IMG/VR virus record: IMGVR_UViG_2706794670_000001
DNA: 19,675 bases
Origin: a virus
Lineage: Duplodnaviria > Heunggongvirae > Uroviricota > Caudoviricetes
Direction: 5' to 3' (one strand)
Shown: positions 1-19,675 of the stretch, piece by piece
How the letters are laid out: every line of letters begins with the position of its first letter
Numbering within the stretch: position 1 is the stretch's first letter
Position numbers and translations under genes: made by a program
The notes under the pieces: generated by a model
Seen by the model: only the letters and a program-made list of their open reading frames with translations
What the model was told of the DNA's origin: nothing
Databases searched by the model: none

Positions 1-257
1 GGTTATCGCTCGCCACGGGAATATCTGCGGCAGCGGGCTTGTAATGGGTTAAGTGATAACAGATGTCTGGAAATATAGGGGCAAATCCAATCGTCGCCGT
101 ATTCCCGTATTAACAGAGACCGTAGCCCGACGGGGAACTCCTTCTGCGCGAGTGTGCGGGAATAATCAAAAACGATGCACACCGGGGTTACCGGGTACAC
201 ATATTTCATCATGCCAGCGAGTCCGGTTCTGGCACGGAAGAAACCGGACGTTATGAT

Positions 258-668
258 TTAGTGCGGAAATATTTGTGTAGTGTTCTGTATGTTCTCAGTA
301 AAGAGTAATGAATTATCAAAGGTATAGTAATACCTTTTGTTTTCGTGGATATTTGTAATCCATCTGAAAACCCCTGCTGTAGCAAGATTTTTCCTGTATT
401 CGTAAAATGATAACTCTCCTGATTTGAATCCTTTTAAGGTGGCTTCTATAAGGCATTTATTTTTTGAAAATCTTACATTTACAACCTTACCCTGTCCTTT
501 TATTAAAACCGTATTATCGTTTTCAAGAACAAGATGAATATTCTCTGTGGCTAAATAGTAAATGTAATGTGAGACATTGTGACGTTTTAGTTCAGAATAA
601 AACCAGTGATAGTTTAAATTATTTCGCACTTTATCGAATATTTGTTTAAAAATGGCAACCTGAGCCAT
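258..668 (-). CDS. hypothetical protein (136 aa), AT-rich cos-proximal moron; possibly YbcV-like (DUF1398), unverified
   Basis: Minus-strand ORF with stop at 258-260. The track starts it at 683 (141 aa), but the second in-frame ATG at 668 is preceded by GGAAGG about 7 nt upstream, whereas the first ATG has no Shine-Dalgarno, so I prefer 668. Coding region is roughly 30% GC against ~55% for the structural genes. No hydrophobic segment, so probably cytoplasmic. Family assignment is from memory only. Confidence 0.55.
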
Positions 669-725
669 TGTAGTACCTTCCATGTGATATGAGGGGGCGT
701 AGTCTGCACGATTATCTAAATTGCT

Positions 726-959
726 TCAATCTGGTCTAACCTGTTTTCTGAGCAATTCAGTAATGTCACTCTTTTCTTTGTTTGCTTCAGGCGAAACTCT
801 TTTTTCTGAGCACAGTCTCCGGCGGCAGGCTTCAATGACCCAGGCTGAGAAATTCCCGGACCCTTTTTGAACAAGAGCGATGTTAATTTGTTCAATCATT
901 TGGTTAGGAAAGCGGATGTTGCGGGTTGTTGTTCTGCGGGTTCTGTTCTTCGTTGACAT
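726..959 (-). CDS. small basic protein (77 aa) with ribbon-helix-helix-like N-terminus; resembles YlcI/DUF3950-type proteins found next to cos in lambdoid prophages
   Basis: Minus-strand ORF, ATG at 959-957, stop TGA at 728-726. The Arg/Thr-rich N-terminal tail followed by NIRFPNQMIEQINIALVQKG...FSAWVIEACRRRL has a strand-helix-helix pattern typical of Arc/MetJ/CopG folds. Lies ~200 bp left of cosN, upstream of the 136-aa ORF on the same strand. Confidence 0.6.
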   Translation of the reverse strand: MSTKNRTRRTTTRNIRFPNQMIEQINIALVQKGSGNFSAWVIEACRRRLCSEKRVSPEANKEKSDITELLRKQVRPD

Positions 960-1158
960 GAGGTTGCCCTGTATTCAGTGTCGCTGATTTGTATTGTCTG
1001 AAGTTGTTTTTACGTTAAGTTGATGCAGATCAATTAATACGATACCTGCGTCATAATTGATTATTTGACGTGGTTTGATGGCGTAGATGCACGTTGTGAC
1101 ATGTAGATGATAATTATTATCATTTTGCGGGTCCTTTCCGGCGATCCGACAGGTTACG

Positions 1159-1170
1159 GGGCGGAAGGCG
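1159..1170. other. cosN cohesive-end 12-mer (variant): GGGCGGAAGGCG
   Basis: The flanks ...CCGACAGGTTACG on the left and CGCGGGTTTTCGCTATTTATGA on the right match the lambda right-end and left-end sequences as I recall them. The 12 nt between them occupy the position of the lambda cohesive end. Confidence 0.6.
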
Positions 1171-1204
1171 CGCGGGTTTTCGCTATTTATGACAATTTTC
1201 CGGT

Positions 1205-1330
1205 TTAAGGCGTTTCCGTTCTTCTTCGCCGTAACCTAATGTTTTTATTTAAAACACCCCCTGAAAAGAAAGGAAACGACAGGTGCTGAAAACGGGCTTT
1301 TTGGCCTCTGTCGTTTCCTTTCTCTGTTTT
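1205..1330 (+). promoter_or_regulatory. cosB terminase small-subunit binding region (R3, R2, R1 repeats)
   Basis: Three copies of a CGTTTCC(T/G)TT core: 1211-1228 cgtttccgttcttcttcg, 1268-1283 in inverted orientation (aaaggaaacgacaggt), and 1308-1326 ctgtcgtttcctttctctg. They sit between cosN and the nu1 start, as in lambda cosB. Confidence 0.6.
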
Positions 1331-1347
1331 TGTCCGTGGAATGAACA

Positions 1348-1867
1348 ATGGAAGTCAACAAAAAGCAGCTGGCTGACATTTTCGGTGCGAGTATCCGTAC
1401 CATTCAGAACTGGCAGGAACAGGGAATGCCCGTTCTGCGAGGCGGTGGCAAGGGTAATGAGGTGCTTTATGACTCTGCCGCCGTTATAAGATGGTATGCC
1501 GAAAGGGATGCTGAAATTGAGAACGAAAAGCTGCGCCGGGAAGTTGAAGAACTGCGGCAGGCCAGCGAGACAGATCTCCAGCCAGGGACTATTGAGTACG
1601 AACGCCATCGACTTACGCGTGCGCAGGCCGACGCACAGGAGCTGAAAAATGCCAGAGACTCCGCTGAAGTGGTGGAAACCGCATTCTGTACTTTCGTGCT
1701 GTCGCGGATCGCAGGTGAAATTGCCAGTATTCTCGACGGGATCCCCCTGTCGGTGCAGCGGCGTTTTCCGGAACTGGAAAACCGACATGTTGATTTCCTG
1801 AAACGGGATATCATCAAAGCCATGAACAAAGCAGCCGCGCTGGATGAACTGATACCGGGGTTGCTGA

Positions 1868-1893
<26 letters not shown>
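1348..1893 (+). CDS. nu1: terminase small subunit gpNu1
   Basis: 181-aa ORF beginning MEVNKKQLADIFGASIRTIQNWQEQGMPVL, which matches lambda Nu1 in sequence and length. Stop TAA at 1891-1893; overlaps the start of A. Confidence 0.95.
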
Positions 1894-5595
<3,702 letters not shown>

Positions 5596-5615
<20 letters not shown>

Positions 5616-6915
5616 TCTCCCGCATATTGCCAGCATGGCTTTTAATGAGCCGCTGATGCTTGAACCCGCCTATGCGCGGGTTTTCTTTTGTGCGCTTGCA
5701 GGCCAGCTTGGGATCAGCTGCCTGACGGATGCAGTATCCGGCGACAGCCTGACTGCCGGAGAGGCACCCGCGGCGCTGGCGTTATCCGGTGATGATGACG
5801 GACCACGACAGGCCCGCAGTTATCAGGTAATGAACGGCATCGCCGTGCTGCCGGTGTCCGGCACGCTGGTCAGCCGGACGCGGGCGCTGCAGCCGTACTC
5901 GGGGATGACCGGTTACAACGGCATTATCGCCCGTCTGCAACAGGCTGCCAGCGACCCGATGGTGGACGGCATTCTGCTCGATATGGACACACCGGGCGGA
6001 ATGGTGGCGGGAGCATTTGACTGCGCTGACATCATCGCCCGTGTGCGTGACATAAAGCCGGTATGGGCGCTGGCCAATGACATGAACTGCAGCGCAGGTC
6101 AGCTGCTTGCCAGTGCCGCCTCCCGGCGTCTGGTCACGCAGACCGCCCGGACAGGCTCCATCGGCGTCATGATGGCTCACAGTAATTACGGCGCTGCACT
6201 GGAGAAACAGGGCGTGGAAATCACGCTGATTTACAGCGGCAGCCATAAGGTGGATGGCAACCCCTACAGCCATCTACCGGATGATGTCCGGGAAACATTG
6301 CAGTCCCGGATGGATGCAACCCGCCGGATGTTTGCACAGAAGGTGTCGGCATATACCGGCCTGTCCGTGCAGGCTGTGCTGGATACCGAGGCTGCAGTGT
6401 ACAGCGGTCAGGAGGCCATTGATGCCGGACTGGCTGATGAACTTGTTAACAGTACCGATGCGATCACCGTCATGCGTGATGCACTGGATGCACGTAAATC
6501 CCGTCTCTCAGGAGGGCGAATGACCAAAGAGACTCAATCAACAACTGTTTCAGCCACTGCTTCGCAGGCTGACGTTACTGGCGTGGTGCAAGCGACGGAG
6601 GGCGAGAACGCCAGCGCGGCGCAGCCGGACGTGAACGCGCAGATCACCGCAGCGGTTGCGGCAGAAAACAGTCGCATTATGGGGATCCTCAACTGTGAGG
6701 AGGCTCACGGACGCGAAGAACAGGCACGCGTGCTGGCCGAAACCCCCGGTATGACCGTGGAAACGGCCCGCCGTATTCTGGCCGCAGCACCACAGAGTGC
6801 ACAGACGCGCAGTGACACTGCGCTGGATCGTCTGATGCAGGGGGCACCGGCACCGCTGGCTGCAGGTAACCCGGCATCTGATGCCGTTAACGATTTGCTG
6901 AACACACCAGTGTAA
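5596..6915 (+). CDS. C: head maturation protease / scaffold gpC
   Basis: GTG start at 5596 preceded by GAGGAGGAGAAG, overlapping the last 20 nt of B. Translation (M)TAELRNLPHIASMAFNEPLMLEP... is 439 aa. The track ORF begins further upstream at 5461, but that extension lies inside B coding sequence and is rejected. Confidence 0.9.
6310..6915 (+). CDS. nu3: scaffolding protein gpNu3 (in-frame internal start within C)
   Basis: Internal ATG at 6310 in the C frame gives MDATRRMFAQKVSAYTGLSV... of 201 aa sharing the C stop, which is the lambda C/Nu3 nested arrangement. Confidence 0.75.
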   Translation: MDATRRMFAQKVSAYTGLSVQAVLDTEAAVYSGQEAIDAGLADELVNSTDAITVMRDALDARKSRLSGGRMTKETQSTTVSATASQADVTGVVQATEGENASAAQPDVNAQITAAVAAENSRIMGILNCEEAHGREEQARVLAETPGMTVETARRILAAAPQSAQTRSDTALDRLMQGAPAPLAAGNPASDAVNDLLNTPV

Positions 6916-6924
6916 GGGATGTTT

Positions 6925-7257
6925 ATGACGAGCAAAGAAACCTTTACCCATTACCAGCCGCTGGGCAATAGTGACCCGGCTCATACCGCAACCGCGCCCG
7001 GCGGATTGAGTGCGAAAGCGCCTGCAATGACCCCGCTGATGCTGGACACCTCCACCCGTAAGCTGGTTGCGTGGGATGGCACCACCGACGGTGCTGCCGT
7101 TGGCATTCTTGCGGTTGCTGCTGACCAGACCAGCACCACACTGACGTTCTACAAGTCCGGCACGTTCCGTTATGAGGATGTGCTCTGGCCGGAGGCTGCC
7201 AGCGACGAGACGAAAAAACGGACCGTGTTTGCCGGAACGGCAATCAGCATCGTTTAA
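6925..7257 (+). CDS. D: head decoration protein gpD
   Basis: [27 protein letters not shown]... of 110 aa. AAGGGA Shine-Dalgarno 5 nt upstream of the ATG at 6925; the track start at 6919 adds two residues and is less likely. Confidence 0.92.
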
Positions 7258-7274
7258 CTTTACCCTTCATCACT

Positions 7275-7299
7275 AAAGGCCGCCTGTGTGGCTTTTTTT
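7275..7299 (+). terminator. terminator-like stem-loop plus T7 run in the D-E intergenic region
   Basis: aaaggccgcctgtgtggcttttttt: a GC-rich stem (ggccgc / gtggc with one G-U pair) with a 4-nt loop and flanking A-tract and T-tract, between the D stop and the E start. Confidence 0.4.
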
Positions 7300-7312
7300 A
7301 CGGGATTTTTTT

Positions 7313-8338
7313 ATGTCGATGTACACAACCGCCCAGCTGCTGGCGGCAAATGAGCAGAAATTTAAGTTTGATCCGCTGTTTCTGCGTCTCTTTTTCCGTG
7401 AGAGCTATCCCTTCACTACGGAGAAAGTCTATCTCTCACAAATTCCGGGACTGGTAAACATGGCGCTGTACGTTTCGCCGATTGTTTCCGGTGAGGTTAT
7501 CCGTTCCCGTGGCGGCTCCACCTCTGAATTTACGCCGGGATATGTCAAACCCAAGCATGAGGTGAATCCGCAGATGACCCTGCGTCGCCTGCCGGATGAA
7601 GATCCGCAGAATCTGGCGGACCCGGCTTACCGCCGCCGTCGCATCATCATGCAGAACATGCGTGACGAAGAGCTGGCCATTGCTCAGGTCGAAGAGATGC
7701 AGGCAGTTTCTGCCGTGCTCAAGGGCAAATACACCATGACCGGTGAAGCCTTCGATCCGGTTGAGGTGGATATGGGCCGCAGTGCGGCGAACAACATCAC
7801 ACAGTCCGGCGTCACGGAGTGGAGCAAGCGTGACAAGTCCACGTATGACCCGACCGACGATATCGAAGCCTACGCGCTGAACGCCAGCGGTGTGGTGAAT
7901 ATCATCGTGTTTGACCCGAAAGGCTGGGCGCTGTTCCGTTCCTTCAAAGCCGTCAAGGAGAAGCTGGATACCCGTCGCGGCTCTCATTCCGAGCTGGAGA
8001 CAGCGGTAAAAGACCTGGGCAAAGCGGTGTCCTATAAGGGAATGTATGGCGATGTGGCCATCGTCGTGTATTCCGGACAGTACGTGGAAAACGGCGTCAA
8101 AAAGAACTTCCTGCCGGACAACACGATGGTGCTGGGGAACACTCAGGCTCGCGGTCTGCGCACCTATGGCTGCATTCAGGATGCGGACGCACAGCGCGAA
8201 GGCATTAACGCTTCTGCCCGTTACCCGAAAAACTGGGTGACCACCGGCGATCCGGCGCGTGAGTTCACCATGATTCAGTCAGCACCGCTGATGCTGCTGG
8301 CTGATCCTGATGAGTTCGTGTCCGTTCAACTGGCGTAA
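7313..8338 (+). CDS. E: major capsid protein gpE
   Basis: MSMYTTAQLLAANEQKFKFDPLFLRLFFRESYPFTTEKVYLSQIPGLVNMALYVSPIV... of 341 aa, matching lambda gpE with a few substitutions. The track start at 7286 is an in-frame upstream extension that is rejected. Confidence 0.95.
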   Translation: MSMYTTAQLLAANEQKFKFDPLFLRLFFRESYPFTTEKVYLSQIPGLVNMALYVSPIVSGEVIRSRGGSTSEFTPGYVKPKHEVNPQMTLRRLPDEDPQNLADPAYRRRRIIMQNMRDEELAIAQVEEMQAVSAVLKGKYTMTGEAFDPVEVDMGRSAANNITQSGVTEWSKRDKSTYDPTDDIEAYALNASGVVNIIVFDPKGWALFRSFKAVKEKLDTRRGSHSELETAVKDLGKAVSYKGMYGDVAIVVYSGQYVENGVKKNFLPDNTMVLGNTQARGLRTYGCIQDADAQREGINASARYPKNWVTTGDPAREFTMIQSAPLMLLADPDEFVSVQLA

Positions 8339-8340
8339 TC

Positions 8341-8370
8341 ATGGCCCTTCGGGGCCATTTTCTCTCTGTG
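8341..8370 (+). terminator. perfect hairpin immediately after the E stop (intra-operon terminator-like or RNA-stability element)
   Basis: atggccc-ttcg-gggccat is a 7-bp perfect inverted repeat with a TTCG tetraloop at 8341-8358, followed by the pyrimidine-rich tract tttctctctgtg. It starts 3 nt after the E stop codon. Confidence 0.5.
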
Positions 8371-8379
8371 GAGGAGTTC

Positions 8380-8778
8380 ATGACGAAAGATGAACTGATT
8401 GCCCGTCTTCAGGAGCTGGGTGAGCAATTGAACCGCGATGTCAGTTTGACGGGAACGAAAGAAGAACTGGCGCTTCGTGTGGCAGAGCTGGAAGAAGAGC
8501 TTGATGACACGGATGAAACTGCCGGTCAGGACACCCCTCTCAGCCGGGAAAATGTGCTGACCGGGCATGAAAATGAGGTGGTATCAGCGCAGCCGGATAC
8601 CGTGATTCAGGATACGGCTGAACTGGTCACGGTCGTGGCACTGGTGACGCTGCATACTGATGCACTTCACGCCACGCGGGATAAACCTGTGGCATTTGTG
8701 CTGCCGGGAACGGCGTTTCGTGTCTCTGCCGGTGTGGCAGCCGAAATGACAGAGCGCGGCCTGGCCAGAATGCAATAA
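8380..8778 (+). CDS. FI: DNA packaging / head completion protein gpFI
   Basis: MTKDELIARLQELGEQLNRDVSLTGTKEELALRVAELEEELDD... of 132 aa. GGAGGAG Shine-Dalgarno upstream of the ATG at 8380. Confidence 0.9.
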   Translation: MTKDELIARLQELGEQLNRDVSLTGTKEELALRVAELEEELDDTDETAGQDTPLSRENVLTGHENEVVSAQPDTVIQDTAELVTVVALVTLHTDALHATRDKPVAFVLPGTAFRVSAGVAAEMTERGLARMQ

Positions 8779-8789
8779 CGGGAGGCGCT

Positions 8790-9143
8790 GTGGCTGATTT
8801 CGATAACCTGTTCGATGCTGCCATTGCCCGCGCCGATGAAACGATACGCGGGTACATGGGAACGTCAGCCACCATGACATCCGGTGAGCAGTCAGGTGCG
8901 GTGATACGTGGTGTTTTTGATGACCCTGAAAATATCAGCTATGCCGGACAGGGCGTGCGCGTTGAAGGCTCCAGCCCGTCCCTGTTTGTCCGGACTGATG
9001 AGGTGCGGCAGCTGCGGCGTGGAGACACGCTGACCATCGGTGAGGAAAATTTCTGGGTAGATCGGGTTTCGCCGGATGATGGCGGAAGTTGTCATCTCTG
9101 GCTTGGACGGGGCGTACCGCCTGCCGTTAACCGTCGCCGCTGA
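8790..9143 (+). CDS. FII: head-tail connector protein gpFII
   Basis: GTG start at 8790 preceded by GGGAGG. Translation (M)ADFDNLFDAAIARADETIRGYMGTSATMTSGEQ... of 117 aa. Confidence 0.9.
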   Translation: MADFDNLFDAAIARADETIRGYMGTSATMTSGEQSGAVIRGVFDDPENISYAGQGVRVEGSSPSLFVRTDEVRQLRRGDTLTIGEENFWVDRVSPDDGGSCHLWLGRGVPPAVNRRR

Positions 9144-9154
9144 AAGGGGGATGT

Positions 9155-9586
9155 ATGGCCATAAAAGGTCTTGAGCAGGCCGTTGAAAACCTCAGCCGTA
9201 TCAGCAAAACGGCGGTGCCCGGTGCCGCCGCAATGGCCATTAACCGCGTTGCTTCATCCGCGANNNNNNNNNNNNNNNNNNNNNNNNNNNNNNNNNNNNN
9301 NNNNNNNNNNNNNNNNNNNNNNNNNNNNNNNNNNNNNNNNNNNNNNNNNNNNNNNNNNNNNNNNNNNNNNNNNNNNNNNNNNNNNNNNNNNNNNNNNNNN
9401 NNNNNNNNNNNNNNNNNNNNNNNNNNNNNNNNNNNNNNNNNNNNNNNNNNNNNNNNNNNNNNNNNNNNNNNNNNNNNNNNNNNNNNNNNNNNNNNNNNNN
9501 NNNNNNNNNNNNNNNNNNNNNNNNGTCTTCCGAAAGAGCTGGGCTATGCGCTGCAGCATCAACTGAGAATGGTAATAAAGCGATGA
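9155..9586 (+). CDS. Z: tail completion protein gpZ (spans N-run 9264-9524; true length unknown)
   Basis: N-terminus MAIKGLEQAVENLSRISKTAVPGAAAMAINRVASSA and C-terminus [19 protein letters not shown] flank the N-run in one frame. The stop overlaps the U start (ATGA). Confidence 0.85.
   Translation: MAIKGLEQAVENLSRISKTAVPGAAAMAINRVASSAXXXXXXXXXXXXXXXXXXXXXXXXXXXXXXXXXXXXXXXXXXXXXXXXXXXXXXXXXXXXXXXXXXXXXXXXXXXXXXXXXXXXXXXXLPKELGYALQHQLRMVIKR
9264..9524. other. run of N (261 nt) inside Z
   Basis: Directly visible in the sequence. Confidence 1.
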
Positions 9587-9978
9587 AACATACTGAACTC
9601 CGTGCAGCCGTACTGGATGCACTGGAGAAGCATGACACCGGGGCGACGCTTTTTGATGGTCGCCCCGCTGTTTTTGATGAGGAAGATTTTCCGGCAATTG
9701 CCGTTTATCTCACCGGCGCTGAATACACGGGCGAAGAGCTGGACAGCGATACCTGGCAGGCGGAGCTGCATATTGAAGTTTTCCTGCCTGCTCAGGTGCC
9801 GGATTCAGAGCTGGATTCGTGGATGGAGTCCCGGATTTATCCTGTGATGAGCGATATCCCGGCACTGTCAGATTTGATCACCAGTATGGTGGCCAGCGGC
9901 TATGACTACCGGCGCGACGATGATGCGGGCCTGTGGAGTTCAGCCGATCTGACTTATGTCATTATCTATGAAATGTGA
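9583..9978 (+). CDS. U: tail terminator protein gpU
   Basis: [53 protein letters not shown]... of 131 aa. Confidence 0.92.
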
Positions 9979-9985
9979 GGACGCT

Positions 9986-10726
9986 ATGCCTGTACCAAAT
10001 CCTACAATGCCGGTGAAAGGTGCCGGGACCACCCTGTGGGTTTATAAGGGGAGCGGTGACCCTTATGCGAACCCGCTTTCAGACGTTGACTGGTCGCGTC
10101 TGGCAAAAGTTAAAGACCTGACGCCCGGCGAACTGACCGCTGAGTCCTATGACGACAGCTATCTCGATGATGAAGATGCAGACTGGACTGCGACCGGGCA
10201 GGGGCAGAAATCTGCCGGAGATACCAGCTTCACGCTGGCGTGGATGCCCGGAGAGCAGGGGCAGCAGGCGCTGCTGGCGTGGTTTAATGAAGGTGATACC
10301 CGTGCCTATAAAATCCGCTTCCCGAACGGCACGGTCGATGTGTTCCGTGGCTGGGTCAGCAGTATCGGTAAGGCGGTGACGGCGAAGGAGGTGATTACCC
10401 GCACGGTGAAGGTCACCAATGTGGGACGTCCGTCGATGGCAGAAGATCGCAGCACGGTGACGGCGACGACCGGCATGACGGTGACACCCGCCAGTGCTTC
10501 CGTAGTGAAAGGGCAGAGCACCACGCTGACCGTGGCATTCCAGCCGGATGGCGCAACCGACAAGAGCTTCCGTGCGGTGTCTGCGGATAAAACAAAAGCC
10601 ACCGTGTCGGTCAGTGGTATGACCATCACCGTGAAAGGTGTTGCTGCAGGCAAGGTCAACATTCCGGTCGTATCTGGTAATGGTGAGTTTGCTGCGGTTG
10701 CAGAAATCAACGTCACCGCCAGTTAA
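9986..10726 (+). CDS. V: major tail tube protein gpV
   Basis: [50 protein letters not shown]... of 246 aa with an Ig-like C-terminal region. The track start at 9956 is in U coding sequence and is rejected. Confidence 0.95.
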
Positions 10727-10741
10727 TCCGGAGAGTCAGCG

Positions 10742-11164
10742 ATGTTCCTGAAAACCGAATCATTTGAACATAACGGTGTGACCGTCACGCTTTCTGAACT
10801 GTCAGCCCTGCAGCGTATTGAGCATCTCGACCTGATGAAACGGCAGGCAGAACAGGCGGAGTCAGACAGCAACCGGAAGTTTACTGTGGAAGACGCCATC
10901 AGAACCGGCGCTTTTGTGGTTGCGATGTCCCTGTGGCATAACCATCCGAAGAAGACGCAGATGCCGTCCATGAATGAAGCCGTTAAACAGATTGAGCAGG
11001 AAGTGCTTACCACCTGGCCCACAGAGGCAATTTCTCATGCTGAAAACGTGGTGTACCGGCTGTCCGGTATGTATGAGTTTGTGGTGAATGATGCTCCTGA
11101 ACAGGCAGAGGACGCCGGGCCTGCAGAGCCTGTTTCTGCGGGAAAGTGTTCGACGGTGAGCTGA
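10742..11164 (+). CDS. G: tail assembly chaperone gpG
   Basis: MFLKTESFEHNGVTVTLSELSALQRIEHLDLMKRQAEQAESD... of 140 aa, ending just after the slippery site. Confidence 0.9.
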   Translation: MFLKTESFEHNGVTVTLSELSALQRIEHLDLMKRQAEQAESDSNRKFTVEDAIRTGAFVVAMSLWHNHPKKTQMPSMNEAVKQIEQEVLTTWPTEAISHAENVVYRLSGMYEFVVNDAPEQAEDAGPAEPVSAGKCSTVS

Positions 11165-11580
11165 GTTTTGCCCTGAAACTGGCGCGTGAGATGGGGCGAC
11201 CCGACTGGCGCGCCATGCTTGCCGGGATGTCATCCACGGAGTATGCCGACTGGCACCGCTTTTACAGTACCCATTATTTTCATGATGTTCTGCTGGATAT
11301 GCACTTTTCCGGGCTGACGTACACCGTGCTCAGCCTGTTTTTCAGCGATCCGGAGATGCATCCGCTGGATTTCAGTCTGCTGAACCGGCGCGAGGCTGAC
11401 GAAGAGCCTGAAGATGATGTGCTGATGCAGAAAGCGGCAGGGCTTGCCGGAGGTGTCCGCTTTGGCCCGGACGGGAATGAAGTTATCCCCGCTTCCCCGG
11501 ATGTGGCGGACATGACGGAGGATGACGTAATGCTGATGACAGTATCAGAAGGGATCGCAGGAGGAGTCCGGTATGGCTGA
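10742..11580 (+). CDS. T: tail assembly chaperone gpG-T fusion (via -1 frameshift near 11146)
   Basis: The -1 frame ORF 11146-11580 (...FDGELSFALKLAREMGRPDWRAMLAGMSSTEYADWHRFY...) has no independent start context and terminates at TGA 11578-11580, overlapping the H start. This is the conserved G/T arrangement upstream of a tape measure gene. Confidence 0.8.
11140..11146 (+). promoter_or_regulatory. programmed -1 ribosomal frameshift slippery heptamer G_GGA_AAG (G to G-T)
   Basis: The heptamer GGGAAAG sits in the G frame as G-GGA-AAG, six codons before the G stop. The -1 frame is open from here to 11580 and ends at the H start. Confidence 0.8.
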
Positions 11581-14095
11581 ACCGGTAGGCGATCTGGTCG
11601 TTGATTTGAGTCTGGATGCGGCCAGATTTGACGAGCAGATGGCCAGAGTCAGGCGTCATTTTTCCGGTACGGAAAGTGATGCGAAAAAAACAGCGGCNNN
11701 NNNNNNNNNNNNNNNNNNNNNNNNNNNNNNNNNNNNNNNNNNNNNNNNNNNNNNNNNNNNNNNNNNNNNNNNNNNNNNNNNNNNNNNNNNNNNNNNNNNN
11801 NNNNNNNNNNNNNNNNNNNNNNNNNNNNNNNNNNNNNNNNNNNNNNNNNNNNNNNNNNNNNNNNNNNNNNNNNNNNNNNNNNNNNNNNNNNNNNNNNNNN
11901 NNNNNNNNNNNNNNNNNNNNNNNNNNNNNNNNNNNNNNNNNNNNNNNNCACCTCGCTGGCGGTGGCGACCGGTGCGCTGGCGTATGCCTGGTATCAGGGC
12001 AACTCAACCCTGTCCGATTTCAACAAAACGCTGGTCCTTTCCGGTAATCAGGCGGGACTGACGGCAGATCGTATGCTGGTCCTGTCCAGAGCCGGGCAGG
12101 CGGCAGGGCTGACGTTTAACCAGACCAGCGAGTCACTCAGCGCACTGGTTAAGGCGGGGGTAAGCGGTGAGGCTCAGATTGCGTCCATCAGCCAGAGTGT
12201 GGCGCGTTTCTCCTATGCATCCGGCGTGGAGGTGGACAAGGTCGCTGAAGCCTTCGGGAAGCTGACCACAGACCCGACGTCGGGGCTGACGGCGATGGCA
12301 CGCCAGTTCCATAACGTGACGGCGGAGCAGATTGCGTATGTTGCTCAGTTGCAGCGTTCCGGCGATGAAGCCGGGGCATTGCAGGCGGCGAACGAGGCCG
12401 CAACGAAAGGGTTTGATGACCAGACCCGCCGCCTGAAAGAGAACATGGGCACGCTGGAGACCTGGGCAGACAGGACTGCACGTGCATTCAAATCCATGTG
12501 GGATGCGGTGCTGGATATTGGTCGTCCTGATACCGCGCAGGAGATGCTGATTAAGGCAGAGGCTGCGTTTAAGAAAGCAGACGACATCTGGAATCTGCGC
12601 AAGGATGATTATTTCGTTAACGATGAAGCACGGGCGCGTTACTGGGATGATCGTGAAAAAAAACGCCTGGAGCGGGATGCAGCCCAAAAGAGGGTAGATC
12701 AACAGCGTCAACAGGACAAAAATGCGCAGCAGCAGAGCGATACCGAAGCGTCACGGCTGAAATATACCGAAGAGGCGCAGAAGGCTTACGAACGGCTGCA
12801 GACGCCGCTGGAGAAATATACCGCCCGTCAGGAAGAACTGAACAAGGCACTGAAAGACGGAAAAATCCTGCAGGCAGATTACAACACGCTGATGGCGGCG
12901 GCGAAAAAGGATTATGAAGCGACGCTGAAAAAGCCGAAACAGTCCGGCGTGAAGGTGTATGCGGGCGATCGTCAGGAAGACAGTGCTCATGCGGCCCTGC
13001 TGACGCTTCAGGCAGAACTCCGGACGCTGGAGAAGCATGCCGGAGCGAATGAGAAAATCAGCCAGCAGCGCCGGGATTTGTGGAAGGCAGAAAGTCAGTT
13101 CGCGGTACTGGAGGAGGCGGCACAACGTCGCCAGCTGTCCGCACAGGAGAAATCCCTGCTGGCGCATAAAGACGAGACGCTGGAGTACAAACGCCAGCTG
13201 GCTGCACTTGGTGACAAGGTTACGTATCAGGAGCACCTGAATGCGCTGGCGCAGCAGGCGGATAAATTCGCACAGCAGCAACGGGCAAAACGGGCAGCCA
13301 TTGATGCGAAAAACCGGGGGCTGACTGACCGGCAGGCAGCGCGGGAAGCCACGGAACAGCGCCTGAAGGAACAGTATGGCGATAATCCTCTGGCGCTGAA
13401 TAACGTCATGTCAGAGCAGAAAAAGACCTGGGCGGCTGAAGACCAGCTTCGCGGGAGCTGGATGGCAGGCCTGAAGTCCGGCTGGAGTGAGTGGGAAGAG
13501 AGCGCCACGGACAGTATGTCACAGGTTAAAAGTGCAGCCACGCAGACCTTTGATGGTATTGCACAGAATATGGCGGCGATGCTGACCGGCANNNNNNNNN
13601 NNNNNNNNNNNNNNNNNNNNNNNNNNNNNNNNNNNNNNNNNNNNNNNNNNNNNNNNNNNNNNNNNNNNNNNNNNNNNNNNNNNNNNNNNNNNNNNNNNNN
13701 NNNNNNNNNNNNNNNNNNNNNNNNNNNNNNNNNNNNNNNNNNNNNNNNNNNNNNNNNNNNNNNNNNNNNNNNNNNNNNNNNNNNNNNNNNNNNNNNNNNN
13801 NNNNNNNNNNNNNNNNNNNNNNNNNNNNNNNNNNNNNNNNNATCTCTACCGGCTGATGCGCGGCTATGCGGAAGGTGGTTATGTGGGCGGTGCCGGAAGT
13901 CCGGCGCAGATGCGGCGGGCTGAAGGCATTAATTTTAATCAGAACAATCACGTGGTGATTCAGAACGACGGTACGAATGGTCTGCCAGGTCCACAGATGA
14001 TGAAGGCCGTGTATGACATGGCCCGCAAGGGTGCCCGTGATGAAATTCAGACACAGATGCGTGATGGTGGCCTGTTCTCCGGAGGTGGACGATGA
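11573..14095 (+). CDS. H: tail tape measure protein gpH (spans N-runs 11698-11948 and 13592-13841; apparent frame changes at both)
   Basis: N-terminus MAEPVGDLVVDLSLDAARFDEQMARVRRHFSGTESDAKKTA, a long middle segment TSLAVATGALAYAWYQGNSTLSDFNKTLVLSGNQAGL...AQNMAAMLTG, and C-terminus NLYRLMRGYAEGGYVGG...MRDGGLFSGGGR. The three segments are in different frames relative to one another across the N-runs. Stop TGA at 14093-14095 overlaps the M start. Confidence 0.9.
11698..11948. other. run of N (251 nt) inside H
   Basis: Directly visible in the sequence. Confidence 1.
13592..13841. other. run of N (250 nt) inside H
   Basis: Directly visible in the sequence. Confidence 1.
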
Positions 14096-14421
14096 AAACC
14101 TTCCGCTGGAAAGTGAAACCCGGTATGGATGTGGCTTCGGCCCCTTCTGTAAGAAAGGTGCGCTTTGGTGATGGCTATTCCCAGCGAGCGCCTGCCGGGC
14201 TGAATGCCAACCTGAAAACGTACAGCGTGACGCTTTCTGTCCCCCGTGAGGAGGCCATGGTACTGGAGTCGTTTCTGGAAGAGCACGGGGGCTGGAAAGC
14301 CTTTCTGTGGACGCCGCCTTATGAGTGGCGGCAGATAAAGGTGACCTGCGCAAAATGGTCGTCGCGGGTCAGTATGCTGCGTGTTGAGTTCAGCGCAGAG
14401 TTTGAACAGGTGGTGAACTGA
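14092..14421 (+). CDS. M: minor tail protein gpM
   Basis: MKTFRWKVKPGMDVASAPSVRKVRFGDGYSQRAPAGLNANLKTYSVTLSVP... of 109 aa. Confidence 0.92.
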   Translation: MKTFRWKVKPGMDVASAPSVRKVRFGDGYSQRAPAGLNANLKTYSVTLSVPREEAMVLESFLEEHGGWKAFLWTPPYEWRQIKVTCAKWSSRVSMLRVEFSAEFEQVVN

Positions 14422-15020
14422 TGCAGGATATCCGGCAGGAAACACTGAATGAATGCACCCGTGCGGAGCAGTCGGCCAGCGTGGTGCTCTGGGAAATCGA
14501 TCTGACAGAGGTCGGTGGAGAACGTTATTTTTTCTGTAATGAGCAGAACGAAAAAGGTGAGCCGGTCACCTGGCAGGGGCGACAGTATCAGCCGTATCCC
14601 ATTCAGGGGAGTGGTTTTGAACTGAATGGCAAAGGCACCAGTACGCGCCCCACGCTGATGGTTTCTAACCTGTACGGTATGGTCACCGGGATGGCGGAAG
14701 ATCTACAGAGTCTGGTCGGCGGAACGGTGGTCCGGCGTAAGGTTTACGCCCGTTTTCTGGATGCGGTGAACTTCGTCAACGGAAACAGTGACGCCGATCC
14801 GGAGCAGGAGGTGATCAGCCGCTGGCGCATTGAGCAGTGCAGCGAACTGAGCGCGGTGAGTGCCTCTTTTGTACTGTCCACGCCGACGGAAACAGATGGC
14901 GCTGTTTTTCCGGGACGTATCATGCTGGCCAACACCTGCACCTGGACCTATCGCGGCGATGAGTGCGGTTATCACGGTCCGGCGGTCGCGGATGAATATG
15001 ACCAGCCAACGTCCGATATC
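14421..15020 (+). CDS. L: minor tail protein gpL (3' end hidden in N-run 15021-15279)
   Basis: MQDIRQETLNECTRAEQSASVVLWEIDLTEVGGERYFFCNEQNEKGEPVTWQGRQYQPYP... The ATG overlaps the M stop. About 200 codons are visible before the N-run. Confidence 0.88.
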
Positions 15021-15279
15021 NNNNNNNNNNNNNNNNNNNNNNNNNNNNNNNNNNNNNNNNNNNNNNNNNNNNNNNNNNNNNNNNNNNNNNNNNNNNNNNN
15101 NNNNNNNNNNNNNNNNNNNNNNNNNNNNNNNNNNNNNNNNNNNNNNNNNNNNNNNNNNNNNNNNNNNNNNNNNNNNNNNNNNNNNNNNNNNNNNNNNNNN
15201 NNNNNNNNNNNNNNNNNNNNNNNNNNNNNNNNNNNNNNNNNNNNNNNNNNNNNNNNNNNNNNNNNNNNNNNNNNNNNNN
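15021..15279. other. run of N (259 nt) covering the L/K junction
   Basis: Directly visible in the sequence. Confidence 1.
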
Positions 15280-15897
15280 CCGGAGGCGTATTTCCGTATG
15301 TCGCCGGAAGACTGGCTGCAGGCAGAGATGCAGGGTGAGATTGTGGCACTGGTCCACAGCCACCCCGGTGGTCTGCCCTGGCTGAGTGAGGCCGACCGGC
15401 GGCTGCAGGTGCAGAGTGATTTGCCGTGGTGGCTGGTCTGCCGGGGGGCGATTCACAAGTTCCGCTGTGTGCCACATCTTACCGGGCGGCGCTTTGAGCA
15501 CGGGGTGACGGACTGTTACACGCTGTTCCGGGATGCTTACCATCTGGCGGGGATTGAGATGCCGGATTTTCATCGTGAGGATGACTGGTGGCGTCACGGT
15601 CAGAATCTCTATCTGGATAATCTGGAGGCCACAGGGCTGTATCAGGTGCCGTTGTCAGCGGCGCAGCCGGGCGATGTGCTGCTGTGCTGTTTTGGTTCAT
15701 CGGTGCCGAATCATGCCGCCATTTACTGTGGTGACGGCGAGCTGCTGCACCATATTCCTGAACAACTGAGCAAACGAGAGAGGTATACCGACAAATGGCA
15801 GCGACGCACACACTCCCTCTGGCGTCACCGGGCATGGCACGCATCTGCCTTTACGGGGATTTGCAACGATTTGGCCGCCGCATCGACCTTCGTGTGA
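15280..15897 (+). CDS. K: tail assembly protein gpK (5' end hidden in N-run)
   Basis: Visible from PEAYFRMSPEDWLQAEMQGEIVALVHSHPGGLPWLSEADRR... to ...ASAFTGICNDLAAASTFV. The HSHPGG motif fits the JAB/MPN-type domain known for lambda K. Stop TGA at 15895-15897. Confidence 0.88.
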   Translation, partial: PEAYFRMSPEDWLQAEMQGEIVALVHSHPGGLPWLSEADRRLQVQSDLPWWLVCRGAIHKFRCVPHLTGRRFEHGVTDCYTLFRDAYHLAGIEMPDFHREDDWWRHGQNLYLDNLEATGLYQVPLSAAQPGDVLLCCFGSSVPNHAAIYCGDGELLHHIPEQLSKRERYTDKWQRRTHSLWRHRAWHASAFTGICNDLAAASTFV

Positions 15898-16466
15898 AAA
15901 CGGGTGCCGAAGCCATCCGGGCGATGGCCACACAGCTCCCTGCGTTTCGTCAGAAGCTGAGCGACGGCTGGTATCAGGTGCGTATTGCCGGGCAGGATGT
16001 TAGCACGTCCGGATTAACGGCACAGTTACATGAGGCTCTGCCTGACGGCGCTGTGATTCATATTGTTCCCAGAGTCGCCGGGGCCAAGTCAGGTGGTGTA
16101 TTCCAGATTGTCCTGGGAGCAGCCGCCATTGCCGGATCATTCTTTACCGCCGGAGCCACCCTTGCAGCATGGGGGGCTGCCATTGGTGCCGGTGGTATGA
16201 CCGGCATTCTGTTTTCTCTCGGTGCCAGTATGGTGCTCGGCGGTGTGGCTCAGATGCTGGCACCGAAAGCCAGAACTCCCCGCACACAGACAACGGATAA
16301 CGGTAAGCAGAACACCTATTTCTCCTCACTGGATAACATGGTTGCCCAGGGCAATGTTATGCCTGTTCTGTATGGTGAAATGCGCGTGGGGTCACGTGTG
16401 GTATCTCAGGAGATCAGCACGGCAGACGAAGGGGACGGTGGTCAGGTTGTGGTGATTGGTCGCTGA
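15795..16466 (+). CDS. I: tail assembly protein gpI
   Basis: MAATHTLPLASPGMARICLYGDLQRFGRRIDLRVKTGAEAIRAMATQLPAFRQKL... of 223 aa. Starts inside the 3' end of K in another frame, as in lambda. Confidence 0.9.
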   Translation: MAATHTLPLASPGMARICLYGDLQRFGRRIDLRVKTGAEAIRAMATQLPAFRQKLSDGWYQVRIAGQDVSTSGLTAQLHEALPDGAVIHIVPRVAGAKSGGVFQIVLGAAAIAGSFFTAGATLAAWGAAIGAGGMTGILFSLGASMVLGGVAQMLAPKARTPRTQTTDNGKQNTYFSSLDNMVAQGNVMPVLYGEMRVGSRVVSQEISTADEGDGGQVVVIGR

Positions 16467-16526
16467 TGCAAAATGTTTTATGTGAAATCGCCTCCGGGCG
16501 GTTTTATCGTTTATGGAGCATGACGA

Positions 16527-19500
16527 ATGGGTAAAGGCAGCAGTAAGGGGCATACCCCGCGCGAAGCGAAGGACAACCTGAAGTCCACGCAGCTGCTGAG
16601 TGTGATCGATGCCATCAGCGAAGGGCCGGTTGAAGGTCCGGTGGATGGATTAAAAAGCGTGCTGCTGAACAGTACGCCGGTGCTGGACAGTGAGGGGAAT
16701 ACCAACATCTCCGGCGTCACGGTGGTGTTCCGGGCAGGTGAGCAGGAGCAGTCACCGCCGGAGGGATTTGAATCCTCCGGCTCCGAGACGGTGCTGGGTA
16801 CGGAAGTGAAATATGACACGCCGATCACCCGGACCATCACGTCGGCAAACATTGACCGACTGCGTTTTACCTTCGGTGTACAGGCACTGGTGGAAACCAC
16901 CTCAAAGGGAGACAGGAATCCGTCTGAAGTTCGCCTGCTGGTTCAGATACAGCGTAACGGTGGCTGGGTGACGGAAAAAGACATCACCATTAAGGGCAAA
17001 ACCACCTCGCAGTATCTGGCCTCGGTGGTGGTGGATAACCTGCCGCCGCGCCCGTTTAATATCCGGATGCGCAGAATGACGCCGGACAGCACCACAGACC
17101 AGCTGCAGAACAAAACGCTCTGGTCGTCATACACCGAAATCATCGATGTGAAACAGTGCTACCCGAACACGGCACTGGTCGGCGTACAGGTGGATTCGGA
17201 GCAGTTCGGCAGCCAGCAGGTGAGCCGTAATTATCATCTTCGCGGGCGCATTCTGCAGGTGCCGTCGAACTATAATCCGCAGACGCGGCAATACAGCGGT
17301 ATCTGGGACGGAACGTTAAAACCGGCATACAGCAACAACATGGCCTGGTGTCTGTGGGATATGCTGACCCATCCGCGCTATGGCATGGGGAAACGTCTTG
17401 GTGCGGCAGATGTGGATAAATGGGCGCTGTATGTCATCGGCCAGTACTGTGACCAGTCGGTGCCGGACGGCTTTGGCAGCACGGAGCCGCGCATCACCTG
17501 TAATGCCTGGCTGACCACACAGCGCAAGGCGTGGGATGTGCTCAGTGATTTCTGCTCGGCGATGCGCTGTATGCCGGTATGGAACGGGCAGACGCTGACG
17601 TTCGTGCAGGACCGACAGTCGGATAAGGTGTGGGCCTATAACCGCAGTAATGTGGTGATGCCGGATGATGGCGCGCCGTTCCGCTACAGTTTCAGCGCCC
17701 TGAAAGACCGCCATAATGCCGTTGAGGTGAACTGGATTGACCCGGATAACGGCTGGGAGACGGCGACAGAGCTTGTGGAGGATACGCAGGCCATTGTCCG
17801 TTACGGTCGTAACGTCACGAAGATGGATGCCTTTGGCTGTACCAGCCGGGGGCAGGCACACCGCGCCGGGCTGTGGCTGATTAAAACGGAACTGCTGGAG
17901 ACGCAGACCGTGGATTTCAGCGTGGGTGCTGAAGGGCTTCGTCATGTACCGGGCGATGTCATTGAAATCTGCGATGATGACTATGCCGGTATCCGCACCG
18001 GCGGGCGCGTGCTGGCGGTGAACAGCCAGACCCGGACGCTGACGCTCGACCGTGAAATCACGCTGCCATCCTCCGGCACCACGCTGATAAGCCTGGTTGA
18101 CGGGCAGGGGAATCCGGTCAGCGTGGAGGTCCAGTCCGTCACCGACGGCGTGAAGGTAAAAGTGAGCCGTGTTCCTGACGGTGTTGCTGAATACAGCGTG
18201 TGGGGGCTGAAGCTGCCGACGCTGCACCAGCGATTGTTCCGCTGCGNNNNNNNNNNNNNNNNNNNNNNNNNNNNNNNNNNNNNNNNNNNNNNNNNNNNNN
18301 NNNNNNNNNNNNNNNNNNNNNNNNNNNNNNNNNNNNNNNNNNNNNNNNNNNNNNNNNNNNNNNNNNNNNNNNNNNNNNNNNNNNNNNNNNNNNNNNNNNN
18401 NNNNNNNNNNNNNNNNNNNNNNNNNNNNNNNNNNNNNNNNNNNNNNNNNNNNNNNNNNNNNNNNNNNNNNNNNNNNNNNNNNNNNNNNNNNNNNNNGCTG
18501 ACAGTCCGGGCAGTAAATGCGTGGGGGCAGCAGGGCGATCCGGCGTCGGTATCGTTCCGGATTGCCGCACCGGCAGCGCTGTCGCGGATTGAGCTGACGC
18601 CGGGCTATTTTCAGATAACCGCCACGCCGCATCTTGCGGTTTATGATCCGACGGTACAGTTTGAGTTCTGGTTCTCGGAAAAGCGGATTGCGGATATCAG
18701 GCAGGTTGAAACCACAGCACGCTATCTTGGCACGGCGCTGTACTGGATAGCCGCCAGTATCAATATCAAACCGGGCCATGATTATTACTTTTATATCCGC
18801 AGTGTGAACACCGTTGGCAAATCGGCATTCGTGGAGGCTGTTGGTCAGCCGAGTGATGATGCATCCGGTTATCTGGATTTTTTCAAAGGCGAGATAGGGA
18901 AAACCCATCTGGCTCAGGAGCTGTGGACGCAGATTGATAACGGTCAGCTTGCGCCTGACCTGGCTGAAATCAGGACGTCCATTACGGATGTCAGCAATGA
19001 AATCACGCAGACCGTCAATAAGAAACTGGAAGACCAGAGTGCGGCAATTCAGCAGATACAGAAGGTTCAGGTTGATACAAATAATAACCTGAACAGCATG
19101 TGGGCTGTGAAGCTGCAGCAGATGCAGGACGGACGCCTTTATATCGCGGGTATTGGTGCCGGTATTGAGAACACCCCTGACGGCATGCAGAGTCAGGTGC
19201 TGCTGGCGGCGGACAGGATTGCGATGGTTAATCCTGCGAATGGCAACACAAAACCGATGTTTGTTGGTCAGGGCGATCAGATATTCATGAACGACGTGTT
19301 CCTGAAACGCCTGACGGCCCCCACCATTACCAGCGGTGGAAATCCATCGGCATTTTCCCTGACTCCGGACGGAAAGCTGACCGCTAAAAATGCGGATATC
19401 AGTGGCAGTGTGAATGCGAACGCCGGGACGCTCAACAATGTCACGGTAAATGAAAACTGTACGATTAAGGGCATGCTGGAGGCGACTCAGGTCAGAGGTG

Positions 19501-19675
19501 ACTTCGTTAAAGCTGTATCCAAATCATTTCCGAAACAGGCTGGTACGTGGGGTAACACGGAAACACCAAACGGGACGGTTACAGTCACCATAAGCGATGA
19601 TCATAACTTTGACCGCCAGATTATTATTCCGCCCATTATTTTTAACGGTATAGCGTATGACGATCCGGGGAGCGG
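16527..19675 (+). CDS. J: tail tip / central tail fibre protein gpJ, 3'-partial (spans N-run 18247-18496; continues beyond window)
   Basis: ATG at 16527 with GGAG 7 nt upstream. Translation [34 protein letters not shown]... stays open in frame to the last base of the window, and the frame is continuous across the N-run. The N-terminal ~570 codons are near-identical to lambda J as recalled. Confidence 0.93.
18247..18496. other. run of N (250 nt) inside J
   Basis: Directly visible in the sequence. Confidence 1.

Follow-up and report, generated by a model that had tools for sequence, protein, structure and literature searches.

The window analysed here is the whole 19,675-nucleotide stretch of DNA, and the genes of interest lie near its left end. 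The order along the window is a DUF1398 gene, a 57-nt spacer, a gene of the YlcI/YnfO family, an AT-rich region, a cos-like site and Nu1. This Nu1 gene, which starts at 1348, is of the nohA type and matches Pfam Phage_Nu1 at E=2e-101. The features of the region are given below; those at 676..681, 729..745 and 1159..1170 come from sequence reading.

221..249, either strand: GC-rich hairpin GTCCGGTT...AACCGGAC, beginning 9 nt past the stop codon of the DUF1398 gene
258..668, minus strand: coding sequence of a DUF1398 protein (YbcV/YdfO/lambda p78 type), 136 aa, 31.4% GC
676..681, minus strand: Shine-Dalgarno sequence GGAAGG, separated by 7 nt from the ATG at 668
711..738, minus strand: sigma-70-like promoter candidate TAGACC-16-GATAAT, 9 of 12 matches in a consensus scan
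726..959, minus strand: YlcI/YnfO-family (DUF3950) gene, 77 aa, upstream of the DUF1398 gene and co-oriented with it
729..745, plus strand: PdhR-box-like sequence ATCTGGTCTAACCTGTT, overlapping the -35 candidate
1029..1061: 13-nt inverted repeat ATCAATTAATACG / CGTCATAATTGAT, 70-100 nt 5' of the ylcI-like start, found by repeat search
1159..1170, plus strand: presumed cosN equivalent, GGGCGGAAGGCG then CGCGGGTTTTCGCTATTTATGA

We take 1159..1170 to be the cosN equivalent by comparison with the lambda left-end sequence. This site would put the cassette at the very right end of the packaged genome, which is where lambda has it. A near-perfect palindrome, GATGATAATTATTATCAT, is located at 1106-1123, just left of the cos-like site; for this palindrome and for the inverted repeat at 1029-1061, a packaging signal or an operator are possible roles. 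At the other end of the region, a partial ORF at 3..212 on the minus strand matches the C-terminal ends of two PHROGs that have no assigned function, and nothing else. In E. coli, matches to the region mostly start at position 90. Bases 1-89 are common to only a few genomes, and in those an IS3 transposase gene or a 'chaperone of endosialidase' gene is nearby. The window also contains six runs of N, of 250-266 nt each and 1537 N in total (3152-3417, 9264-9524, 11698-11948, 13592-13841, 15021-15279 and 18247-18496). They break late genes, terminase A included, and have the appearance of intentional masking, not of gaps in the assembly.

A first-pass annotation, made from the sequence, had called a strongly AT-rich ORF of 136 aa at 258-668, antisense to the late operon. 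This ORF is present on the minus strand and has a Shine-Dalgarno sequence at ATG 668. The longest ORF of the same minus-strand gene starts from ATG 683 and has 141 aa; since the Shine-Dalgarno sequence marks ATG 668 and only that ATG, the 136-aa start is favoured. The same GGAAGG is kept 5' of ydfO, ybcV and lambda p78, and in near-identical genomes the RefSeq annotation gives the protein 136 aa. The base composition agrees with the estimate of about 30% GC, some 25 points below the morphogenesis genes: the ORF has 31.4% GC (GC3, 30.9%) as compared with 52.7% for Nu1 and 56.7% for positions 1348-19675 of the window. Low GC (31-33%) is maintained in all DUF1398 alleles that were compared. The gene is on the strand opposite to Nu1 (1348..1893, plus strand), terminase A (from 1868) and the other lambda-like late genes. 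Its product is a soluble, basic protein of 16 kDa (pI 9.4) that is rich in Tyr, Asn and Lys, as had been described (N 15, L 12, K 11, and I, F and Y 10 each). No membrane segment or signal peptide was found by hydropathy, the maximum 19-residue Kyte-Doolittle mean being 0.39. In pairwise comparisons of the window gene with lambda p78, ybcV and ydfO, dN/dS was 0.21-0.35 (dS 0.38-0.67), which indicates purifying selection on the protein. Because of this ratio and because the structure of a homologue has been solved (2HH8), the ORF is a real gene rather than a chance ORF.

The first-pass annotation tentatively noted that the C-terminal stretch resembles YbcV/DUF1398-type proteins, and the profile search that it had proposed bears this out. 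The ORF matches PF07166 (Pfam DUF1398) at E=3e-43 with 147.1 bits against a cut-off of 22, and its residues 8-126 align with positions 1-119 of the 119-position model, that is, with the full model. The NMR structure of YdfO, 2HH8, is matched at E=3e-67 across residues 1-135. The protein has the near-invariant residues Y35, T41, N43, R112 and Y114, which were identified from an entropy profile of 44 non-redundant members, plus the AGVF(K/R)W and DN..L motifs of DUF1398. Searches of Pfam, NCBIfam, PHROG and PADLOC gave no match to another family; NCBIfam and Rfam returned nothing relevant, and the PADLOC-DB defence models gave only a chance-level hit to Csx23 (E=0.023). It is almost certain that the window ORF is a full-length DUF1398 protein and an orthologue-level relative of YdfO, YbcV and lambdap78.

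Structure prediction agrees with this assignment. An AlphaFold model, for which 17 family members were used as input, has a pLDDT of 86 and shows the order helix-helix-strand-strand-strand twice, the tandem alpha2-beta3 duplication seen in 2HH8. According to the solved structure and the model, the protein is a tandem duplication in which four helices accompany a single six-stranded sheet. In sequence, its halves can be aligned in register only weakly, with a marginal hhalign E-value of 0.026. The search for similar structures that had also been suggested found the YdfO-like fold to be an orphan, which is without an informative structural neighbour. The first hairpin holds the near-invariant residues Y35, T41 and N43, the fifth strand holds R112 and Y114, and the helices vary between alleles. 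The near-invariant residues are not typical catalytic ones, and no catalytic motif was found in the protein, in keeping with the first reading.

DUF1398 is a small family: at 50% identity there are 189 representatives among 1.84 billion proteins, and at 90% identity about 1760 clusters. It is almost restricted to enterobacterial mobile DNA. A profile search with an alignment of the window protein and relatives of 21-44% identity (alignment A1) revealed no domain fusions. No molecular activity is assigned to DUF1398 proteins in Pfam, NCBIfam/RefSeq or the literature searched, so that the earlier statement that the family lacks an assigned function holds.

Of 5426 complete E. coli genomes, 2629 (about half) match the 1350-bp region over 80% or more of its length. 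The identity is 98-99% among the matches listed, and mostly 90-99% for the best matches of all records. In matching E. coli genomes the region is annotated as 'DUF1398 domain-containing protein', 'YlcI/YnfO family protein' and nohD. The DUF1398 gene is also found in 43 phage records, six of which have an identical protein (e.g., ev099, Kati and PhiR49_1). In the Qin prophage of K-12, nohA, ynfO, a 57-nt spacer and ydfO follow one another, and the gene order and spacing are identical to those of the window. In sequence and locus the window gene is nearest to that of YdfO, and to lambdap78/YbcV. YdfO of Qin, the protein of 2HH8, is an allelic variant whose differences from the window protein are gathered in helix 1 and in the linker and helix 3 (residues about 58-92). 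Qin is a decayed cryptic prophage, whereas lambda-type morphogenesis genes are present in the window prophage, with the six masked stretches of about 250 nt.

Phage lambda and the DLP12 prophage carry a second arrangement. Their proteins, lambdap78 and YbcV, are 76% identical to the window protein, and their genes are in the slot between the lysis genes and cos, likewise on the strand opposite to late transcription. They share with the window the same Shine-Dalgarno sequence and the proximal upstream block. In contrast to the window, bor or borD lies downstream of the DUF1398 gene, a segment of about 650 bp with ybcW/p79 is located between this gene and the ylcI-type gene, and the ylcI-type product is cut to 64 aa and has a different tail. 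The lambda DUF1398 gene is at 47048-47452, within lambdap78, which RefSeq gives as an ORF of 177 aa with an unsupported N-terminal extension of 42 residues from a GTG. An ylcI-type ORF is found in lambda at 48139-48303 (minus strand), between lambdap79 and cos, where NC_001416 has no feature; 55 aa of it align with the N-terminus of the window YlcI-like protein at 94.5% identity.

Contexts of more distant members were sampled at 25-38% identity. A relative with 29% identity lies between the Q antiterminator and holin genes of another lambdoid prophage, which is the moron slot of the Stx type. One other, a gene of 140 aa, is beside yqeI/yqeJ-type genes and is probably yqeK of the ETT2 island. 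The others sampled are solitary, have long upstream spacers and are beside fimbrial, regulatory or metabolic genes. None of the distant members sampled has a DUF3950 neighbour. E. coli K-12 appears to carry more DUF1398 paralogues outside lambdoid prophages, namely this probable yqeK and ycgX, which adjoins bluR (PMC3509220).

Some database records of the two proteins are of doubtful origin. The record of Campylobacter phage CJLB-4 (MW057783.1, 48361 bp), which has a lambda-like length, contains a lambda-type DUF1398 gene at 46968-47372, at about the lambda coordinate; this record is probably lambda DNA or mislabelled. There are also hundreds of error-laden variants of both proteins (hits P0019-P0048 and P0304-P0400, on ENA contigs of about 3.5 kb). 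They lie on contigs of about 3450-3580 nt or bear labels from unrelated organisms, for example 'Staphylococcus aureus' (P0308 and P0363), 'Bacillus sp.' (P0296) and the spider 'Caerostris extrusa' (P0340). They fit contamination by the lambda right-end control DNA of about 3.6 kb that is used in nanopore sequencing. Such contamination would also explain reports of 'DUF1398' in S. aureus and in a fungus.

The elements that could control the gene were also looked at. The promoter candidate at 711..738 extends over the spacer and the 3' end of the ylcI-like gene, and could drive the DUF1398 gene alone. The block GGT(C/T)AGACCAGATTGAA...GATAAT is shared by ydfO, ybcV and lambda. The region has 4 promoter-like sites, which is not significantly more than the 2.5 +/- 1.6 expected from shuffled sequence. 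The PdhR-box-like sequence at 729..745 resembles the gSELEX PdhR sites at ybcV/ybcW (AtcTGGTctgACCtcTT) and ynfO/ydfO (PMC7660256), and this similarity alone suggests that it may be a PdhR site. It is also at positions 729-745 that the lambda/DLP12 arrangement departs from the Qin type. As RNA, the hairpin at 221..249 has a folding energy of -15.7 kcal/mol (minus strand) or -16.7 kcal/mol (plus strand). It is not a canonical intrinsic terminator, because no U-tract follows it on the minus strand, and a terminator scan did not report it. The inverted repeat at 1029..1061 is a candidate operator.

Homologues of the gene have appeared in several published studies. In a CRISPRi map of the lambda genome, lambdap78 was non-essential, with EOP of 1.9 and 1.3 (PMC10695390), and the ybcV::kan strain of the Keio collection is viable and in routine use (PMC3945230). 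ydfO has been listed as 'essential only by TraDIS' (PMC5821084); this may reflect shielding of AT-rich DNA from insertions by H-NS-type proteins, which is our own reading and not that of PMC5821084. Transcripts of the K-12 homologues respond to several conditions. An imidazolium ionic liquid induced ydfO 12- to 117-fold (PMC4077768). In a pdhR mutant, ybcV mRNA was down 10-fold, and PdhR boxes were reported at ybcV/ybcW and ynfO/ydfO (PMC7660256). A DNase toxin induced ybcVW within 5 min, ybcW-ylcI has been described as a convergent excludon, and a study of adaptive evolution of sabinene tolerance listed ybcV as a candidate gene, its transcript being up about 11-fold (log2FC 3.5). When T4 MotB, which alters H-NS repression, was overexpressed, ybcV and ybcW rose more than 1000-fold (PMC7827196). 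The first-pass annotation had held expression in the lysogen to be plausible. This stands insofar as transcripts of the K-12 homologues are detected and regulated by PdhR, the ionic liquid and the DNase toxin, but the resting state is probably silenced, because ybcV rises more than 1000-fold when MotB disturbs H-NS. In a screen of the ASKA library, cells that overexpressed ybcV were glycogen-deficient (PMC2853380). Resistance to oxidative stress upon YdfO overexpression is reported second-hand through PMC4077768; in the main text of the paper that PMC4077768 cites, ydfO was not found. The glycogen and oxidative-stress phenotypes are screen-derived and not mechanistic.

These observations support the reading that the gene is a moron, as had been claimed from its base composition. 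The moron concept comes from the work of Hendrix and Juhala. The GC content is 31.4% against 56.7%, and it is low in all alleles. The gene is antisense between the lysis cassette and cos, and distant relatives are in the Q-holin moron slot and in chromosomal islands. As for its own promoter and terminator, the weak -35/-10 candidate at 738-711 is conserved among alleles, and the hairpin at 221-249 is without a U-tract. Expression from a prophage is reported for the K-12 homologues only, and dispensability in lytic growth for the lambda homologue only, by CRISPRi (PMC10695390). Comparable genes of lambda are bor and lom, which are likewise accessory and non-essential, sit within or next to the late region, deviate in base composition and are oriented or expressed independently. 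Their products are proteins or lipoproteins of the outer membrane with host phenotypes (such as serum resistance and adhesion), whereas the DUF1398 protein is cytoplasmic. We consider accessory or moron status very likely for the window gene, and we give the identity and this status jointly a probability of about 0.8.

What such a moron might do can be outlined from the conserved residues and from the homologues. It is possible, although on balance doubtful, that the DUF1398 protein is a small, cytoplasmic, non-enzymatic binding protein. Binding rather than catalysis is suggested because the near-invariant residues are not typical catalytic ones and the helices are variable. From the alternation of residues along the strands, Y35, N43, R112 and Y114, and not T41, would probably be on one face of the sheet. 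If this is the face that the helices do not cover, it would form a patch rich in Tyr, Arg and Asn on a basic protein, which may be suited to nucleic acid, a nucleotide or a partner protein. This argument is a weak one and draws on sequence alternation, not on coordinates. By analogy with the homologues, the gene would be largely silent owing to H-NS-type silencing of the 31% GC DNA, with H-NS presumed to bind at the window locus, and owing to convergent late transcription. Particular stresses or relief of silencing would switch it on. Once expressed, the protein would alter host physiology rather than build virions.

A bolder version of the moron reading makes the protein, alone or with a YlcI/YnfO regulator, an unrecognised prophage effector. 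Its sheet face would bind nucleic acid or a nucleotide, and it would act in phage-phage competition (exclusion, defence or counter-defence) once H-NS no longer silences the gene, as might happen when T4 infects and makes MotB. The first-pass annotation had named superinfection exclusion among the frequent roles of genes in this position; PADLOC-DB gave no defence-system match beyond the chance-level one to Csx23. We regard this version as unlikely. If it is true, a gene of lambda that is among the last without an assignment would gain a function.

The neighbouring gene leads to a related proposal. The YlcI-like product matches Pfam PF13132 (E=2e-20) and NCBIfam NF041551 and is 97% identical to YnfO of K-12. 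In alignment A2, its N-terminal 50 aa are conserved and its C-terminal tail is variable. An extended RNIRF segment is followed by helices at 19-32 and 34-52 and then by the variable tail, a pattern that is like ribbon-helix-helix (RHH) proteins. The two genes could be a two-gene module of the toxin-antitoxin or abortive-infection/exclusion type, in which YlcI is a ribbon-helix-helix repressor and antitoxin and its variable tail neutralises a DUF1398 effector. Besides this sequence pattern, several observations are consistent with such a module: the pair is small and co-oriented, 57 nt apart, and kept in Qin, the window and phage ev099; it sits in a prophage accessory slot; an inverted repeat lies 5' of it; and TCP-domain and ParD2 proteins are among the top fold matches of YlcI. 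However, these fold matches are weak and not significant (best E=4.6, from a model with pLDDT 66), no RHH family was found for the YlcI-like product in Pfam even at E<=10, and there was no sequence match in the PDB. Furthermore, strict co-occurrence does not hold, since ybcW/p79 splits the pair in lambda and DLP12, where the YlcI tail is replaced, and the distant DUF1398 genes sampled are solitary, without a DUF3950 neighbour. Strains overexpressing ybcV from the ASKA library were viable and could be scored for glycogen (PMC2853380), knock-down of lambdap78 was without effect (PMC10695390), and PADLOC was silent. A module of this type thus appears improbable.

The labels given to the family in databases lead to yet another reading, in which the DUF1398 protein is a component of the virion or the envelope. 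The window protein matches PHROG 413 (E=2.7e-87), which is labelled 'head protein'. RefSeq NC_001416 names lambdap78 'head protein' as well, and several records have 'putative envelope protein', from older lambda and K-12 annotation. The 'head protein' label has spread to PHROGs and to RefSeq phage records (NC_049953, NC_042057 and others) without an experimental basis. The gene does adjoin the packaging genes. However, it is transcribed against the late operon, its product has neither a signal peptide nor a membrane segment, and structural comparison revealed no resemblance to capsid or envelope proteins. Homologues are in non-phage chromosomal settings, and the labels go back to predictions ('Predicted by GeneMark') that no experiment supports. 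The virion protein set of lambda is well defined and is not known to include the lambdap78 product. In addition, the lambda homologue is non-essential (PMC10695390). Neither 'head protein' nor 'envelope protein' has support as a label, and we give a structural role hardly any credence.

Finally, the two genes might be expressed as one fusion by read-through, because the YlcI-like and DUF1398 ORFs are in one frame, separated by a single TGA (726-728) and a stop-free spacer (684-725), with 14 stop-free codons to ATG 683 and 19 to ATG 668, and because one cluster in the databases, P0014 (233 aa, 761 sequences), corresponds exactly to such a fusion, with W in place of the TGA. Read-through is very improbable: a shared frame has a chance of 1 in 3, a run of 19 codons without a stop is nothing unusual, the DUF1398 ORF is equipped with a start and a Shine-Dalgarno sequence of its own, and the genes are apart in lambda and DLP12. 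W at the TGA is a product of gene callers that apply code 4 or 25 to short metagenome contigs, and all members of P0014 are from such pipelines (sources lgn and ena), so that the cluster is most likely an artefact of this gene calling.

In summary, the accessory reading of the DUF1398 gene is the one that we prefer. The gene, its family, the solved fold and the position are already on record, annotated in thousands of genomes, and the finding has little weight as a discovery, the window ORF being a homologue of phage lambda's own gene. It has a curatorial use: 'head protein' and 'envelope protein' should not be propagated as labels for DUF1398. What it brings out is a conserved gene under purifying selection, in lambda and in roughly every second complete E. 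coli genome, without known activity. A function screen of DUF1398 would be cheap and its target well defined, since a solved structure, a Keio mutant, an ASKA clone and conditions for induction are already available.

What the first reader, a model, noticed from the sequence alone, without database searches (positions are those of the whole stretch)
258..1158. Two-gene minus-strand cassette (RHH-like regulator plus unknown 136-aa protein) as a candidate uncharacterised lysogen-expressed module
The two genes are co-oriented and 57 nt apart (42 nt if the 683 start is used), with roughly 200 bp of AT-rich non-coding DNA between the upstream gene and cosN that could hold their promoter. A small RHH protein followed by a 100-140-aa partner is the layout of many type II toxin-antitoxin pairs and of small abortive-infection or exclusion modules. 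The orientation opposite to the late operon and the compositional contrast point to a moron rather than a morphogenesis function. No known toxin, nuclease or NTPase motif is visible in the partner, so an assigned function would be new. This is a hypothesis from organisation only.
Basis: inference. Interest (0 to 1): 0.6.

Follow-up and report, generated by a model that had tools for sequence, protein, structure and literature searches.

The report
Known lambda-end genes, not a toxin pair
The two minus-strand genes next to the phage cos site are real, but they are the already catalogued, still uncharacterised ynfO/ydfO-type genes found in E. coli prophages and in phage lambda, and they behave as two independent accessory genes rather than a toxin-antitoxin or exclusion pair.

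Summary
726-959(-) encodes a 77-aa protein and 258-668(-) a 136-aa protein. They lie 57 nt apart, about 200 nt from cosN, and are AT-rich relative to the late operon.

Both genes are already catalogued. The upstream gene belongs to DUF3950 (YlcI/YnfO) and is 97% identical to K-12 YnfO. The downstream gene belongs to DUF1398, is 75-77% identical to YdfO, YbcV and lambdap78, and has a solved relative (PDB 2HH8). The layout is that of Qin ynfO-ydfO. Lambda and DLP12 carry the same two genes with ybcW/lambdap79 between them on the other strand.

- DUF3950 copies outnumber DUF1398 copies about 2.5:1 in E. coli genomes and 155:43 in phage records.
- DUF3950 also occurs alone in satellites.
- DUF1398 occurs alone in chromosomal loci.
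- The DUF1398 gene carries its own conserved 73-nt leader with a PdhR-type box.
- The two genes do not co-vary.

The most likely picture is two independent accessory genes that are dispensable for lytic growth: a solitary, probably ribbon-helix-helix regulator, and a separately promoted, host-regulated moron. Their biochemical functions remain unknown. The finding is ordinary, and interest is low.

The parts
258..668 (-). DUF1398 (YdfO/YbcV/lambdap78 family) gene, 136 aa. An alternative upstream ATG at 683 would give 141 aa.
   Evidence: Pfam PF07166 E=3.3e-43 over the full profile. PDB 2HH8 (E. coli YdfO) E=1.4e-69. It is 75-77% identical to YdfO, YbcV and lambdap78. dN/dS is 0.18-0.35. G+C is 31.4%.
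669..741 (-). Conserved 73-nt leader that travels with the DUF1398 gene. It includes the Shine-Dalgarno sequence GGAAGG.
   Evidence: Upstream regions were aligned from the window, Qin, DLP12, lambda and ycgX. Homology holds from GGTNAGACCAGATTGAAG to the ATG in all five contexts and breaks upstream of it. As RNA the leader has no stable structure (z=+1.58).
729..745 (-). PdhR-box-like 17-mer AACAGGTTAGACCAGAT (core GGTTAGACC at 733-741). It overlaps the last codons of the DUF3950 gene.
   Evidence: It corresponds to the gSELEX PdhR sites reported at ynfO/ydfO (AAcaGGTcagACCAgaT) and in the ybcV/ybcW spacer. ybcV mRNA fell 10-fold in a pdhR mutant (PMC7660256). The sequence is read.
711..738 (-). 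Sigma-70-like promoter candidate (TAGACC, 16 nt, GATAAT) for the DUF1398 gene.
   Evidence: It is a consensus scan hit, 9 of 12. The spacing is not conserved in DLP12, lambda or ycgX, so it remains only a candidate.
726..959 (-). DUF3950 (YlcI/YnfO family) gene, 77 aa. Residues 1-50 (810-959) form a basic arm plus a probable ribbon-helix-helix core. Residues 51-77 (729-809) form a variable tail.
   Evidence: Pfam PF13132 E=2e-20 and NCBIfam YlcI_YnfO_N above its cut-off. It is 97% identical to K-12 YnfO. The core is nearly invariant and the tails are hypervariable. Core dN/dS is 0.06-0.11 against BP-4795. The AF2 core has pLDDT about 87 with helices at 19-32 and 34-52.
960..1158 (.). Cos-proximal non-coding DNA, equivalent to the right end of lambda. 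It holds the cosQ equivalent (1129-1135), an inverted repeat (1029-1041 / 1049-1061) and a palindrome (1107-1123).
   Evidence: It is nearly invariant among lambda-type phages and unrelated in BP-4795. The cosQ position is taken from the phage 434 annotation. No minus-strand sigma-70 consensus was found here.
1159..1170 (+). Equivalent of the cosN 12-nt cohesive end, in the variant form GGGCGGAAGGCG.
   Evidence: Found by alignment with lambda GGGCGGCGACCT. The variant occurs in 5 of 70 fetched loci.
218..248 (-). Hairpin just downstream of the DUF1398 stop codon. It is at best a weak terminator.
   Evidence: Folding gives -15.2 kcal/mol with z=-1.46, and there is no U-tract.
1..89 (.). Terminal part of an IS2 (IS3-family) element that abuts the phage DNA.
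   Evidence: Window 1-260 matches 20679 places in E. coli genomes, annotated as IS2/IS3-family transposase. A near-identical genome shows the IS beside the same gene pair.
1348..1893 (+). Nu1 terminase small subunit, the first gene of the late packaging operon.
   Evidence: Pfam Phage_Nu1 E=2.4e-101.

Best explanation
The region holds two previously catalogued lambdoid accessory genes in the arrangement of ynfO-ydfO in the E. coli K-12 Qin prophage. Phage lambda and DLP12 carry the same two genes with ybcW/lambdap79 inserted between them. The genes are two independently distributed units that happen to abut, not an obligate pair.

(1) The DUF3950 protein is a solitary small protein with a basic N-terminal arm and a probable ribbon-helix-helix DNA-binding core. 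Its gene sits at the junction between the lysis and packaging modules of lambdoid phages, and between alpA and the primase gene in P4-like and capsid-forming satellites. In every context examined it is transcribed against the surrounding operon. I infer that it is a dimeric transcriptional regulator made in the prophage state.

(2) The DUF1398 gene is an AT-rich moron with its own conserved 73-nt leader, which starts at a PdhR-type box. I infer that it is expressed from its own host-regulated promoter and encodes a cytoplasmic binding protein with no enzyme activity, not a toxin.

Both genes lie antisense to the late transcript, and the DUF1398 homologue lambdap78 is dispensable for lytic growth. 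The identities, distributions and the conserved leader are shown here. The regulator role, the expression timing and the binding-protein role are inferred.
For: Identity: Pfam, NCBIfam and PDB matches. The upstream protein is 97% identical to YnfO and the downstream one 75-77% identical to YdfO, YbcV and lambdap78. Qin has identical gene sizes and the same 57-nt spacer. Lambda and DLP12 have ybcW/lambdap79 on the other strand between the two genes.

Independence:
- Phage records: 155 hold DUF3950 and 43 hold DUF1398.
- E. coli complete genomes: DUF3950 occupies 9549 places in 4184 genomes, DUF1398 3860 places in 3020 genomes.
- DUF3950 alone: followed by bor in phage 434, between Rz and an HNH-TerS-TerL module in BP-4795, and as a lone opposite-strand gene between alpA and primase in 7 satellite loci.
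- DUF1398 alone: at ycgX, and in 20 loci of Kluyvera, Klebsiella, Salmonella, Raoultella and Pseudocitrobacter with no DUF3950 or Nu1 within the fetched flanks, up to 6 kb each side.
- The conserved leader is shared by five different contexts, and a PdhR site and PdhR dependence are published.
- No co-variation: the YnfO proteins of the window and Qin differ at 2 of 77 residues, whereas their DUF1398 partners differ at 34 of 136.
- G+C is 31% for one gene and 44% for the other.

Both genes are under purifying selection. Invariant DUF1398 residues are mostly aromatic or hydrophobic plus Arg, Asn and Thr, with no catalytic-looking set. lambdap78 is non-essential by CRISPRi. ydfO and ybcV transcripts respond to stress and to PdhR, and ylcI is transcribed in K-12, where it forms a convergent excludon with ybcW.
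Against: When DUF1398 is present in a phage it is usually right next to DUF3950. All 77 IMG/VR loci with the window allele and enough upstream DNA show this, and at least 2612 E. coli genomes have the Qin-type junction. No terminator was predicted between the genes, so co-transcription and regulation of the downstream gene by the upstream protein in this arrangement are not excluded. The RHH assignment is not statistically supported. No promoter was located for the DUF3950 gene. The promoter candidate for the DUF1398 gene is not conserved in spacing. No biochemical activity is known for either protein. Expression in a lysogen of this particular phage was not measured.
Confidence: 0.7

Rival explanations
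1. One reading: a type II toxin-antitoxin or abortive-infection/exclusion pair, in which the RHH protein is the antitoxin and autorepressor and the 136-aa protein is a new toxin or effector.
For: The small RHH-like gene comes first on the same strand with a short spacer. The two genes are adjacent in many genomes. The C-terminal tail of the small protein is variable, as in antitoxins. The weak structural hits are mostly RHH antitoxins.
Against: The genes occur apart in both directions. An opposite-strand gene separates them in lambda and DLP12. They do not co-vary. The last codons of the YnfO tail are simply the leader of the DUF1398 unit. There is no match to toxin or defence families in Pfam or PADLOC. 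An R-x4-H motif at residues 29-34 is not conserved in the family. YbcV and YdfO have been overproduced in E. coli, in the ASKA screen and for the NMR structure.
Confidence: 0.07
2. A facultative regulator-effector operon. In the Qin-type arrangement the DUF3950 protein controls, or is co-transcribed with, the DUF1398 gene, even though each gene can also exist alone.
For: Adjacency is constant for this allele, 77 of 77 loci. No terminator lies between the genes. The DUF3950 stop codon lies inside the conserved leader, next to the PdhR-type box.
Against: The DUF3950 core is nearly identical in phages that lack DUF1398, so its conserved target must lie elsewhere. The leader is conserved where no DUF3950 gene is nearby, at ycgX.
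Confidence: 0.15
3. The DUF3950 reading frame is incidental. The DNA would be conserved as part of the cis-acting packaging region near cos.
For: The 200 bp between the ORF and cosN, and the ORF's first 150 nt, are almost invariant among lambda-type phages.
Against: The ORF is conserved next to an unrelated packaging module in BP-4795 with pS about 0.5, pN about 0.07 and dN/dS of 0.06-0.11. A 35-45% identical subfamily exists in satellites far from any lambda-type cos.
Confidence: 0.03
4. The 136-aa protein is a virion or envelope component, as database labels say ('head protein', 'putative envelope protein').
For: The labels appear in PHROGs and in GenBank/RefSeq records.
Against: The gene runs opposite to the head genes. 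lambdap78 is non-essential. Homologues sit in non-phage chromosomal loci. On reading the sequence there is no signal peptide or membrane segment. Nothing found here backs either label experimentally.
Confidence: 0.02

Closest known systems
E. coli K-12 Qin prophage ynfO-ydfO (b4533, b1549)
   Same: Gene order, strand, gene lengths (234 and 411 nt), the 57-nt spacer and the position next to the Nu1 homologue nohA are all the same. YnfO is 97% identical to the window protein.
   Different: The DUF1398 allele is only 75% identical. Here the neighbouring packaging and head-tail genes look intact on the + strand, whereas Qin is a remnant.
Right end of phage lambda (lambdap78, lambdap79 and the DUF3950 ORF at about 48139-48303, which is unannotated in NC_001416) and DLP12 ybcV-ybcW-ylcI
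   Same: The same two families lie on the same strand between the lysis genes and cos. DNA identity over the shared parts is about 87%.
   Different: Lambda and DLP12 carry about 560 extra bp with ybcW/lambdap79 on the opposite strand between the two genes, a short YlcI-type tail (64 aa), and bor to the left. The window has none of these.
Type II toxin-antitoxin modules with RHH antitoxins (ParD/ParE, RelB/RelE, FitA/FitB)
   Same: A small, probably RHH protein is encoded first, followed by a 100-140-aa protein on the same strand.
   Different: Co-occurrence is not obligate, the proteins do not co-vary, the downstream gene has its own leader, it has no similarity to any toxin family, and there is no reported toxicity.
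Lambda lysogenic-conversion morons bor and lom
   Same: Both classes are non-essential, vary in presence among related phages and lie inside late regions. Like bor, the pair runs against the late transcript.
   Different: bor and lom encode outer-membrane proteins with known phenotypes. These two proteins are cytoplasmic and have no known phenotype.
P22 Arc and Mnt repressors (Arc-type RHH)
   Same: They share the N-x-R-[FW]-P strand motif, helix A, and an N-x-S cap before helix B. hhalign aligns the families in that register.
   Different: The similarity is not significant (E 0.009-0.047), and neither an operator nor a target promoter is known.

Membership tests
DUF1398 (PF07166; YdfO/YbcV/YcgX/lambdap78) | Full-length match to the family profile above the curated cut-off | tested here: met
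   147 bits against a cut-off of 22, profile positions 1-119 of 119.
DUF1398 (PF07166; YdfO/YbcV/YcgX/lambdap78) | Close homology to the solved family member | tested here: met
   PDB 2HH8 (YdfO) E=1.4e-69 over residues 1-140.
DUF3950 / YlcI-YnfO (PF13132, NF041551) | Match above the curated cut-offs, with the invariant RFP...NFS.W..AC signature | tested here: met
   Pfam 72.8 bits (cut-off 25) and NCBIfam 35.2 bits (cut-off 30). The signature columns are invariant in 38 sequences from two subfamilies.
Ribbon-helix-helix superfamily (Arc/MetJ/CopG) | An N-terminal strand followed by two helices joined by a short capped turn | tested here: inconclusive
   AF2 gives an extended segment at 14-18 and helices at 19-32 and 34-52, with core pLDDT about 87. 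The strand can only pair in a dimer, which was not modelled.
Ribbon-helix-helix superfamily (Arc/MetJ/CopG) | Significant sequence or structure similarity to a known RHH protein | tested here: inconclusive
Ribbon-helix-helix superfamily (Arc/MetJ/CopG) | Dimerisation and operator binding | not testable with these tools
   This needs EMSA or ChIP, or a multimer model.
Type II toxin-antitoxin system | Adjacent co-directional genes with the antitoxin first | tested here: met
   726-959(-) is followed by 258-668(-) after a 57-nt spacer.
Type II toxin-antitoxin system | The two genes are inherited together | tested here: not met
   155 against 43 phage records and 9549 against 3860 places in E. coli genomes. 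Solitary copies of each gene exist.
Type II toxin-antitoxin system | The antitoxin C-terminus co-varies with its toxin | tested here: not met
   The window and Qin small proteins differ by 1 residue in the tail, while their partners differ at 34 of 136 residues. The end of the tail is encoded by the partner's leader.
Type II toxin-antitoxin system | The downstream protein is a growth inhibitor or belongs to a toxin family | tested here: not met
   There are no toxin families in Pfam and no PADLOC match. Overproduction of YbcV and YdfO is reported without lethality. Direct toxicity was not tested.
Known anti-phage defence systems (PADLOC) | A match to a defence-system protein model | tested here: not met
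   The only hit is Csx23 at E=0.025 for the 136-aa protein. The 77-aa protein has none.
HEPN nucleases | A conserved R-x4-6-H motif in a helical domain | tested here: not met
   The Pfam HEPN_AbiA_CTD hit scores 15.8 bits, below the cut-off of 27. RHNVSH at residues 29-34 is replaced by QNNVAY, SNIVYY and similar in family members, and lies at a predicted helix-to-strand boundary in a low-confidence model.
Prophage moron (accessory gene) | Compositional contrast, and presence/absence polymorphism between otherwise related phages | tested here: met
   G+C is 31% against 53%. The DUF1398 gene is absent from 434, BP-4795 and most DUF3950-bearing phage records.
Prophage moron (accessory gene) | Its own promoter and terminator | tested here: inconclusive
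   There is a conserved leader and one consensus promoter hit. The downstream hairpin is weak.
Prophage moron (accessory gene) | Expressed from the repressed prophage | not testable with these tools
   Only indirect evidence exists: transcripts of K-12 homologues have been measured.

The most novel reading that the evidence does not exclude
DUF3950 proteins may be a family of solitary RHH regulators, each transcribed against its surrounding operon, shared by lambdoid phages and by the P4-like and capsid-forming satellites that exploit them. In phages the gene lies at the lysis/packaging junction next to cos. In satellites it lies between alpA and the primase gene. The proteins could control transcription running through those junctions in the lysogen, or mediate regulatory cross-talk between helper phage and satellite. 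Separately, the DUF1398 unit with its mobile PdhR-box leader could link prophage gene expression to the host's pyruvate status.
Probability: 0.1. Interest if true: 0.55.

Novelty: already known. Interest (0 to 1): 0.2.

Why it matters
It matters little for discovery. The pair is the ynfO-ydfO arrangement of E. coli K-12, and both families are already present in Pfam, NCBIfam, PHROGs and the PDB. Its residual value is as a y-ome problem. These are among the last uncharacterised genes of phage lambda's right end. DUF1398 copies occur in about 56% and DUF3950 copies in about 77% of complete E. coli genomes. The neighbouring lambdap79/ybcW gene has been reported, in a recent preprint, as the trigger of the Vulcan defence system. 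Showing that the two genes are independent units tells experimenters to study them separately rather than as a toxin-antitoxin pair. It also flags the database labels 'head protein' and 'envelope protein' as unsupported.

Tried and rejected

2. HEPN reading. A weak Pfam hit and an R-x4-H motif were rejected because the motif is not conserved in the family.

3. Stop-codon read-through or a fusion protein. The two ORFs are in the same frame and are separated by one TGA, and 233-aa 'fusion' proteins exist in the databases (P0014). Those proteins carry W at the TGA, so they are most likely products of a gene call with another genetic code. In addition, the spacer is one base shorter in 37 of 77 loci, so the shared frame is not conserved.

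4. A structured RNA in the leader, or a known RNA family. Rfam gave only noise, and the leader folds worse than shuffled sequence.

5. PADLOC defence models gave nothing.

6. Profile searches of PDB with DUF3950 alignments gave nothing.

A narrower alignment worked.

8. The count (5211 of 5426 genomes) is inflated by the IS2 end at window 1-89. It was replaced by gene-specific counts.

9. The lambda ribosome-profiling paper (Liu et al. 2013) could not be read.

10. PMC4077768 states that YdfO overexpression raises oxidative-stress resistance. I did not use this. From my own recollection the cited work concerns yfdO of the CPS-53 prophage, and I could not check it.
Full report
**1. What is there**

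The window is a lambda-type packaging and morphogenesis region. Nu1 (Pfam E=2.4e-101) starts at 1348 and is followed by large + strand ORFs. By alignment with lambda, the 12-nt cohesive end is at 1159-1170.

To its left, on the minus strand, are a 77-aa ORF (726-959) and a 136-aa ORF (258-668, or 141 aa from 683). The 668 start has GGAAGG 7 nt upstream, and 683 has no Shine-Dalgarno sequence.

G+C is 31% for the 136-aa gene, 44% for the 77-aa gene and 41% for 960-1158, against 53-54% for the late genes. Both ORFs are genuine genes under purifying selection. dN/dS is 0.18-0.35 for the larger gene. For the first 50 codons of the smaller gene it is 0.06-0.11 against the BP-4795 homologue, whose synonymous divergence is about 0.5.

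Window 1-89 is the tip of an IS2 element. The prophage is therefore interrupted 169 bp beyond the pair, and the small ORFs in 1-257 are chimeric.

**2. What the genes are**

- **The 77-aa protein** is a DUF3950 / YlcI-YnfO family member (Pfam 2e-20; NCBIfam above its cut-off). It is 97% identical to E. coli K-12 YnfO.
- **The 136-aa protein** is a DUF1398 member (Pfam 3e-43). It is 75-77% identical to YdfO, YbcV and lambdap78, and its relative YdfO has a solved NMR structure, 2HH8.

The arrangement is exactly that of ynfO-ydfO in the Qin prophage: same gene lengths, same 57-nt spacer, and the same position next to the Nu1 homologue. The DNA is about 87% identical to the right end of phage lambda. 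There, and in DLP12, the same two genes are separated by about 560 bp carrying ybcW/lambdap79 on the other strand. The lambda DUF3950 ORF (about 48139-48303) is not annotated in NC_001416.

Published information is thin:
- ynfO and ydfO are listed as uncharacterised in the 2024 y-ome survey (PMC11551758).
- lambdap78 is non-essential by CRISPRi (PMC10695390).
- PdhR binds at ynfO/ydfO and in the ybcV/ybcW spacer, and ybcV mRNA falls 10-fold in a pdhR mutant (PMC7660256).
- ydfO is induced about 100-fold by an ionic liquid (PMC4077768).
- ybcW-ylcI is reported as a convergent excludon in K-12 RNA-seq (PMC12288877).
- ASKA overexpression of ybcV changes glycogen content (PMC2853380).
- lambdap79, which is absent from this window, activates the Vulcan NADase defence system (bioRxiv 10.64898/2026.09.04.749371).

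**3. Is it a two-gene module?**

For the window's own DUF1398 allele the two genes are always adjacent, in 77 of 77 IMG/VR loci with enough upstream DNA. At least 2612 complete E. coli genomes carry the Qin-type junction. Beyond that, the genes are distributed independently.

| Collection | DUF3950 | DUF1398 |
|---|---|---|
| Phage records (50,697 searched) | 155 records | 43 records |
| Complete E. coli genomes (5426) | 9549 places in 4184 genomes | 3860 places in 3020 genomes |

DUF3950 occurs without DUF1398 in several settings:
- In phage 434 the DUF3950 gene is followed directly by bor.
- In BP-4795 it lies between Rz and an unrelated HNH-TerS-TerL packaging module.
- A second subfamily, 35-45% identical with the same invariant RFP...NFS.W..AC signature, is found in Klebsiella, Serratia, Yersinia, Dickeya and others. 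There it is a lone opposite-strand gene between alpA and the primase gene of P4-like and capsid-forming satellites. No DUF1398 gene is nearby in any of the 7 loci examined.

DUF1398 occurs without DUF3950 as well:
- ycgX of K-12 sits next to bluR.
- Twenty loci in Kluyvera, Klebsiella, Salmonella diarizonae, Raoultella and Pseudocitrobacter have no DUF3950 or Nu1 within the fetched flanks (up to 6 kb each side) and have their own AT-rich upstream regions.

The proteins also do not co-vary. The window and Qin small proteins differ at 2 of 77 residues, while their partners differ at 34 of 136.

**4. Anatomy of the junction**

I aligned the 160 nt upstream of the DUF1398 start codon from the window, Qin, DLP12, lambda and ycgX. 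A 73-nt leader is conserved in all five contexts (window 669-741). It begins at GGTNAGACCAGATTGAAG, and homology breaks immediately upstream of that point.

The beginning of the leader is the PdhR-type box reported by gSELEX. In the window and in Qin, the last five codons and the stop codon of the DUF3950 gene lie inside this leader. The end of the long YnfO-type tail is thus a by-product of the junction. This fits the family alignment, in which residues 1-50 are nearly invariant and the tails are unrelated in sequence and length.

A consensus promoter hit (TAGACC, 16 nt, GATAAT; 738 to 711) lies in the leader, but its spacing is not conserved in the other contexts. The leader has no stable RNA structure and no Rfam match. 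No minus-strand promoter consensus was found upstream of the DUF3950 gene. That region is almost invariant among lambda-type phages, contains the cosQ equivalent, and is unrelated in BP-4795.

**5. Folds and motifs**

For the DUF1398 protein the AF2 model failed (pLDDT 50), and the fold search on it is meaningless. Profile searches find only 2HH8. A single-sequence search of 1.84 billion representatives finds only 189 relatives, and all 20 distant loci retrieved were from Enterobacteriaceae.

The residues conserved across the family are mainly aromatic or hydrophobic plus Arg, Asn and Thr, with no catalytic-looking set. An R-x4-H motif in the window protein is not conserved. No defence or toxin family matches. 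On reading the sequence there is no signal peptide or membrane segment, so nothing found here supports the labels 'envelope protein' and 'head protein'.

**6. Best explanation**

The region holds two independent accessory units that abut.

- **DUF3950.** I infer a solitary dimeric DNA-binding regulator made in the prophage state. The basis is its probable RHH core, its basic arm, very strong purifying selection on the core, and its constant placement as a lone gene transcribed against the flanking operon, in phages and in satellites alike.
- **DUF1398.** I infer a moron with its own host-controlled leader that encodes a binding protein with no enzyme activity and modulates host physiology.

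By established knowledge of lambda, the late pR' transcript runs through this region across the joined cos into Nu1. Both genes are therefore antisense to late transcription, like bor.

The toxin-antitoxin/exclusion reading is not supported. A facultative regulator-effector operon in the Qin-type arrangement is not excluded, because the genes are adjacent and no terminator lies between them.

**7. Verdict**

The feature is already known as a gene pair, in K-12 Qin and, with an insert, in lambda. Only the functions are unknown. Interest is low.

Noticed in passing
window 1-89: The window starts inside an IS2 (IS3-family) element whose terminal inverted repeat ends at 89. The prophage is therefore interrupted 169 bp downstream of the DUF1398 gene. 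The IS2 fragment also inflates whole-region match counts: one search gave 5211 genomes and one search gave 20679 places.
   Followed up: partly
window 1159-1170: The 12-nt cohesive-end equivalent is GGGCGGAAGGCG. It differs from lambda GGGCGGCGACCT at 5 positions. Among fetched loci with the same flanks, 5 carry this variant and 65 the lambda form.
   Followed up: partly
L111-L117 (gene at about 6001-6204 in each): A second DUF3950 subfamily is a lone opposite-strand gene between alpA and the primase gene in P4-like and capsid-forming satellites of Klebsiella, Dickeya and others. One island (L116) carries Kiwa (KwaA/KwaB) next to the integrase. In L111 a 324-aa gene with no Pfam match is called over the DUF3950 gene on the other strand. 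It is split or absent in sister loci, so it is probably spurious.
   Followed up: partly
window 258-668 and database records of homologues: DUF1398 genes are labelled 'head protein' (PHROG 413 and RefSeq phage records, including lambda NC_001416) or 'putative envelope protein'. Strand, non-essentiality, chromosomal homologues and the lack of a signal peptide or membrane segment argue that both labels are unfounded.
   Followed up: partly
lambda NC_001416 / J02459, about 48139-48303 (complement): The DUF3950 ORF of phage lambda has no annotated feature in the reference records, although it is 94.5% identical to the window protein over residues 1-55.
   Followed up: no
window 669-728; proteins P0010, P0014: The two ORFs share a frame and are separated by a single TGA. 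Database 'fusion' proteins of 233 aa, in a cluster of 761 sequences, carry W at that codon. They most likely result from gene calling with a code that reads TGA as Trp. The spacer is 56 nt in 37 of 77 related loci, so the shared frame is not conserved.
   Followed up: yes
window 669-725 compared with lambda (L003 about 3702-4230) and DLP12 (L005 3596-4251): ybcW/lambdap79, reported in a 2026 preprint as the phage protein that activates the Vulcan NADase defence system, is absent here, as it is in Qin. A phage with this arrangement would lack that trigger.
   Followed up: no
window 1029-1061 and 1096-1123: An inverted repeat (13-nt arms, 7 nt apart) lies 70-100 nt upstream of the DUF3950 start. 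A near-perfect palindrome, ATGATAAT-N-ATTATCAT, lies about 35 nt from cosN. The palindrome overlaps a + strand promoter-like site (GTGACA, 16 nt, TATCAT; 10 of 12) that points towards cos and Nu1.
   Followed up: no
window 3152-3417, 9264-9524, 11698-11948, 13592-13841, 15021-15279, 18247-18496: There are six runs of N, each 250-266 bases long, inside the late genes. They are masked sequence, not biology.
   Followed up: no
K-12 ydfO (L004 5048-5458): ydfO is listed as 'essential only by TraDIS' in PMC5821084, although it lies in a dispensable cryptic prophage. A lack of transposon insertions or of mappable reads in this AT-rich, multi-copy gene seems the likelier cause.
   Followed up: no

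What the first reader, a model, noticed from the sequence alone, without database searches (positions are those of the whole stretch)
726..959. Small ribbon-helix-helix-like protein immediately left of cos
The 77-aa product has a very basic N-terminal tail (KNRTRRTTTRN) followed by a strand-helix-helix pattern (NIRFPNQ / MIEQINIALVQKG / FSAWVIEACRRRL) and an acidic/basic C-terminal tail. That layout is typical of Arc/MetJ/CopG-type DNA-binding repressors and antitoxins. From memory, small proteins with the NIRFPNQMIEQINIAL...FSAWVIEACRRRL signature are annotated as DUF3950 (YlcI-like) in many E. coli lambdoid prophages, always close to the terminase genes, and have no known function. Sitting next to cos, it could regulate the downstream AT-rich gene, or bind near cos.
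Basis: partly seen in the sequence, partly recalled or inferred. Interest (0 to 1): 0.5.

Follow-up and report, generated by a model that had tools for sequence, protein, structure and literature searches.

The report
YlcI/YnfO small protein beside cos
This is a real, very common and already annotated small prophage gene (YlcI/YnfO, DUF3950) next to the lambda-type DNA-packaging site; it most likely encodes an Arc-like DNA-binding regulator, but what it does in the phage is still untested.

Summary
The 77-aa ORF at 726-959 (minus strand) is real. It matches Pfam DUF3950 (E 2e-20) and NCBIfam YlcI_YnfO_N. Codon-position differences show purifying selection. The same region occurs in 4468 of 5426 complete E. 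coli genomes, annotated as a YlcI/YnfO family protein. Phage lambda has a 64-aa copy that its reference record does not annotate. No function is published.

The ribbon-helix-helix (RHH) reading is supported but not proven:
- AlphaFold gives an extended N-terminus and two helices at the predicted places.
- hhalign to the Arc family is weak (P 0.0014). Its register puts T12, N14 and R16 on Arc's DNA-contact residues.

The best functional evidence comes from relatives in phage satellites. There the gene faces the replication operon across three GTG-N6-CAC boxes. The box centres track the residues at exactly those strand positions.

"Always next to terminase" holds only for E. coli lambdoid phages. 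Other members lie in satellites, a conjugative element and cytochrome bd oxidase operons. The DUF1398 neighbour is not a conserved partner. A known Fur-binding site lies between the gene and cos.

Verdict: an ordinary, known family and a probable Arc-like regulator whose target here is unknown.

The parts
726..959 (-). CDS for a 77-aa YlcI/YnfO-family (DUF3950) protein. Residues 1-11 form a basic arm, about 12-17 the predicted beta-strand (T-R-N-I-R-F), 19-32 helix A and 37-50/54 helix B. From about residue 55 the tail is variable.
   Evidence: ORF and family; secondary structure; codon-position pattern; variable C-terminal tails
967..970 (-). AGGG ribosome-binding-site-like motif, 8-11 nt upstream of the ATG
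   Evidence: read directly from the sequence; phage 434's record annotates an RBS at the equivalent place
795..812 (.). Mosaic joint inside the gene. To the right of it (N-terminal ~54 codons plus everything up to cos) the DNA is almost identical to lambda. To the left of it (C-terminal tail and beyond) the DNA is unrelated to lambda.
   Evidence: alignment; several distinct tail types among close homologues
975..1040 (-). Upstream block conserved in a diverged lambda-type cos region (L156/L157). It contains the 14-bp palindrome TTGATCTGCATCAA (1020-1033). It is a candidate promoter or auto-operator, untested.
   Evidence: footprint alignment; (single copy in the window, not significant alone); no consensus sigma-70 promoter found on this strand
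1103..1127 (.). Fur-box-like palindrome (16/19 to GATAATGATAATCATTATC). It overlaps a plus-strand promoter-like site at 1096-1123 (GTGACA-16-TATCAT). It corresponds to the Fur site reported 'upstream of nohA/nohB' in E. coli K-12.
   Evidence: 16/19 here and in lambda, 17/19 in L156/L157; best of 100 shuffles 12-14; Chen et al. 2007, PMC2189734 (gel shift and earlier in vivo Fur titration)
1129..1170 (+). cosQ (GGGTCCT, 1129-1135) and the cosN overhang segment (1159-1170). These are context for 'immediately left of cos'.
   Evidence: alignment to lambda's ends; cosQ annotation in phage 434 and phi80 records
258..683 (-). Downstream same-strand gene: a DUF1398 protein (YdfO/YbcV-like, solved as PDB 2HH8). 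It is a neighbour, not an obligatory partner.
   Evidence: absent or separated in phage 434, YYZ-2008 and lambda

Best explanation
The gene encodes a small Arc-like ribbon-helix-helix protein that binds DNA as a dimer.

Proposed mechanism:
- The strand T12-R13-N14-I15-R16-F17 pairs with its twin to form a two-stranded ribbon that enters the major groove.
- T12, N14 and the invariant R16 face the bases; I15 and F17 pack on helices A and B.
- The basic arm (residues 3-11) holds the backbone.

The gene is an autonomous, moron-like unit at the junction of the lysis and packaging modules. It is transcribed against the late operon, so it is probably made in the lysogen. It most likely acts as a transcriptional repressor or autoregulator.

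What is shown: the gene is real, conserved and a family member; the secondary structure fits; in satellite relatives, operator-like boxes co-vary with the predicted recognition residues.

What is inferred: the dimer, DNA binding by this particular protein, and repression. Its target in the lambda-type context is unknown. The conserved palindrome TTGATCTGCATCAA in its own upstream region is the first candidate.
For: - Family and selection.
- AF2 gives an extended N-terminus, then helices at 19-32 and 37-54, with or without an alignment.
- The Foldseek top list is nearly all RHH (NikR, MazE9, Arc, ParD2, NikA, YiiF, CopG, CdbA), at 2.2-3.8 A over 36-46 residues.
- hhalign against an alignment of real Arc homologues gives P 0.0014. 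It aligns N-I-R-F-P with Arc N-L-R-W-P, so T12, N14 and R16 fall on Arc Q9, N11 and R13. That these are Arc's base-contacting residues is from my own knowledge of the Arc-operator structure.
- In more than 40 satellite or ICE loci, the DUF3950 gene is the lone gene facing the replication operon, across about 200 bp that carry three GTG-N6-CAC boxes. The middle box abuts a TTGACG on the opposite strand and the proximal box follows a TATAGT.
- The box centres follow the residues at -3 and -1 before IRF: YKG with TTTAAA, TTKG with yAyAwA, KKG/KKN with TGCGCA, KKH with TGxACC, TKK with CGGCCA.
- Same-signature pairs differ at 2.38 of 6 centre positions, different-signature pairs at 3.71. None of 5000 label permutations reaches this gap, and it holds within bands of overall relatedness.
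- L004 versus L008, and L061 versus L072/L124, keep nearly the same leftward first ORF while signature and boxes change together.
- ylcI is transcribed in E. coli K-12 (convergent ybcW-ylcI overlap in RNA-seq; PMC12288877).
Against: - There are no Pfam RHH hits and no PDB sequence hits.
- The monomer model cannot show the strand pairing that defines the fold.
- The covariation comes from satellite relatives that are 36-50% identical. It could partly reflect a gene and its adjacent DNA being inherited as one block.
- The lambda-type upstream region has no GTG-N6-CAC boxes. The five in the whole window match chance.
- The 13-nt inverted repeat at 1029-1061 is not conserved.
- No consensus promoter was found for the gene.
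- Some members sit at the end of cytochrome bd oxidase operons. This does not obviously fit a mobile-element repressor.
Confidence: 0.55

Rival explanations
1. It is a packaging or cos accessory protein. It would bind near cosQ/cosN, or to terminase, to modulate cos cleavage, termination of packaging or end protection.
For: In E. coli lambdoid phages the gene always sits just upstream of the packaging module. This holds for two non-homologous terminase systems: Nu1/A and HNH-TerS-TerL. The DNA from the N-terminal domain to cos is one nearly invariant block shared with lambda. Two relatives carry a C-terminal extension resembling the HTH of Terminase_2 small subunits.
Against: The family also occurs where there is no cos or terminase nearby: in the regulatory region of satellites, in an ICE and in cytochrome bd operons. 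From established lambda knowledge (mine), packaging needs only terminase, IHF and cosQ/cosN/cosB. The gene is on the opposite strand to the late operon, so late transcription runs against it. In YYZ-2008 the upstream DNA is unrelated to lambda's.
Confidence: 0.1
2. It is the antitoxin-like or adaptor partner of the downstream DUF1398 protein. The RHH N-domain would autoregulate the pair and the variable C-tail would bind the partner.
For: The two genes lie on the same strand 42 bp apart in this window and in Qin-type prophages. The layout of an RHH N-domain plus a variable tail resembles type II antitoxins, which dominate the structural hits.
Against: The pairing is not conserved. Phage 434 and YYZ-2008 have no DUF1398. 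Lambda has another gene on the opposite strand between the two. Satellites and chromosomal copies lack DUF1398. PADLOC gives no hit for either protein beyond noise.
Confidence: 0.05
3. It is a cross-talk factor between helper phage and satellites. As a paralogue of the satellite-borne DUF3950 regulators, it would form mixed dimers with them or compete for their operators, inducing or blocking satellites.
For: The closest non-lambdoid relatives are the lone divergent gene in the regulatory region of PICI or cf-PICI-like satellites. For Gram-negative PICIs a global repressor has not been identified, and induction depends on an unknown helper function (Fillol-Salom et al. 2018, PMC6092414).
Against: In these scans every E. 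coli DUF3950 locus was a lambdoid-prophage copy except one variant that sits downstream of cytochrome bd oxidase genes. None was found in an E. coli PICI, so I cannot name a cognate partner in the same host. The recognition residues (TRN) differ from all satellite signatures seen. This idea is pure inference.
Confidence: 0.1
4. It is not a DNA binder at all. It would be a small helical protein that acts by protein-protein contact, for example as an inhibitor of a host or defence factor.
For: All fold evidence is sub-threshold. The region between Rz and cos carries accessory genes: the neighbouring lambda gene lambdap79 is sensed by the Vulcan defence system (bioRxiv 10.64898/2026.09.04.749371).
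Against: The invariant I-R-F-P strand motif, the basic arm and the operator covariation in relatives are hard to explain without DNA binding.
Confidence: 0.15

Closest known systems
YlcI (DLP12 prophage) and YnfO (Qin prophage) of E. coli K-12; Pfam PF13132 DUF3950; NCBIfam NF041551
   Same: It belongs to this family by curated HMM thresholds. Database clusters named YlcI/YnfO family protein (E. coli) are 96% identical over the full 77 aa. It has the same position between the lysis genes and the Nu1 homologue, and the Qin-like arrangement with DUF1398 directly downstream.
   Different: Essentially nothing. It differs from lambda's and DLP12's 64-aa versions only in the C-terminal tail, which belongs to another mosaic module.
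Arc and Mnt repressors of phage P22 (Pfam PF03869, ribbon-helix-helix)
   Same: Similar size. The motif N-[IL]-R-[FW]-P is followed by an amphipathic helix, a short turn and a second helix. The register places T12, N14 and R16 on Arc Q9, N11 and R13. Arc is among the Foldseek hits.
   Different: The profile similarity is weak (P 0.0014, probability 18%) and there is no Pfam Arc hit. Helix B carries a family-specific NFSAWV[IL][ED]AC motif with an invariant Cys. Arc lies in P22's immI region, not beside the packaging site.
RHH antitoxins of type II toxin-antitoxin systems (ParD, RelB, MazE, FitA, TacA/KacA)
   Same: They are the best structural neighbours. They share the layout of an N-terminal RHH followed by a poorly ordered tail.
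   Different: There is no conserved toxin partner and no sequence similarity.
Master repressors of phage satellites (Stl/Rpr of Gram-positive PICIs)
   Same: In satellite relatives the DUF3950 gene occupies the analogous place. It diverges from the excision/replication operon, with element-specific operator-like boxes over both promoters.
   Different: There is no homology, and Stl-type repressors are larger proteins (from my own knowledge). The window's gene is in a phage, not a satellite, and lacks this operator architecture.

Membership tests
DUF3950 / YlcI-YnfO family (Pfam PF13132, NCBIfam NF041551) | Score above the curated HMM thresholds | tested here: met
   PF13132 72.8 bits against a cut-off of 25; NF041551 35.2 bits against 30. 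All 25 aligned relatives hit PF13132.
DUF3950 / YlcI-YnfO family (Pfam PF13132, NCBIfam NF041551) | Conserved core I-R-F-P ... N-F-S-A-W-V-[IL]-[ED]-A-C | tested here: met
   Present at residues 15-18 and 36-45. These columns are invariant or nearly invariant in alignments A2 and A3.
Ribbon-helix-helix superfamily (Arc/MetJ/CopG) | Strand-helix-helix topology of about 45 residues | tested here: met
   AF2 gives an extended segment up to residue 18, then helices at 19-32 and 37-50/54, in two independent runs. Confidence is only moderate (pLDDT 66.8 and 61.7).
Ribbon-helix-helix superfamily (Arc/MetJ/CopG) | Intertwined homodimer whose two N-terminal strands form an antiparallel ribbon | not testable with these tools
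   Only monomer prediction was available. No strand is formed in the monomer models, as expected either way.
Ribbon-helix-helix superfamily (Arc/MetJ/CopG) | Significant structural similarity to solved RHH proteins | tested here: inconclusive
Ribbon-helix-helix superfamily (Arc/MetJ/CopG) | Sequence or profile similarity to an established RHH family | tested here: inconclusive
   hhalign against the Arc alignment gives P 0.0014 and probability 17.8% in the correct register. CopG alone gives nothing. No Pfam RHH model is hit at E up to 10, apart from HicB_lk_antitox in 2 of 25 members. No PDB sequence is hit.
Ribbon-helix-helix superfamily (Arc/MetJ/CopG) | Base recognition by alternate residues of the N-terminal strand | tested here: inconclusive
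   Supported indirectly in satellite relatives: box centres track residues -3 and -1 before IRF. It was not tested for this protein, and no boxes of that type lie near it.
Type II toxin-antitoxin antitoxin | Conserved bicistronic pairing with a toxin gene | tested here: not met
   The downstream gene varies or is absent.
Phage packaging or cos-recognition proteins (small terminase-like) | Homology to a small-terminase DNA-binding domain, or obligatory linkage to cos or pac | tested here: not met
   No terminase family is hit. Linkage to the packaging module holds only in E. coli lambdoid phages. Two relatives are fused to a Terminase_2-like HTH (weak hit).

The most novel reading that the evidence does not exclude
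DUF3950 proteins are Arc-like repressors with element-specific operators, and they are the so far unidentified immunity repressors of Gram-negative PICI and cf-PICI satellites. The copy that lambdoid phages keep beside cos, including lambda's own unannotated ORF, would then be a paralogue through which helper phage and satellites, or iron status via the adjacent Fur site, communicate.
Probability: 0.12. Interest if true: 0.7.

Novelty: already known. Interest (0 to 1): 0.3.

Why it matters
The gene itself is routine: it is annotated in most E. coli genomes. Two things give it modest value.

First, it is one of the last conserved genes of lambda-like phages with no function, and lambda's reference record does not annotate it. 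A concrete model now makes it directly testable: an Arc-like dimer with T12, N14 and R16 as reading heads.

Second, its relatives sit at what looks like the genetic switch of many Gram-negative phage satellites. For those satellites the literature says a global repressor is unclear. If that link holds, the family would matter for understanding how satellites stay silent and how they are induced.

Tried and rejected
- **PDB by sequence.** A single-sequence search and a profile search found nothing.
- **Pfam at E up to 10 on 25 members.** No RHH family was hit.
- **PADLOC.** No defence-system hit.
- **hhalign to CopG alone.** Nothing.
- **Foldseek against afdb50.** The library was not available.
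- **Toxin-antitoxin idea with DUF1398.** Rejected because the pairing is not conserved.
- **13-nt inverted repeat at 1029-1061 as an operator.** Rejected because its left arm is not conserved in L156/L157.
- **Satellite-type GTG-N6-CAC boxes near the gene or enriched in the window.** One 5-of-6 match at 1081-1092, and five in the whole window, as chance predicts.
- **Sigma-70 promoter scan.** No promoter for the gene was found upstream of the ATG on the minus strand.
- **Distant comparators for the upstream region.** phi80, HK225 and mEp237 share only cosQ, so footprinting rests on L156/L157 alone.
- **First genome-contig scan, with alignment A2.** It failed for lack of a conserved stretch; a narrower alignment worked.
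- **Literature searches for DUF3950, YlcI and YnfO.** No functional study turned up.

Full report
**1. Observation**

The window is the lysis-to-packaging junction of a lambda-like phage or prophage. Nu1 lies at 1348-1893 (Phage_Nu1, E 2e-101) and the large terminase subunit A follows it. The sequence from 1129 to about 1290 aligns base for base with lambda's joined ends: cosQ at 1129-1135 and the cosN overhang at 1159-1170.

It has 77 codons and an AGGG 8-11 nt before the ATG. It matches three libraries:
- Pfam DUF3950: 72.8 bits against a cut-off of 25.
- NCBIfam YlcI_YnfO_N: 35.2 bits against a cut-off of 30.
- phrog_949, of unknown function.

Compared with diverged lambda-type copies, 17-25 differences fall on third codon positions and 2-7 on each of the other two positions. 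This frame is therefore under purifying selection.

**2. How common and how well known it is**

The region occurs in 4468 of 5426 complete E. coli genomes, with up to 13 copies per genome. RefSeq annotates it as "YlcI/YnfO family protein". Clusters 96% identical over the full length hold hundreds of member sequences.

Phage lambda has a 64-aa copy at about 48.1-48.3 kb on the minus strand. The reference records NC_001416 and J02459 do not annotate it; other lambda records call it hypothetical.

The literature held here contains no functional study. A 2024 review of uncharacterised E. coli genes lists ynfO (PMC11551758). An RNA-seq survey reports overlapping convergent transcription of ybcW and ylcI, so the DLP12 copy is transcribed (PMC12288877).

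Across 1.8 billion cluster representatives only 108 score E of 0.001 or better. Many of these are error-ridden copies of lambda control DNA. Real members are confined to Enterobacterales and Pasteurella.

**3. Anatomy**

The first ~54 codons and all DNA up to cos are almost identical to lambda. Similarity stops inside the gene, at about 795-812, so the C-terminal tail belongs to another mosaic module. Close homologues carry several unrelated tails.

The conserved part has three elements:
- a basic arm;
- the strand-like K/R-x-I-R-F-P;
- two helices, the second carrying NFSAWV[IL][ED]AC.

**4. Fold**

AlphaFold2 with a 25-sequence alignment gives pLDDT 66.8. The N-terminus is extended and helices lie at 19-32, 37-54 and 60-73. 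A single-sequence run on residues 1-53 gives the same first two helices.

Foldseek gives no E-value below 1.6. Its list is again almost entirely RHH: NikR, MazE9, Arc, ParD2, NikA, YiiF, CopG and CdbA. These superpose at 2.2-3.8 A over 36-46 residues.

Sequence methods are weaker. There are no PDB hits and no Pfam RHH model is matched. hhalign against it gives P 0.0014 and probability 18%.

The register is informative. N-I-R-F-P aligns with Arc's N-L-R-W-P, which puts T12, N14 and R16 on Arc Q9, N11 and R13. From my own knowledge of the Arc-operator complex, those are the residues that read the bases.

The fold assignment is therefore plausible and internally consistent, but it is not established.

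**5. Context across the family**

In E. coli lambdoid phages the gene always lies between the lysis cassette and the packaging genes, on the opposite strand. This holds with Nu1/A terminases and with the unrelated HNH-TerS-TerL system of Stx phages. There its start is only 41 bp from the HNH start.

The DUF1398 gene that follows it here (PDB 2HH8) is not a fixed partner:
- Phage 434 goes from bor straight to the DUF3950 gene.
- YYZ-2008 has no DUF1398.
- Lambda has lambdap79 on the other strand between the two genes.

Outside E. coli most members lie in 10-15 kb integrative elements with this layout: integrase, AlpA, sometimes AntA, then the DUF3950 gene alone on the other strand, then small ORFs, a primase and often capsid, protease, HNH and terminase genes. 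This is the layout of PICI and capsid-forming PICI satellites.

Other members lie in:
- an ICE, beside TraG, RadC and TraI;
- next to Mu-like head and minor-tail genes;
- the end of cytochrome bd oxidase operons in Rouxiella, Pantoea and an E. coli contig.

"Always beside terminase" is thus a property of one subfamily only.

**6. Evidence for DNA recognition**

In the satellite and ICE loci, about 200 bp separate the DUF3950 gene from the divergent operon. This region has a fixed architecture: a conserved hairpin in the leftward leader and three (sometimes four) 12-bp boxes of the form GTG-N6-CAC. The middle box is followed by GTCAA (TTGACG on the other strand). The proximal box follows a TATAGT.

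The outer triplets are constant, as is R16. The six central bases differ between elements and follow the residues at positions -3 and -1 before I-R-F:

| Residues before IRF | Box centre |
|---|---|
| YKG | TTTAAA |
| T-TKG | yAyAwA |
| A-TKG | TTGGGG |
| KKG / KKN | TGCGCA |
| KKH | TG(C/T/A)ACC |
| TKK | CGGCCA |
| QKK | GGGGTA / CACCCC |
| RKD | TCCGCA |

Among 28 non-redundant loci, pairs with the same signature differ at 2.38 of 6 central positions. Pairs with different signatures differ at 3.71. None of 5000 label permutations reaches this gap.

The gap persists within bands of relatedness of the rest of the protein: 1.6 against 3.9 when the remainder is at least 75% identical, and 2.1 against 3.55 when it is below 60%.

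In two cases the first gene of the leftward operon stays nearly identical while signature and boxes change together: L004 versus L008, and L061 versus L072/L124. The positions that co-vary are exactly those the Arc register predicts to face the DNA.

The caveat is that a gene and its adjacent DNA can move as one block, so this is strong correlation, not proof of binding.

**7. The lambda-type upstream region**

This region lacks the satellite architecture. No GTG-N6-CAC box lies near the gene, and the five in the whole window are what chance predicts.

A diverged lambda-type cos region (L156/L157) allows a footprint. Two blocks are conserved:
- a block at about 975-1040, containing the palindrome TTGATCTGCATCAA (1020-1033);
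- an AT-rich palindrome next to cosQ.

The 13-nt inverted repeat at 1029-1061 is not conserved.

The AT-rich palindrome matches the Fur consensus at 16/19 here and in lambda, and at 17/19 in L156/L157. The best match in 100 shuffles was 12-14. It is the Fur site already reported "upstream of nohA/nohB" in K-12, selected in vivo by Fur titration and confirmed by gel shift (Chen et al. 2007, PMC2189734). Those authors assigned it to the Nu1 homologue, and that paper does not mention ynfO or ylcI. It lies between the two divergent genes and overlaps a plus-strand promoter-like site (GTGACA-16-TATCAT, 1096-1123).

No consensus promoter for the DUF3950 gene itself was found.

**8. Interpretation**

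The best-supported reading is a small Arc-like dimeric DNA-binding regulator. In satellites it probably acts as the repressor or autoregulator of a divergent-promoter switch. In lambdoid phages it is kept as an autonomous gene antisense to the late operon.

For this window's protein, the target and the biological role are not known. I put 0.55 on [quoted passage not shown]. The rivals are weaker:
- a cos or packaging accessory: 0.1;
- an antitoxin-like partner of DUF1398: 0.05;
- helper-satellite cross-talk: 0.1;
- not a DNA binder at all: 0.15.

**9. Novelty and score**

The gene is a near-identical member of an annotated family, so the finding is already known as an object, and its function is unknown to everyone. 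Its two functional suggestions are untested and one is disfavoured.

Interest is 0.3. The added value is a concrete structural model, plus the link to satellite regulatory regions, where the literature states that a global repressor of Gram-negative PICIs is unclear (PMC6092414).

Noticed in passing
window 1159-1170: The 12-nt cosN overhang segment reads GGGCGGAAGGCG, where lambda and the 98.5%-identical phage PhiR49_1 have GGGCGGCGACCT. The flanks are identical. The exact variant with its flanks occurs in 14 IMG/VR contigs, so it is a natural cos allele and not an error.
   Followed up: partly
window 1103-1127 (overlapping the plus-strand promoter-like site at 1096-1123): There is a Fur-box-like palindrome (16/19) between the DUF3950 gene and cosQ, conserved in lambda and in a diverged cos region. 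It corresponds to the Fur site published as 'upstream of nohA/nohB' (gel shift, Chen et al. 2007), a paper that does not mention ynfO or ylcI. Which of the two divergent genes it controls is open.
   Followed up: partly
loci L004, L008, L009, L050-L079, L106-L152 (upstream of the DUF3950 genes): PICI or cf-PICI-like satellites and one ICE share a regulatory region with a conserved leader hairpin and three GTG-N6-CAC boxes. The box centres are element-specific and track two residues of the DUF3950 protein. This looks like an undescribed immunity switch, and the DUF3950 protein is a candidate for the missing repressor of Gram-negative PICIs.
   Followed up: partly
lambda NC_001416 / J02459, about 48109-48303 (minus strand); locus L001 2623-2817: Lambda's own 64-aa DUF3950 ORF has no feature in the reference records, although related RefSeq phages annotate it as a YlcI/YnfO family protein.
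   Followed up: yes
window 684-725 compared with locus L001 1967-2622: The window lacks lambdap79 (ybcW-like), which in lambda lies between DUF1398 and DUF3950. A 2026 preprint reports lambdap79 as the activator of the Vulcan NADase defence system. Escape phages lose it by recombination with the Qin prophage, which produces the arrangement seen here.
   Followed up: partly
loci L049, L074-L085, L089-L091: A chromosomal or plasmid subfamily of DUF3950 genes sits on the same strand just after cytochrome bd oxidase subunit II genes, or after cydDC-like ABC transporter genes in Pantoea. This recurs in several genera and I have no explanation for it.
   Followed up: partly
L008 4714-5103; protein P0213: Two family members carry a C-terminal extension resembling the helix-turn-helix of Terminase_2 small subunits (...AGYSxKTAxxKGSQLAK...). 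In L008 the ORF ends at a genuine stop codon. P0213 was seen only as a protein sequence.
   Followed up: partly
L009 (Pasteurella 'phage' Pmp7, OR544138) 4435-5109 and 4853-5032: The annotated 224-aa 'transcriptional repressor' CDS is antisense to a clear, unannotated 59-aa DUF3950 ORF and has an odd composition. It is probably a miscall.
   Followed up: partly
loci L013, L017-L048, L059, L066; many proteins: Pieces of lambda DNA appear in assemblies labelled as unrelated organisms (Streptomyces, Cohnella, Flavobacterium, Staphylococcus, a spider). Many are contigs of about 3.5 kb ending at the right cos end. They look like sequencing-control contamination, and their error-ridden translations inflate the family.
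   Followed up: no
window about 3150-3450: A masked stretch (N in the DNA, X in the translations) interrupts the large terminase gene A.
   Followed up: no
window 258-683: The DUF1398 protein (97% of its length matches PDB 2HH8, YdfO) falls in phrog_413, which is labelled 'head protein', and some records call it 'putative envelope protein'. Nothing seen here supports either label.
   Followed up: no
L004 6190-6300: Three tandem copies of a short hairpin unit (ctgaacta-ACCCGATAtcATCGGGGT-like) lie just downstream of the satellite DUF3950 gene. Their function is unknown.
   Followed up: no

Follow-up and report, generated by a model that had tools for sequence, protein, structure and literature searches.

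According to Feiss et al. (2015, PMC4669245), it is common for lambda-like phages to differ from lambda at bp 7–12 of cosN, the right half of the site at which terminase makes the 12-nt cohesive ends. The natural departures from lambda given there are those of N15 and phiD326, at bp 9 and 12, and of Gifsy-1, at bp 8, 9 and 11, and many mutations at bp 7–12 had minimal effect (PMC4669245). According to the account in the same paper, the left-half change G2C costs about 10-fold in yield whereas the symmetric C11G costs nothing (Xu and Feiss 1991), and this asymmetry of cosN is dependent on cosB (Hang, Catalano and Feiss 2001). The lambda large terminase gives equal yields whether the site is cosN-lambda or cosN-N15, and a 2-nt mismatch between cohesive ends lowers the viable yield about 4-fold (PMC4669245). 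Within cosB, R3 is bound by the small terminase and serves to hold the large subunit in place for nicking of the bottom strand (PMC4669245, PMC9026076).

We analyzed a 19,675-nt stretch of tailed-phage DNA (IMG/VR record IMGVR_UViG_2706794670_000001; hereafter the window), in which the 12-mer at 1159–1170 reads GGGCGGAAGGCG. The first-pass annotation of this DNA had set it against the lambda cohesive end; the lambda 12-mer it gave was right, as bp 1–12 of the lambda reference (NC_001416) are GGGCGGCGACCT, which is not the 12-mer of the window, and its count of differences at five of the last six positions stands. These are bp 7 C>A, 8 G>A, 9 A>G, 10 C>G and 12 T>G, with C11 the same, such that the right half of cosN (1165–1170, + strand) is AAGGCG in place of the lambda CGACCT, next to a conserved, lambda-identical left half GGGCGG (1159–1164, + strand). 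The variant hexamer is not an inverted lambda hexamer, the reverse complement of CGACCT being AGGTCG. We consider GGGCGGAAGGCG, with a probability of roughly 0.85, to be no lesion but a functional natural cosN allele in a lambda-like prophage.

The substitutions form a sharply bounded cluster. When positions 1087–1350 of the window are aligned with lambda −72 to +193, there are 14 differences at the 259 aligned positions outside bp 7–12 (5.4%), versus five at the six positions inside (binomial P of about 2.6e-6, or about 7e-4 after correction for the approximately 260 possible 6-bp stretches). Unchanged with respect to lambda are cosQ, the left half of cosN, the CG pair beyond each nick site and the motifs of all three R sites. 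cosQ (GGGTCCT, 1129–1135, + strand), the packaging-termination signal, corresponds to lambda −30 to −24 and lies at the same distance from cosN. cosN itself, CG|GGGCGGAAGGCG|CG (1157–1172), consists of the 12-bp cohesive end with one CG pair on each side. Going by the alignment to the lambda genome ends and the published nick positions (PMC9026076, PMC4669245), the top strand would be nicked at 1158/1159 and the bottom strand at 1170/1171. The variant also makes a palindromic BssHII site, GCGCGC at 1168–1173, which the lambda allele does not have and whose midpoint coincides with the predicted bottom-strand nick.

The cosB of the window retains the lambda architecture. R3 (AAGGCGTTTCCGTTCT, about 1207/1208–1223, + strand) is identical to lambda bp 50–65 and as far from bp 1 as in lambda, the inverted R site R2 (AGAAAGGAAACGACAG, 1267–1282, − strand) is identical to lambda bp 109–124, and R1 (CTGTCGTTTCCTTTCT, 1308–1323, + strand) is identical to lambda bp 151–166. 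The cosN–R3 spacing is therefore that of lambda, and only R1 is shifted, a 1-nt deletion at lambda bp 137 having brought it 1 nt nearer to R2. From cosN to R1, the changes lie in the intervals between the sites: a single substitution, A35C, between cosN and R3, substitutions at lambda bp 71, 73, 78, 97 and 102 between R3 and R2, of which those at bp 71, 73 and 78 fall in the region of the IHF site I1, and G134A along with the deletion between R2 and R1.

Directly downstream are the two terminase genes. Nu1, the small terminase subunit of 181 aa (1348–1893, + strand; Pfam Phage_Nu1, E = 2e-101), differs from lambda Nu1 at 3 of 181 residues. The large subunit gpA (1868–3814, + strand; Pfam GpA_ATPase and GpA_nuclease) has three differences from lambda in its unmasked part, T151S, D185E and L404R, while residues of about 429–516 are hidden by a run of Ns at 3152–3417. 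This run has 266 nt where the lambda counterpart has 245 nt, and gpA accordingly counts 648 codons versus 641, an in-frame excess of 21 nt that is either a real 7-codon insertion or the product of a mask that did not preserve length. L404R (about 3077–3079) is rare, being found at 2 of 40 other AAGGCG loci and at none of 38 lambda-type loci; the variant cosN does not require L404R. D401, three residues away, lies in what we take to be the nuclease region of gpA. The first-pass impression that the flanks, the cosB R sites, Nu1 and gpA are all lambda-like is thus borne out by the 14/259 flank differences, the identical R3, R2 and R1, and the few protein substitutions.

The head and tail ORFs run on to J, which is cut by the end of the window. 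There are six N runs of about 250–266 nt (3152–3417, 9264–9524, 11698–11948, 13592–13841, 15021–15279 and 18247–18496), which break up gpA, tail genes and J and account for the approximately 8% of the window left uncovered in the whole-window BLAST. Just 5′ of cos are a DUF1398 and a DUF3950 (YlcI/YnfO-like) gene (258–683 and 726–959, both on the − strand), an arrangement also annotated in E. coli strain 582 and as in many E. coli lambdoid prophages. The elements of a lambda-like cos that were looked for are in place, with cosQ about 30 bp upstream, GGGCGG and the CG flanks, a complex cosB and Nu1/gpA directly downstream. Within the readable sequence up to J, the damage expected of a cryptic prophage was not seen: no cos subsite is lost, and Nu1 is intact along with what can be read of gpA. 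Because of the mask in gpA, its additional 21 nt, L404R, the other N runs and the end of the window in J, packaging competence cannot be asserted for this individual element.

Compared with its closest described counterparts, the allele is, as far as its sequence tells, an ordinary and not a defective one among the natural variants of the cosN right half, a class already known. It has five right-half changes, whereas the natural alleles of Feiss et al. have two or three (PMC4669245). The cosN of N15 and phiD326 (GGGCGGCGTCCG, checked on the N15 sequence) is likewise a natural right-half variant of the 12-nt end and shares the G at bp 12 with the window allele, but it differs from lambda at bp 9 and 12 only, whereas the window allele differs from it at bp 7, 8, 9 and 10. 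In N15, furthermore, cosB is simple, with one R site only, and the large terminase is about 65% identical to that of lambda (PMC4669245), in contrast to the complex lambda cosB and lambda-type terminase of the window; N15-like telomere phages such as PhiR46_1 carry the window's allele (see below). Gifsy-1 displays several right-half changes too, at another set of positions (as described in PMC4669245). The right-half mutants of Xu and Feiss (1991) and Hang et al. (2001), in which cosB is intact and which are reported in PMC4669245 to be barely affected in yield and cleavage, were made in the laboratory, whereas the window allele is natural and spans five positions; the five changes together could still bring a quantitative drop in nicking efficiency. 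A full-text search of the searchable literature with GGGCGGAAGGCG and its reverse complement returned only unrelated plant and Streptomyces papers and no phage paper.

The allele recurs widely. An exact 28-mer across the variant is present in 78 IMG/VR contigs, and a 52-mer, chosen so that the 28-base seed of megablast has to overlap the variant hexamer, matches 170 places, spread over 159 of the 5,426 complete E. coli genomes, against 8,400 places in 4,480 genomes for the corresponding lambda-type 52-mer. AAGGCG therefore has a share of about 2% of the lambda-type cos places in these genomes; among the alleles of E. coli it appears to rank second in frequency, and in a lambda-type background it appears to be the one farthest from lambda. 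In a phage collection, the variant and lambda-type 52-mers have 2 and 73 places, respectively. GGGCGGAAGGCG was present in all 11 matches that were retrieved and read, together with several distinct cosQ–cosN spacers. Since the identical 12-mer occurs in many independent assemblies, a sequencing error, which the first-pass annotation had allowed for, is ruled out, and its other suggestion of natural cos diversity is backed by this recurrence and by the neighboring alleles described below. Among species-representative genomes, the exact 28-mer is found only in Escherichia sp. E1V33; the window is not a contig of that strain, the identity being about 97.7%. Over its whole length, the window matches many E. 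coli prophages at about 97% identity, with the best match in a complete E. coli genome no higher than about 97% overall, and the best match of the 301-nt cos region is 98.3%.

Further right halves came to light when IMG/VR was scanned with the context ACG-GGGCGG-N6-CGCGGGTTTTCGC. At bp 7–12 there are CAGGCG (4 contigs), CAGACG (3), GAGCGT (2) and CTGACG, AAGCGT, AAGGCT and CGACCG (1 each), and one-step neighbors link AAGGCG to CAGGCG, CAGACG and AAGGCT. Among the loci that were fetched from IMG/VR with the hexamer left free, there are two states only, CGACCT and AAGGCG. For the left half, the whole 12-mer was left free and a change was required at bp 2, 4 or 6. In the scanned context, no IMG/VR contig has a base other than G at bp 2 or other than C at bp 4. 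bp 6 is changed in 15 contigs (GGGCGT-CAGGCG in 12, GGGCGT-CAGACG in 1 and GGGCGA-CGACCT in 2), and the variable zone therefore comprises bp 6–12, reaching one base into the left half. Across 77 loci that were selected by Nu1 alone, GGGCGG and the flanking ACG are invariant and cosQ is nearly so. The spacer of about 20 bp between cosQ and cosN (1136–1156 in the window) is itself variable across the carriers (e.g., GACAGGTTACG, GGCAGGCTACG, AGAACGTTACG and GGCCTGTTACG), with its length and the terminal ACG kept.

Deposited phages with the allele are PhiR46_1 (PV340565.1) and YDC107_1, the latter classified as Ravinvirus. PhiR46_1, an infectious phage as per its GenBank record, which gives E. 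coli ECOR13 in the host field, belongs to the N15-like telomere phages, carries telL/telR, ParA/ParB and a primase, and has a complete lambda-type head/tail module (Nu1-A-W-B-C-D-E-...-J). In PLSDB, the variant 52-mer is found in 23 records, all of them non-mobilizable and mostly of 42–50 kb (range about 34–92 kb), from E. coli, E. fergusonii, E. albertii and Shigella sonnei. The lambda-type 52-mer is found in 33 records, many of which resemble chromosome fragments or the 48.5-kb lambda control DNA in unrelated genera. A perfect lambda cos is present in "plasmids" of about 40–109 kb from Rahnella, Bacillus thuringiensis, Alicyclobacillus, Paenibacillus and Salmonella, one of them of 48,502 bp, and these records are probably lambda control DNA or assembly contamination. 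AAGGCG is thus strongly enriched on non-mobilizable phage-plasmids of about 45 kb, of the telomere type like PhiR46_1, relative to chromosomal prophages. Most of the remaining carriers are prophage or plasmid sequences. The first-pass annotation had named commonness among packaging-competent lambdoid phages as a finding that would overturn its concern about packaging, and the wide recurrence of the variant, PhiR46_1 and the approximately 45-kb phage-plasmids of four species included, largely answers to this.

The allele is found with lambda-type, 21-like and satellite-type modules of cosB and small terminase. In the second of these, a non-lambda cosB module, it is the N-terminus of the small terminase that we take to be phage 21-like, and in the third, a satellite-like cos with AAGGCG is followed by a 183-aa Nu1-family protein. 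One such satellite-like element (IMGVR_UViG_2645728091_000007, 1–7200, with cos near 4116) precedes a 5′-truncated lambdoid capsid gene E and codes for a D5/primase-like protein, an SSB, E-like and D-like capsid proteins of its own, AlpA, a Nu1-family protein and Abi_C, in addition to the AAGGCG cos; its relatives have GGGCGT-CAGGCG or CTGACG. Certain flanking haplotypes occur with either allele. The presence of either allele on the same flanks, together with the several backgrounds, implies that AAGGCG is old or mobile relative to its flanks.

The first-pass annotation had feared that the cluster could reduce nicking by terminase and hence packaging. In its strongest form, this would make the variant an inactivating lesion in a decaying prophage, in which the altered right half blocks the bottom-strand nick and maturation of the DNA is lost. 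Consistent with such a lesion, five of the six positions by the bottom-strand nick site are altered, the two-fold symmetry of cosN is down from five to four symmetric pairs, and the gpA of this element is partly unreadable and has the rare L404R. The same allele is widespread, however, and the terminase genes next to it are intact no less often than those next to the lambda allele: Nu1 is intact at 42/43 loci with AAGGCG versus 50/61 with the lambda allele, and gpA at 38/43 versus 45/61. No extra gene decay was seen beside AAGGCG in this comparison of 43 variant with 61 lambda-allele loci. The allele is moreover present in a deposited phage and common on the phage-plasmids of four species, and the published right-half changes, C11G included, are nearly neutral in the account of PMC4669245. 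With these observations, the wide recurrence, the absence of terminase co-variation (see below) and the reported tolerance of changes at bp 7–12 (PMC4669245), the fear of impaired nicking or packaging is not supported, and we hold an inactivating lesion to be very unlikely.

A functional natural allele might instead be read by a terminase of its own. On this account, a gpA that co-evolved with cosN recognizes the new right half and confers a private packaging specificity, which would fit the sharp dimorphism of the lambda-type background, where the 77 IMG/VR loci selected solely by a Nu1 99–100% identical to that of the window comprise 69 with CGACCT, 8 with AAGGCG and no intermediates. Such a switch in nicking specificity predicts residues that follow the allele, and for this Nu1 and gpA were extracted downstream of every fetched cos. 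When AAGGCG loci are compared with CGACCT loci (40 versus 38 full-length gpA and 61 versus 72 Nu1 sequences), the frequency difference at any one residue is at most 0.21, and this maximum falls at ordinary polymorphic sites. The gpA residues D401, E408, E515 and E586 are invariant with both alleles. The absence of co-variation largely refutes a switch; further, both alleles lie beside a Nu1 99–100% identical to that of the window, AAGGCG goes with three types of small terminase and cosB, and both the lambda terminase and N15-hybrid terminases are without cosN specificity (PMC4669245). We therefore find a dedicated terminase specificity scarcely credible.

The reading of a natural allele handled by an ordinary lambda-type terminase finds a plausible mechanism, drawn from published work on lambda (PMC4669245, PMC9026076), in the anchoring of the right-hand nick. 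Nu1 would bind R3, R2 and R1 of cosB, and the bound Nu1 would set one gpA nuclease center at a fixed distance, resulting in a bottom-strand nick that separates bp 12 from bp 13. The top strand would be cut before bp 1 by a second gpA, in dependence on base-specific contacts with GGGCGG. As the right-hand nick would be placed by anchoring and not by sequence reading, bp 7–12 (and bp 6) would be weakly constrained and free to drift. With cosQ, GGGCG, the CG flanks and R3 held fixed, such drift could leave an island of substitutions within near-identical flanks. We infer that terminase nicks AAGGCG normally and at the positions given above, because all that the cited work marks as constrained, from cosQ and the left half through the CG flanks to R3 and its distance from cosN, is kept and only the tolerated half is changed.

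The first-pass annotation had also raised a change in end compatibility, and this part of its concern is supported in silico. Cutting at the cosN of the window would yield the 5′ overhangs GGGCGGAAGGCG and CGCCTTCCGCCC. The predicted duplex of the window's ends with each other (−18.6 kcal/mol) is close to those of lambda with lambda (−19.0 kcal/mol) and N15 with N15 (−19.9 kcal/mol). The window overhangs would thus pair mutually as stably as those of lambda, and the element's own cyclization is therefore predicted to be unaffected. Between lambda and N15 ends the value is about −15.2 kcal/mol, and between lambda and window ends it is −9.5 kcal/mol, the pairing being limited to the 6 bp of the GGGCGG block. 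By this model, the ends of the window should join poorly with lambda-type ends, clearly worse than across the lambda/N15 mismatch, and the mismatch would matter only for pairing with the ends of other phages and not for own cyclization.

A more adventurous proposal builds on this incompatibility, namely that the right half (bp 6–12) is a "compatibility tag", with divergent alleles maintained since they stop the end-to-end joining of co-resident or co-infecting lambda-like DNAs. The two common alleles are 5/6 positions apart, and yet G+C content (10/12 in both the lambda and the window 12-mer) and self-duplex stability are preserved. The predicted cross-duplex has just 6 bp and −9.5 kcal/mol, and a mismatch of 2 nt is enough to lower the viable yield about 4-fold (PMC4669245). 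Also in its favor are the multiple lambda-type cos sites of many E. coli genomes, with as many as 8 places in one genome, and the strong enrichment of AAGGCG on phage-plasmids relative to chromosomes. The one-step neighbors and the several rarer alleles are, however, what simple drift would produce; common descent could explain the phage-plasmid enrichment, and a benefit from blocking cross-joining is speculative. We accordingly consider selection for incompatibility unlikely, and favor the functional natural allele that has drifted in the tolerated half of cosN.

As such, GGGCGGAAGGCG is to be treated as a legitimate lambda-type cohesive end in annotation. Tools that seek the canonical lambda 12-mer, such as terminus callers and cosmid or packaging designs, will miss it, and DNA with GGGCGGAAGGCG ends is predicted neither to anneal nor to ligate to lambda-type ends. 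The allele adds to what nature shows of the functional asymmetry of cosN, where bp 6–12 all vary (bp 11 by way of the literature), whereas bp 2 and bp 4 never do in the scanned context. A new question would arise from it only if the alleles turned out to be under selection for incompatibility. In that event, the right halves would be alleles exchanged among lambda-type, 21-type, telomere-phage and satellite backgrounds that define "cohesive-end incompatibility groups" among E. coli prophages, and their mismatched ends would prevent mixed end-joining and the formation of hybrid chromosomes.

Follow-up and report, generated by a model that had tools for sequence, protein, structure and literature searches.

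The distal part of gene J in this lambda-like prophage is very probably a recombinant that joins a shaft and upper fibre of the phage 21 type to an end of the phage 434 type, and the tip that it encodes would most likely dock on OmpC rather than on LamB. Gene J, which codes for the tip attachment protein or central tail fibre, was identified by translation and by alignment to lambda J. It runs from 16527 to 19675 on the + strand of the window (the whole stretch of 19,675 nucleotides analysed here) and is cut by the window end, such that 1049 codons are visible, including 84 codons of N mask. Taken as a whole, the stretch represents the arm of a lambda-like prophage that carries the structural genes. 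It follows lambda collinearly from nt 13 (cos/nu1) to nt 18474, through J, with 92-98% DNA identity up to the mosaic region. Gene order is that of lambda, with J directly 3′ of M, L, K and I, the last of which occupies 15795-16466. The alignment to lambda begins only at window nt 1171. The stretch 5′ of cos/nu1, which has no counterpart at the lambda left end, carries two minus-strand open reading frames: 258-683 encodes a DUF1398 protein (PF07166, E = 3e-43) and 726-959 a DUF3950 protein (PF13132, E = 2e-20).

Six N masks of 250-266 bases interrupt the window (3152-3417, 9264-9524, 11698-11948, 13592-13841, 15021-15279 and 18247-18496). Their lambda counterparts measure, in the same order, 245, 408, 249, 291, 230 and 346 nt, and none of the six lengths agrees. 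Because mask lengths are not preserved, reading frames and apparent gene lengths across the masks are unreliable. The mask inside J (18247..18496, in the FNIII-1 or Ig_J region) is a data artefact in which 250 N replace 346 nt. The J frame is kept across it only by coincidence, and because the 96 absent nucleotides make the mask too short, window codon numbers 3′ of it run 32 below the true J numbering. The possibility that 32 codons have truly been deleted from the J FNIII region was considered and rejected, as an identical contig has 346 nt at this place and the mask lengths are arbitrary. This contig (L013) came from a look-up with the window's gpI protein for public contigs that carry the same prophage. 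It is 100% identical to the window over 15280-18246 and 18497-19675, which takes in all of the visible J, and its J is a full-length protein of 1165 residues. The final 116 codons of J, which lie beyond the window, were taken from this contig and not from the window itself.

In some hosts, copies of this prophage are undergoing decay. The complete chromosome CP022459.1 carries the same prophage with a one-base deletion at J nt 2093, which leads to a stop at codon 722, and the lom gene just 3′ of J in contig L013 (12231-12880 of that contig) ends in a premature stop.

Global alignment to lambda J (NC_001416) yields near-identity up to the motif FFKG, with codon 789, at nt 18891, as the first to diverge. 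An earlier note on this DNA, made from the letters alone, had described J as near-identical to lambda up to about 18890 and strongly divergent from 18891, and the alignment bears this out to the nucleotide: identity is 95-97% through codon 788 and about 24% thereafter, and the region is not identical to lambda. When segment identities are computed on the 100%-identical full-length copy of J, the values relative to lambda are 97% for the hub, 95% for FNIII-2, 24% for the shaft, 59% for the upper fibre, 96% for a conserved block, 48% for the start of the specificity region and 30% for the last 84 residues, which lie off the window. The conserved block is the lambda-like sequence that the note had seen return, from a 15-residue string through to SVNAN; it is real, and spans 19278-19430 with 90-98% DNA identity to lambda. 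A second divergent stretch, also anticipated, follows at 19431-19675, and DNA identity to lambda stands at 40-75% there (the same range holds over 19428-19667). All peptide strings that had been quoted are present in the translation. The divergent region had further been called AT-richer, which holds but is a modest effect, with 48.6% G+C in the shaft (18891-19106) and 46.9% in 19431-19675 versus 58.6% in the hub part of J.

The blocks were defined from an alignment of ten J proteins (lambda, 21, 434, cdtI, phi458, mEp332, WGPS6, Chlobot and two E. coli prophages), with identity along J followed in codon-aware sliding windows. FNIII-2 (Pfam Ig_J_second; 18582..18884, + strand, converted from the Pfam residues) has 92-100% nucleotide identity to all references. 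It is the last segment common to lambda, 21 and 434, and the divergence sets in two to three codons after its end. The next block (18891..19277, +) is of the phage 21 type, with 95-100% nucleotide identity to 21, Chlobot, phi458, cdtI, mEp332 and WGPS6 versus 10-73% to lambda and 434. At the protein level, the shaft is 99-100% identical to those of 21 and Chlobot and 24-25% identical to those of lambda and 434. The conserved lower fibre (19278..19430, +), which forms the end of the Pfam Phage_Tail_Tip match, is common to all J types and is as close to 434 as to lambda, at 90-98% nucleotide identity. Finally, the start of a 434-type receptor-specificity region (19431..19675, +) has 83-100% nucleotide identity to 434, mEp332 and WGPS6, versus 35-70% to 21. 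The last 168 residues of the full J extend this pattern: 158 of the 168 are identical to 434 J and ten differ (94%; 92-96% by segment), versus 37-49% identity to 21 and 30-48% to lambda. Thus, the block-wise replacement in distal J that had been proposed from the sequence is supported by sharp-edged blocks that are 95-100% identical to alleles of other phages.

The switch between the two types of sequence is abrupt. The earlier note had called for an alignment with breakpoint analysis, and these resolve a mosaic of 21-type and 434-type blocks. Specifically, the maximum chi-square over sites informative for 21 versus 434 is 257.5, a value reached by none of 2000 permutations, and places the switch at 19275-19295. 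To the left of this point 217 of 232 informative sites are of the 21 type and 15 of the 434 type; to the right, 118 are of the 434 type and 11 of the 21 type. Among sites that distinguish 434 from lambda, 98 of 104 carry the 434 state. With closer proxies for the parents, namely Chlobot for the left-hand side and E. coli 4/1-1 for the right-hand side, a run of 223 consecutive Chlobot-type sites ends at 19365 and 4/1-1-type sites begin at 19403, from which point to the end of J 243 of 247 sites are of the right-hand type. A single crossover at 19366-19402 between a Chlobot- or 21-like J and a 434-like J is sufficient, judged by these sites, for the pattern seen in distal J. Two crossovers that flank the conserved block are unnecessary, as the better proxies fit with one at that position. 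The boundary at 18891 is where the two allele classes part; 5′ of it all references are alike and do not tell the parents apart. Fine structure exists within the 434 class as well: the last 70 nt of the window are 100% identical to 434, mEp332 and WGPS6 and 88-92% identical to phi458, cdtI and the MB51 prophage, a pattern that reads as a small patch exchange inside that class.

Could such divergence have arisen in place, through rapid accumulation of point mutations and small indels, driven by diversifying selection for host recognition and with no recombination? The specificity region of J is fast-evolving and an indel hotspot (PMC6646904), and a few discordant sites do occur inside the blocks. 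This origin is nevertheless highly improbable. The blocks are 95-100% identical at the DNA level to alleles in phages that are otherwise distinct (for one block 21 and Chlobot, for the other 434 and E. coli 4/1-1), their edges are sharp, with informative sites in agreement over runs of 223 and 243, and among the loci compared the shaft occurs in just two lengths without intermediates.

An assembly chimera, in which reads from two prophage J genes were joined across the conserved block, would produce a similar picture. Several J copies are commonly present per E. coli genome (median 2, up to 13 matching places), and the switch sits in a conserved stretch of the kind where short-read assemblers can cross over. 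We consider this source more remote still than divergence in place, given that the same architecture is found in the isolated and sequenced phages phi458, cdtI and mEp332 and in complete chromosomes such as that of MB51, and that three independent assemblies, including CP022459.1, match the window at 99.9-100% over the junction.

The preferred reading, a recombinant J, can be set against the domain structure of the protein. A Pfam run on the 100%-identical full-length J found all six gpJ families above their cut-offs, in the order FNIII-A, Phage-tail_3 hub, two Ig/FNIII domains, tail-tip fibre and Ig-like receptor-binding domain. In the distal half, Ig_J_second (FNIII-2) covers J residues 718-818, no Pfam family covers 819-871, Phage_Tail_Tip covers 872-1000 and Ig_GpJ_C, the receptor-binding domain, covers 1029-1164. 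In lambda J, FNIII-2 is followed by an alpha-helical shaft, which partly refolds upon receptor binding, then by a beta-sheet prism fibre and an Ig-like receptor-binding domain (Ge and Wang 2024, PMC11101478). With the Pfam coordinates laid over this scheme, the first divergent block corresponds to the shaft and the top of the prism, and the conserved block corresponds to the lower prism. Lambda residues 960-1132 constitute the J specificity region (PMC6646904), to which the second divergent block therefore corresponds, and both edges with lambda-like sequence coincide with domain ends.

This placement changes how two statements of the earlier note are to be read. The note had taken the divergence as a route to altered receptor specificity, which suits the second block; the first and larger one is not a receptor determinant and instead comprises the shaft together with the uppermost beta-prism fibre. 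It had also put the receptor-binding domain beyond the window, which is wrong: the specificity region begins at about nt 19392 and Ig_GpJ_C at about 19515, both inside the window, whose end cuts Ig_GpJ_C at residue 53 of approximately 136. The part of the specificity region within the window suffices to identify it as the 434 type.

For the receptor, the most informative comparison is between lambda and 434. Exchange of lambda J for 434 J changes the receptor from LamB to OmpC, and dependence on OmpC is known for both phage 434 and lambda h434 (PMC3509688, PMC11101478). The J proteins of lambda and 434 are distinguished by 125 positions: 106 lie at or after residue 970 and 19 before it. Since these differences fall almost entirely after residue 970 and 434 J confers use of OmpC, we infer from sequence that OmpC is the most likely receptor here, rather than LamB. 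An end of the lambda type that binds LamB would be expected to have high identity to lambda residues 960-1132, and the values found are 48% where the region begins and 30% across the final 84 residues. The suggestion in the earlier note that this phage may not use LamB in the way lambda does is supported, with a specificity region of the phage 434 (OmpC) type and not of the lambda (LamB) type. In addition, published work shows that this region recombines separately from the rest of J (PMC6646904).

The mosaic might be real and the receptor still be LamB, or another porin such as OmpF, if the 434-like end has acquired another specificity. Few substitutions are needed to change the porin used: a single mutation enables phage 21, a native LamB user, to use OmpC (PMC11336670), and four enable lambda to use OmpF (PMC6646904). 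The ten residues at which the last 168 depart from 434 might therefore be of consequence, and phage 21 itself combines the same long shaft with use of LamB. We regard this outcome as unlikely, since over those 168 residues the protein is 94% identical to 434 versus 30-48% to lambda and 37-49% to 21, and since the difference in receptor between lambda and 434 maps to this region (PMC3509688). Literature searches found no receptor information for phi458 or mEp332, and no structure of a 434-type receptor-binding domain was found among the PDB entries searched. The OmpC-dependent phage phi330, a relative of WGPS6, was examined as possible support and rejected, as its receptor domain is only 35-40% identical to that of 434 and hence represents another allele.

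With OmpC as the favoured receptor, the recombinant protein could work as follows. We infer from the 95-97% identity to the lambda hub and FNIII domains that J would trimerise to seal the tail tip and would open once the receptor is bound. The segment from FFKG to about 19365 supplies a phage 21-type long alpha-helical shaft and upper fibre, and the segment from about 19403 to the end of J a phage 434-type specificity region and receptor-binding domain. The switch between them lies in a stretch of fibre conserved across all J types, where homology is available for a single crossover. The trimeric tip would dock on the OmpC porin, and the binding signal would travel up the beta-prism fibre into the helical shaft. 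The shaft would then unfold and let the tail tip open, as described for lambda.

The shaft itself comes in two length classes. The putative alpha-helical shaft of this J (approximately 18879-19112, +) spans 74 residues from FFKG to WAVK, versus 46 in lambda and 434, a net gain of 28 residues, and with this spacing and 99% identity to 21 it belongs to the long, 21-type class. Among 40 loci only these two lengths were found, 46 residues (lambda and 434 type) and 74 residues (21 type), with no intermediates. The difference of 28 residues equals four heptads, and the two classes are 24% identical to each other, whereas each is almost invariant in E. coli, E. ruysiae, E. albertii and Shigella. The extra 28 residues may be helical, and the stretch may form a three-helix bundle of the kind seen in the lambda shaft. 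A crude script counted six of six hydrophobic residues at heptad a and d positions around a 21-residue stretch of the insert, and a single-sequence AlphaFold model of 18750-19673 contains one long helix, at low confidence (mean pLDDT 39, and only 65-77 in the helix centre).

Shafts and receptor ends occur in several combinations: short with lambda ends, short with 434 ends, long with 434 ends and long with 21 ends. E. ruysiae has a further type of receptor end, carried on a long shaft. Because long-shaft 21 and short-shaft lambda both use LamB and short-shaft 434 uses OmpC, the shaft is not the receptor determinant. It assorts independently of receptor type and would hence behave as a generic module for transmission and spacing. 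We speculate, with little confidence, that the shaft dimorphism is a functional polymorphism kept by selection independently of the porin bound. If true, a longer shaft could alter stand-off distance or trigger threshold, for example on wild hosts that bear O antigen. Unexplained indel peaks have been reported 5′ of the specificity region (Maddamsetti et al. 2018). PDB entries 9wca and 9wcb (‘A8 gpJ 713’) contain a J fragment in which a lambda-type short shaft is joined to an end that resembles that of phage 21; this fragment may be natural or engineered.

The frequency of each block was estimated in complete E. coli genomes (n = 5426), with a genome counted when a match spanned at least 80% of the query. 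The long shaft block is present in 3559 of these genomes, the lambda-type shaft block in 2637 and the 434-type specificity start in 2099. Matches to the lambda receptor end are confined to about 96-98 of the 5426, and all of them are at least 99% identical; those named among the matches come from laboratory strains. Lambda is the unusual J, and the alleles found in this J are common natural forms in E. coli. The receptor end of lambda itself is nearly absent from natural E. coli genomes, whereas shafts of the 21 type and ends of the 434 type are common. A scan of public genome contigs for further J variants gave no 100% match and returned relatives from Escherichia, Shigella and Citrobacter.

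Two kinds of database entry from outside this group deserve comment. Lambda-type J contigs occur in assemblies of unrelated bacteria (Neobacillus, Leeuwenhoekiella, Pseudomonas, Shewanella, Bradyrhizobium, Desulfosporosinus and others; L026-L035, L037, L039 and L042 in our set). Wherever J is complete, its receptor end is 99-100% identical to that of lambda; several of the contigs are approximately 48.4-48.5 kb long with low coverage, and they look like contamination with laboratory lambda DNA. A contig of 1350 nt that is 99% identical to the J region (L016, JAGZNZ010000056.1) has been binned in a Collinsella metagenome-assembled genome, and is almost certainly a mis-binned fragment of an Escherichia prophage.

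The J protein described here is an ordinary, already sequenced allele composed of phage 21 and phage 434 modules. Its architecture is common and already in GenBank, and the specificity region of J has already been reported to undergo modular exchange (PMC6646904). What the analysis provides for this prophage is a concrete, testable receptor prediction, OmpC rather than LamB, which carries little weight beyond annotation.

Among known systems, phage 434 J (the OmpC-binding h434 host-range allele) has the same specificity region and receptor-binding domain as this protein. It differs in its short, lambda-type shaft, which is 25% identical to the one here, and in its total length, 1137 residues versus 1165. 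Phage 21 J offers the complementary likeness, with the same long shaft and upper fibre (99% and 96% amino acid identity, respectively), but its receptor end is of another type, and 21 also diverges inside the conserved block from about 19295. Lambda J (8IYK, 8XCK, 8XCJ) shares the gene position, the domain order, the hub and FNIII domains and the lower fibre, whereas its shaft is shorter by the four heptads and its receptor end is distinct. The full architecture of long shaft and 434-type end in 1165 residues recurs in phi458, cdtI and mEp332 and in the prophage of E. coli MB51, whose J genes, at 94.5-98.9% DNA identity over 18497-19675, differ from the J of this prophage only on a fine scale.
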